NCBI GenBank assembly: GCA_963677925.2
Contig: CAXXYH010000003.1
Location: 768,001 to 832,000, forward strand
Direction: 5' to 3'
DNA length: 64,000 nt
Source: Spirochaetia bacterium
GTDB lineage: Bacteria; Spirochaetota; Spirochaetia; UBA9216
The notes under the pieces are model-generated. The model ran no database searches. It worked only from the letters and a program-made list of their open reading frames with translations, and had not been told where the DNA came from. Positions 1-64,000 of this stretch are shown here, piece by piece (position 1 is the stretch's first letter; every line of letters begins with the position of its first letter). The position numbers and the translations under genes are program-made.

Positions 1-192
1 GAAAATAAAACAGAGCAGAGGATAGACACCGACAGCATCATCTATGCAATAGGCATGAAATCAAATTCATCAACCGTTGAAAAGCTGAGATTCAGTGCGC
101 CGTTATTTTATGAGGTCGGTGACTGTGTTCACCCGAGGCTTATTAAGCAGGCCACATATGAAGGATTCTGCGCTGCTATGGATATTCTATGA
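1..192 (+). CDS. C-terminal fragment of an Fe-S/OYE-type NADH:flavin oxidoreductase (5' end outside window)
   Basis: Frame 1 reads ...DSIIYAIGMKS...YEVGDCVHPRLIKQATYEGFCAAMDIL*, matching the C-termini of the two complete paralogues in this window. Confidence 0.8.
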   Translation, partial: ENKTEQRIDTDSIIYAIGMKSNSSTVEKLRFSAPLFYEVGDCVHPRLIKQATYEGFCAAMDIL

Positions 193-193
193 C

Positions 194-282
194 AAAAAAA
201 ACACCCTGAACGAAGTCAGGGTGCTTTTGATATTCCATATCAAAGGGAGGGACCTGATGGTTTTCAGGTCCCTCTTTTTTTT
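194..282. terminator. Two tandem intrinsic terminator hairpins between convergent genes
   Basis: CACCCTGA-6-TCAGGGTG (202-223) with flanking A/T runs; GAGGGACCTGA-6-TCAGGTCCCTC (247-274) followed by T8. Confidence 0.8.
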
Positions 283-284
283 GC

Positions 285-1181
285 TTAAGCTATTCCAAGC
301 TGCTTTCTTACAGAATCACCATCGAAGGGTTTGATACCGAGGATTTCTCTTGCTTCGGCAGGAGTTGCAGGCTCGTTTCCGAAAGCCTTAACAGCACCAA
401 CTGCTCTTTCAACAAGCATCTGGTTTGTGGCCTTTATCTTTGTACCGTCTTCTTCTACGCTGTATACTACGTTGTCTTCCATACCGACACGGATATGACC
501 GCCCATGGCAAGCGCTGCATACATGATAGGCATATGTCCCTTACCGACACCGAAAGCAGACCACGTTGAACCTGCCGGAATGTGGTCAAGAAGATACATC
601 AGGTTTTCAACTTCTGCCGGCATTGCACCAAGAACACCAAGACAGAACTGGTAGTGAAGAGGAGTCTGAAGGTTACCCTTCTTTACGTAATAGTTTGTAA
701 CTCCGAGCATACCGGCATCAAAAATTTCGATCTCAGGTTTAATATTTCTTTCAGTATAAACATCAGCAAGTTCTTTAAGAAACTGCGGAGTATTCATAAA
801 AACTCCGCCGGGCATCCAGTTAAAGGAACCTGCATCAAATGAACCCATTTCAATTCCATCTAGTGTCTTATGGTGAAGCATTCTGATTGCATTTCCTTCG
901 GGGTCACCGCCTGAAACACGGTTGTCGCCTGAAGAAGTACAGTTTATAACAACATCACAATCCTTATACTCACGGATAAGTTTAATAGTTTTCTTGAATC
1001 TATCAGCATCCATGGTACCAAGTCCCTCTTCATCTCTCATATGAAGGTGAACTACAGCCGCCCCAAGTTTCCAGACCTCATATGCAGTCTTTGATATATC
1101 CTCCGGTGTTGCAGGGATATCAAAACCGGCAGGTGTTACAGCGCCGGTTATTGCGGCAGTAATAATGGTTTTCTTTGCCAT
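285..1181 (-). CDS. Beta-keto acid cleavage enzyme (BKACE/DUF849; 3-keto-5-aminohexanoate cleavage family)
   Basis: IITAAITGA start, HLH metal motif, KPEIEIFD, GHIRVGMEDN, ATPAEAREILG. Confidence 0.9.
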   Translation of the reverse strand: MAKKTIITAAITGAVTPAGFDIPATPEDISKTAYEVWKLGAAVVHLHMRDEEGLGTMDADRFKKTIKLIREYKDCDVVINCTSSGDNRVSGGDPEGNAIRMLHHKTLDGIEMGSFDAGSFNWMPGGVFMNTPQFLKELADVYTERNIKPEIEIFDAGMLGVTNYYVKKGNLQTPLHYQFCLGVLGAMPAEVENLMYLLDHIPAGSTWSAFGVGKGHMPIMYAALAMGGHIRVGMEDNVVYSVEEDGTKIKATNQMLVERAVGAVKAFGNEPATPAEAREILGIKPFDGDSVRKQLGIA

Positions 1182-1391
1182 AATATTATATTCTCCTTAA
1201 ATTATTTATCAAACTTGATTTAAAGACTGTAAAAGTCTTTTCAGGATAATCCAAAAGAATTAAACTATTAAAGTTTATTACATTAAAGTAATCATATCAA
1301 GAAAATTATAGCTGTTTGGTCCAATCATTATTGAACTTCAGACAGATGATTATATTGATCTTTTATTCTGAATACTTTTTAAAGGGCGTAT

Positions 1392-2516
1392 ATGGACGGC
1401 AGAAAAATTTTTGTAATCAATAACGGGTCAACCTCCTGTAAGATCGCATTATTCGCAGATGAAAAAGTGCTCTTCAAGGAGGAGCTGTCAATTAATTCTG
1501 AAGATATTAAAGGTATGAAGTTTGTTATAGATCAGCTTGAAATGCGTACAGAAATGGTCACCGGATTTCTTCGTAAAAATAATATTGAGCCAGCTTCTTT
1601 TGATATGATCGTTGGCAGAGGCGGGCCAATCCCTCCGAGTGAAGCAGGCGCTTATGCGGTAAACGAGCTGATGATGAATACGCTGCGATATGCACCCATG
1701 GCTCAGCATGCAAGCGCCCTGTCCTGTCTGATTGGTTATGAACTATCACGCCCTTATAACACACCGGTAATTATTTATGATGCACCGGGGTCCGATGAAT
1801 TTATCCCCGAAGCAAAAATTACCGGATTACCAGAGGTTAAAATAATACCTGTGAGCCATGTTCTTAACACAAGAATGGTTGCCCGCGAAACCGCCGAAAT
1901 GATTGGAAAACCCTATGAAGACTGCAGCTTTATAGCAGCACACCTCGGCGGCGGAATATCAATCAACATTCACAGCGGCGGTAAAATCATAGACAGTGTT
2001 TACGATGATATGGGTCCGATGTCTCCACAGCGCGCGGGACGCATCCCCACCCGCTTCATGGTTAACCTCTGTTACAGCGGAAAATACAGTAGAGCTGAAA
2101 TGAAGTACCGCCTATCCGGAGCCGGAGGTCTGACTGCCTGGTTCGGAACCCAGGATCTGCGTATCGTGGAAAAGATGATTGACTCAGGAGATAAAGAAGC
2201 AACCCTTGTTTATGATGCAATGACATATCAGATTGCGAAAGGTATCGGAGAGCTTGCACCGGTTGTAAAAGGCAAAATTGATGCAGTCATCCTGACCGGC
2301 GGATGTGCCTTCAGTAGAAGGTTCACATCAAAAATCGCGGAGCGCATAGAGTTCATCGCACCTGTAAAAATATTTCCGGGTGAACGTGAGATGGAAGCGC
2401 TTGCACTCGGAGGGCTGAGGGTTCTTCGGGGACTTGAACCAGCAAAAGAATATAATATCCTCCCCGCCGGGTACAATAGCATTGATGAGTTCAACACAGC
2501 CTTCGGAATTAAATAA
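1392..2516 (+). CDS. buk: Butyrate kinase-family acyl kinase
   Basis: INNGSTSCK, GRGG, AHLGGGIS, GPMSPQRAG, ILTGG, PGEREMEALA. Confidence 0.85.
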   Translation: MDGRKIFVINNGSTSCKIALFADEKVLFKEELSINSEDIKGMKFVIDQLEMRTEMVTGFLRKNNIEPASFDMIVGRGGPIPPSEAGAYAVNELMMNTLRYAPMAQHASALSCLIGYELSRPYNTPVIIYDAPGSDEFIPEAKITGLPEVKIIPVSHVLNTRMVARETAEMIGKPYEDCSFIAAHLGGGISINIHSGGKIIDSVYDDMGPMSPQRAGRIPTRFMVNLCYSGKYSRAEMKYRLSGAGGLTAWFGTQDLRIVEKMIDSGDKEATLVYDAMTYQIAKGIGELAPVVKGKIDAVILTGGCAFSRRFTSKIAERIEFIAPVKIFPGEREMEALALGGLRVLRGLEPAKEYNILPAGYNSIDEFNTAFGIK

Positions 2517-2546
2517 AAAGGGCTGACTTCTTATAAGCCAGCCCTG
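2515..2546. terminator. Bidirectional terminator
   Basis: AGGGCTGACTT...AAGCCAGCCCT stem between convergent genes. Confidence 0.7.
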
Positions 2547-2583
2547 ATATCGATTGTTTAATTACCTGCAGTAAAATCCTGCG

Positions 2584-4590
2584 CTAAATACGGTGCGCTA
2601 CACTGAATGCGCTTCTCATGGCTTCCTGTACTGTAGCAGGTTTCCTGCAGTCGGCAAGCATATAGAACTCTGCGGCAATACCGTAGAAATCAAGCGCTTC
2701 ATCCTTCAGAGGTTTCATACCTGCTGAAACAACAACATTATCGCAGGATATGGATTTAATAATTCCGCCAGCATCACTGTAGAGGACTTCTCCGTCCTTA
2801 ATCTCCACAACCTTGACATTCAGAAGAGCATGACAGTTCTTATGCTTTTCCCAGTAGGCTGTAAAAATTTCATGATAGTGAATCTTGGTTGCTTCTGCGG
2901 CAAGCTCATCCTTCATTTCAAGAACTGTTGCTTCACAGCCTTTTTCTTCAAGCAGCATTGCAGCCTCGACTCCAACTTCGCCGCCTCCGATTACGACAAC
3001 CTTCCTGCCGAATATTTCCGGTTTATGAAACGCATCGGAAGCTGATTTCACAAATTCTTTTTCTACGCCCGGTATCGGAGGAGTGGCAGGAACAGCACCC
3101 AAGGCCGCAACTATTGCATCATAATTTTCTTTTGCAAGAAGTTTCGGAGTTGCTTCGGTATTCATATTTATTTTAACTGCCCGTTTTTCCACCTGTGCGA
3201 TCAGCCAGTTTTTAAGATGCATTAAAGGCCATTTAAAGGGAGCATGATCGGAATGCTTTATTGCTCCGCCGAGTTCATCTGATTTTTCATAGAGCGTTAC
3301 ATCATGCCCCCGGTCGTGGAGATACATTGCACAGCGCATACCCGCTGGCCCGCCGCCTACAACGGCCACCTTCTTCTTACGGGTTACAGGGGAAATCATG
3401 CGGTCTATTTTGTGCTCAAGTCCGATGATAGGATTAACCGAACAGACAGAAACGAAGGGGTCATTTACACCGCGGCCGTGGCACTTGTTGCAGCGGATAC
3501 ATGGAACAACATCTTCAGGTCTGCCTTCCTTTACCATTTCGATATAATCAGGATTTGAAATCCAGGCTCTTGCCATATAGATCAGATCCAGCTTACCCTC
3601 TGCAAGAGCCTTCTCACAGGTGTCAAGATAATGGTAGCCTCCGGTACTGCCTACAATTAGATCATCACCTACCGCCTTTTTTATATAAGCGGCCTTTTCC
3701 AGAAAGGGAGTTTCCTCCAAGGTGAATCCAGTAGGATGGGCATCATCAACATTTTTGGCCCGCAGCTGGACAACGTCGATATACTTCTTTGCTTCATTCA
3801 GAAAGGTAACTGAATCATCAAGGGTATACCCTCCCTCTTCGTCTTCCTGTGACCAGATAATTTCCACAAGGAAATTTTTTCCGACTTTTTCACGAATCCT
3901 CTTAAGAACCTCAAGCGGAAACTTCATCCGGTTTTCAAGACTTCCACCATAGCCATCAGTTCTTTTATTTGTGATGGGCGACATAAACTTTGACGGAAGG
4001 TTGGCCCGGTAGCAGTAATGGATGCTTATCATATCAAAACCGAGCATCTTAAGAAGTGAGGCCTGCTCAGCATATGAATCACATATTTTATCGAGAGTTT
4101 CCTTGTCGTAGTCCTCGGGATTACCATGTGCAAATATTTTCTCAATCTCAAACTCCCGCATCGGCGGAGGGGCAAGCTCACCCGGCTTTACTTTTACAGG
4201 TTCAGGATCCTTCCACTTCATAATAGGATATGCAGACGGCGGGCCGACAAAAATTCCCATACAGGCGATTGAGTCGTGATAATGAATTGAATCAGCAAGC
4301 TGAAGAAGATAGTTCTGAGAGTTGGAATCGTACAGATCATAATCAGGGAAATGACTGAAATCGGCTTCCATCGGAAGCTGCTTTCCGATCGTAAAATTAT
4401 TTATTCCCATACATGTGGTAACAGCGGAACCTTTCGCCTTTCCTTCATAATGAGCAATTACACTGTCGGCAGGATATGTCTCAGGGCCCTGCAGAAAGTG
4501 CGGAAGTGAATTGGCAGCAACCATCCGGTTTTTAAATATATAGTTTCCTACTTTCAAAGGTGAAAGAAGGTGCTTATATCTGGGTTCCAT
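2584..4590 (-). CDS. Fe-S flavoenzyme, OYE/2,4-dienoyl-CoA reductase-like (BaiCD/BaiH-type architecture)
   Basis: NKRTDGYGGSLENRMKF, CIRCNKC...CSVNP Fe-S motif, VVGGGPAG and VIGGGEVG Rossmann motifs. Confidence 0.9.
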   Translation of the reverse strand: MEPRYKHLLSPLKVGNYIFKNRMVAANSLPHFLQGPETYPADSVIAHYEGKAKGSAVTTCMGINNFTIGKQLPMEADFSHFPDYDLYDSNSQNYLLQLADSIHYHDSIACMGIFVGPPSAYPIMKWKDPEPVKVKPGELAPPPMREFEIEKIFAHGNPEDYDKETLDKICDSYAEQASLLKMLGFDMISIHYCYRANLPSKFMSPITNKRTDGYGGSLENRMKFPLEVLKRIREKVGKNFLVEIIWSQEDEEGGYTLDDSVTFLNEAKKYIDVVQLRAKNVDDAHPTGFTLEETPFLEKAAYIKKAVGDDLIVGSTGGYHYLDTCEKALAEGKLDLIYMARAWISNPDYIEMVKEGRPEDVVPCIRCNKCHGRGVNDPFVSVCSVNPIIGLEHKIDRMISPVTRKKKVAVVGGGPAGMRCAMYLHDRGHDVTLYEKSDELGGAIKHSDHAPFKWPLMHLKNWLIAQVEKRAVKINMNTEATPKLLAKENYDAIVAALGAVPATPPIPGVEKEFVKSASDAFHKPEIFGRKVVVIGGGEVGVEAAMLLEEKGCEATVLEMKDELAAEATKIHYHEIFTAYWEKHKNCHALLNVKVVEIKDGEVLYSDAGGIIKSISCDNVVVSAGMKPLKDEALDFYGIAAEFYMLADCRKPATVQEAMRSAFSVAHRI

Positions 4591-4659
4591 TATAAACTCC
4601 TTGATTTATTTTTAGAGGGTTAGTTTTTTTATCCGTAATTTTTTAAGTTCAATTTAAAC

Positions 4660-4686
4660 GAAAAGGCGCATATACTGCGCCTTTTC
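4660..4686 (-). terminator. Intra-operon hairpin after dctP
   Basis: AAAAGGCGCA-5-TGCGCCTTTT. Confidence 0.65.
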
Positions 4687-4704
4687 ATATTTTTAAAATT
4701 GCTG

Positions 4705-5766
4705 TTAGAAAGAAATATTGTAGTTTGTGAACTCTGCCGCAGCCTTTAGTGCAGCCTTGATTTCAGCATCAAGCCCTCTCTCTTCAGCTGTCTTAAGAGA
4801 CATATCAACCTTTGACATGAACACTGCATTCCACCATGTGTCAAAGTCTGAATCACTCATTTCTACAACAGTACAGCCCTTGTCTTTAAGAAGCTGAACC
4901 TCATCTGCAATTGCCGATTCGTAGATAGTTGCACTGTACGCCATTACTTCATCAGCAGCCTGCTGAATGAGAGCCTGCTGGTCGGCAGAGAGACTGTCCC
5001 ACCATGCCAGGTTTACAGTAAGAAAGTTTCCTGCTGTGTATGTGTTATCAAGCATCCAGTAATCAGCAACTTCATAAATGCTCATTGAAATCATCGGGGC
5101 AAAACCCATCTGAGTTGCATCAACAACACCTCGGTCGAAGAAGTCATACATATCCCATGGGAGCATCTGAGTAACTCTGAAACCAAGTGATTCAAATTTT
5201 GCTGCTTCCATGTTTCCGAAAGAAGATGACCCCTTTGCCATGCTGGCAAGATCTGTAAAAGCGAAATTAGCACAGAATGCATTTGCACCGCCTGCGATTA
5301 CATTAAGGTACTTGATACCGTTCTTTTCAGCTTCAGCCTGAACAGCTGCTGAACTGTCAGAATCTTCAAAAAGAATATGCTTGAAGTAGTTCAATGCGTT
5401 CTCACTGTTATCCGGCGCAAAGTCGGGAACTGAACAAAGAATCGGAAGAGTTGCAAAATGCGGATTGTGACCTAGTGCAATCATCTGAACTGCACCGCTT
5501 GAAACAGCTTCAAGCTGATCATCATTTCCGTAAAGAGTTCCACCGTATTTAATGTTTACACGAATTTTACCATCTGAAATTTCCCCAAGGTTTTCAGCAA
5601 AATGCTTTAAAAGTGCACCCCCGGTTTCTGTTTCAGCAAAAGTTGAAGAAAAAAGAATTGTAAGAGGTTTTACACCTCCGTCTGATGAAGCTTCCTGACT
5701 TCCTGAAGCGAAGGCAGCGGAAGCAATGAGAGCCAATACAGCTAATAAAGCTATACCTTTTTTCAT
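4705..5766 (-). CDS. dctP: TRAP transporter substrate-binding protein (divergent)
   Basis: Signal peptide ...AFASGSQE, GGTLYG, FDRGVVDA, WWDSLSADQQ; adjacent to dctQM. Confidence 0.85.
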   Translation of the reverse strand: MKKGIALLAVLALIASAAFASGSQEASSDGGVKPLTILFSSTFAETETGGALLKHFAENLGEISDGKIRVNIKYGGTLYGNDDQLEAVSSGAVQMIALGHNPHFATLPILCSVPDFAPDNSENALNYFKHILFEDSDSSAAVQAEAEKNGIKYLNVIAGGANAFCANFAFTDLASMAKGSSSFGNMEAAKFESLGFRVTQMLPWDMYDFFDRGVVDATQMGFAPMISMSIYEVADYWMLDNTYTAGNFLTVNLAWWDSLSADQQALIQQAADEVMAYSATIYESAIADEVQLLKDKGCTVVEMSDSDFDTWWNAVFMSKVDMSLKTAEERGLDAEIKAALKAAAEFTNYNISF

Positions 5767-5805
5767 AATAGATCCCCCTAAAATAAATTTATTAATATTT
5801 ATTAC

Positions 5806-7155
5806 TTATGCCTTACCAAGCAGTGAAGGCAAAAATGTAACCAAATCAGGAAAAAATGCGATAACGAAAACCATCAGTATCTCACATATAAAAAACGGAA
5901 TAACGCCTTTAAAGATACTTGACGGATTAACTCTCAGCGCGTTTGCAGTTGCAAAAACGTTCATGCCTATCGGCGGTGTAAGCCCGGCAATCTCGGTCAT
6001 AAAACAAAGAGCTATAATAACTGCATATGGTGAATATCCGAGTGCAGTGAGAATCGGAAAAACAACCGGTACTGTAATAATGATGATTGAAACAATATCC
6101 ATAACGCATCCGCATACAATGTAAAGAAGCATTACAAGCAGGAAGATTATAAAAACCGGAGCATTTAATGCTGCAATAGCTGTGGACAGATAATCGGCCA
6201 AACCGCTTAATGCGATAAAACGTGAGAATATCTGACCGCCTACGATGATCGGAAAGATACCGCCTTCCATCAGGGCAGAATCCCAGATACAGTGAAAGAT
6301 ATGCTTAAGCGGAATTCTTTTTACCAAAGCATAAATACATACAGCAACAGCACCGATTGCACCGCCTACTGTAGCAGTGAACCATCCTAAAATCGTACCG
6401 CCGATAATCAGAGCGAACAGAGCAAGAATCGGAACAATCAATTTCAAAGATTTCAGCTTTTCAATCAGAGGAACTCTTTCTCCGGAGGAAGGAGGAATTG
6501 AACCCTTTTTAACTACCCCAAGCAGCCTCACGGTTACTGCAAGAGCAAGTGCTGTCACAATACCCGGGACAATTCCCGAAACCAGTGCAGTTCCTACCGA
6601 AATAGTCATGCGCTGCCCATGGAAAAGAATCGGACTTGGGGCCACCATACAGAACATTAGGATTCCCATGCTTGGAGGAATCAGCGTTGAAAGTGCGCCG
6701 GCTGCAGTAATACAGCCCATTGAATAAGATTCATCATACTTTGCTTTTTTTAGTTCAGGAATCGCAAGCTTTCCGAATACAATATTACCGGCTACAGACG
6801 AACCCGAACATGCACCGAATATCGCGTTGGAAGCAATGACAGTATAAAGAAGTCCTCCCCTTACCCTGCCAAGCCATTTGTGCATTGAAGCAAAAGCGCC
6901 TTCTGCAATCCCCGTCGCCCCGGCGAGGGCTCCGACAAGCATAAACAAAGGAAGAACCGCAAAATTATAATTTGCGCCAAGATTAAAAATTGCATCGGTG
7001 AACTGGGTGAGTGTCATATGCATTGTTCCGAAGCTTATAGCAATGAATCCTCCGAATGAAGCGACAAGCATCGATATAAAAACCGGAATCCCGCAGAAGA
7101 TCATCACCATCATTCCGACAAAAAAGCCAATACCTATTAGTGTTTCTGGTGTCAT
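5806..7155 (-). CDS. dctM: TRAP transporter large permease
   Basis: LPLFMLVG, FGACSGSS, LIPPS, TPPIGMN; start moved to ATG at 7155 (MTPETLIG). Confidence 0.92.
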   Translation of the reverse strand: MTPETLIGIGFFVGMMVMIFCGIPVFISMLVASFGGFIAISFGTMHMTLTQFTDAIFNLGANYNFAVLPLFMLVGALAGATGIAEGAFASMHKWLGRVRGGLLYTVIASNAIFGACSGSSVAGNIVFGKLAIPELKKAKYDESYSMGCITAAGALSTLIPPSMGILMFCMVAPSPILFHGQRMTISVGTALVSGIVPGIVTALALAVTVRLLGVVKKGSIPPSSGERVPLIEKLKSLKLIVPILALFALIIGGTILGWFTATVGGAIGAVAVCIYALVKRIPLKHIFHCIWDSALMEGGIFPIIVGGQIFSRFIALSGLADYLSTAIAALNAPVFIIFLLVMLLYIVCGCVMDIVSIIIITVPVVFPILTALGYSPYAVIIALCFMTEIAGLTPPIGMNVFATANALRVNPSSIFKGVIPFFICEILMVFVIAFFPDLVTFLPSLLGKA

Positions 7156-7168
7156 AAAATAATTTCCT

Positions 7169-7747
7169 TTAAACTTCCTCTGCGAATTTAATTTCTTCAG
7201 GGCCCTCAGGTTCCGGATCTGCAAAAACTCTTACAATAGCCCATATAAAAGATATTCCAAGAAGCAAAAAACCGAGTCCATGAACAAATGCGAACGGCCA
7301 TTTGGGCCAGGCGACTACACTCGTCTGTGATGTTATTGGTGATTTAGTTTCATAAAACCTAACCATCAGCACAAAGAAAGCACGGTAACTGATGAACAGG
7401 GTTATAGCTGCGCCCAGTGCATGACCGAGTACAATAAAGAATTTCTGAACAGCTTTCGGGAATTTTGATGACAGCATATCAATTGCAGTATGCCCTCGAT
7501 CAAGCGTAACAAAAGCTGAAGCAAGAAAAACGACCGGAATATGAAAGTACTGAATCAACGCCATCGACATCGGTATTCCGCTTACAAAGGGCACACCCGC
7601 TTTAGCCAATTTCTCACCAACAACGTTTAGAAAAGCTATCAGCATGATGATAACAAGACAGACGGCTGAGATGTAAGAAATTGTCTTGATGACTGAAACC
7701 AGAGTTCGATCTATTTTTTGAAAAACAGTGCTGTTATTAGCATCCAA
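7169..7747 (-). CDS. dctQ: TRAP transporter small permease
   Basis: Four hydrophobic segments, GHTAIDML motif, TTG start with GGAGG upstream. Confidence 0.85.
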   Translation of the reverse strand: MDANNSTVFQKIDRTLVSVIKTISYISAVCLVIIMLIAFLNVVGEKLAKAGVPFVSGIPMSMALIQYFHIPVVFLASAFVTLDRGHTAIDMLSSKFPKAVQKFFIVLGHALGAAITLFISYRAFFVLMVRFYETKSPITSQTSVVAWPKWPFAFVHGLGFLLLGISFIWAIVRVFADPEPEGPEEIKFAEEV

Positions 7748-7833
7748 AATGTTCCAGACCTCCGTTGGAAAAGTATTTAAGAATAAAATAAAAATTTACG
7801 GATATGGCATTATAGGAGAGCAAATCGCAGCCT

Positions 7834-7873
7834 GCAACGTACATTATTGTACTTTCAGCACTCAAATTAATAC
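7834..7873 (-). promoter_or_regulatory. Promoter/operator element, copy 1 (shared with 21866-21905)
   Basis: 37/40 nt identical to 21866-21905; TTGAGT-18-TACGTT with a GTACA-4-TGTAC inverted repeat. Confidence 0.7.
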
Positions 7874-8005
7874 AAAAAAAACATATTTTTCACACAATTA
7901 ATAGCGGAACCTTTTTATATTCCGTAAGGATTGAATTTTGCTTACATATTATTATACAATACTGCTTCAGTATCAGCACCAGCTGAGCTTCGGAGCATAT
8001 TGTAT

Positions 8006-8596
8006 ATGGAAAATAGAAAGCTGACCCGTAAAGAGCAGGCAAAGATAACTCAGGATAAAATTTTCAGTTCTGCAATAGATTTAATGGAAAAAAAAGGTTT
8101 TGACAACATGACCATCAGCGATATTATCAGTCATGCTGATGTATCAGTAGGAACTTTTTATCATTATTTCAAATCAAAAGAAGACGTTTTCTTCGAGTTA
8201 TACAGAAATGCAGATCAATATTTCAAGGAAATTGCTTTGCTTGATATCGAAATCAGCAAAGGTTCCTCAGCCGATAAAATAGTACTTTTCTTTATTCACT
8301 ATGCAAAATTCAATATAAACAACGGTCTCCAGAACGTCAGCCAGCTGTACAGCACAAAAAATAAGTTATTCATTGGAAAAAACAGGTACATGATACATCT
8401 TCTGAAACAGCTGATCGAAAACGGCCAGCAGAATTCTGAGTTAAGAACCGATATAAGTGTAGAAGCGATAGTTGATCAACTCTTTATAACCGGACGAGGT
8501 ATTGTGTTTGACTGGTGTCTGCATGATGGAAAATATGATCTGGAACAGAAAATGCGTATAATCTTTGAAAATTATATCCGGATGTTTCTACAATAG
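8006..8596 (+). CDS. TetR/AcrR family regulator
   Basis: HTH GFDNMTISDI...VSVGTFYHYFKSKEDV; ATG at 8006; upstream TTGAAT-18-TACAAT and ATACTG-3-CAGTAT palindrome (7959-7973). Confidence 0.92.
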   Translation: MENRKLTRKEQAKITQDKIFSSAIDLMEKKGFDNMTISDIISHADVSVGTFYHYFKSKEDVFFELYRNADQYFKEIALLDIEISKGSSADKIVLFFIHYAKFNINNGLQNVSQLYSTKNKLFIGKNRYMIHLLKQLIENGQQNSELRTDISVEAIVDQLFITGRGIVFDWCLHDGKYDLEQKMRIIFENYIRMFLQ

Positions 8597-8604
8597 ATTA
8601 ATAT

Positions 8605-8642
8605 AAAAAACCGAATGGAATGAATTACCATTCGGTTTTTTT
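8605..8642. terminator. Bidirectional terminator
   Basis: AAAAAACCGAATGG-9-CCATTCGGTTTTTT. Confidence 0.85.
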
Positions 8643-8656
8643 CAACTTTCAGCTTA

Positions 8657-9712
8657 TTACTGATGTGAATAAAGCTGAATGCCCTCTTCAAGAGCTTCAA
8701 ACTTGAAAAGCCATGTTCCGCCGGGTCCTGCACCCTGGAGGTATGCCTCTTTTGATCCCGGCTTTATTGCCAGGTTCGGCGTCATGTTGTAAGCGGCTCT
8801 GTCCGGCACAAGAATATTCAGGATCGGAAGCCCCATGGGATCAATGACAAGTACACGACCGCCCATCTGCATAGCCTGATAAAGGTTTCCTTTTGCATCA
8901 ACCTTGTTTGAATCGGGCGCGGTGAGTCCTGTATTACGGTATACATAAGAGAAGCCCATGATGTGCTCCATATGAGTTCCGTCTTCAGTCAGATTCATCT
9001 GTACAACAACATTTCTGCCGGGTTCTGCAACCCAGAGAGTCCTTCCATTGGGAGCGAGACAAATACCGTTACATGCAGCCATGTTTCCGGCAATCTTATG
9101 AAGAACCTTGTATCCGCCTTCAGCATCAAGCCTGAAAACACCGCCGATCGGCTCAACAGCTGAACCGCTGAAGTCGGTAAAGTAGAGGTTACCCTCATTA
9201 TCAAAAACTACATCGTTTATGCTTAGTCTTCTGCCTTCATCAAGCGGAGTAAGAGTTTCAAGCAGTTCTCCGTCTTTGCTGATTATCAGAATATCACCGG
9301 TAAGGCTGCAAGCAAACAGTCTGCCGTCCTTGTGAAATGCAAGACCTACAGGAATCTGTCCCGGAGCTTCATAGAATGCTGTCAGATTTTTATCTGCATC
9401 AATCTTAACTATAGTAGGAAGCGGCGCACCAGGAACCGGAGGAGTTGTTCTGCAGACATAGAGGTTTCCCTCTCTGTCAAAGGCAGGACCTTCCATACCG
9501 GGCTGTTCATCCGCACCGGCAATCTCTATCCAGGGTTCTGCAACAATGTAAGGCAGTTCAGCTACATCAGCAGGAAGACCGGGAATTTTTTCTACAACAG
9601 GTGCGGTTTCCTGCACCGGAGCTGATTCTTCAGCCTGAGGCTGAGCGAAGAGAGCTGCAGGAAGCAAAACAGCTAAGACCAGCAGCATACAGAGTACAAG
9701 TTTTTTTGTCAT
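8657..9712 (-). CDS. Exported SMP-30/gluconolactonase (Drp35-like) beta-propeller lactonase
   Basis: Signal peptide; MEGPAFDREG, INDVVFD..GNLYFTDF, CNGI, PDSNKVDAKGNLY. Confidence 0.85.
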   Translation of the reverse strand: MTKKLVLCMLLVLAVLLPAALFAQPQAEESAPVQETAPVVEKIPGLPADVAELPYIVAEPWIEIAGADEQPGMEGPAFDREGNLYVCRTTPPVPGAPLPTIVKIDADKNLTAFYEAPGQIPVGLAFHKDGRLFACSLTGDILIISKDGELLETLTPLDEGRRLSINDVVFDNEGNLYFTDFSGSAVEPIGGVFRLDAEGGYKVLHKIAGNMAACNGICLAPNGRTLWVAEPGRNVVVQMNLTEDGTHMEHIMGFSYVYRNTGLTAPDSNKVDAKGNLYQAMQMGGRVLVIDPMGLPILNILVPDRAAYNMTPNLAIKPGSKEAYLQGAGPGGTWLFKFEALEEGIQLYSHQ

Positions 9713-9881
9713 TTTTTCTCCTTTTCATATATTTACTTCTATCTAACCTTTTATATAGAAGATTTTGAGCTGAATTGATTTAATTTCCGTATATTGTGTT
9801 ATCAAGCTTTTTTTCTAATTCTTCTATGGACATTGAAAATTACCTACCTTCAAAAAATCAACCCGTACACAGGATTCACTT

Positions 9882-9947
9882 ATGTTAGTTTTGAATTTTC
9901 CGACTGTCCAATTGATAATTTCTATTCACTCTATAGTTAAAAGTTAT
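9882..9947 (-). promoter_or_regulatory. LysR-type promoter of the lactonase gene
   Basis: ATAA-N7-CTAT-N7-ATAG-N9-ATTGGACA-17-TAACAT on the minus strand. Confidence 0.65.
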
Positions 9948-9977
9948 AAAACTGTGTTTTTCCCGAACATTTTCACC

Positions 9978-10024
9978 GAATATATTCGATTAAACTTGAC
10001 AGCTGGAGAATTTGGCCATAAAAT
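9978..10024 (+). promoter_or_regulatory. Sigma70-type promoter of the FAD/Fe-S operon with an upstream palindrome
   Basis: TTGACA (9996)-17-TAAAAT (10019); CGAATATATTCG 12-bp palindrome at 9978-9989. Confidence 0.65.
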
Positions 10025-10088
10025 AATGCTGTTGAATCAATAAATGACAAACAACACATAAACAAAATCTTAATTATTGGAGATTACC

Positions 10089-11552
10089 ATGAGTGATACG
10101 CTTAGCCGATTAACTAGTATTGTCGGTGGAGAAAATGTGATTGAGAATCCGGATTTCTTCAGCTCTTCCGTCTGGTTTAAAACAGGCGAAAATCAGCTAA
10201 CTCCTGATTTTCTTGTAAAAGCAGCAAGTACCGAACAGGTTCAGGAAGTGGTTAAACTTGCCAATGAACTTGCACTGCCCTTAATTCCGGTCAGTTCATC
10301 AGCTCCCCATAAAACAGGAGGAGTTTCTGTTGATGTACCGGGAGCTATTGTTCTTGACATGAGCGGAATGAAAAAAATCATCCGAATTGACAGAACTCAC
10401 TGCATAGCAGTAGTAGAACCTGGAGTAACCTGGGAAGAATTATCAGTTGAATGCGCAAAAAAAGATCTTAGAATTACACACCCTCTTCTTCCCAAGAAGG
10501 GAAAATCTGTAATTGCAAGCCTCGTTGACAGGGAACCCTGTATTTCTCCGAAGTTTCAGTACAGCATGACTGAGCCACTCAGATCGCTTGAGATTATTTT
10601 CGGAACAGGCGATAAGGTTCTTACCGGAATGGGCGGCCATATGCTCAACGATGATAAAAAATGGGAAGGCGGCGAAGTACCTATCACAAATAACGGGCCT
10701 CACCAGTTTGACTTCATGAAAATGGTTTCAGCTGCACAGGGCGCAATGGGTATTGTAACAATGGCATCACTCAAACTTGAGCCCATCGGAAAAGAAGAAA
10801 AAGCTCTTTTTATCGAAAGTAATTCCTACGATAAACTTGTAGATTTCCTTTATACTACACTGAAATTCAGATTCGGTGATGAAGTATGCGTTTTCAATAA
10901 AAAAGCCCTTGCTTCAATCCTTGCTGACGATGCAGAAGGCGTAGACGCATTCGAATCAAAACTTTCACCCTGGACCGCCCTTGTTAATATTAAATGGGGA
11001 GCTCTCAGAGCCAAGGAAAAGATTGCTGTTCAGGAAGAAGATATTGCTGAAATTGCACAGAATAACGGTCTTGTTCCAACATTTACAGTAGGCGGAATCC
11101 CCGCTGCCAAAGTAACAAAAAAAATCATTGCTGTTGACGGTGACAGTGAATGGAAAAGCAAGGCTACAGGAGCTTCAAAGGAAATATTCTTCCTTTCTAC
11201 TCTTGATAAACTTCAGGGACAGTTAAAAAAAGCTGCAGAAGTAGCTGATAAACACGGATATGCTTTCTCCGACTGCCCGATTTACCTGCAGCCTCTTCAC
11301 CAGGGTGTAGCTGTACACTGCAGTATTGCGCTTCCGATAACTGAAGATCAGGCTGACTCAGCTGAATACAAAGCACTCTACGATGACATGAGCAGGGAGC
11401 TTGCAGGTGTTGGAGCTTTTTATTCAAGACCCTACGGTATCTGGTCTGAGATTATGTATGAAGGCAATGCTCAGCACACTCAGCTGACAAAGCAGATGAA
11501 AGACATCTTCGATCCCGAGTATGTGATGAACCCGGGCAAACTGTGCTTCTAG
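10089..11552 (+). CDS. FAD-binding oxidoreductase (GlcD/VAO-type)
   Basis: IVLDMSGMKKI, VVEPGVT, GAMGIVT, C-terminal FDPEYVMNPGK; ATG at 10089 after GGAG. Confidence 0.85.
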   Translation: MSDTLSRLTSIVGGENVIENPDFFSSSVWFKTGENQLTPDFLVKAASTEQVQEVVKLANELALPLIPVSSSAPHKTGGVSVDVPGAIVLDMSGMKKIIRIDRTHCIAVVEPGVTWEELSVECAKKDLRITHPLLPKKGKSVIASLVDREPCISPKFQYSMTEPLRSLEIIFGTGDKVLTGMGGHMLNDDKKWEGGEVPITNNGPHQFDFMKMVSAAQGAMGIVTMASLKLEPIGKEEKALFIESNSYDKLVDFLYTTLKFRFGDEVCVFNKKALASILADDAEGVDAFESKLSPWTALVNIKWGALRAKEKIAVQEEDIAEIAQNNGLVPTFTVGGIPAAKVTKKIIAVDGDSEWKSKATGASKEIFFLSTLDKLQGQLKKAAEVADKHGYAFSDCPIYLQPLHQGVAVHCSIALPITEDQADSAEYKALYDDMSRELAGVGAFYSRPYGIWSEIMYEGNAQHTQLTKQMKDIFDPEYVMNPGKLCF

Positions 11553-11574
11553 TGCAAGGAATAAGGAGAGAATA

Positions 11575-12843
11575 ATGGCATTAAAAGACTATACAAAAGA
11601 AATAGAAAGATGCAGCGCCTGTTCATACTGTAAATGGATTCCATTTGACCAGGTTAAGAGCATCAGATACTCAAAAAACTGCCCAAGTATTGATTACTTC
11701 AATTTTAACAACTATTCAGCACGAGGCAGATATCTGACAGCAAAGGCTATTCTAAGAGGCGAAGCTGAAATTACTGCTGAAGTAGAACAGATAGTTCACA
11801 CATGTCTTACATGCGGCTCATGTGATGTAGCCTGTAAGATTGCAAGATACAATCTCGAACCTCTTGAGATGGCCAAGGAACTTCGAAAAGACCTTGTGGC
11901 TAAGGGAAATTATCCTGAAACTCAGAAGGCTCTTGTTGAAAACCTTAAAAAAGAAGCAAACATCTTTGGAAAAGCAAGAAAGTCACGCGGAGACTGGGCA
12001 AAAGGACTTAATTTAAAAGACCTTACCAAAGAGAAAGCAGAAGTTGTCTTTCATGCAGGCTGCTCATACAGCTATGATGAAAAACTTCAGGGTACTGTAA
12101 AAACTGCAGTTGAAATTCTCGGTAAAGCCGGAGTTGATTTCGGAATTATGGGCGATGCAGAAATGTGCTGCGGCGCAAGAATCAATTCAATGGGTCATAC
12201 TGATGAATATGAAAGACTTGCAAAAGCTAACATTGCACTCTGGGAAAAAGCCGGAGTTAAAACAATCGTTACAGCATGTTCTGACGGATATCATGCATTC
12301 AAAAGACTCTACCCCCTCCTTGGAGCCGATTTCAAGGTAATGCACATTGTAGAATACATTGATCAGCTTATCAAAGACGGAAAACTTAAGTTTACCAAAG
12401 AAGTTCCAATGACTGTAACATACCATGACCCCTGTCACCTCGGTCGTCAGGGTGAAGAATATGAAGCATGGGACGGAAAGGAAACAACCTACAAGAGTCA
12501 GATCATCGTTCATGAACCGCGCAAACCCAGATACAACGGAGCCTACGGTATCTATGATGAGCCCAGAAATATCCTCAATGCCATCCCGGGTGTAGAACTT
12601 CGTGAAATGGAAAGAATCAGGGAATACAGCTACTGCTGCGGAGCAGGCGGCGGAGCCAAGGAAAACTACCCGGAATATTCCGCATGGGTTGCAAATGAAA
12701 GACTTGATGAGGCTGCCTCAACAGGTGCTGAAACCCTGGTAACAGCTTGTCCATGGTGTAAAACCAATTTCAGTGATTCTGCTGCGGATGATAACTCCAT
12801 GGCTATCATCGATATACTTGACCTTGTAAGTAAGGCACTTTAA
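11575..12843 (+). CDS. Fe-S oxidoreductase (GlcF/HdrD-like, two CCG domains)
   Basis: CSACSYC, CLTCGSCDVAC, MCCG, YHDPCHLGR, CCGAGGG, TACPWC. Confidence 0.9.
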   Translation: MALKDYTKEIERCSACSYCKWIPFDQVKSIRYSKNCPSIDYFNFNNYSARGRYLTAKAILRGEAEITAEVEQIVHTCLTCGSCDVACKIARYNLEPLEMAKELRKDLVAKGNYPETQKALVENLKKEANIFGKARKSRGDWAKGLNLKDLTKEKAEVVFHAGCSYSYDEKLQGTVKTAVEILGKAGVDFGIMGDAEMCCGARINSMGHTDEYERLAKANIALWEKAGVKTIVTACSDGYHAFKRLYPLLGADFKVMHIVEYIDQLIKDGKLKFTKEVPMTVTYHDPCHLGRQGEEYEAWDGKETTYKSQIIVHEPRKPRYNGAYGIYDEPRNILNAIPGVELREMERIREYSYCCGAGGGAKENYPEYSAWVANERLDEAASTGAETLVTACPWCKTNFSDSAADDNSMAIIDILDLVSKAL

Positions 12844-12858
12844 ACAGGGAGAAGATAA

Positions 12859-14517
12859 ATGAGTTTAACAGATAAACAATACCGGGAATTAGAAGCCATT
12901 GTCGGTAAAAGAAATATTTCAAGAGACGATGCTGTGCTTGATGGTTACAGATATAACCTGTCCCACACCGCTATCCATCTCGGCCCTCACTTTGACGTAC
13001 GTACTCCGCGACCCCTGGCAGTTATGCTTCCGGGAAGTACAGAAGATGTACAGGCAATTACAAAGTTCTGTGCAAAACATAAGATTAAATATAAACCATC
13101 TACAACATTCTGGTCAGCACAGGGATATCCCTGTGATAATGAAACAATTGTTCTTGATATGAGAAGAATGGACAGAATTCTTGAAATTGATGCCAAAAAT
13201 ATGATTGCAGTTGTTGAACCGGGAGTACTCGGAGCAACACTTCAGGCTGAAGTTATGAAAGTCGGTCTCAACTGTCATATTCAGGGTTCAGGATGTTCTT
13301 GTTCAATCCTGGCAGGTGCTACTGCATGGCTGGGTTCAGGTCCAAGTAACCTTTACGCCGGTCAGCAGTATGAAAACCTTCTTGGAGCAGAATGGGTTCT
13401 GCCTTCAGGAGAAGTACTTAAAACCGGTTCACTCGCATATGATGATCCTACAGGATTCTGCGGCGAAGGCCCCGGCCCGTCAATGCGCGGTGCTATCCGT
13501 GGAATGTTCGGTTCAAAGGGTTCAATAGGTACTTTCACAAAATGTGCTGTAAAACTCTATGCATGGCCGGGTCCAAAAGAACTTCCGGTTTATGGAAAAG
13601 CCCCTGCATATACAACTAAGCTTCCTTCCAACTTCAATGCTTTTACACTTGCTTTCCCGACATGGGAAGCATGGGCAAAGACAGCACATCTGCTCTGGGA
13701 AAACCAGATTGGATACAGCGCTCACCGCCAGTTCAACTTCCTTGGAAGAGATTTAAAGTGGGGTATGATTCAGATTCTTACTGATCCTACAAAAACAATC
13801 TCTGACCTTGAAAGTCTTGTTAATGCACCTGACTTCAAAGAAAAAAATGACTCGATGAAGATAGATTTCCAGCTCATCATGGCCGGAATGACACAGCGTG
13901 ATTACGACTGGCAGAAAGAAACTCTTGATGAGATTCTTGAGATTACAGGCGGATGGATTGTAGAGTGTATGGATACTGAGCACCTAACAAACTATACCCT
14001 TCTCTACCTTCTCAGACTCGGACATAAGTCACTCAACCTTGTTTACGGCGGAGGTTACGACGGAAACTTCGGAATGATCAACGCAATTGACTTCGGTTCA
14101 CAGAGAGCTGAGGAAGTCGGTGATTTCAAGCGTGAATGGGAAAAGAAGGGAACTATCGTTGAAGGCGGCGGAGACTGTATGATGGGACCAATCGGCGGCC
14201 AGGGAGGCGGCGGATCAGGACTCTGGGAAAACTTCACATGTTTCGACAGTGCAGATAAAACCTCAACTGACGGATGTCTTGAGTTCTTTGATGCATCAGC
14301 TGCATTCACATCTTCAAAAGGATGGTCCGGATGTGGATTTGAGAAACTTAACTCAAATGCACGTGGTTATGACGGCTATTCAACAACACCTGATTTCAGA
14401 AAGAATGCATATTCAAAGCATCCTGCTGCTGCAGCTTTCAAATACCAGGCAAAAGTTTACAAGTCAATGAACCCGGATGATCTCGGTGATACTTACTACG
14501 AGAGAATGCCCGACTAA
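12859..14517 (+). CDS. FAD-binding oxidoreductase (GlcD/GlcE/VAO-type)
   Basis: LPGSTEDVQ, LDMRRMDRILEID, VVEPGV, EWVLPSGEV. Confidence 0.8.
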   Translation: MSLTDKQYRELEAIVGKRNISRDDAVLDGYRYNLSHTAIHLGPHFDVRTPRPLAVMLPGSTEDVQAITKFCAKHKIKYKPSTTFWSAQGYPCDNETIVLDMRRMDRILEIDAKNMIAVVEPGVLGATLQAEVMKVGLNCHIQGSGCSCSILAGATAWLGSGPSNLYAGQQYENLLGAEWVLPSGEVLKTGSLAYDDPTGFCGEGPGPSMRGAIRGMFGSKGSIGTFTKCAVKLYAWPGPKELPVYGKAPAYTTKLPSNFNAFTLAFPTWEAWAKTAHLLWENQIGYSAHRQFNFLGRDLKWGMIQILTDPTKTISDLESLVNAPDFKEKNDSMKIDFQLIMAGMTQRDYDWQKETLDEILEITGGWIVECMDTEHLTNYTLLYLLRLGHKSLNLVYGGGYDGNFGMINAIDFGSQRAEEVGDFKREWEKKGTIVEGGGDCMMGPIGGQGGGGSGLWENFTCFDSADKTSTDGCLEFFDASAAFTSSKGWSGCGFEKLNSNARGYDGYSTTPDFRKNAYSKHPAAAAFKYQAKVYKSMNPDDLGDTYYERMPD

Positions 14518-14625
14518 TTAAGTAATAAAACATCGGCGGAGGTTTCTGCTCTAATCCATATGAGCAGGCCCCAGCCTTATGTTTTAAGATATCAGTTTAG
14601 CACTGAATCAACCCTCCAGAAAAAT

Positions 14626-14662
14626 GGGGCTGCCGCATACCCGATAGGCAGCCCCTCTTTTT
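14626..14662 (+). terminator. Intrinsic terminator
   Basis: GGGGCTGCC...GGCAGCCCC followed by TCTTTTT. Confidence 0.8.
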
Positions 14663-14705
14663 ATATTCCTCCATTTATTCTTTTTATTTATTCTTTCTCT
14701 TTTCC

Positions 14706-14771
14706 ATAGATTTCAGCTATCAAAACGATGATTTAATAGAATTGGACAGGAAATTCAGTTGAAGCTATAAT
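14706..14771 (+). promoter_or_regulatory. LysR-type promoter of the UGSC-family gene
   Basis: ATAG-N7-CTAT-N7-ATGA-N9-ATTGGACA-17-TATAAT. Confidence 0.7.
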
Positions 14772-14842
14772 TTCTTGACAGTAAACGTTTTATACAATTG
14801 CAGAACACCTTCCTGTTCTGCTTTTAATATTAGGAGAGATTA

Positions 14843-16546
14843 ATGAAATATTCAGCTTTGAATCCTGTAGGCATCCCTGATCCGCTTGATGTGATAGGAC
14901 TCAATTCCCGTGTAGCCGACCTGAACGGAAAGACAATAGGACTGTACTGCACCTTTAAAGCCCACTGGGTTTTGATTTTAAAAGAATTGGAAAAACAGCT
15001 TTCAGCTCTTTATCCTGACGCGAAGTTTACCTATTTTCAGTACACAAAGGATCTCAATTCTCACACCCAGGTAGCTGAGGTAATGAAAGACCCGGATGTC
15101 CGCCCTGATTTTGAAAAATGGATTGCAGATACCGATGTCGTAATTGTAACCAATGCAGATGCGGGTTCATGCTCACTTTACCTGACATATAACGCCACTT
15201 TCTGTGAAAGACTGAAAAAACCAATGGTTATGACTGTAAACCCGGCATTTATCCAGATCAGCAGAAAGGCTGCCGGTCTCAGGGGAGTGCCTGCAATACG
15301 CATGGCGGAACTAAATATAGGTGATATCTCAATGGAAGAAGATTTAACCTACTTCATAAACGAGTTCATCCCATCAGAAGTTAAGAAATCACTTCCTTCA
15401 ATTATTGACGGTCTTACAAAACCGCTCTCTGAATCAGAGAAGAATCCAGCTATTGAAACAGCAGAAGTACCTGTTGTTGAATATTGCGGTAATCTGGAAG
15501 AAGTCAATATGCATTTCTACAACGAGGGGTTGTCCTACGGCTTTCCTATCATCCCCCCGACAGAGGAACTGGTAAACCAGATGCTTGCCGGCACTGACCT
15601 GCCGCCCAACCATATTGTAGCAAGAATGCCTCCTATGAACGGCAATGCAACGGTAGAAAAAATTGCTGTAAACGCGGTTATGGCAGGTTGTCTTCCTACT
15701 TACATGCCCGTCCTTATTGCTGCTGTTGAGGCTATGGTCGATCCGCACATGTGGTTTGAAGCCTACACAACCAGCGTCGCAAACTGGGCGCCTATGATGA
15801 TGGTAAACGGACCTATCAGAAATGATATCGGGCTGAATTACGGTCTGGGAACACTCAGTCCCTACTTCAAGGCCAACGCAACTATCGGTCATGCCATGGG
15901 TCTCATTATTATGAATATTGCCGGCATTAAGCACGGATTTGAAGACATGGGTTTCCTTGGTCATGAAGGCCGTTTCGGTATCTGTATCGGCGAAAACGAA
16001 GAGGTCAGCCCATGGGAGCCGATGCACGTTTACTACGGCTTCAAAAAAGAAGACAGTGCAGTAAGCTGCTTCTGGCCTAACACAAGAGCCTTTACCATGA
16101 TTGGTAAAGATGTTGCAGGAAGCCTGGCAGCTATGTGTGACGGGATGCAGGTCTTCGGAAGTGATCCCGGTGCGGCCATTGTAATGACAGCCGGTACAGC
16201 CTTTGCACTTCAGGAAGCCGGCTTCGGAAGAAAAGAATTTGTTGATTACATAGTTGAGTATGCAAGACGGCCAGCTGCAGAGATGAATCTCAGGTGGATG
16301 GTCGGCAATAACCACAGGCATCCTGATGTTCCGCTTCCGCTTGAAGCTACACGCTCAACCAGAAAATTCATGTCAGGAGATCACATACCTGTCATAGTTT
16401 CGAGTATCGCAAGATCAGGCGGTGTCCTCATATACGGCGGCGGCGGAGACCACGGCGGACCTGTAACAAAGAAGATGACACTTCCGAAAAACTGGAAAGA
16501 GCTTGTTGCGAAATACAGCGGGTACAGGAAACCGACAATTCTTTAG
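14843..16546 (+). CDS. UGSC-family (seleno)protein-like domain fused to its usual partner domain; function unknown
   Basis: LNGKTIGL...ADAGSC N-domain; GFPIIPPTEELV and ATVEKIAVNAVMAGC C-domain. Confidence 0.7.
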   Translation: MKYSALNPVGIPDPLDVIGLNSRVADLNGKTIGLYCTFKAHWVLILKELEKQLSALYPDAKFTYFQYTKDLNSHTQVAEVMKDPDVRPDFEKWIADTDVVIVTNADAGSCSLYLTYNATFCERLKKPMVMTVNPAFIQISRKAAGLRGVPAIRMAELNIGDISMEEDLTYFINEFIPSEVKKSLPSIIDGLTKPLSESEKNPAIETAEVPVVEYCGNLEEVNMHFYNEGLSYGFPIIPPTEELVNQMLAGTDLPPNHIVARMPPMNGNATVEKIAVNAVMAGCLPTYMPVLIAAVEAMVDPHMWFEAYTTSVANWAPMMMVNGPIRNDIGLNYGLGTLSPYFKANATIGHAMGLIIMNIAGIKHGFEDMGFLGHEGRFGICIGENEEVSPWEPMHVYYGFKKEDSAVSCFWPNTRAFTMIGKDVAGSLAAMCDGMQVFGSDPGAAIVMTAGTAFALQEAGFGRKEFVDYIVEYARRPAAEMNLRWMVGNNHRHPDVPLPLEATRSTRKFMSGDHIPVIVSSIARSGGVLIYGGGGDHGGPVTKKMTLPKNWKELVAKYSGYRKPTIL

Positions 16547-16591
16547 TACCGATATCATTCATCCAGTTTTGAATATCATATCTATGTTTCC

Positions 16592-16620
16592 GGGACCGCC
16601 TTCTATAAGAGGCGGTCTTT
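16592..16620 (+). terminator. Intrinsic terminator
   Basis: GACCGCCT...AGGCGGTC followed by TTT. Confidence 0.7.
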
Positions 16621-16638
16621 AGTTTAAAGAGAAAAACT

Positions 16639-16830
16639 TTGGAACTTACCCAGTTTCGATATTATAAAATATTGGTCTTTTACAGGCATTTTACCAATGC
16701 AGCACATCAGCTTTACATCTCACCGAATACGAAAAAAGCCTTTACAATATTGAGGAAAGACACCTGGCAAGGACTGCCAGGCTATTTCTTAACGTAATAG
16801 TCGATTATTTTAATAAACTCATAGGTGATT
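16639..16830 (+). pseudogene. Internally deleted LysR-family regulator remnant
   Basis: TTG-initiated MELTQFRYYKILVFYRHFTNAAHQLYIS resembles a LysR HTH start; another frame gives ERHLARTARLFLNVIVDYF, like a LysR C-terminus. Confidence 0.55.
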
Positions 16831-17766
16831 TCATGTTTTATAATGAGCAAGTTCCTCATCCACAATTTCCCGTAAACGTCCTCGGACCATTACCTGAGGG
16901 ATAAATTTACCTCCGGGTGTACAGGTCTCAAGCCAGCCCCTAATATGCTCACGCACTTCATCTTCGGTGGATACAGGCGAATTGACAAGCTGGGTATCTA
17001 CCCCGCCCCTTATTATAAGCCTGCTACCGAATTCTTTTTTCACCTCGGCAACATTATTCATGGGAGCCTGAAGAGGATGAATACTGTCGCTCCCCAGCTC
17101 TACAAGATCTCCGATTATCGGCTGAACCATTCCGCATGAATGCTGTTCATAAAACATTCCCAGCTCATGCGTCCTGATGATAACTTTCTCAACTTCCGGT
17201 TTTATAAATTCTCTCCATAGATCAGGAGAAAAGAACATGTTTGTATTATTTCCCCAGTCATCATGAACCCCGACAAGATCAGGATTATAGTACTTTTTCA
17301 TGCATTCAAGATACTTCAGTTTATGCTCAGTGAGTGCATTGAAGAACTCTTTCAGAGCCTCAGGTTCAAGATAAAACGCCATGCAGGCATTCTCAAACCC
17401 CATCAGGGCATGAAGCCTTTCAAAGTGTCCGTTAAAAACAATAGCGGATAAAAACTGATTATCAGGGTCAAAATCCTTTAACTGCATTCTGGCATCAGAT
17501 TCCCAGTCAAAGGTATCCAGATCAGGAAACTTGACAACCTCACGCCATTCAGTAATATTCTCAAGTATGTGCCTTCCGGGAGTAGGGGTCTGATCCATAA
17601 AATCAAAATATGTCCAGTGAACACCAAAGAAATCCAGACCGCCTTCAGGCTCTCTGCAGCGCTCTCCGGGTCCGATAACCGGATATTCATCACGTAAACC
17701 GGGAAGAAACAAAGTTTCTTTCCCGGAATACATATTCAATAAATTTTCTCTGCCGTTCATAGACAT
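16831..17766 (-). CDS. URO-D-fold methyltransferase (corrinoid-dependent demethylase MT-type)
   Basis: RENLL start, GHFERLHALMGFENAC, HDDWG, HSCG, GGVD. Confidence 0.75.
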   Translation of the reverse strand: MSMNGRENLLNMYSGKETLFLPGLRDEYPVIGPGERCREPEGGLDFFGVHWTYFDFMDQTPTPGRHILENITEWREVVKFPDLDTFDWESDARMQLKDFDPDNQFLSAIVFNGHFERLHALMGFENACMAFYLEPEALKEFFNALTEHKLKYLECMKKYYNPDLVGVHDDWGNNTNMFFSPDLWREFIKPEVEKVIIRTHELGMFYEQHSCGMVQPIIGDLVELGSDSIHPLQAPMNNVAEVKKEFGSRLIIRGGVDTQLVNSPVSTEDEVREHIRGWLETCTPGGKFIPQVMVRGRLREIVDEELAHYKT

Positions 17767-18488
17767 TAAACCGGAAGTCTGTCATCAGACCAGGAAGCAT
17801 AAGGCTGCGGAGTTCTTGGTGCGCATTCGACAAAGGTATCAGGGCTGTAAGGATGAAAATATGTTGTTGGAAATACGTTGTCAGGATCGCCGCCGTACTC
17901 AAGAATTCTTTCTTTTGGTATAGCTTTACTGACATTATTCTGATCATATTCTGTCCATGGAGTATCAAAGGGGCATCTGAAAAGCCTGTACCAGTGATAA
18001 TGCCAGATTTTCCAGGAACCGTCCTCCATTTTTATAAAGTCAGCGGCAATTCGTCCCCATGCCCATTCGGCCTGATGTTTCTGCTTTTCTTCATTCCAGA
18101 AAGTTTCATGTCCCGGAGAAGTCCATACACCCCTTGCTGTTTTTCCATCGTCAGCAACAACAATCTGAGGTGATGCAAGGTCATGCTCAAACATCCATCC
18201 GGTATGAGATTTCATACCGACCTTTTCTTTGAAGAAAAACTGTATATTCTTAAATCCCTTGAGCAGACCGAAGTTCGCTACCTCATATGTTGAATCGTCT
18301 CTATCGGCAAAATAAATCCACTGATTAAAGTGGTTAATCGGCTCATTCGGATTAGCCACATGCGTATTCATATATTCACCAAGAACACGTTGAATTTCAT
18401 TTATTGCCTCAACTCTTTCAACCCGCAGTGTCATTTTTTCATGCTCATCTTTTAACTTCTTAATTTCTTCAAGTAATTCTTTTTCCAT
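17766..18488 (-). CDS. SnoaL/NTF2-like protein (BaiE/LinA-type fold)
   Basis: EAINEIQRVLGEY, HDLASPQIVVADDGKTARGVW, DFIKMEDGSWKIWH; TAATG overlap with the next gene. Confidence 0.8.
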   Translation of the reverse strand: MEKELLEEIKKLKDEHEKMTLRVERVEAINEIQRVLGEYMNTHVANPNEPINHFNQWIYFADRDDSTYEVANFGLLKGFKNIQFFFKEKVGMKSHTGWMFEHDLASPQIVVADDGKTARGVWTSPGHETFWNEEKQKHQAEWAWGRIAADFIKMEDGSWKIWHYHWYRLFRCPFDTPWTEYDQNNVSKAIPKERILEYGGDPDNVFPTTYFHPYSPDTFVECAPRTPQPYASWSDDRLPV

Positions 18489-18558
18489 ATAACTCTTCCT
18501 TTGTTCTATTGATGACTACTTTTTGTGATTGGATTTAAAACCCCCTGAGGTGACAAGT

Positions 18559-18592
18559 AAAACGGCTGCCTTCTTACCGGCAGCCGTTTTTT
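18559..18592 (-). terminator. Intra-operon hairpin
   Basis: AAAACGGCTGCC-8-GGCAGCCGTTTT. Confidence 0.7.
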
Positions 18593-18599
18593 ATAATAA

Positions 18600-19907
18600 T
18601 TATTTTGAAAACATCGTGTTCGGAAGGAACAGTGAAATTTGAGGGATATGAACAATAAGAATGAGTGTTATCATTATTGTCACCATGTACGGCAGTACAC
18701 CCTTTATAACTTCCGATGAGGGGACTTCCGGAACCCTGTTCTTAATAATGAACAGGTTAATTCCAACCGGAGGAGTAATTGCGCCCATTGCTACAGTAAA
18801 TGCAACAACGATACCGAACCAGACCAGATCAAATCCAAGAGCTTTTACAGTAGGTGCAAGAAGTCCGACTGTGAGCATCATAACCGGTGGAGTATCGAGT
18901 ATACATCCTAGAATAAGATACAGAATAACTATGCACCATACGATCATCATTGGTGGCAGCGGCAGACCTGACACCCATTGAGCCATTCCCCTTGGAAGAC
19001 CGGACATAGCCATAAAGATATTATATATCTGTATTCCGACAAACATAAAAAACATTGAGCCGCCTGTTTCAGCCACACTCTTTACAGTCGAAAGCATTGT
19101 CTTTATATTCAATTCTTTTCTAGAGAAGGCTATAAGCAGTGCACCGATTGCACCTATACCTGCTGCCTCATTAACAGTACAAATACCGCCCCATATTCCG
19201 CCCATTACGATCACTATAAGAATCAGAATGGACCATATGTTTTTAAGACTTTTAACCTTCTCAATAAACGTATATTTTTCTGTCTTAGGTGCACTCTCCG
19301 GATTCATCTTCGCAAGCAGCATAGTTGTAATTGACAATGCTATAATCAGCAGAACTCCGGGAATCCATCCGGCCATAAACAGCCGTCCGATTGACTCCTC
19401 AGCAAGAATACCATATATAATCAGAGGAACACTCGGTGGAATCAGGATAGCAAGAGGCCCAGCGGCAGCAATACTTCCGAGGCCGAGCTTGGGGCTGTAG
19501 CCGTAGCGTTTCATCTCAGGCCACGCAACCTGCGTCATTACCATGGCAGTAGCCGATCCGGAACCGCAGACAGCACCGAAGATTCCGCTTGCCACAGTAC
19601 TTGTAACAGCAAGACCGCCCGGCATATGTCCGAACATCTTTCTCGCCGAACCGTATGCATCGGTCGTTAAACCGCCTTTCGAAGCGAAATCTCCCATAAG
19701 CATAAACAGCGGCATTACACAGAATGTATAAGATGCAGCTGTTGTAAACGGCACAGAAGACAGATAGCTCATTGCTCCGCCTATCCCCATAATCATCACA
19801 ATACCTGAAATACCGGCTAAAGCAAAAGTAAAAGCCAGCGGCATTCCCAGAAACAGGAGAACAAGAAGTAGACCGGTGTTAAGTAAACCTATTGTCATTG
19901 GATTCAT
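18600..19907 (-). CDS. dctM: TRAP transporter large permease
   Basis: MPLFMLMG, FGAVCGSG, LIPPS, TPPVGIN. Confidence 0.92.
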   Translation of the reverse strand: MNPMTIGLLNTGLLLVLLFLGMPLAFTFALAGISGIVMIMGIGGAMSYLSSVPFTTAASYTFCVMPLFMLMGDFASKGGLTTDAYGSARKMFGHMPGGLAVTSTVASGIFGAVCGSGSATAMVMTQVAWPEMKRYGYSPKLGLGSIAAAGPLAILIPPSVPLIIYGILAEESIGRLFMAGWIPGVLLIIALSITTMLLAKMNPESAPKTEKYTFIEKVKSLKNIWSILILIVIVMGGIWGGICTVNEAAGIGAIGALLIAFSRKELNIKTMLSTVKSVAETGGSMFFMFVGIQIYNIFMAMSGLPRGMAQWVSGLPLPPMMIVWCIVILYLILGCILDTPPVMMLTVGLLAPTVKALGFDLVWFGIVVAFTVAMGAITPPVGINLFIIKNRVPEVPSSEVIKGVLPYMVTIMITLILIVHIPQISLFLPNTMFSK

Positions 19908-19910
19908 GTC

Positions 19911-20456
19911 TTACCTCACCCCTTCCTTTGCTGTTTTACTGCTGCGGAATTCTGTTACTGCTTCGTTGAATCTTGAAATACCATCTATAAAAAACTCAAG
20001 ACTAGCCAGATAACATCCTATGGCGGCAATAATATAAAACGGTGCAAGCTGAATCCCGAGGGTTCCGGTTGCAACATTAGTCTTGGACATGATTGCCATT
20101 CCTTTAACAGTAAGTCTTACAGCAATCGGTGCTGAGACAAAAATACATAAAAGGCTGGTCAATCCATTTATAGTAGACTGCACCGGCATCGAAAAATTAA
20201 TCAGCAGTGCATCTACTGTTATGTGTTTGCGCAGATGAGTTGCATATGCCAGACCATAATAAACAACGATAACCATCATCAGTTCTACAATTTCCTGTGT
20301 ACCCTTAATCGGTTTATTGAAAACATATCTTCCAAAAACATCAAAAAAGGTTAATAAAGCCATTGCGAATAAAGATATACCGGAAATCCATGCAAAGACG
20401 TTACTGATCCGGTGAATAATATGCGCGATCTTCCTGCATATTTCTTTTAATTGCAT
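19911..20456 (-). CDS. dctQ: TRAP transporter small permease
   Basis: DVFGRYVFNKPIKG, HITVD. Confidence 0.9.
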   Translation of the reverse strand: MQLKEICRKIAHIIHRISNVFAWISGISLFAMALLTFFDVFGRYVFNKPIKGTQEIVELMMVIVVYYGLAYATHLRKHITVDALLINFSMPVQSTINGLTSLLCIFVSAPIAVRLTVKGMAIMSKTNVATGTLGIQLAPFYIIAAIGCYLASLEFFIDGISRFNEAVTEFRSSKTAKEGVR

Positions 20457-20547
20457 GATACCTACTCCTAAGTAAATAAGAAAATTTTCAGGATTACTAC
20501 CCTCAGGTATCCTTAGTAATCAACCGTTTTTTAAATGTTGAAATCAA

Positions 20548-20576
20548 AGCATCATCCGTCCATGACGGATGATGCT
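20548..20576 (-). terminator. Stabilising/attenuating hairpin after dctP
   Basis: AGCATCATCCGTC-3-GACGGATGATGCT perfect stem. Confidence 0.65.
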
Positions 20577-20585
20577 GTTTAAGAA

Positions 20586-21647
20586 TTATTTAAGATGTGC
20601 TTCACATCTGGCAACAACTTCCATAGCAGTATCTACAATTGCTTTTCCGTCGTAGCCGAGTTCAGTTACTGTATTGATATATTCATCCACAAGATAGGCT
20701 GTTTTCTCTTTAACCTTTGCCTGCTCTACAGCACTCAGGTTATAAGGTTCCATTCCGCCTTTTGCCATGCTTTCCATAGCGCTTCGTTCTTCCCAGTCTA
20801 CGATTCTCATATATTCATAGTAGGCTTTCTGTGATACTTCCATCATCTTAACCTGAAGATCTGCAGGAAGTTCATTCCATTTATCCATGTTAACCACTAC
20901 GTAGTTAAGACCTGTTGCGATAGGCATCGTACAGAGATATTTACTCGGCTCAAAGAACTTGAAAGCTCTCATTGCACCCGGACTGGATATTGCGCCGTCG
21001 ATAACCTTTCTTTCGAGTGACATATAAACTTCAGTAGTAGTTATAGAAACTGGTGATGCCCCCAGGGCTTCAATAGCAGAAATAATACTTCCTGAATTGG
21101 CTCTTATCTTCATTCCGACAAAATCTTCAACGTTTGTTATTTTTTTATCAACAAGAGCTATCATCTGCATGTCAGTAGGCATGAAGAACATAACTTTAAG
21201 ACCTTCACCTTCAAATTCTGTCAGGTAACCGTCATGATATAGCTTGTATACGACTTCAGCTGCAGTTGTAGGGTTCTGTACCAGAAATGGGATCTGTACA
21301 ATATCACAAACCGGGAATTCTCCCATTGCCTGAGCAACACCCATGTTCAGCATTTCAAGTCCGCCGTCTTTTGCCATACCAACCAGGTCCATCGGACTTC
21401 CCAGTGAATTACCATGGAAAGCAGTAACCTTTATTCTGCCGCCGGTAGCATCAGCTATGTCTGCGAGATAACCATCAAGAAACTTTGCAAGCGGAGTTCC
21501 TTCAGGGTTGGTGGAACTTAATCTCCATTCGTAAACTGTTGTGTCTTCTGCTGCCTGAGCTGAAGCATTTTCTGATTTGCCGCCGCATGAAAAAACCATG
21601 AGTGCCAGCAGCATTAAAGCTGTGATAACGAGAAAATTTCTCTTCAC
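20586..21647 (-). CDS. dctP: TRAP substrate-binding lipoprotein
   Basis: Lipobox VFSC, GMKIRA, EVYMSLERKVIDG; GTG start with GGAGG. Confidence 0.9.
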   Translation of the reverse strand: MKRNFLVITALMLLALMVFSCGGKSENASAQAAEDTTVYEWRLSSTNPEGTPLAKFLDGYLADIADATGGRIKVTAFHGNSLGSPMDLVGMAKDGGLEMLNMGVAQAMGEFPVCDIVQIPFLVQNPTTAAEVVYKLYHDGYLTEFEGEGLKVMFFMPTDMQMIALVDKKITNVEDFVGMKIRANSGSIISAIEALGASPVSITTTEVYMSLERKVIDGAISSPGAMRAFKFFEPSKYLCTMPIATGLNYVVVNMDKWNELPADLQVKMMEVSQKAYYEYMRIVDWEERSAMESMAKGGMEPYNLSAVEQAKVKEKTAYLVDEYINTVTELGYDGKAIVDTAMEVVARCEAHLK

Positions 21648-21697
21648 TTCTTTCCTCCTAAATATTTCCCTAACGATAAGGTTTTCAAGTATAAGTG

Positions 21698-21764
21698 ATT
21701 ATAACTTTCATAAATTTGATTTGTCTAATTCAATTATTGTATGAATATGATAGCCAAAAGTAAT
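21698..21764 (-). promoter_or_regulatory. LysR-type promoter of the TRAP-SnoaL-methyltransferase operon
   Basis: ATTA-N7-CTAT-N7-ATAC-N9-ATTAGACA-18-TATAAT on the minus strand. Confidence 0.65.
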
Positions 21765-21865
21765 CAATGTTAAAAATTTCATATTCTTAAAGGCATAAGA
21801 TTGAAAATAAAAACATTTTTTTATCTATTCAATTCTTTATCAGAGAATTACTTAGATTTATTCTG

Positions 21866-21905
21866 GTATAAATTTGAGTGTTGAAAGTACAATAATGTAA
21901 GTTGC
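21866..21905 (+). promoter_or_regulatory. Promoter/operator element, copy 2 (shared with 7834-7873)
   Basis: GTATAAATTTGAGTGTTGAAAGTACAATAATGTAAGTTGC, 37/40 identical to the reverse complement of 7834-7873. Confidence 0.7.
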
Positions 21906-22152
21906 GGCATCATAAATACTCCCCTATAATTTTCTTAACTCAGTTCAAACAATAAGATAATTTCGGTTATCTGTTTTTCTTTTTTTTCGGGAAAATTTAT
22001 CATACGCCAAGACCTTTTCCCGGGTTCAGACATAGGACAGGAGGAGTGTTGCCTACACCTCAGCCTGTTTTAGAAATCTGCGTGCTTTTCCTGGTTCCCG
22101 GAGTTTCCGTACTGAATACAGGGATGCAATATAAAGATTTTAGGGGGAATTT

Positions 22153-23448
22153 ATGTCGATGTTTTCGAACAAGAAGTTTGCCGGGTATGCGGTAGTCTTC
22201 ATGATTCTCGGAGTTCTGTACATGTTTTTCTATTCAGGACTTCAGAATGACCACCTCAACATTCTCACACCGTATCTGGCTGAGACTTATGGATGGTCAA
22301 ACCTGCAGATAACCAATCCGGTTACTATAGCAGGTCTTGTAGTAATTGCACTGTACCTTATCGTTGGGGCAGCCTTCGTTAAATTCGGTGTAAGAATAAT
22401 CATGGTGCCAAGCCTTATTCTGCTTGGTATTTCCTGTATGGGTATTGCTATTGCAGGTGAAAACTACACACTTTATGCAATCAGCCTTTTTCTCGTACGT
22501 GCACTGGTTGTTCCGCTGCAGATGGGCGGATTCATGCTCGCTGCAAACTGGTTTATCAAATACCGCGGACGCGTTCTCGGTATTATCACAGCTGGAAGCC
22601 CGCTTTTCTCAGTTGTAGGTATCAGCGTTCTTACCTTCCTTGCAAACAGCGTAGGTATCAAATCAGGTTATATCGTACTTGGTATCATCATTCTTGTTAT
22701 GGCAGCTGTTACCCAATTCCTTATGAAAGATGCTCCTGAAGATGCAGGACTCTATCCTGACGGTGCAGATTCTGCTCCTAAATCAGAAGCAGACCCTGAA
22801 AAACAGGAATCTATTACTGTAGGAAAGCTCCTCAGTGAAGGCCGTGCATGGCAGCTTATTATCTCATATGGAATTCTCCAGTTCGCAATTATGTGTATGA
22901 TGGCTTTCATGGCTGTGAGATACAACTCTCTTACTCCCGCAGACAACCAGGGACCACCTCTGTTTGTTAAGGCTCTTCCCTACCTCTCAGCAGGTGCTAT
23001 AGCAGGTATTCCGATGAGTTTTGTACTCGGATGGATCGATGACAAACTTGGTTCGGTCAAGGCTTCACTTGTACTGAACATCCTGTTTTTCTTCGCAGTT
23101 ATACCTCTCGCAATAATGCCCGTTGGCGGAAACAAGGCTCTTATGCTGGTTTGGGCTTTCGGAGTTGCATGTATGACAGGCGGTGTTCCTACAATGCATC
23201 CATGTATAACATCATATGCTTACGGCAGACACCTTTATCAGGCTGCAAATAAATGGATTATGACTATTCAGGCTATTCCGATGGCTTTCGCTGTAGCTTT
23301 CATGGCTGCTATGAACGATGCCGGTAAACTTACTATGGCTTACTACATCATAATCGGACTGCTCATAGTATCATTTATTACCATCCTTACAATGATGAAA
23401 ATGCCTGATGCAAATGCAGCTGACAGAGATTACAAGGTTAAAGCATAA
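22153..23448 (+). CDS. MFS transporter
   Basis: About 12 TM segments, NWFIKYRGRVLG, GWIDDKLG. Confidence 0.9.
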   Translation: MSMFSNKKFAGYAVVFMILGVLYMFFYSGLQNDHLNILTPYLAETYGWSNLQITNPVTIAGLVVIALYLIVGAAFVKFGVRIIMVPSLILLGISCMGIAIAGENYTLYAISLFLVRALVVPLQMGGFMLAANWFIKYRGRVLGIITAGSPLFSVVGISVLTFLANSVGIKSGYIVLGIIILVMAAVTQFLMKDAPEDAGLYPDGADSAPKSEADPEKQESITVGKLLSEGRAWQLIISYGILQFAIMCMMAFMAVRYNSLTPADNQGPPLFVKALPYLSAGAIAGIPMSFVLGWIDDKLGSVKASLVLNILFFFAVIPLAIMPVGGNKALMLVWAFGVACMTGGVPTMHPCITSYAYGRHLYQAANKWIMTIQAIPMAFAVAFMAAMNDAGKLTMAYYIIIGLLIVSFITILTMMKMPDANAADRDYKVKA

Positions 23449-23531
23449 TTATTGCAGTCAGTATACGGCTTAACGCTCTATACCATTCTTATTGCAGCTA
23501 AGCCGGCTTAAATAATTCAAATACGTAATTT

Positions 23532-23569
23532 AAGGACTTGCAGAGTAAAAAAACGATGCAAGTCCTTTT
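23532..23569 (+). terminator. Intra-operon hairpin
   Basis: AAGGACTTGCA-14-TGCAAGTCCTT followed by TT. Confidence 0.6.
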
Positions 23570-23596
23570 CTATAAATATTTTTAGGAGACTTTATA

Positions 23597-25123
23597 ATGA
23601 GTAAATTAGAAGCAGATGTTGTTGTTATCGGTGCCGGTGCTTCAGGAATTTCTGCAGCAGTAGCTGCAGCTGAAAAAGAAGCCAGCGTTATCGTTATCGA
23701 AAAAGGAAGCACTACCGGTGGTGCTGCAAACATGGGCATGGGCTTTTTTGCCGTTGAATCACATTACGCAAAATCACAGATGATTGATCTCACAGTTGAT
23801 CAGGCATTTGAATTTTTTATGGAGTACACACACTGGCATCCTGATGCTAGACTAATTAGAAGATATATTGCACAGTCTGCCGATACCATCGACTGGGTTG
23901 AAAAGATGGGTGTTGAATTCCTTGGTGTATACAAATATTTCGAGAAATCATTTCCCACATGGCACATAGTAAAGGTTCCCGGAAGCAACAAGCCGACCGA
24001 AAGATCTGCATCAGTTCTTTTCAAAGCTCTTACAGACAGATCCGCCGAGCTTGGTGTTGAAATCATGTTCCAGACTTCTGCAAAAAAGATTAACACAGAT
24101 CCTTCTACAGGAAGAGTGACAGGTGTCGTAATAGCAGATGAAAACGGAAATGAGCAGGTTATCGAATGTGATACTGTAATCACTGCAGCAGGCGGATTCG
24201 GAAACAACCCTGAAATGATCAAGGAAAAATTCGGATACACATGGGGTAAAGACCTCTTCTCATTCAGAATCCCGGGTGATGACGGTGACGGTGTTAACAT
24301 GATGTGGGACATCGGAGCAGCAGAAAGCCAGATGAACATGGAGCTTACCTACACTACTCCCGGTATTACCGATATTTTCAAGACTCTCAGTGAAACTATG
24401 AGAAATCCTAACCTGATGGTTAACCTTGAAGGTAAGAGGTTCATGAACGAAGAGCAGATGCAGAACACCACCTTCACCGGTAACTGTATAACAAGACAGA
24501 CCGACAAAATCGGTTTTACAATCATCTCTGACGAAATCCTTGATGACTACCGCAAAAAAGGCGGTCTCGATTACATCACCTTCCACCACAACATCAAGAA
24601 TGTTGACAAATGGGATAGTGAACTCAAGACTTACAGAGAAGGCGGAGAATCAGAGACAGCAGGTCTTTCAGAACTTCACGGAGATGATGAAACAAGCCAG
24701 ACTGTATTCTGGGAAGCTGATTCTATCGAAGAACTCTGTGAAATGACCGGAATCAACTACAAGAATCTCAGCGCTACAATTGCAGAGTACAATGCATGTG
24801 CAGGAAGCTACGACCATCAGTTCAACAAACACCCCAAACTTATGAGAGCTGTTAAGGGTAAAAAATTCTATGCAGCTGCACACAGACCATGCGGTTACGG
24901 AACTCTCGGCGGTGTTAAGGTTAATGAAAATCTTCAGGTTCTTGATGCAGCAAATAAACCGATTCCCGGACTTTATGCCTCAGGTTTTGACGGGGCTAAC
25001 ATTTTCGGTGACAGCTACTGCTTCCTTATGCCGGGCAATACAATGGGCTGGGCTATCAACTCCGGAAGAATTGCGGGATACAGTGCTGTTGAATATCTTG
25101 ATTCTGATGATTTTGTTGAATAA
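23597..25123 (+). CDS. Cytoplasmic FAD_binding_2 (flavocytochrome c/fumarate reductase-fold) oxidoreductase
   Basis: DVVVIGAGASG, AAGGFGNN, GDGVNM, VNLEGKRFMNE, TLGGVKVN, PIPGLYASG. Confidence 0.85.
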   Translation: MSKLEADVVVIGAGASGISAAVAAAEKEASVIVIEKGSTTGGAANMGMGFFAVESHYAKSQMIDLTVDQAFEFFMEYTHWHPDARLIRRYIAQSADTIDWVEKMGVEFLGVYKYFEKSFPTWHIVKVPGSNKPTERSASVLFKALTDRSAELGVEIMFQTSAKKINTDPSTGRVTGVVIADENGNEQVIECDTVITAAGGFGNNPEMIKEKFGYTWGKDLFSFRIPGDDGDGVNMMWDIGAAESQMNMELTYTTPGITDIFKTLSETMRNPNLMVNLEGKRFMNEEQMQNTTFTGNCITRQTDKIGFTIISDEILDDYRKKGGLDYITFHHNIKNVDKWDSELKTYREGGESETAGLSELHGDDETSQTVFWEADSIEELCEMTGINYKNLSATIAEYNACAGSYDHQFNKHPKLMRAVKGKKFYAAAHRPCGYGTLGGVKVNENLQVLDAANKPIPGLYASGFDGANIFGDSYCFLMPGNTMGWAINSGRIAGYSAVEYLDSDDFVE

Positions 25124-25171
25124 TCAAACCGGAATTTAGAGCTATATAATAGAAGATTAAGGAATAAAAAG

Positions 25172-27103
25172 ATGAATACTCAGTACCCCCATCTCTTGGA
25201 ACCGATTAAAATCGGTAATAAAACTTTCAGGAACCGTATGTTTACAGCTCCTATTACCTTACACTCAATACAGGCAACTGAACCCTATCCTACCGAAGCG
25301 GCAATAACTCACTTTGCAAACAAAGCCCGCGGAGGTGCAGGCTGTGTTACAGTTGCCGGTGTAAGCATATTCCCGCACAGACATGACGCAGAGCATGCTG
25401 CATGGGATGTATACGAAAAATCTAATGTACACTATCTGGCACAACTTGCTGAACGAATCCATTTTTTCGGTGCTAAAGCATCTATGGAACTGGGTGTTGC
25501 AGGTGTTGTGGGAGGTGAATACGGAGCCAGCGACGGAATTACCCTTATGGCCGGGAATCCAGCCAAAGAGATGCCTGAATCAGAGATGGAGCGGATTGCT
25601 GAGGGTTATGCATTCACAGCCGGTGCCTGTAAAACCGCCGGCTTTGACATGGTTCTGCTGCATTTCGGCCACGGGCTGCTTGTAGGCCAGTTCCTCTCTC
25701 CGCTTACCAACAAGAGAAAAGACAAGTACGGCGGAAGTGCAGAGAACAGAGCCAGATTCCCAATGATGATAATCGATAAAATAAGGGAAAAGGTTGGAAA
25801 TGATCTTCTTATTGAGCTGAGAATCAGCGGTGATGAACATGAAGAAGGCGGAATTACAATCGATGATGCAATAGCTTTCGCCAAGACAGCTGAGGAGAAG
25901 GTAGACCTCATCCACGTATCAGCCGGTATTCACGACCCCCTTCATATGACGATTGTCCACCCCTGTGACTTCCTTCCCCCAATGCCTAACCTTCCTCTTG
26001 CAGAAGCAATGAAGAAGTCGGGTATCAAAATTCCGGTAGTAACAATCGGAGGTATCCAGGAACTTTCCGCAGCTGAAAAAGCCCTGGCTGAAGGCAAGGC
26101 GGATATTGTAACATCAGCACGCGGTGTAATTGCCGAACCAAATCTTGCTGAACTGGCATATGCCGGCCGAGGTGATGATGTCCGCCCCTGTGTTAAATGT
26201 ATGCGCTGCCACGACAGTGCAGTATATGAATATCACTACTCATGTACTGTAAATCCTGAAATTGGTATTGAACATAAACTGCCGGAGATCGTAACACCGG
26301 CGGATAAATTAAAAAAAGTTATTATAGTGGGCGGAGGTCCCGCAGGAATGCAGGCTGCCCTTACATGTGCTGAAAGAGGACATGATGTAACTATATATGA
26401 AAAGACTGACAGTTTAGGCGGAACTCTAAAGTTCAGTGAAAAGGTTGAGTTTAAATACGATCTTAGAAAATTCAAGGATTTCTTAGTCTACCAGGTTCAG
26501 AAGGCTGATATTAATGTGAAACTGAATACGGCAGCCGATCCCGAAACCCTCAGTAAAGAGGGGGCAGATGTGGTTATTGCTGCAGTAGGGGCTGCACCCT
26601 TTGTTCCGCCAATCAAAGGTATTGAAAATAAAAATGTAATTATGGCTCTTGATTCTTACGGAATGGAGAGTGAACTTTCAGATAATGTGATAGTTATCGG
26701 AGGCGGACAGGTTGGTGTAGAAACAGCTTTACACCTTGCAAAACTAGGCAAGAAAACCACTATAATTGAAATGCAGTCCGCTCTCGCTCCCGACGCATCC
26801 ATGACTCATCGTGATGAAATTATCTGGGAGCTTAATCACGAAAAAAATGTTGAAATAATTACTTCTGCCAGGTGTAAATCGATCAATAACGATTCAATTA
26901 CTTACTCTGATGCGGAAGGCAAGGAACATAACCTGAATGCCGGAAATGTAATAATCGCCGTAGGAATGAAATCACTTGGTGATGAGGCAGACAAATTCAG
27001 GAATTCAGCATTAAACAGATTTTACTCAATCGGCGACTGTATGAAGGTTGGAACTGTTGAACAGGCAGTAAAAAACGCATACTACGCCGCTGTAAACATC
27101 TGA
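25172..27103 (+). CDS. Fe-S flavoenzyme, OYE/2,4-dienoyl-CoA reductase-like
   Basis: HFGHGLLVGQFLSP, NKRKDKYGGS, CVKCMRC...CTVNP, VGGGPAG, IGDC. Confidence 0.9.
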   Translation: MNTQYPHLLEPIKIGNKTFRNRMFTAPITLHSIQATEPYPTEAAITHFANKARGGAGCVTVAGVSIFPHRHDAEHAAWDVYEKSNVHYLAQLAERIHFFGAKASMELGVAGVVGGEYGASDGITLMAGNPAKEMPESEMERIAEGYAFTAGACKTAGFDMVLLHFGHGLLVGQFLSPLTNKRKDKYGGSAENRARFPMMIIDKIREKVGNDLLIELRISGDEHEEGGITIDDAIAFAKTAEEKVDLIHVSAGIHDPLHMTIVHPCDFLPPMPNLPLAEAMKKSGIKIPVVTIGGIQELSAAEKALAEGKADIVTSARGVIAEPNLAELAYAGRGDDVRPCVKCMRCHDSAVYEYHYSCTVNPEIGIEHKLPEIVTPADKLKKVIIVGGGPAGMQAALTCAERGHDVTIYEKTDSLGGTLKFSEKVEFKYDLRKFKDFLVYQVQKADINVKLNTAADPETLSKEGADVVIAAVGAAPFVPPIKGIENKNVIMALDSYGMESELSDNVIVIGGGQVGVETALHLAKLGKKTTIIEMQSALAPDASMTHRDEIIWELNHEKNVEIITSARCKSINNDSITYSDAEGKEHNLNAGNVIIAVGMKSLGDEADKFRNSALNRFYSIGDCMKVGTVEQAVKNAYYAAVNI

Positions 27104-27130
27104 TATAATTTTAACGAGGTTTTTAAGATA

Positions 27131-28348
27131 ATGAGTGAAAAATTAACTAAAAAAGCCTGGTCAGTGCTCATCGCTGCTGTAGTAATCAATTTCTTCAGCG
27201 GTATGGGCTACATCTGGAGTATCATCGGTAAAGAACTGATGAACCAGCTTAACTGGACCAGTCTTCAGTCTTCGCTCCCCTACACCGTATTTTCGATTTC
27301 ATTTGCGTTATCGATGGCGGTTGCTGGTCCGATTCAGGACAGAAAGGGACCGAAATTTATTGCAACAATGGGTAGCATTCTTATCGGCGGAGGTCTGATA
27401 CTTACGGGGTTTGCTCTCAAGCCGGCTCTTATGGTGCTCACATACGGACTAATGACCGGATTCGGTCTCGGGTCAATGTATGCCGCTACAGTTCCGCCTG
27501 CACTTAAGTGGTTCTCTCCTGAGAAAAAAGGAACTATCAACGGTGTCATAGTAGCATCACTTGCTCTTGCATCTGTAATGTATTCACCGCTTACGAAGAC
27601 ACTCATGCACAATATGGGTATAGCTCCTACTTTCTGGATTATCGGCGTCGGACTGCTTATCATTCAGACATGTGTATCACAGCTTCTTGTGAATCCGCCT
27701 GCAGGATATCAGGCAGGAGCCGCGGTTAAATCCCGTGATGCAGTAAAAAATGAGACAATAGAAGTAAAACCGCTTGAAGTACTTAAAACCGGCAATTTCT
27801 ACAAGATGTGGATAATGTTTACTCTCTCAGCTGCTTCCAGCCTTATGGTAATCGGACATGCTGCTAATATTGCCAAATATCAGGCTTCATGGGAGGGTGG
27901 ATTTATTCTTGTAATTCTGCTTGCAGTATTCAATGCCCTTGGAAGATCGATGGGCGGAACGCTTTCTGATAAGATTGGCAGACCGAATCTCATGCGATTG
28001 ACCTTTATTATTCAGGCAATTAACATGTTTTTGTTTGCGTTTTACACAAACTACATTATACTGATGATCGGTGTTGCAATTGCAGGTATATGTTATGGTT
28101 CTACTATGGTAGTATTCTCTGCAGCTACTGCAGACCTGTACGGAATGAAGAATTTCGGCGCAAACTACGGGATGGTATTCACAGCCTGGGGTATTGCAGG
28201 AGTTCTGGGTCCAATACCGAGTGCTATTATTTTTGATGCTACCGGCAGCTTTAATTCAGCATACCTGCTCTCAGGAGCCCTGGTTATCATATCGCTGATA
28301 ATTGCCTTTACATTCAAAAATAAAACTGTTGATAATATATCAGCCTGA
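27131..28348 (+). CDS. OFA (oxalate:formate antiporter)-family MFS transporter
   Basis: YIWS, QDRKGP, KWFSPEKKG, GTLSDKIGR, YGMKNFGANYG. Confidence 0.88.
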   Translation: MSEKLTKKAWSVLIAAVVINFFSGMGYIWSIIGKELMNQLNWTSLQSSLPYTVFSISFALSMAVAGPIQDRKGPKFIATMGSILIGGGLILTGFALKPALMVLTYGLMTGFGLGSMYAATVPPALKWFSPEKKGTINGVIVASLALASVMYSPLTKTLMHNMGIAPTFWIIGVGLLIIQTCVSQLLVNPPAGYQAGAAVKSRDAVKNETIEVKPLEVLKTGNFYKMWIMFTLSAASSLMVIGHAANIAKYQASWEGGFILVILLAVFNALGRSMGGTLSDKIGRPNLMRLTFIIQAINMFLFAFYTNYIILMIGVAIAGICYGSTMVVFSAATADLYGMKNFGANYGMVFTAWGIAGVLGPIPSAIIFDATGSFNSAYLLSGALVIISLIIAFTFKNKTVDNISA

Positions 28349-28393
28349 TGTATTCAGACTGGTTATTATAGTATTCATTTTTCACCCGCTTTC

Positions 28394-28431
28394 AGGGAAC
28401 GGAATCTGTCAGATTCCGTTCCCTCTTTTTT
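28394..28431. terminator. Terminator between convergent genes
   Basis: AGGGAACGGAATCTG-T-CAGATTCCGTTCCCT followed by a T run. Confidence 0.85.
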
Positions 28432-28444
28432 ATCCTCAGCCTGT

Positions 28445-29479
<1,035 letters not shown>

Positions 29480-29600
29480 CTATACCCTCCATATTCCCTG
29501 GATATTTTATAAAATCCTTAACTATTATGTGATACTATACATTATAGTTGCTGTATACCCGATTCAGCAATGGAAGCATTTGACAGGAGTATGGATAATC

Positions 29601-30485
29601 TTGACTTCATTAAATAACTCCGTACCTGAACCTGAATATTTTTCCTCTCAGGTGAGCGATTCAAGACGTTTCTACAGGAAACTGGACATAAACAGAACAG
29701 GGGCTCTAAAGGTTGTTGCTGGAGGTCTTGAGAAAACTGTCCCCGATTACAGCATAGCAAGAAAAACATTTCCCTATTTTGGAATAGAATTCATCATCGC
29801 CGGAAAAGGAACTCTCACTCTTGGTGATACTGTCCATCCACTTTCAAGGGCGGCATTATTCACCTACAGTCCTGAAATCAATCATACCATTTCAAGTGAT
29901 TCAGAAAATCCGCTTGTTAAGTACTTTATTAATATTACAGGTAATGAGGCTGAAGAACTGATGCAGAGATATATATCCGCAAAATCTGCTGTTTATCATA
30001 TAGCAGCGCCTGAATCCATATTACTTACCCTTGAAGAACTGATAAGAACAGGCATGCTGGATACTCCATACACTGATGATCTATGTACATCGCTTGCGCG
30101 AATTCTGATTATGAAAATTGCCGAATCAGCACTGAAAGGAGATTCATTCTCAGGCAAATCATATTCAACATATTTGAGATGCAGGAAAACCATAGAAGCA
30201 GAATATCTCAGGTTATTTACACTGGCTGACACAGCTAAAATCTGCAATGTTGATGAAGCCTATCTATGCAGACTATTTAAAAAATTTGATTACAGCACGC
30301 CCTACCAATACCTGCTCAAGTTGAAAATGAATCATGCGGCTGAGTTTCTGCATAAGCCTTCGGTATCTGTGGCTGAGGCTGCTGAAGAAACCGGCTACAG
30401 TGATCAGTTTCATTTTTCGAGACTGTTCAAATCAGTCTTCGGAATAAGCCCTGGAGCGTTTTCAAGGCTTTTCAGCAAAACATGA
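29601..30485 (+). CDS. AraC-family transcriptional regulator
   Basis: C-terminal double HTH (YLCRLFKK, GYSDQFHFSRLFKSVFGISP); start uncertain (TTG at 29601 after AGGAG). Confidence 0.88.
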   Translation: MTSLNNSVPEPEYFSSQVSDSRRFYRKLDINRTGALKVVAGGLEKTVPDYSIARKTFPYFGIEFIIAGKGTLTLGDTVHPLSRAALFTYSPEINHTISSDSENPLVKYFINITGNEAEELMQRYISAKSAVYHIAAPESILLTLEELIRTGMLDTPYTDDLCTSLARILIMKIAESALKGDSFSGKSYSTYLRCRKTIEAEYLRLFTLADTAKICNVDEAYLCRLFKKFDYSTPYQYLLKLKMNHAAEFLHKPSVSVAEAAEETGYSDQFHFSRLFKSVFGISPGAFSRLFSKT

Positions 30486-30497
30486 TAATAAAGGATA

Positions 30498-31244
30498 ATG
30501 ATGATTATTACACAAAATCTGACAAAAAGTTACAATGATAAAATAGCGGTCAATGATTTTTCAGCATGTATACAGCCCGGGTCAATTACTGCTTTAATCG
30601 GACCAAATGGAGCCGGCAAATCAACTACTATCAGCATGCTCACAGGCAGCCTGAAACCGGACAGCGGAAAAGTTAAAATTGACGGCCTTGACATCTCAGG
30701 CAGGAATACCGGCTGGAAATATTCGATTGGAATAGTTACTGAAAGATTAAATCTCTTCAATCATCTGACAGTTTATGAGCACATGCTGCTTACTGCTGAA
30801 ATCTTCGGTATTTCCAAAAATGAAACATTAAGCCGGACGGCAGAGCTTCTGAAATTCTTTAATCTTGAAAACTATCAGACCACTACAGCTCAAAACTGTT
30901 CTCTTGGAGTAAGGAAAAAGACAGCATTGTCTATGGCTTTAATTTATAACCCCAAAATCATATTTCTGGATGAGGCTCTTACTGGACTTGACCCGCTCAG
31001 CCTTACCCGTACAAAACTGCTTTTAAAAAAACTTGCAGATATCGGGCATACGGTTTTTCTTACTACACATATTCTTGATATTGTTGAAAAACTGGCTGAT
31101 CGAATCATTACAATAGATGACGGTAAAATCATAAATGACTCCACATGCAGCAGTCTGCTTAAGCAGTACGGGAATCTCGATAATTTCTTCATTTCTTTCG
31201 CCGAGAGAGATGAAGAAGCAGGAAAACTCAGTTGGCTTTTATAA
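30498..31244 (+). CDS. ABC-2 type exporter ATP-binding protein
   Basis: GPNGAGKST, CSLG signature variant, FLDE, TTH. Confidence 0.9.
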   Translation: MMIITQNLTKSYNDKIAVNDFSACIQPGSITALIGPNGAGKSTTISMLTGSLKPDSGKVKIDGLDISGRNTGWKYSIGIVTERLNLFNHLTVYEHMLLTAEIFGISKNETLSRTAELLKFFNLENYQTTTAQNCSLGVRKKTALSMALIYNPKIIFLDEALTGLDPLSLTRTKLLLKKLADIGHTVFLTTHILDIVEKLADRIITIDDGKIINDSTCSSLLKQYGNLDNFFISFAERDEEAGKLSWLL

Positions 31245-32791
31245 GTGCTAAAACAGAAGCAGTTCTCAGATATCAGAGAATATTTCAGAAAAGGCAGTAT
31301 CATATAAATAAACTAAGGGGGGCTGAAGGATTTATTTCATCGTGGCTTTTAGTTGCATTATGTCTTCAAATAGTTTCAAACAATCTTTTTGTAACACAGA
31401 TATCAGATTTTTCACATTACGCTGCAGTCAAAATTTTGAGCTTTAATATTTTTCATCTCAGTATGTTATGGTTCATCGTTCCATTTTTAGTAACCAGATC
31501 AACCATCCGCGAAAACAATCTCTCTGACAGCATTCCGCTGAATTTTCCAATTAGCTCAAATGAACGATTTATTATTCACCTGTTCCGCCTTTTTAAAAAT
31601 CCGTCATTACCTGTTCTTTCCGTATTATCTGTTTTACTTCTTTTCCCTTTTCTATATTTCACCGCTCCTGCGGCTGGAATTTTTACAGGTATAATTTACT
31701 TTGTATTTTGCTTTTTCTCTTCAATCCTGTTTTTTTCGCTTGTTGAGTATTTGACACTTATTACAAATTTGTTTATTGATCTTCATTTGATTTTTTTACT
31801 GCTGCTGGTAATACTGTTATTTTCAAATCCTCATTTCACAATTGAAAACAGAGTTACCAGTATAAATATTTTTGATATGACTTTCCCTTTTATTACAGAT
31901 CTAGGTGAATTTGCCGGGAGTCTATGGTATTTAACTTCATTTATACCGTTGATATTTACTGACTCCCCCGGCTGGATTACAGGCATTCTTGTATCTCTCA
32001 GCATGATTCTGCTCAGCGGTATTTTCCTGTTTTTAACATATTTGCTTTACAAAGCACAAAATACTATAGAATCGCGTCAGTCGAAATTTGTTTTGGTGAC
32101 AGTCTTTCATGATAAATCATGTTTTAAAAAGAAAAGACTGAACCATTTCATGTATAATTTCGGTCTTTTTATTAAGACAGCAGAAATTAAGGCTTCTTTT
32201 CTGATTACAGCAGCAGCAGTATTATATATAAATTTAACAAATGATTCTTCAGTAAATGTACTGTACATCTTTATGATTTCTTTCATGCTGAATGCAGCTC
32301 CTCTTGCTAATAACTGTTTCGGCTTTGAAACTGAAGCCTTCGGAAGAATTAAACTATGGCCTAAATCTGCATTTCAATTTATCATTCAAAAAAATATTGT
32401 GTTTTTAATTCTATTTACCGTACCCGGCTGCATATACACATTTATTATCGCAATTATGACAGATTTTTATACCCCCGCTGCCGGCCTTTTAATGATTTCA
32501 GGAATTTCCTTCCTGTATCTGGCCTTTGGAAATATTTTTTCAATTTTAAAACCTGAAAAAAGAGAGATAAACCGTTTTGCAGGCCTTTCCCAGACAGGAG
32601 GTATTACCGGAATTTTATTTGCAATATTTTCGTGGTATCCTCTTTTCAAATTATTAATTGATATCAGCCCTCAAAATTATGACGGCATATTAACTTTTAC
32701 TGCAGTATTCGCAATTACATCCTTGATTGCCTATCTGATTTCATTAAAAGTCAGTATTGAATTATTTCAGAAAAATGGTTTAAGATCCTGA
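31232..32791 (+). CDS. Putative ABC exporter permease
   Basis: Many TM segments, NCFGFE motif, overlaps the ATPase gene. Confidence 0.6.
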   Translation: MAFISAKTEAVLRYQRIFQKRQYHINKLRGAEGFISSWLLVALCLQIVSNNLFVTQISDFSHYAAVKILSFNIFHLSMLWFIVPFLVTRSTIRENNLSDSIPLNFPISSNERFIIHLFRLFKNPSLPVLSVLSVLLLFPFLYFTAPAAGIFTGIIYFVFCFFSSILFFSLVEYLTLITNLFIDLHLIFLLLLVILLFSNPHFTIENRVTSINIFDMTFPFITDLGEFAGSLWYLTSFIPLIFTDSPGWITGILVSLSMILLSGIFLFLTYLLYKAQNTIESRQSKFVLVTVFHDKSCFKKKRLNHFMYNFGLFIKTAEIKASFLITAAAVLYINLTNDSSVNVLYIFMISFMLNAAPLANNCFGFETEAFGRIKLWPKSAFQFIIQKNIVFLILFTVPGCIYTFIIAIMTDFYTPAAGLLMISGISFLYLAFGNIFSILKPEKREINRFAGLSQTGGITGILFAIFSWYPLFKLLIDISPQNYDGILTFTAVFAITSLIAYLISLKVSIELFQKNGLRS

Positions 32792-32793
32792 TT

Positions 32794-33618
32794 ATGAAAG
32801 CTGAATTATTTCATAAACTATTAATAATCTTATTAATTTGTCTGTATAGTCCGCTCCTTTTATATGCCGAAACATTTCAGAATGAAAATAAACCTTCAAT
32901 GGAGAAGAATTCCATGTATAATTATGAACTGCAAAAACCCTGGAATTATGATCTGCCTGAAAATTCCCAGCGACGCTACCCACTGATAATCTCACTGCAT
33001 GGAGCGACCGGAAGATCTGACGTCTACTACACTCCGATAATAGTTAATAATGAAAAACAGATGAAAGAGTACCCATGTTTTTATATGGCACCGAACAATC
33101 CTCAGGGCTGGGGAGATGAGGCGGCATGGGTTAGAACTCAGATAGAGGAATTAAAAAAGCAGTACCCTATTGATGAAAACCGTATTTATCTGATTGGTTT
33201 TTCCATGGGAGGCTCGGGGTCATACCTTTTCGCCGAAGCATACTATAAAGAGTACGGACAATTGTTTGCCGCTATCGTACGTCTGGCAGGAAATTCAGGC
33301 TATGAACTATCCCCTCCATTGGCAGCTAAAACCTCAGTTTGGTATCACATCGGCTGGAGGGATGATAAGCAAAGGGTTATAACAGCACGGAATGCATTTA
33401 ATTTTATTAGAGATTTACCTGAATACAAAGATGCTTCTGAAAACCTCAGATTCGGTTTGGCAGGTAAACAGCCCTTCAGAACAAGAACAATTACCTTCAA
33501 CAATACAGAAATAATGAAGCTGAGCGATTATCCTCTGATGGGCCACAATCCGGACACTCCATTCAAAAATGAAGCAGTACTTGAATGGATGTTCTCCCAG
33601 TCATTATCCAACAGGTAA
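32794..33618 (+). CDS. Exported alpha/beta hydrolase (esterase/peptidase-like)
   Basis: Signal peptide, YPLIISLHG, IDENRIYLIGFSMGG, late GH. Confidence 0.8.
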   Translation: MKAELFHKLLIILLICLYSPLLLYAETFQNENKPSMEKNSMYNYELQKPWNYDLPENSQRRYPLIISLHGATGRSDVYYTPIIVNNEKQMKEYPCFYMAPNNPQGWGDEAAWVRTQIEELKKQYPIDENRIYLIGFSMGGSGSYLFAEAYYKEYGQLFAAIVRLAGNSGYELSPPLAAKTSVWYHIGWRDDKQRVITARNAFNFIRDLPEYKDASENLRFGLAGKQPFRTRTITFNNTEIMKLSDYPLMGHNPDTPFKNEAVLEWMFSQSLSNR

Positions 33619-33656
33619 CAGGTTTTTATAAATCAGATTACCTGATATAAATAAGT

Positions 33657-34319
33657 ATGAGAAAATCCGCAATAATATTCGATCACGACGGAACTCTTGT
33701 TGATTCGATTAAAGCTGTTGAAATATGTACAAACCAAGTTCTTCAAAAAAACGGTTATGCAGCTGCATCTTCTGAGCTGATTTCAGAAGGGATGGGTTAT
33801 GTTACACATGAACGTTTCGGCTTCCACTCAGGTACAGATGATATAACACGAATGCATACCATGGCAGCAGAGTTTTATACCAGTATGCATACCGGCGGAC
33901 TTGTCCACCTACAGGTTTATGAGGGTGTTCAGGAAGCCCTTGATGCCCTTGCCTCCTCAGGTTATTCAATGGGCATGGTTTCAAATAACCAGGGAATCTT
34001 CATCAGAAAAGCCGCAGCGCATCTGAAATATGCCTACGATCTGGAGATTATGCTTGGCGAGGAAAATATTAAGGCTCACAAACCTGCTCCCGACGGACTG
34101 CTCCAGGCGGCTGCCGGGCTTGCGGCACTGCCTGAAGACTGCTGGTATATCGGTGATACCGAGACTGATTACAGGGCGGCTAAAGCCGCAGGTATGAGAA
34201 GCGGACTTGTCAGCTGGGGAACAACTGCGGCTGCGGAGCTTTCGAGACTGAACCCGGATGCCCTTTTTAATCATCCTCATGAAATGAAAGCTTTCTTTCT
34301 CAGCCTGCTGTCTGATTAA
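33657..34319 (+). CDS. HAD-family phosphatase (phosphoglycolate phosphatase-like)
   Basis: IFDHDGTLVDS, SNN, KPAPD, IGDTETD. Confidence 0.88.
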   Translation: MRKSAIIFDHDGTLVDSIKAVEICTNQVLQKNGYAAASSELISEGMGYVTHERFGFHSGTDDITRMHTMAAEFYTSMHTGGLVHLQVYEGVQEALDALASSGYSMGMVSNNQGIFIRKAAAHLKYAYDLEIMLGEENIKAHKPAPDGLLQAAAGLAALPEDCWYIGDTETDYRAAKAAGMRSGLVSWGTTAAAELSRLNPDALFNHPHEMKAFFLSLLSD

Positions 34320-35959
34320 CTCCTGCCTATTTCCTCACAAACCCGCAGCAGCTCCGGAAGCAGCTGTTTCTTTCTCGAAAGAATACCGGGCAGGTCAAAA
34401 ATACCATCATCAATCCTGCTGTAAATAAGCTCTTCCTCAGCTGCTATGAACGGAGTTGATAACAGTATGGAATTTTCCTTGATAACATCTGTAATAAGCA
34501 GCATAGCCCATTTCAGCTTTTTAGCTTTCTTTACTTTTTCAAGCTCATTGATAATGTTGTTCTTCACTTCATCTATACCGTTAAGACTAATAACCTCTGC
34601 CTGACCTATTCCGAAAGCTATACCGCCTTCATCATACTCCTTAAAATCAGTACCAACAAGTTCATTTACTGGTGAGGCTCCGAGAACAGCGCTCTTCTCA
34701 AAGAGAGCTCTTCCATGATCCTCAAGGCTTACTTCACATATTTCTGCAAGTTTTTCGGCAGCATGACGATCTTCAGCGGTAGTTGTAGGAGACTTCAGGA
34801 TTATCGTATCAGAGAGTATCCCCGAAAGCATAAGCATCGCGGTCTTAGGACTGAGTTCAAGATTGTGGGAAATGAAATGACTGAAAATAATTGTGCAGGT
34901 ACTGCCCACAGGCCTTACGTTGATATATATCGGCTTTTTTGTAGGCTGTGGAGACAGTCTGTGATGATCAACTATTTCAATAATCTCAGCCTGCTCCGAC
35001 CCGGGAATACTCTGGGAGATTTCATTGTGGTCGACCATTATTATCTTTTTCAAAGGCTTTTCAATAAAACAGCGCCTTGTGACTATACCTGCAAACTGTT
35101 CGTCCTGGAATACAGGAAGACCGCGGTATCGAGAGTTTACGAGAAGCTGCTTTGCCGAATCAAAGTCAGCATCAGATTTTACTATCTCCGGCTCTGCATT
35201 CATAATTTCCTTAACAGGCGCACTCAGCCTTAAAAGACGGATGGTTTCAGCAGTATCCGTTTTAGAAATAAAAACTGTTCCCCTGTAGTTTTTAAGGCGA
35301 TCACCGACCCTTGAATCATCACTTACACCTGTCAGTATGATGGCAGGAAATTCGTTTTCAACTGCAAAATCTATGAGATCCGTACGGAGCCCTACAACCA
35401 GAAGCGGTTTGTAGGGTTTTATATCCTCTATCCTGCTTCTGCTTACCTCAACCGGCATGGCACCTGTCATTATAGGTGCGGTAAACTCTTTATCCGGCCC
35501 GCGCAGGTAAAAATACCCAGGAAGAACATCCTGAAAATTGTTAATTCTGAATCTGTATACAGGCCGGGTTCCCAGATTTTCAGAAATAAGAAAGCCGCTT
35601 ATCTGGTGAATTGTAACAATACCGCGAAAAATAGTGCCATCCTCAAAAACCGGAATACAGCTCAGGTTTTCCTCATCGAGAACCTTGATGGCGCTGAAAA
35701 CAGGCTGGTTTATATCAAGACTTTCTATATTGCGTCTTGTTACATCAGAGACCTTCGGTGCTGCATCTTTCATAAATGACGGAGGCTCTGCCCCGGCAAG
35801 TTCAAAAGCAGTTTTAGTCTGACGGTTCAGGTTTCCGCATCTTACAGGTATGTACTGATTAGAGGGATCCGTTCTGTTTTTAAATTCAGCATATGCATAT
35901 GCAGCGCATACAGAATCCATATCAGGATTCCGATGGCCGGTTACAATTATATCTTCCAT
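34316..35959 (-). CDS. ppaC: Mn-dependent family II pyrophosphatase with CBS/DRTGG insert
   Basis: GHRNPDMDS, VDHNE, VDHHR, VGSTCT, SRKKQ. Confidence 0.92.
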   Translation of the reverse strand: MEDIIVTGHRNPDMDSVCAAYAYAEFKNRTDPSNQYIPVRCGNLNRQTKTAFELAGAEPPSFMKDAAPKVSDVTRRNIESLDINQPVFSAIKVLDEENLSCIPVFEDGTIFRGIVTIHQISGFLISENLGTRPVYRFRINNFQDVLPGYFYLRGPDKEFTAPIMTGAMPVEVSRSRIEDIKPYKPLLVVGLRTDLIDFAVENEFPAIILTGVSDDSRVGDRLKNYRGTVFISKTDTAETIRLLRLSAPVKEIMNAEPEIVKSDADFDSAKQLLVNSRYRGLPVFQDEQFAGIVTRRCFIEKPLKKIIMVDHNEISQSIPGSEQAEIIEIVDHHRLSPQPTKKPIYINVRPVGSTCTIIFSHFISHNLELSPKTAMLMLSGILSDTIILKSPTTTAEDRHAAEKLAEICEVSLEDHGRALFEKSAVLGASPVNELVGTDFKEYDEGGIAFGIGQAEVISLNGIDEVKNNIINELEKVKKAKKLKWAMLLITDVIKENSILLSTPFIAAEEELIYSRIDDGIFDLPGILSRKKQLLPELLRVCEEIGRS

Positions 35960-35980
35960 TATGAACCTCAGTATACAATA

Positions 35981-36457
35981 TCAGGATAGTTTTTCACACT
36001 GTATGCTGTATTGAATTTCAAGCCGATGAACACCGTCAGTAAAAGGTATCGCAGAAATCACAGATTTCTTCGGCCACGATATACTATGCTGTTCTCCCTG
36101 AATGGTTACAGGAATCGAAAGGTTGAAATCACTTTTTGCTGCAACAGATAAAACATTTCCTGAGATAATATTTATAATCTCGCCTATCATATCATTTATC
36201 ATTTTAGCTCTTCCAGCGCCTTCAGTATTCTGAAATCGTGAGCGTTCAAGCAGAAAAGATGTAAATGAAGCTTCCACCCTTATAGCCATAATACCGTAGC
36301 AGTCACCGGTTACTCCTACAACACTGGTCACACCCCAGTTTCTTCTGTCCGGGACTTCCAGGATATACGGAGTTCCGGATTGAAGTTCAGTTTTAAACAG
36401 CATGGCAAATATGCCCTTTACTCTTTCATCAATAATTCCGGAAATCACAGAATTCAT
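35981..36457 (-). CDS. cheX: CheX-family phosphatase
   Basis: VVGVTG, GEIINIISGN (ExxN), SIPVTIQG. Confidence 0.75.
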   Translation of the reverse strand: MNSVISGIIDERVKGIFAMLFKTELQSGTPYILEVPDRRNWGVTSVVGVTGDCYGIMAIRVEASFTSFLLERSRFQNTEGAGRAKMINDMIGEIINIISGNVLSVAAKSDFNLSIPVTIQGEQHSISWPKKSVISAIPFTDGVHRLEIQYSIQCEKLS

Positions 36458-36933
36458 TTATTCTCCTTGCTTTGGATTATACTTACCTGAACTTCAAACG
36501 GGCCGTATTTGGTTGAGAAAGGTACTCCGATAATAGGGGTTTTGCTGGGCCAGGAGATGCTGTGATTAGCTCCCTGGGCAGTAAAAGGCGGAGTAAGAGC
36601 CACCTCACGACCCTTAAGGGCACCAAGGGCATTTCCCGATATAATATTTACAAACTCGCCGATCATCTCGTTCCGAAGCTGAGGTATCTCATCAGGATCA
36701 GTAATCTGAAGGCCTGACTGGCTCAACAGTTTCTCTGCCATCAGCTGGGTTACCCTGAGGACTACAATCCCTTCATGACTTCCAACTATTCCTATTACTC
36801 CTGAGATTTCCCACCGGTGGTTACCTGCCGAGTTCGCCAGAAAGGGTTTTCCGTATGTAGGCTCAATCAGAAACATTTCATAAAAGAGGTTTATGGTTGC
36901 ACTTAGAAACGGATTGATGATCGAAGCATCCAT
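36454..36933 (-). CDS. cheX: CheX-family phosphatase
   Basis: INPFLSAT, ISGVIGIVG, GEFVNIISGN, TPP. Confidence 0.85.
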   Translation of the reverse strand: MDASIINPFLSATINLFYEMFLIEPTYGKPFLANSAGNHRWEISGVIGIVGSHEGIVVLRVTQLMAEKLLSQSGLQITDPDEIPQLRNEMIGEFVNIISGNALGALKGREVALTPPFTAQGANHSISWPSKTPIIGVPFSTKYGPFEVQVSIIQSKENK

Positions 36934-36968
36934 ATATAGTTTATAATATAGAATAGTCTATTCGTCGA

Positions 36969-37484
36969 TCAGATTTTTCCTTCAGGAGTTTTTTTTGAAT
37001 ATCTCTCTATTTCATCCAGAAAATTCGGCGTAAATAACCCCTTATCCGAATTTTCAATCTCTTCAAAAGTCCAGAATCTGCCGTCAGAGATTTCTGAGAG
37101 CTGCAGATTTATTTCACCGTCATAGATCAGGCGGTAGGTCGTTACAAACTCTGTCTCATAACTGTTGCTGTGCAGATATTTATACATAAAAGAAAATGAA
37201 CTTTCTTCAACTGTTGAAATTCCCAGTTCTTCGGAAGTCTCTCTTAGCGCAGCAGCGAGATATGTCTCGCTCCGGTCAAGATGCCCCCCTACAGAAGTAT
37301 CCCACTTTCCCGGCTGGACATCCTTGTCATCAGCCCTTTTCTGCAGAAAGAGTTCTCCTTCGCTGTTAAAAACAAGGACATGAACAACCCGGTGTTTAAG
37401 TTCAGGGTTCCCGTGAACTTCACTTCTTGCTGCAGAGCCTATTACCCTGTCCTCATCATCGACTATATCAAAAATCTCACTCAT
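36969..37484 (-). CDS. NUDIX hydrolase (IDI type 1-like)
   Basis: HRVVHV, LQKRA, WDTSVGGH, ALRETSEELG; start moved to ATG at 37484. Confidence 0.88.
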   Translation of the reverse strand: MSEIFDIVDDEDRVIGSAARSEVHGNPELKHRVVHVLVFNSEGELFLQKRADDKDVQPGKWDTSVGGHLDRSETYLAAALRETSEELGISTVEESSFSFMYKYLHSNSYETEFVTTYRLIYDGEINLQLSEISDGRFWTFEEIENSDKGLFTPNFLDEIERYSKKTPEGKI

Positions 37485-37926
37485 AACTCCTCCCTGCAGT
37501 AATTTTCTCCGGCACATCATACTTTACCCATTTTACACGGCCGGAAGATACTGCATCCCTCAGCTGACGTTCTACACGTGAAAGATTCTTTGCCTTGCCG
37601 CTTTTCACCTCGACAAACACAATTTCAGTCAAATCCCCCTCATCCATTCCCTTGAAAACCAGAAAATCAACAGGTTTGCCGATAAACCTGCACTCGTTCG
37701 GATTGAATGGGAACTCAGGAAGATAGGGAGCAAGCTGCTCTGCAAACTGGCCTCCAATGACGGCCCGTGACCGGTTAAGCCTGTCCTTTACAATGGGTTC
37801 AAGCTTATGCTCCTTCCAGCTTCGCTCCTCCCTCTTTCGGCCGAATAAAATACCAAGTCGAAGGCCTATTAGGAAAAGAAGGATAGCTCCTGCTGCTGTT
37901 ACCAGATATACAAAGTCAATATTCAT
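37477..37926 (-). CDS. Membrane-anchored Holliday-junction-resolvase-like PD-(D/E)xK endonuclease
   Basis: N-terminal TM, EQLAPYLP, FIGKPVDFLVF, FVEVKSG. Confidence 0.8.
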   Translation of the reverse strand: MNIDFVYLVTAAGAILLFLIGLRLGILFGRKREERSWKEHKLEPIVKDRLNRSRAVIGGQFAEQLAPYLPEFPFNPNECRFIGKPVDFLVFKGMDEGDLTEIVFVEVKSGKAKNLSRVERQLRDAVSSGRVKWVKYDVPEKITAGRSYE

Positions 37927-38046
37927 ATGACATTATACCCGGGTGGCCGGCGGCTTGAAAGCATTCAGTAGCATTCTGCCCGATTTACTCAACAGTTTTT
38001 TTTGTTTATAATTCAGTCACTAAAAACTTACACAGAGGACAGTTAA

Positions 38047-39270
38047 ATGATCAAAGTCAATGAAAACTATGCAAAGCTGAAAGCTTCATATCTTTTCACC
38101 GATATTGCAAGAAGAGTAAGCTCATACCAGGAAGCTAATCCTGATAATAAAATAATCAAACTAGGAATAGGTGATGTTACAAGACCTCTTCCCGAAGCCT
38201 GTCTAAATGCTTTTCACTCCGCTGTTGATGAAATGGCTGAAACTTCAACCTTCAAAGGTTACGGCCCCGAACAGGGTTATGCTTTTCTTAGAGAGAAAAT
38301 CGCTGAATTTGACTTCGGTCCCAGAAATACGGGTGTAAAAGCCAATGAGATCTTTATCAGCGACGGGTCAAAGTGCGACACCGGGAACATACAGGAAATC
38401 TTCTCAAACGACAGCATAGTAGCTGTTCCGGACCCCGTATACCCTGTTTATGTTGATACAAACGTAATGGCAGGCCGAACAGGGGTATGGAGCGATGGCA
38501 GATATGATGGCCTTGTATACCTTGAATCAACAAAGGAAAACGGCTTTGTGCCCGAGCCTCCAAATGAAAAGGCTGATCTCATCTACCTCTGCTTTCCCAA
38601 CAATCCTACCGGAGCTTCAGCAACGAAGGAACAGCTCGAAGCCTGGGTTGATTATGCAAGAAAAAACCAGGCGCTTATACTTTTTGATGCAGCCTACGTT
38701 TCTTTTATAAGAGACGAGTCTATCCCTCAGAGTATTTTTGAGATCGACGGAGCAAGAGAAGTTGCAATTGAGTTTAGAAGCTTTTCAAAAACAGCAGGTT
38801 TTACAGGAACCAGGTGTGCATATACGGTCATTCCCGAAGAATGTACTGCTTACACTGCAGCAGGAGAAAAAGCTTCACTTCACCAGATTTGGAATAGAAG
38901 ACATTCAACAAAGTTTAACGGCGTATCGTACCCGGTTCAGAAGGCGGCAGAGGCTGTTTTTTCACCTGAAGGAAGTGCACAGGTAAAAGCACTTACCGAT
39001 TATTATCTGGTTAATGCCGGTATAATCAGAAACAAGATGACCGAACTTGGCTACACATGCTTTGGAGGAGATAATTCTCCATATATATGGATTGAATGCG
39101 GTATGGATTCATGGGACTTCTTCGATCTCCTTCTTAATAAGGCAGAAATAGTTACAACTCCCGGCAGCGGATTTGGAAAATGCGGAGAGGGCTATATCAG
39201 AATCAGCGCATTTAACGAGCTGGACAAGGTAAACGAGGCAATGGACAGAATAGCAAAGGTACTGGGCTGA
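38047..39270 (+). CDS. dapL: LL-diaminopimelate aminotransferase
   Basis: [42 protein letters not shown]. Confidence 0.95.
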
Positions 39271-39274
39271 ACTA

Positions 39275-41038
39275 TTGGCTGATATGAATATTTCAGAATG
39301 TACTCCGGATTTTGGCAGTTTTACAAAATCTTTTAAGAGTTTTATTCTTTCCGCCTCAGGCTACAGGAAGGTTTTCGCCGCAGATGGAAATGAAGAATCA
39401 TCTGCGGCTGAAATAAGCTCTGAAGATACTGCAGCTGCTGCTCTCATTGCATCAGAGTTTGCCGATTTCATAAAATCAAAAGGCGGAAAAACTGTTAGTC
39501 TCGGGACTGATGCCAGACCTACCGGCAGGACCATTGCCGGAGTAACCGCAGCAGTATTTCTTTCTAAGAAGCTGAAGGTTCTTTATTCAGGAATTACTGC
39601 AGCACCCGAGCATATGGCCTGGACCAAAACAGATCCAGCCATCGATGGATTTGCCTACATATCAGCCAGTCACAATCCTGTAGGTCATAACGGATTTAAA
39701 TTCGGGCTTTCCGATGGAGCTGTCATCGGCGGTACCGGCTCAGCTGAGCTAATTGCCTCCATAAGAAAAACAGCTTCCGATCCCGCCCGCTTAAAAGAGA
39801 TCTGCGGTTTAATCAATTCTATTTCAAAAGCCGATCTTAACGCTGTATTTGAATCTGAAAATGAAAACAAACTAAAGGCCGCAGCGGCCTACAGCGAGTT
39901 CAGTCTTGAAGTGATTACATCAGAACCTGCAGGACCCGCACGCGATGAAATTATCAATAAATTAAAATCAGCAGCCGGAAATATCGGTATTATTGCTGAA
40001 CTTAACGGTTCAGCCAGAGGCGTCAGTATAGACAGGGCTTTTTTCAGCTCTTTCGGCTTAAGCTCAAAGTTTCTGAATGACAGTCCCGGTGATATCGTTC
40101 ACCGGATAGTTCCGGAGGGTTCATCACTTAATCTCTGCAGAGAGGAACTTAAAAAGGCTCACGCTGAAGACAGCCGCTTCATCATGGGCTACGTACCCGA
40201 CAATGACGGGGACAGGGGTAACATAGTCTATTATTCCGATGTAAGCGGTAAGGCTGAAATCCTTGAAGCTCAGGAGGTTTTCGCACTTTCAGTGAAGGCT
40301 GAGCTGTCCTTTGCCAGGCGTCTGTATCCTGAAGCAAAACTCGCAGTTGCCGTAAACGGACCGACATCAATGCGTATCGAAGAAATAGCTGCTGATTACA
40401 GTGCAGAAGTATTCAGGGCAGAAGTCGGCGAAGCAAACGTGGTTAACCTGGCGGCAGAAAAGCGGGCTGAAGGCTATGAAGTCCGGATATTAGGCGAAGG
40501 TTCGAACGGAGGGAATATAACCCATCCCGCAACTGTAAGAGACCCTCTTAACACAATATTTGCAATCATCAAACTGCTGAGCCTCGACGGGTATAAAAGC
40601 ATCACAGAGGCTGTAAAAAGTCTGCCGGCATATACTACAACAAGCGCTTATGAACCTGAAGCAAAAATGAATATAGGCAAAATAACGCATTCCGAACTCA
40701 AAGCGAATTATGAAGCTGTTTTTCGTAAGGAATTCAAAGCAAAAATTGAATGGCTGAAGAGTAAATTCGGAATTTACAGTTGGGATGAGATTAACTATGA
40801 AGGAACCAGGGCTGTCACAGGCACCGGAAAAGAATGCCGAAGCGGTGCGGAAACCGGCGGACTGAAAATTATGCTGAATGACAGAAGCAACAACCCTGTT
40901 GCCTATCTGTGGATGCGCGGCTCAGGCACCGAACCTGTCTTTCGAGTTATGACGGACATCAAAGGCGATAAGCCTGAGCAAATGCATGAACTCCTGGACT
41001 GGCATCGGGCGATGGTAGCAGATTCCGCAAAAATATGA
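39275..41038 (+). CDS. Phosphohexomutase (PGM/PMM family)
   Basis: SASHNP, PDNDGDRG, GEGSNGG, RGSGTEP. Confidence 0.85.
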   Translation: MADMNISECTPDFGSFTKSFKSFILSASGYRKVFAADGNEESSAAEISSEDTAAAALIASEFADFIKSKGGKTVSLGTDARPTGRTIAGVTAAVFLSKKLKVLYSGITAAPEHMAWTKTDPAIDGFAYISASHNPVGHNGFKFGLSDGAVIGGTGSAELIASIRKTASDPARLKEICGLINSISKADLNAVFESENENKLKAAAAYSEFSLEVITSEPAGPARDEIINKLKSAAGNIGIIAELNGSARGVSIDRAFFSSFGLSSKFLNDSPGDIVHRIVPEGSSLNLCREELKKAHAEDSRFIMGYVPDNDGDRGNIVYYSDVSGKAEILEAQEVFALSVKAELSFARRLYPEAKLAVAVNGPTSMRIEEIAADYSAEVFRAEVGEANVVNLAAEKRAEGYEVRILGEGSNGGNITHPATVRDPLNTIFAIIKLLSLDGYKSITEAVKSLPAYTTTSAYEPEAKMNIGKITHSELKANYEAVFRKEFKAKIEWLKSKFGIYSWDEINYEGTRAVTGTGKECRSGAETGGLKIMLNDRSNNPVAYLWMRGSGTEPVFRVMTDIKGDKPEQMHELLDWHRAMVADSAKI

Positions 41039-41047
41039 TAAATTGCA

Positions 41048-42928
41048 GTGGTGGCAGGATTTTCGTCATCACGTGCAGCAGATTTCTGGTATGAAATAAA
41101 ATATTTTTTCTCCAGGTCGCTTAAAACAAAACTGATTATATTCTTTCTCTTCCTTGCATTTATTCCGACGCTTATCACCGGCTTGTTCTCCTTTAATCTG
41201 TCGTCAAGAATTGTCTACAGAATGGCGGTTGACTCGAGCAGTGAAATGATTGACAGGATATCTCAGGAGCTCGAAAATCTGTTCAGCGATACCATCTACT
41301 TTATGTATCATGTTCAGGACATCATGCCGCTGCAGCAGGGGCTGAGGGAGAATTTCGACACTCTCGAACAGCGATATCTGACAGACTTTAACGTAAGTTC
41401 AGAGCTTCACTTCATATCTGATTACAAAAAAGAAATATTCGGTATCTATGTTCTGGGCCTCAACAAAAGCAAATTCAAATCCAATTACTACACATTCAAT
41501 GATGATGATCTGAGGGATTCTCCCTGGTATAAAACAATATTTGAATCAAACCTGCTGACAGTTTCCGGTCCATACAGGGAATCCGCTGCAGTTAAGACTA
41601 CCCCGAACTGGAATATGGAGTTCTTTTCGCTTGGAATACCCTTTATAGACAGGCAGACAGGGCTTCGTACCGGAATCATTCTTGCAGAAATTGAGAAAAG
41701 AGTAATAAGACGAATTACAGATACAACATTCGGAAAGACAGGATATATCCTTGTCCTTGATAATAGAAACAATATCCTTATTTCGCCTGACAAATACGAT
41801 GAGCAGCCGGATTTATCCGCCCTTCCCTCCCTTAAACCCAGGAATTTTCAGGAGCTTATAGTAACAGAAAGATTTATTGGAACAGATGATGAAGAAGAGA
41901 CGTTTTTTCTCGACAGCGATGATTATCTTGTTCTGTTTCAGGTGCTGAAAATTCCGGGCTGGAAAGTCGTGGGAGTAATACCAAGAAATGAACTTAGAAC
42001 AGATAAGGACAATATTCTCTGGGTTCTGCTTATTCTTCCACTGATCAGCTGTATACTTGCCGGGTTTGCAGCGGTAAAAATATCCTCAGGTATTGTAAAA
42101 CCTGTCTACCAGATGAGTTCTCTTATGAAGAAGGCCGAGGGAGGAAATCTACAGGTCAGAATGACCGAAATGGGAAATGATGAAATTGGACAGCTTGGGA
42201 GAAGCTTCAACGTCATGGTAGAAAAACTTGATGATCTGATGACCCAGATTTACTCCAGTCAGGCAAAAATTCGAAAAACTGAACTTCAGCTTCTTCAGGC
42301 ACAGATAAATCCGCATTTTCTTTATAATACGCTGGATGCAATAAAATACCTGGCTAAACGAGGTGAAAATGAAGGGGTTGTGCGTATGGTTGTATCACTA
42401 GCTAAATTCTTCCGCAGCAGCCTCAGTAAGGGTATGGCAGTTATCACAATAGAAGAGGAACTGGAACGCATAGAGCATTACCTTACTATTTTAAAAATAC
42501 GCTACAGTAATAAATTTGAGTATATGATTAATCTTCCCCCCGAGCTTAGAAGCAGAAAGATTCTAAAACTGCTGCTTCAGCCCATAGTTGAAAACGCAGT
42601 TTACCACGGCATTAAAGAAAAATCTGAACCAGGACACATTCTGATTTCGGTACAGCAGGTGGATCGCAACATTGTTATCATGATTAAGGACAGCGGTAAC
42701 GGAATGACAGAAGAAAAGCTTGAAGAGCTTAGGAAGTCAATCCGAAGAAGAACTTTCGCAGACAGGGAAAACTACGGGCTTCGGAACATTCAGGAAAGAA
42801 TTGAAATATTTTTCGGTCAGGGATACGGTCTGGAGTTCAGCAGCAGATACGGTGAAGGTACAGAAGTTAGAATAATAATACCGGCTTTCAGCGAGGAGTT
42901 GATAAATGATCAAAGTAGTAATAGCTGA
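41048..42928 (+). CDS. YesM-type sensor histidine kinase (Cache/HAMP)
   Basis: Two TMs, DEIGQLGRSFN, QAQINPHFLYNTL, LQPIVENA, YGLRNI. Confidence 0.92.
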   Translation: MVAGFSSSRAADFWYEIKYFFSRSLKTKLIIFFLFLAFIPTLITGLFSFNLSSRIVYRMAVDSSSEMIDRISQELENLFSDTIYFMYHVQDIMPLQQGLRENFDTLEQRYLTDFNVSSELHFISDYKKEIFGIYVLGLNKSKFKSNYYTFNDDDLRDSPWYKTIFESNLLTVSGPYRESAAVKTTPNWNMEFFSLGIPFIDRQTGLRTGIILAEIEKRVIRRITDTTFGKTGYILVLDNRNNILISPDKYDEQPDLSALPSLKPRNFQELIVTERFIGTDDEEETFFLDSDDYLVLFQVLKIPGWKVVGVIPRNELRTDKDNILWVLLILPLISCILAGFAAVKISSGIVKPVYQMSSLMKKAEGGNLQVRMTEMGNDEIGQLGRSFNVMVEKLDDLMTQIYSSQAKIRKTELQLLQAQINPHFLYNTLDAIKYLAKRGENEGVVRMVVSLAKFFRSSLSKGMAVITIEEELERIEHYLTILKIRYSNKFEYMINLPPELRSRKILKLLLQPIVENAVYHGIKEKSEPGHILISVQQVDRNIVIMIKDSGNGMTEEKLEELRKSIRRRTFADRENYGLRNIQERIEIFFGQGYGLEFSSRYGEGTEVRIIIPAFSEELINDQSSNS

Positions 42929-44426
42929 TGATGAGCAGCTTTTCAGAGAAGGCCTGGTAGCTGATGTAAACTGGGACAGGATAGGTATGTCGGTTGCCGG
43001 ACTTGCATCCGACGGCAGGGAAGCCCTTGAGATGGTAAGGATGCATAAGCCTGATATAGTAGTAACGGATATCAGAATGCCCTACATCGACGGGCTTGAG
43101 TTTATATCGGAAGCAAAAGAAATTAAACCTGATATTCACTTCATTATAATAAGCGGCCATGATGAATTCGAATACGCCAGAAAGGCAGTCAGGCTCGGAG
43201 TCTCTGAATTCCTTCTAAAACCGCTTGATGATTATGAACTGGAGAACGCTCTTCTCAAAAGAAAAGAACTTATAGACAAAAACAGAAAAACAAGCATAGA
43301 AAATACCCTCCGTGATATCCTTCTCAGACTTGAAAAGAGGGCGGATTTCAACAGCAGCGATAACTTCCGGATAATTGTGATACAGATGGATGATTATAAT
43401 ACATCCACCGGAAATGCAGAGGATTTCTACAAATGTCTGGAAAGGCATACAGCTTCCGCAGAAAATATCTTTGTACTTGAAAGAAGAAACGGCGAACTTA
43501 TAATCACTGTTTCAGCACCTAACGGGTCGCTGCTGGCTAAAAATACAAGAAATCTTATAAAAACCCTTAGAGGTGATGATTTCTGCAGCAAGTATTCAAT
43601 TACCATAGGGATTGGAGACCCGGTAGAGGGCATCGAAAACCTTAACACATCACGCATCACTGCAGAAAATGCAGTATCAAGAAAATTCCTGAAAGGAAAG
43701 AACATGACCTTCTTCCATGAAGATCATGAAGATGAAAAGCTTGAGGAAAATACCGAATCAAATGCCTTCGATTACAGTATTATCCTGTCCGCTCTAAAAA
43801 CCGGAAATGCCGAGGAGCTGGGCAGCTGCATAGAATCGCTCATCAAGAATACGGCAAGAATGGGCAAGGACTCATTTGCCTACGGACTGATGATAACCGG
43901 AAATATATTTTCTGAATCTCTTAAAATAGTGGATCTTGCAGGCGGCTCATCAGCTGAACTTTTTGAAAATGCCATGGAAGTCTACCGGCAGATTACTTCG
44001 CGTCCAACCATGGAAGAGATGTTCAACGAATTGAAAAAGAATCTGAGCATGATTATGTCATATCTTTCAATGAGGCGCGGCGGAAGCCAGCAGCTCCTGC
44101 TCGACAAGGTAATTGCCCACATGAAACAGAATCTGTCGGACAGTTCCTTAAGTCTTCAGGGCACTGCGGATAAATTCAACATCAGCAGCGGCCATTTGTG
44201 CAATATTTTCAGCAACTACGGTGATGAAACCTTCAAGGAAATGCTTACCAGATTTCGAATTCAGAAAGCCCAGGATTTGATTGCCGCATCAGATTTCATG
44301 ATTTATGAAATATGCTATGAAGTCGGCTACAACAATCCTGCATATTTCAATTCTGTATTTAAAAAACAAACAGGATTGAGTCCCGGAGCCTATAAAAAGA
44401 AAATTACAGGCGGAAACCTTAAATAA
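42906..44426 (+). CDS. YesN-type response regulator (REC plus AraC HTH)
   Basis: IADDE, TDIRMP, FLLKP, VGYNNPAYFNSVFKK. Confidence 0.92.
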   Translation: MIKVVIADDEQLFREGLVADVNWDRIGMSVAGLASDGREALEMVRMHKPDIVVTDIRMPYIDGLEFISEAKEIKPDIHFIIISGHDEFEYARKAVRLGVSEFLLKPLDDYELENALLKRKELIDKNRKTSIENTLRDILLRLEKRADFNSSDNFRIIVIQMDDYNTSTGNAEDFYKCLERHTASAENIFVLERRNGELIITVSAPNGSLLAKNTRNLIKTLRGDDFCSKYSITIGIGDPVEGIENLNTSRITAENAVSRKFLKGKNMTFFHEDHEDEKLEENTESNAFDYSIILSALKTGNAEELGSCIESLIKNTARMGKDSFAYGLMITGNIFSESLKIVDLAGGSSAELFENAMEVYRQITSRPTMEEMFNELKKNLSMIMSYLSMRRGGSQQLLLDKVIAHMKQNLSDSSLSLQGTADKFNISSGHLCNIFSNYGDETFKEMLTRFRIQKAQDLIAASDFMIYEICYEVGYNNPAYFNSVFKKQTGLSPGAYKKKITGGNLK

Positions 44427-44518
44427 TTATAAGAATTTGTTAAATAACTGAATTTACACCTCAATTTCACAGTCATATAATCTCAACACTAATCCAGTTA
44501 CAATTTTTCGGAGATGAT

Positions 44519-45028
44519 ATGGCTAAAAAAAAGAATATCTTATATTCCGCCGATTCTCTTCTGACTACTGTTTTTTTCATAGTACTGATCTTCTTACTTA
44601 GTATGCAGATTTTCCTGCGTTATGTAGTAAATAAATCAGTCAGCTGGTCAGAAGAAGTGTCGAGATGGTTTTTTATATGGATTATCTACTTCGGCTGCAT
44701 GCTTGGTGCCAGAGAAGATAAACATATCAGAGTTACAGTTCAGCTGAATAAACTTCCAGTGAAAATACAGAAAATAGTAATTACCATTGGTGATATTATC
44801 TGGACAGTATTCTCACTTGTTATGGGAACCCTGGGGGTAATGATGGTTGCTGAAATGTTTGAATTTCCTATCCGTTCCAATACAACCGGAATCAATATGG
44901 TAGCTATTTACGCAATTATTCCGCTGTCCTTTATCACAATGGCGGCCTGGGTAATTGTTAATATGATTCGAAGACTGAAAAGTCATGATGATTTTGAAAT
45001 CACTGACTCCAGACTTGGTGTGGATTAA
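44519..45028 (+). CDS. dctQ: TRAP small permease
   Basis: RYVVNKSVSWSEEVSR, HIRV. Confidence 0.9.
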   Translation: MAKKKNILYSADSLLTTVFFIVLIFLLSMQIFLRYVVNKSVSWSEEVSRWFFIWIIYFGCMLGAREDKHIRVTVQLNKLPVKIQKIVITIGDIIWTVFSLVMGTLGVMMVAEMFEFPIRSNTTGINMVAIYAIIPLSFITMAAWVIVNMIRRLKSHDDFEITDSRLGVD

Positions 45029-45037
45029 GGGAGTTAA

Positions 45038-46321
45038 GTGATGGTTATACTTATAATTACGGTTATTTTCATTGTTGCCCTGCTTGCAGGTGTTCCTGTT
45101 GCAGTTTCTCTCGGTGTTGCATCAATTACCGGATTTCTTATGGCCGGTATGCCTCTGAGCTATATGGCGCAGACTGCATTCGACGCCGTGAATGATTTTA
45201 CAGTTATAGCAGTTCCAATGTTCGTTCTTGCAGGTTCCATTATGGAAAGAGGAGGCCTGACGGAACGGCTTGTCGGTTTTGCACGCGCTGTAATAGGTAA
45301 TGTCTCAGGCGGGCTGGCAATGGTTGCAGTTCTGGCTTGCACACTTTTTGCTGCAATTTCCGGTTCCGGTGTTGCCACCACAGCAGCAATCGGTGCAATG
45401 CTTATTCCAACAATGGTAAATGAAGGCTACAAGAAAGAGTTTGCAGGTGCGGTAACTGCCTGCGCAGGCGGAATCGGTGCGGTAATACCGCCGAGTATCC
45501 TGATGATAATCTATGGGGTTTCGGCCGAAGCCTCTATTACAAGAATGTTCATCAGCGGTATTATTCCGGGTCTTATTCTTGGACTCTTTCTCATCCTGGC
45601 AGTTTTCTTTGTCAGCCGGAAAAGAGGCTACAAGTCCGGAACCGGCAAAGCAAGCAAAAAAGATCTGCTGAAGAGCATCTGGAATGCAAAATGGGCCCTT
45701 CTTGCTCCGGTAATTATTCTTGGAGGAATCTACACCGGAGTAGTTACAGTCACGGAGGCTTCTGTTATTGCAGTCCTCTACTCCCTGTTCATCTCAGTAG
45801 TAGTTTACCGTGATTATTCATGGAAGGAGTTCCGCAACTCTGTTGTGGATGCAACAAAGACATCAGGAACAGTTCTTATAGTTATGGCTACAGGAACCAT
45901 GCTTGGACGTCTGCTTTCAATCTATCAGATACCGCAGCTCACATCAGAATTCCTTATTACCCATATAAAGAATCCGATACTGCTTATACTCATGATAGAT
46001 TTTCTTCTCATTTTTATCGGTATGTGGATGGAAAGCGCTACACAGATTATTATTCTCACTCCGCTGCTGCTTCCTGTTGTAACCAGCCTTGGAATCGATC
46101 CGGTACAGTTCGGAATAATGTTTGTTATTGCCTGTGAAATAGGATTTGAAACACCGCCGCTTGGAATCAACCTTTTTGTGGCAAGTGAAATATCCAAATC
46201 CAGCATAGAAGGAATCAGTAAGGAAGCGCTTATCTTTGTCGGAGTCGAAAGTGCTGCCCTTATAATGGTGAGCTTAATACCGCAAATAACATCATTTCTG
46301 CCCAACCTTATTGGTATGTAG
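45038..46321 (+). CDS. dctM: TRAP large permease
   Basis: AVPMFVLAG, FAAISGSG, IPPS, TPPLGIN. Confidence 0.93.
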   Translation: MMVILIITVIFIVALLAGVPVAVSLGVASITGFLMAGMPLSYMAQTAFDAVNDFTVIAVPMFVLAGSIMERGGLTERLVGFARAVIGNVSGGLAMVAVLACTLFAAISGSGVATTAAIGAMLIPTMVNEGYKKEFAGAVTACAGGIGAVIPPSILMIIYGVSAEASITRMFISGIIPGLILGLFLILAVFFVSRKRGYKSGTGKASKKDLLKSIWNAKWALLAPVIILGGIYTGVVTVTEASVIAVLYSLFISVVVYRDYSWKEFRNSVVDATKTSGTVLIVMATGTMLGRLLSIYQIPQLTSEFLITHIKNPILLILMIDFLLIFIGMWMESATQIIILTPLLLPVVTSLGIDPVQFGIMFVIACEIGFETPPLGINLFVASEISKSSIEGISKEALIFVGVESAALIMVSLIPQITSFLPNLIGM

Positions 46322-46364
46322 CGGAAATGATTTTATATGAAATATAATATAAGAGGAGGATCTT

Positions 46365-47402
46365 ATGAAAAGAAGAACAGGTATTATCCTGTTAACAGCA
46401 GCATTAATTTTCAGCATTGCTGCAGGTAACGTTTTTGCAGGAGGAGATCAGGAAGCTTCATCAGGAGCAGCTGATTCCGGAAAAGTTTACACACTTAAAC
46501 TCGCTCACGGTGTTACTACTTCAGACCCGCTTCAGCCGGCTGCCGAAAAGTTCAAGGAACTTGTAGAAAGCTATACTGAAGGAAGAGTAAAAGTTGAACT
46601 CTATCCTAACGGACAGCTTGGTGATGAGCAGGAAATAGTTCAGTCACTCCGATCAGGCGCTATTGAAGCCGGTATTGTTTATACAGGTAATGCTCAGTCA
46701 CTTGCACCTTCAATCGGTGTTGTTATGCTTCCCTACCTTTTCAAAAACAGTGAAGAAGCATGGTACGCACTTGATGCAGTTGTTCCCGGAATGAACGAAA
46801 GAATTATCAAGGAAGCAGGAATCAGAAACCTCGGTTTCTTTGAAAAAGGATTCAGAGTTCTTACCAATTCTAAAAAACCTGTAGAGACTATTGATGATCT
46901 TAAGGGTCTTAAAATCCGTGTAAGTCCTTCAGAACTACCCATAAAGACTTTCAAGTCCTGGGGAATAGATCCGGTTCCCATGGCATGGGGTGAAGTATTT
47001 ACCGCACTTCAGCAGGGTGTAATTGACGGACAGGAAAACCCTTATACAACTATTCCAGCTGTTAAGTTCGAAGAAGTTCAGAAATACGTAACAGAAATTC
47101 ACTATATGCTTTGGACAGGACCACTTCTTATCAGTGAAAAATTCTACAGCAAACTTCCTGCAGATCTTCAGGAACAGGTAGCAAAAGCCGGAAAGGATGC
47201 AGTAACCTGGGAAAGAGCATTTGCAGCAGGTCTTAAGGACGAAGCTATAAAGAAGTGTATCGATGCAGGAATGATTCTCAGCGGTGCTCCTAAAGATGAA
47301 GAAGTGTGGCAGCAGAATGCTCAGTCAATCTGGCCTGATTTCTACGATGGCGTAGGCGGAAAAGCCTGGGTTGATGAAGCTCTCGGAGTAATGTTCGAAT
47401 AA
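46365..47402 (+). CDS. dctP: TRAP substrate-binding protein
   Basis: Signal peptide, LKGLKIRV, EVFTALQQGVIDGQEN. Confidence 0.93.
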   Translation: MKRRTGIILLTAALIFSIAAGNVFAGGDQEASSGAADSGKVYTLKLAHGVTTSDPLQPAAEKFKELVESYTEGRVKVELYPNGQLGDEQEIVQSLRSGAIEAGIVYTGNAQSLAPSIGVVMLPYLFKNSEEAWYALDAVVPGMNERIIKEAGIRNLGFFEKGFRVLTNSKKPVETIDDLKGLKIRVSPSELPIKTFKSWGIDPVPMAWGEVFTALQQGVIDGQENPYTTIPAVKFEEVQKYVTEIHYMLWTGPLLISEKFYSKLPADLQEQVAKAGKDAVTWERAFAAGLKDEAIKKCIDAGMILSGAPKDEEVWQQNAQSIWPDFYDGVGGKAWVDEALGVMFE

Positions 47403-47417
47403 TCAGAATTAATTTAT

Positions 47418-47451
47418 AGCATCCGTCGGCTCTTCCGACGGATGTTTTTTT
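47418..47451 (+). terminator. Intrinsic terminator
   Basis: CATCCGTCGG-5-CCGACGGATG followed by T7. Confidence 0.85.
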
Positions 47452-47511
47452 CTTGCAGACTATATAAACCTGTGTTACGGTTAGACAATACATCAAAAAT
47501 GCAGGTTTAAT

Positions 47512-49318
47512 ATGAAAATTTATCCAACTTCAATAATCCACATCACACTATCGATCTTGTTTCTGTTAATTCCATCCACCTATGGTTTTTCCCAGGAAAA
47601 ATCAAGAGTCGCAATTCTTCCATTTGAAGCAAGAGAAGTCTCCCAGTCAGAATCACAGGTAATAACAGAACTTTTTGAAACTGCATTAGTGAAAACAGGT
47701 GTCTATAATATTATCGAACAAAACCAAATTGAAGCCATTGCTGAAGCTCAGGCGTACTCTCTTTCCGGTTGTGTTGACGATTCATGCGCAGTTGAAGTAG
47801 GAAAACTTCTTTCTGCTGAATTGATTGTGATCGGAACCATTTCAAAAGTTGGGAATAAATATATAGCAAATTCCAAGATAATTGATGTTGCCCTGGGAAA
47901 GAATATAAAGGCTGATTCTGTCTCTGCAGATAATCTGGCAGAAATGACTGAAACAAAAATCAGTTTTCTTGCATTTAAACTTGCAGGTCTGACTTATTCT
48001 GAAAATGGAAATGAACAGATAGCCTCTAATTTCGGTGAAATATATGTCGGCACAGACCCACCCGGTGCTGAAGTCTTTGTTAACGGTATGCGTAGAGGAA
48101 CAAGTCCAATGGTGGTAGAGAAAATTCCTTTCGGACAGGTAGTTGTCAATGTAAAGAAAGGGAATATGGTAGCCGAAGGTTCGATCACTATCAATTCCTC
48201 AGATTTAATTGAACTTGATCTAAAATTAGAGGTCGCATTAGGACGTTTGTTTATAAAAAGCAATGATCAAAATCTTATAGTATCACTGGACGAAAGAGAT
48301 CTAGGAGTACTTGGAAGCGGAATATTCCGAGACATAGGCACAGGTGAACACATACTGTCTCTTCGGGGTGAGGGCATGTATTATGAAGAAAGAATCACTA
48401 TAGACGAAGGTAAAAAGGACAACTATTGAGGCATATCCTAGTCCCATAGGTAAAATTTCATATAAACTTCCCGAGGGAGTTCAACTCTCAGTGACAGGAG
48501 GCAGAAACAGTTATAAAAATCTTCAAGGCTCTGGTGAATTAGAAAATGTTTTCACAGGAAGATACAAGCTTAATTTTATCCCTCAGAATGTCTCATTTCC
48601 CGAAGATGAATTACTACTCCTGAAAGGTTCAACATTATCAATTATTCCCGAAGAATATTTCAGGGAGAAAGTTGATAGTATCAACCGAAGCATGAAATCT
48701 CAGGATGACAATTTTTTTAAACTAAACACACAAGCAGCAGAACTGGAGAACGATCTGCATCTGCTTGGTGAAGCAGGAATCAAATACTCAGGAACTGATT
48801 CTATAATCCAGACAATGAAACAGCAATTACAGCTGTATGGGGATATTAAAAGTAAGAGGAATGAATTAAGCGGAATAAATGAACAATTAAGTTCATTAAA
48901 GTCAGAACGTGAAAATATCGAACCTTATTTTAAGAGTGCTAATTTCCAAAAGAATATATATCCATGGATATCAATACCTATCGGCACTGGTTTCCTTGGA
49001 TTAGGTTTTTATACAATAATAGCATCTGCAATAGAAGGATATGATCTTGAGGTTTCAACTATAGTTATTGGAGTAGGAGGTGTCGGTCTGGGAATTACCG
49101 GGCTTGTAACTGGAATTGTATTTGGTGCAGACACATTTGAAGATCCTGGCCCATCTGTTGCATCTGAATACCGTTCTGAAATTATTAAAAAGGGACAAAG
49201 TTTAAATAGATGGCCTGAAATCCAGAATGAAGAACGTGTTCTCACTGAAAAGAAATTTATAGTTGAAAACGAATTAAGCATACTTGAGAATGAATACAAC
49301 ACAGAATATGCGGAGTAG
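47512..49318 (+). pseudogene. Exported CsgG/TolB-N-like plus PEGA-domain membrane protein, split by a +1 frameshift (or a sequence error)
   Basis: GCVDDSCAVEVGK, TDPPGAEVFVNG; deleting one A in AAAAA (48412-48416) joins ORFs 47512-48429 and 48491-49318. Confidence 0.65.
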
Positions 49319-49389
49319 CTATAATTTTCTCCTTTGTGCGGGACATTTACTGTATTTTGAAAAGAATCTACGAACAGTAAGATGAAAAT

Positions 49390-49426
49390 AAAAAAGGGCT
49401 GACTTCTATGGAGTCAGCCCTTTTTT
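49390..49426. terminator. Bidirectional terminator
   Basis: AAAAAAGGGCTGACT-7-AGTCAGCCCTTTTTT. Confidence 0.85.
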
Positions 49427-49440
49427 ATAATATTCTATTA

Positions 49441-50259
49441 TTACCAGCCGCCGGAAGCTCCGCCCCCGCCAAAGCCTCCTCCGCCTCCGGAGAATCCTCC
49501 GAAACCGCCGCCCCCGCCGAAGCCGCTGCTTCCGCCAAAGCCTCCGCGATGAGATCTGCCCGAAGATCCGAGCATAGAACCCCAGAAAAGTGCCGACCAC
49601 AGACTTCCGCGCCGTCCTCTTCTGCCTCCACGCCCGCCTCTACCGATAGAGGACAGGATTATAAAAATAATAAATACAATAAATCCGAACGGAATACCGC
49701 CTCCGCTGCTGGATGAAGAACTCTGTGTTTTTCGGTATTTAGCCAGCTCTTCTTCTGAAATGTCGGAAGTTTGTGTAATAACACCGCTTACCCTTGTAAC
49801 GGCAGCGTATAAGCCTCCGGCATAATCACCGTTCCTAAAGTAAGGAAGCATAACTTCACGGATAATATATCCTGATTTAGCATCAGTCATGACACCTTCA
49901 AGACCGTATCCAACCTCAATTCTGACTTTCTTCTCTCCGGTAGACAGTAAAATCAAAAGACCGTTATCCCTGTCAGCCTGTCCTAGCTTCCATGTTTCTG
50001 CAACCTTCAGCGAATACTCTTCTATAGAAGTGCCTTCAAGACTTTTAACTGTCAGAAGTGCAACCTGAGCAGAGGTGGAACTTTCCAAATCAACAATAAT
50101 CTTCTCTATTTCAGTTTTCTGCGAACGTGAGAGAACTCCTGCATCATCTACAACCGGACCGTCAAGTTTAGGAATGCTCAGACCGAACAGTACCGGCCCC
50201 GTAATAAAAAGAAGTAAACAGACTGCAAGGATTGTTCTAATTTTAATTTTTATTCTCAT
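49441..50259 (-). CDS. TPM-domain protein (YgcG-like) with Gly-rich tail
   Basis: VVDDAGVL, WKLG..DNG, RIEVGYGLEG, FGGGGASGGW. Confidence 0.9.
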   Translation of the reverse strand: MRIKIKIRTILAVCLLLFITGPVLFGLSIPKLDGPVVDDAGVLSRSQKTEIEKIIVDLESSTSAQVALLTVKSLEGTSIEEYSLKVAETWKLGQADRDNGLLILLSTGEKKVRIEVGYGLEGVMTDAKSGYIIREVMLPYFRNGDYAGGLYAAVTRVSGVITQTSDISEEELAKYRKTQSSSSSSGGGIPFGFIVFIIFIILSSIGRGGRGGRRGRRGSLWSALFWGSMLGSSGRSHRGGFGGSSGFGGGGGFGGFSGGGGGFGGGGASGGW

Positions 50260-50262
50260 ACG

Positions 50263-50937
50263 TCAATCCTCCAGGAAAATTATGCCGTCGGGAAGTTCAT
50301 TTATATCGTCTTTTTGAACAGGAAAATGTTTCTCAAGCTCTTCACCGCATTTATTGATAGCCTTTACCAGCCCTGCTGCAGCCTTTCCGGCCTTTATGTC
50401 TGATACAACATCCTTTAAAACAGTATCCCAGAAACCGGGGTCTACTTTTCCGTCAATGCCGCTGTCAGCAAGTATCTCAAGCCGTCTCTCTCTCAGAGAC
50501 AGATAAAATAAGATTCCGGTTCGATCAGCCGTCATACGTATTCCCGATTCGGAAAAACAGGCCAGAGCACGTCTGTGGACCTTTTTACTTATCACTTCTG
50601 AAGGGACTATTATTCTGTCAAAGCCGGGAATATTCGCAAGAAAGTAGAAAATACTGACAACTGCTGCAGTGCTGAGTCCGTAAAAAAGCGGTATCCACCA
50701 CATCTGCGGATTCCAGGTGAATCCGTTTATCCAGGTGCTTACCGGTTTATAGAGAAGCAGCATTACTATGAAATAGACAGCACCTGTAATTAGAGAGAAC
50801 ATCAGCTCATAATAGTTATAATCTGAACTTTCCCTTATAACAGCTGTTACAACCTCACCTGAACTCTTTTTTTCAACAGCAGCCGCAGCCTCATTTATTT
50901 GTTTAATTTCATCATCTGTTAATCTGAATGATTTCAT
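50263..50937 (-). CDS. TPM-domain membrane protein
   Basis: EKKSSGE, RTGILFYLS, ILADSGI, NELPD; typical LemA operon member. Confidence 0.85.
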   Translation of the reverse strand: MKSFRLTDDEIKQINEAAAAVEKKSSGEVVTAVIRESSDYNYYELMFSLITGAVYFIVMLLLYKPVSTWINGFTWNPQMWWIPLFYGLSTAAVVSIFYFLANIPGFDRIIVPSEVISKKVHRRALACFSESGIRMTADRTGILFYLSLRERRLEILADSGIDGKVDPGFWDTVLKDVVSDIKAGKAAAGLVKAINKCGEELEKHFPVQKDDINELPDGIIFLED

Positions 50938-50946
50938 GAAACCTTC

Positions 50947-51555
50947 CTAAAATTCTACTTTCGGAGCAGTTTCTGCACCGCTTGAAGCTTCAAAATACGG
51001 TTTTTCCCTGAAGCCTGAAAGATTGGCAATTATCATCCTGGGGAACTGCTTAATATAAGTGTTATAAGTTCGTACCTGCTCATTGAAACGCTGTCGTTCC
51101 ACTGCTATACGGTTTTCAGTGCCTTCAAGCTGATCCTGCAGTGCCAGAAAGTTCTGATTCGACTTTAATTCAGGATAATTCTCTGTGACAACAAGAAGAC
51201 GCTGGAGAGCCCCGCTTAATTCTCCCTGTGCCTGCTGGAATCTCTCGAATGATTCAGGGTTATTCAGAACTTCGTCGGATATATTCATAACACCCCCGGC
51301 TCTGGATCTGGCCTCGGTAACTGCGGTTAAAGTATCTTTTTCCTGTGCAGCATATCCTTTAACGGTTTCTACAAGATTAGGAATCAGATCAAATCTTCTC
51401 TGATAAACATTTTCAACCTGACTCCAGCTGGATTTTACTCCTTCATCAAGTGCTACCATCCTGTTATAGGTTCCTGCAAATGAACCGTAAATAATAAGGA
51501 CTATAACTACAATAATACCTACCGGGATAAGCCATTTCATGCCCTTTCCTGCCAT
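50947..51555 (-). CDS. lemA: LemA family protein
   Basis: YQRRFDLIPNLVETVKGYA, ENYPELKSN, TENRIAVER. Confidence 0.95.
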   Translation of the reverse strand: MAGKGMKWLIPVGIIVVIVLIIYGSFAGTYNRMVALDEGVKSSWSQVENVYQRRFDLIPNLVETVKGYAAQEKDTLTAVTEARSRAGGVMNISDEVLNNPESFERFQQAQGELSGALQRLLVVTENYPELKSNQNFLALQDQLEGTENRIAVERQRFNEQVRTYNTYIKQFPRMIIANLSGFREKPYFEASSGAETAPKVEF

Positions 51556-51635
51556 TTAAATCTCCTGTAATTTATAAATTATTTTATTTATCAGATTACC
51601 TGATAATACATAGTACAATTAAATACACCGAATAT

Positions 51636-51998
51636 TCACTGCATATTAAGCATAGCGCCGGAAATATAAGGTATAAGCCAGATTATCCAGACAATGATAC
51701 TGAAGCGGTGAAAAGTTTTCTTCATTTTTTCATTTTTTTTGATGATAACAATCGTAGCCCACAAGGCATGAAAAATCATAAGTATTATTGCTATTAAACC
51801 GGTTAAAGCATGCAGATTGAGGCTTATTGCACCGGCAACAGCCGACATAGCTGCAGTTCCGACAGTATCAAAAACAAGCCCGGCCCAGAACATTGAGAGA
51901 TTCCAGACTTTAAGTCCGCCTGACAGTTTTTCACCCCATACTCCGATCGTATAAAAAACCAGGGCCAGTGTTATTGATATAATTGCAGGTATAAGCAA
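51636..51998 (-). CDS. HsmA-family small membrane protein
   Basis: ALVFYTIGVW, FWAGLVFDTVGT, HALTG, HALWA, VWIIWLIPY. Confidence 0.75.
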   Translation of the reverse strand: MLIPAIISITLALVFYTIGVWGEKLSGGLKVWNLSMFWAGLVFDTVGTAAMSAVAGAISLNLHALTGLIAIILMIFHALWATIVIIKKNEKMKKTFHRFSIIVWIIWLIPYISGAMLNMQ

Positions 51999-52084
51999 AT
52001 CGATACTCCTATTGTATCAATATACCTAGTATATTTTTTATAATCAACAAAAGAGATTTCAATTTATTTTGGACATTTTGTGTA

Positions 52085-52113
52085 TTGCAGTGCAGTGTCC
52101 TAGGTTATATAAT
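52085..52113 (+). promoter_or_regulatory. Sigma70-type promoter of the candidate sRNA
   Basis: TTGCAG-17-TATAAT. Confidence 0.7.
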
Positions 52114-52119
52114 CTTATT

Positions 52120-52192
52120 AAGGAAAATTCTGATTCTCCTCTTTCAGGATTTTTCCGGCTGTTCGGGTGTTACCCGGGCAGCCTTTTTTTTT
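52120..52192 (+). ncRNA. Candidate ~72-nt small RNA with an anti-SD loop
   Basis: Hairpin GGAAAATTCTGA/TCAGGATTTTTCC with loop TTCTCCTCTT, then terminator GGCTGTTCGGG/CCCGGGCAGCC and T9; no + strand gene to terminate. Confidence 0.65.
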
Positions 52193-52243
52193 GTCAAATT
52201 CTGCTTTTTAACCTCATTGATTAACAATTATTATATCTGAGTA

Positions 52244-52277
52244 TAAAAAAACCGCCAGCCTATTGGACTGACGGTCT
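52244..52277 (-). terminator. Terminator of the crotonase-family gene
   Basis: A-run followed by an imperfect ACCGCCAGCC...GGACTGACGGT stem. Confidence 0.6.
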
Positions 52278-52297
52278 GAATAATCATAAATATGTGA

Positions 52298-53293
52298 TTA
52301 TTTGATAGCGACTTCGAATTCTCCACCGCCGATTTTTGGTCTAACAACCTTACCCTCTTTTTCTGCAGCCAGAACGAGTCTTGCTTCTTCATGCGCATCG
52401 TCCCAGTATTTTGCCTCATGTGGTGAATGGTCAGTTGCAGTAACCCACATTTCAGAAGCAAAGCTGGCTCTAAGTTCATTTGCAATATCTTCCTTCCATG
52501 GCTTCCTGAGAATCTGAGTTGTAATTCTTCTTGTTGTTCTACCTGCAGCATGCATGATAAGTTCAGCAATTTCCCATGCTCTCTTGTATGCAGCATCAAC
52601 ATCTTCACAGATTTCGTTAATCATTCCATATTCAAGAGCCATTTTTGCTGTGATGATCTGACCGGTAAGCTCTGCATAAGCAAATCTCTTTCTTCCCATC
52701 AGCTCTCTCCATGCAATCTGGATACCGTCACCGGGAACCATGTTTGTTCTGAAGTGCATTTCAGTTGTCCATGCATCCTTTGTTGCTAGTGTGATGTCGC
52801 TGAAAAGAACGAGGTCAGTGTGGTAGGAAGCACCAGTCCATACACCTATTGTAGGAACTTCAAGGTCAAAAATCTGACCTTCGATGTCATTTGTTCCATC
52901 GTAGTACTGGTAATCGTACATCTTCCATGATTCTTCAGGTTCAGAACCGTACTCACGACAGGGCATCCACTCGCCGGTTTCCCTGTTGATTCTTCCAATT
53001 CCCTTGAATACGTCAGGTCCGATACCACCGAGGATGATTACCTCATTATCAGGGTCCCGTCCGGCCCAGTCAAAAAAGTAATGAAGGCCCTGATGAAGCT
53101 CGGCACTCCACTGTACAGGTCCGCCATGTGTATGCATTCTTGCTTCAAGGATTCCGTTCTTTCTTGTCATTTTCAGACAATTTTTCAGCTTCTCTGAATA
53201 CTCTTCGAAAGGCATGTGAGGAATTGTATAGAGTTCCTCATGTGGAATTTCTTTTCTTTTGTTCCAATCTGATTCATAATTGGCTTTAATCAT
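52298..53293 (-). CDS. Crotonase-superfamily protein, 6-oxocamphor hydrolase (beta-diketone hydrolase)-like
   Basis: RMHT, YHTD, HFRTNMVPGDG..IAW, ALEYGMINEI. Confidence 0.75.
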   Translation of the reverse strand: MIKANYESDWNKRKEIPHEELYTIPHMPFEEYSEKLKNCLKMTRKNGILEARMHTHGGPVQWSAELHQGLHYFFDWAGRDPDNEVIILGGIGPDVFKGIGRINRETGEWMPCREYGSEPEESWKMYDYQYYDGTNDIEGQIFDLEVPTIGVWTGASYHTDLVLFSDITLATKDAWTTEMHFRTNMVPGDGIQIAWRELMGRKRFAYAELTGQIITAKMALEYGMINEICEDVDAAYKRAWEIAELIMHAAGRTTRRITTQILRKPWKEDIANELRASFASEMWVTATDHSPHEAKYWDDAHEEARLVLAAEKEGKVVRPKIGGGEFEVAIK

Positions 53294-53553
53294 TTAAATC
53301 ACTCCTTAATACTATATTGCCGCCATCATAGCTTACAAGTAATCGTATTATACATATTCATAACTTTGACGACATGATAAAGAAAATAAATTTTATAACT
53401 ATCCTCATAAGAGGGTGTAGCTTCAAAAATAATTTAGATATAGTCTGTCTAAATGGTTAACTTCACCAATACTATAACAGGTATTCGCGGGTTTATGTGG
53501 TATCAAAATTAACTATTATACTTACAAATTTGTAGATCCGGCTGATTAAAAAT

Positions 53554-56292
53554 CTACTTGGTTTTCAGATTAAAAACACCATCCCAGTTTGCAGGAGGAG
53601 CCTTTCTCTGATGATCTATACAGCGCTTGATATAAATTCCTGAGGGGCCGTCATCCGGTATAAGCTCTGTAACATTTCTAAACAGCTCAAGAGCATCCTG
53701 CCAGTCCTTGTTTTCAAAATGAAAAAGACCTCTGTGAAAGATATCCACAGCTTCAATCATTTTTTCATCCGCATATTCTGTTTCATCAATAAGTTCATAC
53801 AGTCTCACTGGTTCATTTATGCCGACTACGCGAACCCTGTCAAGTTTACGAAGCAGGAATTCATCACCTATTTCCTCAGCAGTTGATGCACTTATAAGCT
53901 TCCAGCATTCATACTGCTTGTTGACACCTTCAAGCCTGGCAGCAAGGTTAACAGAATTACCCATTATTGTGTAATCCATTTTTTTGGCGGTACCCATATT
54001 TCCGACAACCATATTGCCTGTATTGACGCCTATTCTTGTCAGCATATCTGTATCTATCAAACCTTCTTCTCTTAGCTTACTGTTAAGAATTACTTCTTCT
54101 TTCTTCATCCTTACTGCGGCACGGCATGCCCTGACCGCATGATCAGAGAAATCAACAGGAGCTCCAAAGAAGGCAATAATTGCATCACCCTCATATTTGT
54201 CTATGGTCCCCCCCTGCTCCATTATTATGTTGCTCATTGCGGTAAGATACTTATTAAGGAGATTTACAAGCTCACCGGGAGCCATATTTTCTGAAAAAGT
54301 GGAGAATCCCTTTATATCGGTGAACATGGCTGTCATATGCTTTTCAACGCCGCCAAGCTGCAGATCATCACGGTCCTTTATAAGATTTTCAATAACAGCA
54401 GGGGCCAGATAATGACCGAATGCATTCCTTATATAACTTTTTTCCTTGGCTGTCTCAACAAACTTCATAAAACTCATAAATATAAAGATTCCGAAAACAG
54501 AAAGAACCGGAGCAAGCAAGTGTATGTAAACTCCAAGCAGGAGAAAGACAGCAACCTCAGCACCCGCAATTATAAGGATGGTTACGATGCCCCATATGAT
54601 CGACGGTCTGGCATCCAGCTTTCTGATTATGAGGATCAGCATCAATGAGAACAGAACAGCTATTGCTATAGAGATCCACTCCGGGGCATCATCAAGAAAT
54701 GAATCCTGGATAATCATATTCATCAAAGAGGCATGGGTTCCTACGTTTGCATATTCCTTTGAAAACGGATTAACTCCGCGATCAAATGTCGATGTAGCAG
54801 AAGAACCTATTATGCAGAAGGAGCCTTCCACACTGCTTTTGATAATATCCCTTGTCTTTATATAATCTTCAAAAATAGCGCGGACCTGTCCAAAGTTTGT
54901 CTTAACCTGCCGTGCTATAGAGGTATATTCAGCTATTTCATCCTCAGAGAGTCCTTCTGTGGAAAGTATATCTTCTATCTGAGCTGAAATTACAGCTTCG
55001 GTATCGCCGTTCAGGAATTTATCAACCTCCGAAAAGAAATACTCCCTTGAATCACGGTAATCGGCAAAGTAATCAAGATCGCCGCCGTTGAGGATTTCGG
55101 TACGGATTGACTGCGCATATTCATATCCTGCAAAAATATCTGGATCGCCATTGTAATAATAAAAATACTGATCATCTTCAAGCAGTTTAAGATTTTTTAT
55201 CAGGTCGGCTTCCTGCCAGTCATGCAGAACAAGATAATAGAACGAAAGATGTCTGAAACTGTCCATGTAATCCTTTGCAGGCCAATTAATAAGAACTGTA
55301 CCGTCTTCTGCTCTGGGGATAGTAATATCCTTTTTAACACCGGTACCGGGAATTTCAGCATCCTTAAAAACGATTTCTCTGTCAGTCAGTTCAACATGGG
55401 GTCTGCCCAGCCAGTCAAGGAATGGAGTCATCACAAGCTGGGGAAAATATTTCCCTTCATATTCAATAAATGTATCTATCCGGCGTCTCACACCATCCGG
55501 ATCTATTATAATATTCGGGAACCCTGCCCCCATAGAATTCTGATACAGCAGTTCAAGGGCAGGATCAATACTTACGGATTTTTTTATATTTTCCGTCTCT
55601 ACCGAAATATCATCATAGGGGATATTTTCCATAATCCATTTTCTGAATGATTCGTCTATTACCACTTCATCAAGCATCTGCATATTCACAGTAAAGTAAA
55701 CATCACCATACAGCCTCGAGGCCTGTGCAAAGTATTCATCATTGTCTTTTGTAATATACTGGACTCTTTCAAGAAGCAAATCTCTGGTCTGGTGTCGTTA
55801 AGATCAGCAAGTTCCAATATATAGTCTGAAGCCTCTTCTATTGAAAGGGAACCGGCTGCCACAGCAGCAAATAATTCGATTATGTTGTCGTTTATTATCT
55901 CAAAGTTCTCATCAAATACAGCCGTGGAGTTCACTGTTAAGATAATCAGGATCAACAGCCACAGGACTTTTCTGAATATACTCAATATCAAAAACAGCAG
56001 CTCCTGAACCAAGCTCTTTCATGGTGATAAGCCCGTCTGCCACAATATTCCTGCTCCAGGGCCAGACTCCGACCTTCTCGATGGATGTGTCATCAATATC
56101 GACAAGTAATATCCTGTCATCTTCCGGGATTTCATTCTTAACCTTCAGCAGCGTGTCATACAGACGGTTTTCAAGTCTGTCAAAACCTCCGAAAAGCGAT
56201 ATGAAAGAAAGAGCTATTACTATCAGAATTGCAACAATGACTTTATAATCCACTTTACCATCCCAAAATCTGTATTTAAAAATTGAAAGCAA
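53554..56292 (-). pseudogene. CHASE2-domain class III adenylate cyclase, interrupted by two indels (or sequence errors)
   Basis: LVDIDD..GVWPWSR, FDIEY, DPDGVRRR; FTDIKGFS, DKYEGDA, YTIMGNSVNLAARLE; three overlapping ORFs joined by shifts near 55925 and 55788. Confidence 0.8.
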
Positions 56293-56348
56293 TGATTTGC
56301 AGGGGCTACAATTTCCTAGTAGTATAATGCATATAATGGAGAAAAGGT

Positions 56349-56813
56349 ATGCAAAAAATTAAAGTTTTTCTAAGCATCGTATTTCTGGTATTTATTTCTT
56401 CCGTATTTCAACTTTATGCACAATCAGCGGAAATCATAGACAACATTATTGAATCGCAGGGTATCAGCTATGGTGAAGCATCATATCTTGCCGCACTGGG
56501 TACTGGCCTTGCTGATGATGAAGCAGATATTCAAACAGCTTTTACTATTATGAGCAGCAGAGATTTTAACAAAAATTCAAAAACCGCTGATCAGCCGGCA
56601 ACTCTTGGTGAGTTCGCTTATTTACTTATGGAATCTCTGGAGATTAAGGGCGGACTGATGTACAGTTTGTTTCCCTCGCCTCGGTATGCAGTACGAGAAC
56701 TTGTATATCTTGGTATCATTGACTTTGAAGCACATCCGGGAAACAAGCTCAGAGGGACAGATGCCCTGAACATGCTTTCAGAATTATTAAGCCTGCAGGA
56801 GGCTGAACAGTGA
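56349..56813 (+). CDS. Exported hypothetical protein
   Basis: Signal peptide, GGLMYSLFPSPRYA motif; overlaps the next gene (GTGA). Confidence 0.7.
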   Translation: MQKIKVFLSIVFLVFISSVFQLYAQSAEIIDNIIESQGISYGEASYLAALGTGLADDEADIQTAFTIMSSRDFNKNSKTADQPATLGEFAYLLMESLEIKGGLMYSLFPSPRYAVRELVYLGIIDFEAHPGNKLRGTDALNMLSELLSLQEAEQ

Positions 56814-58221
56814 AAAAATTAAACATATTTATTTTTACAGTAATAGTTATCAGCCATCCCCTTTCTACAGTATCAGCTGTAGATTTCGGCGGCTCGCTTG
56901 CCTCATCCACCGCATATTCAACAGCGGAGACGGAAGCATTCAGAATGAAGAGGCAGTCGGGCTCTGGTTTGAATCAGGCCGGGGTGAACATCTCGCATTT
57001 GAAACAAAGCTGGATCTGATTTTTTCAGCTTCTCCGCTCGGGTTCTATATCAATCCTGACTATCTTAAACTTACTTCGGTTTATGAAAACACCGATTTCG
57101 GCCCTGATCTACTCAACACCACAATCGGAAGATTCACAGCCTCGGATTTCAGCTCCATGGTAATAAATCAGAAGCTTGACGGAGCTTCAGTAAGTTTCAG
57201 TTATCCTGAAGTTGAATTATCCATGACTGCGGGATATACCGGGCTCTTTTTTAACAGAACAGGAAGCCTCCTCACTACATCTCCGCTTACAATACTTTCA
57301 AAAACCGATACAGCATCCTATGAAAATGGAACCCTGCTGCAGAGCCCGAGGGCTGTAGAAATGATATCTGTCAATGTTCCGCAGCTGTTCGCGCGACAGA
57401 ATCTCTTTTTCAGCCTGATTTTACAGGAGGATCTGAGAGGTCTTCAGGACACAATAGGAGCCTATTCATCTGATTATTTACCGGTACTCCTGCAGGAAGG
57501 AGAAGAGACTTTCTACGCAGGTAGAGGCGGTGCCGTTGATACTCAGTATACCGGAATAGGTTTATCCGGACCTGTTATAGATTCACTGTATTACAGAGCA
57601 TACTACTACTTCGGAACCGGACGTAGCCTTTCATATCTTGCAGATTCAGAAAGTGAAACGGGCTTTTCATATCAGTACACTGATATTTTTTCCCATATGA
57701 CTGGAATGAATATAGATTACTACCTGACTGATATCCTCTATTCTGTTATCAGTCTGAGTTTTAATTTTGCAACCGGAGATGCGGATGCAGAAAGTTATTT
57801 TGAAGGTAATACAGCAGGTAACTACACCCAGTTCACACCTGTATCACCGGTTTCTACCGCTCTTGTGTTTAATCCGGGTGTTTCAAACATAATTTCCACT
57901 GCCCTCAGTTACTCAATAAAGCCGCTCTCATCAAGCAGTCTTTCATATATAGATTCTGCGCAGATAGTGTTCAAGGCTATTCCCTTCTTCCTTGCCGAAA
58001 CAGGTGCCCCGCTGCTCTACAACGGGATAAATCCTGATATTGCAGGAAATTACCTGGGAACTGAGATAGACTTAACTATGAACTTCAGGCCGTTTTCGGA
58101 TCTTGGCGGTATACTTCAGACCGGGCTTTTTTTGCCTGCTGCGGATGCATTTGCAGAAGGCTCAGAGTTTGATACAAGCGCGGTATTCCTGGCCCGTCTG
58201 ACTTTATCGGTCAGCTACTGA
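56810..58221 (+). pseudogene. Putative outer-membrane beta-barrel protein, frameshifted near 56940 (or a sequence error)
   Basis: After ...ETEAF the shifted frame reads open (NEEAVGLWFE...GRFTASDFSSM) into ORF 57157; alternating beta strands, YLGTEIDL, C-terminal ARLTLSVSY. Confidence 0.65.
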
Positions 58222-58275
58222 TCGAAGTTCAGTACCAGACATATTGCATGGTTAAATGTTCAGGAGGACAAAACT

Positions 58276-58941
58276 ATGAAAAAAACCGTATTATTATTTA
58301 TGATTTTCCTTATAAGTATTCCGGTTTTTGCTGCTTCAAATGCAGTAGTAAAGGAAACTAAGGGTAAAGTAGAGTTTATGAAACCCGGCAGCAGCAGCTG
58401 GGTTAAAGCCTCGCCCGGTGATGAAATACCGGAAGGTTCTACAATTTCCACAGGATTCAGGTCTTCTGCAGTGATAGAGGCCGGTGAATCTGTTTTGACA
58501 ATAGACGCGCTCACTAGAATCGAACTTGAAGAACTTATGCAGCAGGGAGGCAATCAGACTACAGGCCTATTTCTGCGTGTCGGAAAGGTAAATGCAGAAG
58601 TTAAGCGTGATACCGGGCTTACTCATAATTTCAGACTCAGAAGTCCCTCATCAACAGCTGCAGTTAGAGGAACCAATTTTACATTTGACGGAAGAAAGCT
58701 CATCGTTAACCGCGGAGCCGTAGCCCTCATCGGTCAGGCGCTTGCCCGTGAAATGCTTGTGCAGGCAAATGAAAAAAGCCGCATGGGCAGAGACGGCAGA
58801 GCTACTGACCCGGCCGACGAGAAACAGGATGACTCATCAACTGACGGAAGCACAGTTAAAACTGAAAACGGCGGACCGTCAGGCCCAATGGGAAGCTACA
58901 GTTATTCATCATACGGCTCGCTTGAGATAATAATTGAGTAA
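58276..58941 (+). CDS. Exported FecR-domain protein
   Basis: Signal peptide, GKVE, ISTGFRSSA, SPSSTAAVRGTNF. Confidence 0.85.
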   Translation: MKKTVLLFMIFLISIPVFAASNAVVKETKGKVEFMKPGSSSWVKASPGDEIPEGSTISTGFRSSAVIEAGESVLTIDALTRIELEELMQQGGNQTTGLFLRVGKVNAEVKRDTGLTHNFRLRSPSSTAAVRGTNFTFDGRKLIVNRGAVALIGQALAREMLVQANEKSRMGRDGRATDPADEKQDDSSTDGSTVKTENGGPSGPMGSYSYSSYGSLEIIIE

Positions 58942-58952
58942 GGAGGCATAGA

Positions 58953-60434
58953 ATGAAAAAGATAAGTATTTTTATAATTACCGCCGCTGTTCTTGCAGCC
59001 TTATTTTCCTGTGAAGGTATAAATACCGCTTCAGGCAGTATTACAATGGACTTCTCCTCAATCCTCGAAAAATCTGTAACTTCATCAGCAGATACTGCCA
59101 GAGTGTGGGTTGTACCGGATGGTATGAACAGTTTCTATGATCTTAATCCGGCAGAAGAAGCAATTGTTTATTTTGAAACAGCCCTGACTGATACTGCTGA
59201 TGGAGCCTCATTTACAATAGAGGGAATTCCAGCGGGAATCAGCTACGATGTATATGTGACACTCGGAGCAACAGACAGCGATGGATTATTTACTGCATTA
59301 CAGACAGCAAACAGCACTGCGCCGGTATATGTTGCAGGTACAGGAAGTTCGACAGGCGTCCTGACTGCTCAAACGGCAGTTGCATCACAGGTTACTACCA
59401 TGACAGGCAAAGATATTGTAGGTGTTGTGTACACTAATTCAACCCTGTTTGCTGCTGATTCAGCTACGCTATATTACGGAGCCTCTACAGCCAATCTAAC
59501 CGGCTATTCATTCAATTCTATCACTGAGGGTAAATATTGGGATGGAGCTTCCACCAAACCGGCGGTTTTTATCAGTACCGACACATCTTCAGCCGGAACC
59601 AGAAATGGAATTATTGCCTATGATACAGTCGCTCATTCCATGCATACATCATTTTCCGACGGTATCAACTCAACCCTGATCAGCTCTTCAACATTTTCCG
59701 TCATAGACACCAATATTTTTGATTTAGCTCCGGATACACATGAAGTCTTTATTTCTCAGTTAGATGCAGGAATAATGATAAATTATTATGATTATTCAAA
59801 CGGCAATTCTTACTGGAGCAGCGTGGATCTGAGTGATCTTGTATCTGATCTTGGAATTACACTTGAAGGCAGACTTGTCAGAGATATGCTTGTAGTAGAT
59901 ATTGACGGCTCTAATGGATGGGTATATTTCCTTTCAAAAGCCGGTAACTACCGGGTTAACGTTAGTTACGAAACAGGGCCATCTGATACAGAAACCTATT
60001 CGGACTATTTTCCCAAACCGCCTGTATCAACCGAAGCAACAATGTATGAAAAACGGATTTACTCAATAGAAGAAACTGGCGGGACTCTGTATTTCGGCAC
60101 AAGTGACGGAATATGGACCGCAGATGTCGGTACTGACGAGGCACTGGAGAATCAGCAGCAGATTGCTGCGGATGAGATAAAGGTCACTATGATGGCCGTA
60201 AACAGCTCCGGAACCTTTCTGGCCTGTGTTACGCCTCTTGAACTTCTGATCATAGATCTCGGATCTTCTGCGTATTATACAGCAGCAGTCCCCTTTAACA
60301 GCGCACTGCCTGTAACAGATTATCTTTACGGTGATGAAGTTGGAATTACCGGTCTGGAATGGGAAGGTAACACACTTTATATATCAGGTGATTACGGAGT
60401 TTCATCAATTTCTGATGTATCTACCATTTTTTAA
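58953..60434 (+). CDS. Spirochaete-type lipoprotein, Ser/Thr-rich, probably beta-rich
   Basis: Lipobox LFSC; composition. Confidence 0.7.
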   Translation: MKKISIFIITAAVLAALFSCEGINTASGSITMDFSSILEKSVTSSADTARVWVVPDGMNSFYDLNPAEEAIVYFETALTDTADGASFTIEGIPAGISYDVYVTLGATDSDGLFTALQTANSTAPVYVAGTGSSTGVLTAQTAVASQVTTMTGKDIVGVVYTNSTLFAADSATLYYGASTANLTGYSFNSITEGKYWDGASTKPAVFISTDTSSAGTRNGIIAYDTVAHSMHTSFSDGINSTLISSSTFSVIDTNIFDLAPDTHEVFISQLDAGIMINYYDYSNGNSYWSSVDLSDLVSDLGITLEGRLVRDMLVVDIDGSNGWVYFLSKAGNYRVNVSYETGPSDTETYSDYFPKPPVSTEATMYEKRIYSIEETGGTLYFGTSDGIWTADVGTDEALENQQQIAADEIKVTMMAVNSSGTFLACVTPLELLIIDLGSSAYYTAAVPFNSALPVTDYLYGDEVGITGLEWEGNTLYISGDYGVSSISDVSTIF

Positions 60435-60455
60435 AAACAAATAATTATATCTTTC

Positions 60456-60491
60456 AGCAGACCGGTTAAATATTCCGGTCTGCTTTTTTTT
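60456..60491 (+). terminator. Intrinsic terminator
   Basis: AGCAGACCGG-9-CCGGTCTGCT followed by a T run. Confidence 0.85.
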
Positions 60492-60586
60492 CACCGAATT
60501 AATTACAATGAATTGATTCATTTGTTTTTACCGCAGGACTATCCTGTGATATAATCAAATAATCATTTGTTCAATACGGGTGTAAA

Positions 60587-61180
60587 ATGTCAGAAAAGAA
60601 ATTAACCAAGCGCAAGATCCAGGCAAACAGGACAAGGAAAAAGATATTCGATGTAGCTATAGAGTTGATGGAAAAAAACGGTTTCAACAACATGACGATC
60701 GAAGATATCTGCGAAAAAGCAGGAGTTTCCGTCGGGACTTTTTATCATTATTATCAGTCTAAAGAAGATGTTTTTTATGAATTATACCGTAAGGCAGATG
60801 AATATTTTATAGAAGTAGTTACACCTGCCCTCGACAATCTTACTGCAGATACCTGGGAAAAAATAATAATCTTTTTTAAATATTATGCAGAATATCAGAC
60901 CAAACAGAAATTTGAAAACACATCTCAGGTGTACAATGCCAAAAACAAACTTTTTATCGATGAAGACAGATATATGATTTCCTACCTCTTTGAGCTTGTA
61001 GCAAAGGGACAGGAAAATGCTGAACTAAATTCGGATATGAGTTCACGAGATACTGCGGTTTATCTTTTTATTGTAAGCAGGGGAATAGTTTTTGACTGGT
61101 GTGTCCATGATGCGGGATACGACCTTGTCGAACGCATGGATAGAATGTTCAGAAAACTGACACCTGTTTTTAAGCTTTAA
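60587..61180 (+). CDS. TetR/AcrR family regulator (paralogue of 8006-8596)
   Basis: GFNNMTIEDICEKAGVSVGTFYHYY, GIVFDWCVHD. Confidence 0.92.
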   Translation: MSEKKLTKRKIQANRTRKKIFDVAIELMEKNGFNNMTIEDICEKAGVSVGTFYHYYQSKEDVFYELYRKADEYFIEVVTPALDNLTADTWEKIIIFFKYYAEYQTKQKFENTSQVYNAKNKLFIDEDRYMISYLFELVAKGQENAELNSDMSSRDTAVYLFIVSRGIVFDWCVHDAGYDLVERMDRMFRKLTPVFKL

Positions 61181-61194
61181 GCATTCTTCTATAT

Positions 61195-61238
61195 AAAAAA
61201 ACCCTTGAAATCAAACTGATTTTCAAGGGTTTTTTTTA
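61195..61238. terminator. Bidirectional terminator
   Basis: A7-CCCTTGAAA...TTTCAAGGG-T9. Confidence 0.85.
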
Positions 61239-61250
61239 TACTGCGTATGC

Positions 61251-62546
61251 TCAGCCGGCCATAAAACTAGGCAGGAATGTTGCAATTTTCGGGAAAACCA
61301 TCAGGATAACAGTTGAAGCTATAAGGGCAAACCAGAATGGTATTGTCCCTTTAAAAACGGTCTCCAGCTTAATTTTTGTAATACCTGAGGTAACAACACT
61401 GACAACTCCGACAGGAGGAGTCAGGAATCCGATAAGGATCATTAGAATTGTTATAATTCCATACCAGATACCATCATAACCGGCGTTTATAATAAGCGGG
61501 TAAAACAGACTTGTAAAAATAACAAGAGTTGCCATTGCATCCATAAAGAAACCGGAAACAAAGTATGCTGCAAATATTGTAGCAAGCAGCGCAACAGGCG
61601 GCATTTCTGCCATGTGTATTGCAAGATAACCGGGTATCCTTGAAACGGAAATAAAATTACCGAAAATTATTCCTCCGATAACAATAACCATAAGCATTCC
61701 GCTTACCTTAACTGTATCATACAGGGCCGAAAGAAATGCTTTTATATTCATCTTTCGAGTCATCAGACTGAAGACAAGTGATAGAAAAGCACCCATGGCA
61801 CCGCCCTCGGTTGGTGTAAAAACTCCGAAGTAGATACCGCCCATTGTGAATAAAAAGATCAATGGAATAGGCCAGATAGGCAGCAGTGATTTAAAACGCT
61901 CTCTCATCGGGGTTTTTTCTGCACCAGGAGCCAGTTCAGGTTTAACACGAACCATGATGTAAGCTGTTATGGCCATCAATATGGCTGTCATAATACCGGG
62001 AACGACTCCCGCAATGAGCAGCTGCCCGATAGATTCTTCTGTCAAAACACCGTAGATAATTAATACTGAACTGGGCGGAATAAGAATTCCAAGCGTACTT
62101 CCTGAAGCTACGCTTCCGGCAGCAAGACTGTCGGCATACTTCATCCTGCGCATTTCAGGAACAGCTATTACTGCAATCGTCGCAGTAGTTGCGATTACAG
62201 AACCAGAAACAGCAGCAAATGCCGCACAAGTAATAATTGCAGCAATAGCAAGACCTCCGCGGATATGTCCGAACCAGGCATTAAACGCCTGAAACATCTC
62301 TTTACCCAGACCTGCACTGCCTATAAACATACCCATAAGAGTAAACATAGGAATTACACTCAGACTGTAATTGTGCGCATTATTAAACAGATCGGTACCC
62401 AGTTTGGCCAAAGCGGCCGTTGGGCCGATAACGACACCGTACCCTACAACGCCTACAAGGAGCATTGAGAATCCGATGGGTACTTTAAACATAATTAGGA
62501 CAAGGAGGACTATTACTCCAAGCAAACCAATAGTTTCAGGACTCAT
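61251..62546 (-). CDS. dctM: TRAP large permease
   Basis: IPMFTLMG, FAAVSGS, LIPPS, TPPVG. Confidence 0.93.
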   Translation of the reverse strand: MSPETIGLLGVIVLLVLIMFKVPIGFSMLLVGVVGYGVVIGPTAALAKLGTDLFNNAHNYSLSVIPMFTLMGMFIGSAGLGKEMFQAFNAWFGHIRGGLAIAAIITCAAFAAVSGSVIATTATIAVIAVPEMRRMKYADSLAAGSVASGSTLGILIPPSSVLIIYGVLTEESIGQLLIAGVVPGIMTAILMAITAYIMVRVKPELAPGAEKTPMRERFKSLLPIWPIPLIFLFTMGGIYFGVFTPTEGGAMGAFLSLVFSLMTRKMNIKAFLSALYDTVKVSGMLMVIVIGGIIFGNFISVSRIPGYLAIHMAEMPPVALLATIFAAYFVSGFFMDAMATLVIFTSLFYPLIINAGYDGIWYGIITILMILIGFLTPPVGVVSVVTSGITKIKLETVFKGTIPFWFALIASTVILMVFPKIATFLPSFMAG

Positions 62547-63042
62547 TAGCTTTCTCTCCCTTCATTTCTTTAATGGACACAAGTAAATCCCAGACAAGGG
62601 CGATTACAAGTACGATGAGCCCGATTGAAGCTATATAGATCCATGGGTGCATCGGCCAGCGGAGTACGCTGGTAATAGTATGAGAAGCCTTCATACGTCC
62701 TGCATATTTAATAGTCTGAACAAATGCAACTGAAAACATGCCGATGCTCAGACCGGAACCGATAAAATCAAGTATGCCCTGGACCTTAACCGGAAATTTG
62801 TCATATATCAGGGTAATTCCAAGATTCTCTCCATTATATTGAGAAACAGAGAACGAAAAGAATACTGACAAGGCAAACAGGATCTTTGTGATTTCAAAAG
62901 TTCCCGGGATTGGATGTGTGAATAAAAACCTTCCTGCCACATCTCCGACAGTCAGGAACAGCAGAATGAAAATGGCCGCCATCCCGAGCTTGCTGGCAAT
63001 GTTACAGATTATGTCCACAATTTTCTTGATCAAATTCATCAT
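62536..63042 (-). CDS. dctQ: TRAP small permease
   Basis: DVAGRFLFTHPIPGTFE; ATG after GAGGTG. Confidence 0.88.
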   Translation of the reverse strand: MMNLIKKIVDIICNIASKLGMAAIFILLFLTVGDVAGRFLFTHPIPGTFEITKILFALSVFFSFSVSQYNGENLGITLIYDKFPVKVQGILDFIGSGLSIGMFSVAFVQTIKYAGRMKASHTITSVLRWPMHPWIYIASIGLIVLVIALVWDLLVSIKEMKGEKANES

Positions 63043-63065
63043 GACCACCTCAATCAAAAAATGAT

Positions 63066-63095
63066 GGTTCCTGAAAAGAGAATTTTTCAGGAACC
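63066..63095 (-). terminator. Hairpin after dctP
   Basis: GGTTCCTGAAAA-6-TTTTCAGGAACC. Confidence 0.65.
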
Positions 63096-63119
63096 GGAAT
63101 AGTTGTTAGAATAAATATT

Positions 63120-64000
63120 CTACTGTTCGTATTTTTTTGCTGCTTCAACAGCTATGTTGTAGAGTTCTCTACCGGGCTTGCCGGCAGCTTCAAGCTCTTC
63201 TATCCATCCCTGTTTCATCGGATCTACAATTGAATGGAATTTAGCCATATCTGCGGCAGAGAGCTGATAAACATTCTTACCTTTTTCTTTGGCAAGGCCC
63301 ATTGCATGTGCAACTTCTGCATCGTACTGCTTTCCAATTCTTTCAGGGAAGGTAGCAACTATATCCATAATAACTTTTTTGTCGGCATCTGAAACTTTTG
63401 CCCAGAGGTCTTTATTCGCAAAAAAGATAAATGGTGTTGCATACATGTTAAGCTCTACAATCTGATCGGTAACTTCCATGAGTCTGAATGAAAGCAGCGC
63501 ACTCGGAGCCATTACTGTTCCGTCAACAATGCCTCTATCCATTGCATCATAAAGATCACTTACCGGAAGGCTAACTTCTACTCCGCCTATTTTTTCAATA
63601 ACATCGTTATAGATAGGGCCGGGAGATCTAAGCTTTACACCTTTAAGATCATCAAGGGTTTTAATTTCTTTCTTAAGAAGGAAATGTCCCAGATCGGAAC
63701 CTCCGAACCATAGAAGTTCTGTATCAGTATATTCATATTCACGAAGCATTGGTGTCATTTCAGCTGCAGTCAGGTTTGCCTGAAGAGATGAAGTAAACAT
63801 AAATGGATATTCAAGAATCTGTGACATGGGGAAACGTCCCGGTGTATAAGCAGGAAGTACAAATCCCATTCCCGCTACGCCGCTTACAACAGCATCATAT
63901 GTATCTCCGGGTGCAGCAAGAGCATTTCCGGGATGTACAACTATTTCAACACGGCCCTCAGTCTTTTCTTTAACTTCTGCTGCCATTGGTTCAAGCATAT
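63120..64000 (-). CDS. dctP: TRAP substrate-binding protein (5' end outside window)
   Basis: YTPGRFP, LKGVKLRS, LYDAMDRGIVDG. Confidence 0.9.
   Translation of the reverse strand, partial: MLEPMAAEVKEKTEGRVEIVVHPGNALAAPGDTYDAVVSGVAGMGFVLPAYTPGRFPMSQILEYPFMFTSSLQANLTAAEMTPMLREYEYTDTELLWFGGSDLGHFLLKKEIKTLDDLKGVKLRSPGPIYNDVIEKIGGVEVSLPVSDLYDAMDRGIVDGTVMAPSALLSFRLMEVTDQIVELNMYATPFIFFANKDLWAKVSDADKKVIMDIVATFPERIGKQYDAEVAHAMGLAKEKGKNVYQLSAADMAKFHSIVDPMKQGWIEELEAAGKPGRELYNIAVEAAKKYEQ

Follow-up and report, generated by a model that had tools for sequence, protein, structure and literature searches.

Introduction

Among the described RNAs closest to the locus considered here, RoxS/RsaE and FsrA work without Hfq and mmgR carries an anti-Shine-Dalgarno-like motif, and sponges of the protein CsrA (CsrB/RsmZ type) bear many GGA motifs in hairpin loops or single strands. 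According to the accessible part of the literature on the Bacillales RNAs RoxS/RsaE and FsrA, which are short, terminator-ended and trans-encoded, the C-rich single strands of RoxS and FsrA bind Shine-Dalgarno (SD) sites and translation is lowered (PMC10433868). The cuckoo RNAs of the Alphaproteobacteria (CcsR/RSs0680/SmelC397 type) are made up, in the portion of their description that is available, of 2 to 4 adjacent hairpins, each with the anti-SD-like motif CCUCCUCCC in its loop, and have variable stems and a sequence little conserved past the genus (PMC4615179).

The locus described here is a candidate unit at positions 52085-52192 on the + strand of a window of 64,000 nt (the whole stretch of DNA that was analysed, to whose coordinates all positions refer unless a contig is named), in a spirochaete genome of 5.04 Mb with 4 contigs and 40-43% G+C by contig. 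To our knowledge, few regulatory RNAs have been characterised in spirochaetes outside Borrelia and Leptospira. Literature searches for spirochaete sRNAs yielded mainly transcriptome and CsrA studies in these two genera (e.g. PMC5314773), which in their accessible parts describe no such RNA.

Regarding the Bacillales sRNAs, the candidate shares with RoxS/RsaE and FsrA, as these are described in the accessible part of that work, an exposed pyrimidine-rich segment facing G-rich SD sequences (PMC10433868), but it matches them in neither sequence nor structure, has one CU-rich loop (CUCCUC) rather than several CCC(C) motifs and occurs in a different phylum. Outside its terminator stem the candidate contains no run of three or more C, the feature of RoxS/RsaE in the available portion of the same account (PMC10433868), and RsaE gave no row in the local Rfam scan at E values up to 10. 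The likeness to cuckoo RNAs lies in the anti-SD-like loop motif; however, the candidate has a single non-terminator hairpin with the loop UUCUCCUCUU in place of CCUCCUCCC, a terminator with the loop GUU, and a spirochaete host, and the cuckoo family definition, as given in the accessible text (PMC4615179), does not cover it. Of the sRNA families in the local Rfam list, mmgR (RF00519, where it is named suhB) alone gave a weak + strand match that covers the greater part of the RNA together with its loop (52131-52198), but its 16.2 bits (E = 0.64) fall short of the gathering score of 41 and make it no match.

Architecture of the candidate unit

The elements of the unit, together with the flanking genes and the ribosome-binding site proposed as its target, are listed in Table 1. 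As read from the sequence, the two promoter hexamers combined agree with the consensus at 9 of 12 positions, and no TG extension was seen by eye ahead of the -10 hexamer. That sigma-70-type promoters apply in the host follows from the TTGACA-17/18-TAnnnT elements that precede tRNA-like sequences in its genome. The original prediction had called the promoter of the unit near-consensus, a description that holds for its perfect -10 hexamer only and is too generous for the -35 hexamer, and since the promoter scan demanded at least 4/6 in each hexamer, the scan missed the candidate promoter on account of this -35. The other parts that had been described in advance were recovered, including a hairpin of about 12 bp with its loop at the given place, a GC-rich terminator followed by nine T, and a separate terminator for the convergent gene; the terminator stem, which had been put at 11 bp, comprises 12 pairs in the terminator scan.

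Table 1. Features of the candidate unit, its neighbors and the proposed target site within the 64,000-nt window.
Feature	Position	Strand	Properties
-35 hexamer TTGCAG	52085-52090	+	3/6 to TTGACA; identical in sister species; absent from promoter-scan output
-10 hexamer TATAAT	52108-52113	+	6/6; 17-base spacer from -35; identical in sister species
Predicted RNA, about 70-73 nt	52120-52192	+	start predicted at A 52120/52121 by spacing from -10
Hairpin 1	52122-52155	+	12 pairs including 2 G.U; -10.7 kcal/mol alone
10-base loop UUCUCCUCUU	52134-52143	+	complements GGAG-type SD sites; identical in sister species
Intrinsic terminator stem	52157-52183	+	12 pairs, 8 G-C, 2 U.G; loop GUU; -20.7 kcal/mol; listed by terminator scan
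U9 tail	52184-52192	+	U7 in sister species
Terminator of convergent ECH-fold gene	52277-52249	-	outside the unit; listed by terminator scan
120-aa membrane protein, no Pfam family	51636-51998	-	first gene of LemA/TPM/TPM cluster
331-aa enoyl-CoA hydratase (ECH)-fold protein	52298-53293	-	convergent neighbor
Proposed dctP ribosome-binding site AAGAGGAGGATC	46351-46362	+	just ahead of dctP ATG at 46365

Folded as RNA, the + strand of 52120-52192 gave -33.8 kcal/mol (z = -6.59), a value that none of 200 shuffled sequences equalled, and the predicted fold consists of exactly two hairpins in both the minimum-energy and the centroid structure, with a single base separating hairpin 1 from the terminator stem. 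In the computed fold, the probability that all 10 bases of the loop are unpaired is 0.997. The reverse strand folds at -25.9 kcal/mol only, with interior loops replacing the wobble pairs and a weakened terminator stem, and all four wobble pairs (two in hairpin 1 and two in the terminator) read as G.U on the + strand, in agreement with the earlier claim that they fit this strand alone. An antiterminator or attenuator arrangement was considered and rejected, as inspection by eye revealed no way for hairpin 1 and the terminator to pair with each other instead, and both predicted folds keep the two hairpins.

The unit thus has features of the sRNA class, namely a predicted promoter of its own, an intrinsic terminator of its own and, in substance, no coding frame, and its architecture as read from the sequence supports a self-contained, strand-specific, non-coding transcription unit with a predicted promoter and a product of about 72 nt.

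Homologs and sequence conservation

Within the whole window, no match to Rfam 15 reached a gathering score, and for the region 51950-52320 the 17 listed matches were all below threshold, the best on the + strand being U7 snRNA with 19.9 against 34 bits; the RNA can accordingly still be called undescribed, as had been proposed. Regarding paralogs, BLAST against the genome itself gave short chance matches only (E of 0.1 or worse). The set of species examined holds one congener of the host, referred to here as the sister species, and BLAST of 60 relatives detected the unit in this sister species only, where it is 95% identical and its context is the same. The two copies were used to build a covariance model, which was run over 101 genomes of the class and, with laxer filters, over 11 genomes of the family; it scored 108 and 105.5 bits for the copies themselves and at most 33.4 bits elsewhere, and those of the lesser alignments that were read were generic GGCUG...CAGCC-U terminators without the CU-rich loop. 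Neither BLAST nor the covariance model found the unit in the 9 other genomes of the family or in 90 further genomes of the class. The 120-aa neighbor has orthologs in 2 of these 9 family genomes (55-59% identity), where different genes lie beside it and the unit is absent.

Two pattern searches extended the survey, although searches of this kind may omit records of the genome from which the window comes. A pattern of 18 bases (the loop and 4 stem pairs) occurred at 46 loci in 185,579 species genomes, one of which, in the sister species, is a true homolog, while the other 45 match the 18 bases or little beyond. A gapped pattern (the loop, GGC...GCC and T6) occurred at 19 loci in metagenome contigs, among which there was no homolog, the best scoring 17 bits; diverged loops would escape both searches, because the exact loop was demanded.

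In the comparison with the sister species, 2 of the 106 aligned bases of promoter and RNA together are substituted, whereas in the adjoining spacer 17 of 191 are (Fisher p = 0.023). The promoter is unchanged over 29 bases, with the -35 hexamer, spacer and -10 hexamer all identical, and the predicted RNA differs by 1 substitution in 71 aligned bases in addition to a 2-base difference in the length of the T-run. The only change in hairpin 1, U to C at 52154, turns a G.U pair into G-C and the fold into one of -36.7 rather than -33.8 kcal/mol. The promoter and hairpin 1 are thus conserved like the terminator, which the surrounding spacer is not. The lower divergence of the unit relative to its flanks is suggestive of constraint, with 19 substitutions in one close comparison as its basis, and conservation is of little power here because the local segments counted are 91-99% identical between the two species. 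The search for paralogs and covariation named in the original prediction gave no paralogs and one homolog, whose single change in hairpin 1 preserves the pairing and whose loop is identical.

Genomic context and chance occurrence

As had been stated, the unit lies on the + strand between two genes of the - strand (Table 1), and it is therefore divergent from one operon, whose promoter region it adjoins, and convergent with the other gene. The listing of frames in the surroundings contains no + strand gene that the unit could terminate or lead into; the next sizeable + strand frame downstream of the unit begins at 56349. The cluster on the upstream side (49441-51998, - strand) comprises the 120-aa membrane protein, LemA and two proteins with TPM domains. 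Past the ECH-fold gene, a 741-aa CHASE2 adenylate/guanylate cyclase is encoded at 53554-55779 on the - strand. A role of the unit as a sigma-54 upstream activating site for the divergent operon was rejected, as no TGGCAC-N5-TTGC-like site was found by eye on the - strand of 51999-52090.

Regarding the frequency of such elements in the genome, 248 strict terminators were found, 197 of them behind a co-directional gene, 24 inside called genes and 27 orphans, defined as having no co-directional gene within 300 bases upstream. Most of the 27 orphans have another explanation, since at least 5 are preceded by a tRNA-like sequence and several, by reading, are two-way terminators or stand behind short unannotated frames. 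Among these orphans, the terminator of the unit is second in stem length and first in number of G-C pairs, and it ends in a U9 tail. In about 678 kb of spacer, with both strands counted, there are 170 occurrences of the motif TTGnnn-16..18-TATAAT (1.25e-4 per strand-base).

An orphan terminator could also serve as an insulator rather than end a gene of its own, keeping spurious + strand transcripts, whether they arise in the divergent promoter region or at antisense starts, from running antisense into the ECH-fold gene, with the hairpin and the promoter-like site being incidental. Convergent gene ends often bear terminators for both strands, and here two terminators face one another across 52157-52277; the poor -35 hexamer and the abundance of TATAAT in AT-rich spacers (1574 matches) fit such an explanation as well. 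It is nevertheless unlikely, given that the upstream neighbor is on the - strand and leaves no + strand gene to be terminated (leaving aside frames nested antisense in larger - strand genes, the closest upstream + strand frame of at least 100 aa ends at 49318), that the promoter and hairpin 1 share the conservation of the terminator in the sister species while the spacer does not, and that a stable hairpin 2 bases past the predicted start, with an exposed CU-rich loop, would be left unexplained.

Loop pairing and predicted targets

The 3' end of the host 16S rRNA reads GGAUCACCUCCUUUC, and GGAG or GAGG lies upstream of 56% of the rough gene calls, from which it follows that the host uses SD sites. 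The gene set consists of 4288 rough calls made for this analysis, some of them with wrong starts, and the chance and target figures depend on it. The loop was also considered as a likeness of the 3' tail of the 16S rRNA, which was rejected, as the ungapped match extends over CUCCU only and a better one needs two gaps.

The original prediction had paired 52132-52143 with the ribosome-binding site of dctP over 12 contiguous pairs including one G-U, and this pairing is correct at the site given in Table 1. It had also cautioned that anti-SD pairing is generic and the target tentative, which is borne out by the counts for the gene set, in which 34 of the 4288 gene calls have an upstream site that pairs with all 10 loop bases, 801 of 4288 pair with at least 7 of them, and pairing over at least 12 contiguous bases is found for 22 genes. 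When genes are ordered by the energy of their duplex with the 20-base apical segment, dctP comes 60th of 4288, and transporter components account for 1 of the 12 best predicted targets, so that the proposal of dctP or transporter mRNAs as targets is not supported. The dctP match is real, yet it is not distinctive, and dctP is not favored as a target.

Specificity was assessed with a control in which the CUCCUC core was kept fixed and its flanks were shuffled 40 times. At or below -20 kcal/mol, 28 targets were predicted against 22.9 +/- 11.5 for the shuffled flanks, with 14 of the 40 shuffles reaching 28, while at or below -24 kcal/mol the numbers were 7 against 1.3 +/- 1.7, with 1 of the 40 shuffles reaching 7. 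Enrichment of targets is thus limited to the extreme tail. This excess may possibly arise because in the 16S tail, too, the core is followed by UUUC, as it is in the native RNA, which would favor extended sites of the type GAAAGGAG. The best 12 predicted targets are a CheA-like kinase, an unnamed 63-aa frame, a PPDK_N/receiver protein, an E1 dehydrogenase, an unnamed 850-aa protein, TatD, a flagellar/T3SS-type ATPase, an NAD epimerase, MsrAB, an ABC permease, NrdD and an unnamed 175-aa protein, and no function is common to these 12.

Proposed function and alternative interpretations

Taken together, the unit is plausibly an undescribed, genus-restricted sRNA gene of a known kind, in which a CU-rich loop is directed against SD sites. 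A discrete RNA is probably made from it, and a rough probability of 0.45 is assigned to the fuller reading, namely that such an RNA exists and acts through pairing at ribosome-binding sites. RNA polymerase would start about 7 bases past the perfect -10 hexamer, near 52120, and transcription would end at the strong intrinsic terminator to give an RNA of about 72 nt with two hairpins, the first of which is predicted to present a fully unpaired CU-rich loop of 10 bases, UUCUCCUCUU. This loop would then pair with SD sequences of the GGAG type, and the pairing would bar the 30S subunit and so lower translation of the set of mRNAs with well-matching sites. Neither Hfq nor ProQ was found in the host genome with Pfam models, so the seed displayed in the loop would act without either protein, like Gram-positive sRNAs with C-rich loops. 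If transcribed, the unit would represent a compact loop-seed sRNA needing neither Hfq nor ProQ in an uncultured genus of Spirochaetia. As a single candidate that is uncharacterised and pairs generically, it is of worth as a lead for transcriptome work rather than as a finding of its own.

Regarding other modes of action, a real small RNA might instead titrate an RNA-binding protein such as CsrA, or pair with one specific site other than an SD sequence. CsrA is encoded in the host (90.8 bits with the Pfam model, two Jag_N proteins resembling KhpB being present as well), the RNA contains two GGA motifs (52122-52124 and 52147-52149), and the generic pairing of the loop yields no clear regulon. 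Titration or pairing of this sort is quite unlikely, however, given that there are two such motifs only and that both are paired within the stem of hairpin 1, which differs from the CsrB/RsmZ type even though CsrA is encoded, and that the CU-rich loop is the sole fully exposed segment of the RNA.

The favored reading of an sRNA acting at ribosome-binding sites has also to be weighed against a non-functional relic or chance combination, for example the remnant 3' end of a + strand gene since lost, lying next to a fortuitous -10 hexamer, for which there would have been little time to diverge. The occurrence in two closely related species only, the limited power that conservation has at their level of local identity, and a target analysis without functional signal are all compatible with a relic. 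Its probability is nonetheless small in view of the difference in substitutions between unit and flanks, of a hairpin change that keeps the pairing, of wobble pairs that all favor the + strand, and of a promoter motif that would be expected in only about 1% of 100-base windows.

A small-protein gene is extremely improbable: two mechanical 51-aa frames with TTG starts do cross the unit (52069-52224 and 52085-52240), contrary to the letter of the earlier statement that it contains no ORF, but that statement holds in substance because both frames open at or before the -35 hexamer, continue through the terminator stem and the U-tract, and are shifted in the sister species, where the T-run differs in length by 2 bases, and no ATG was read in the sequence between the -10 hexamer and the terminator.

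A second CU-rich unit and additional observations

A second orphan unit lies outside the window on contig C4 of the host genome (G000:C4:2531717-2531838, the same as L110:918-1039 on the + strand), between genes of the - strand. It has a promoter TTGCTT-17-TAATAT, a 5' hairpin, a long exposed tract, ACCUCCUUUUUUUUACUUCUUCUCCUUUUUUU, and a terminator of 13 pairs, and its RNA opens with AGGAA. The tract includes ACCUCCUUU, the same nine bases as are found in the 3' tail of the host 16S rRNA. The copy of the C4 unit in the sister species is 100% identical, and copies with 76-87% identity exist in 4 of the 6 genomes of a second genus; the unit is conserved in 5 of the 10 other genomes of the family. 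In its terminator, 6 of the 13 pairs are changed on both sides (compensatory changes), and 97.7% of cells are paired in the C4 unit against 44-62% when the partners are slid. On the + strand it gave no Rfam match at E values up to 1.

Both units are orphan promoter-terminator units with an exposed CU-rich tract and no Rfam match, but the tract of the C4 unit is a long linear segment and not a loop, and neither BLAST nor the covariance model found alignable similarity between the two. The C4 unit is the stronger sRNA candidate. If both units are what they appear to be, they would suggest recurring CU-rich anti-SD regulators in this lineage. It may be speculated further, as a very unlikely extension, that the lineage, in which Pfam models find no Hfq or ProQ, uses orphan RNAs as anti-SD mimics that compete with the 3' tail of the 16S rRNA for strong SD sites and so tune translation globally, with the window unit and its CUCCUC loop as a young, genus-specific member and the C4 unit as an older one.

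Several other elements were observed outside the window. At G000:C3:1739808-1739902 (+), the 3' end of a gene for a 364-aa protein on the + strand consists of a hairpin, then UUUCCUCCUCUUUUUUCUCCU and then a strong terminator, which possibly represents a CU-rich RNA derived from a 3' UTR. At G000:C3:2080170-2080330 (-), TTGACT-16-TATAAT is followed by GGAG, by an ATG opening a frame of about 29 codons and by an orphan terminator, and this may possibly be an unannotated small protein gene. Three metagenome contigs (L098:72-87, L101:599-614 and L103:599-614) have in common GGATTCTCCTCTTTCC followed by a GGC...GCC-T6 hairpin, probably either one recurrent element or a ribosome-binding site of the opposite strand beside a two-way terminator. 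Another genome of this class contains, at G072:C1:2259483-2260084, a tandem array of a hairpin-bearing unit, in which four terminator-like matches of equal score follow one another on both strands at intervals of exactly 185 bases.
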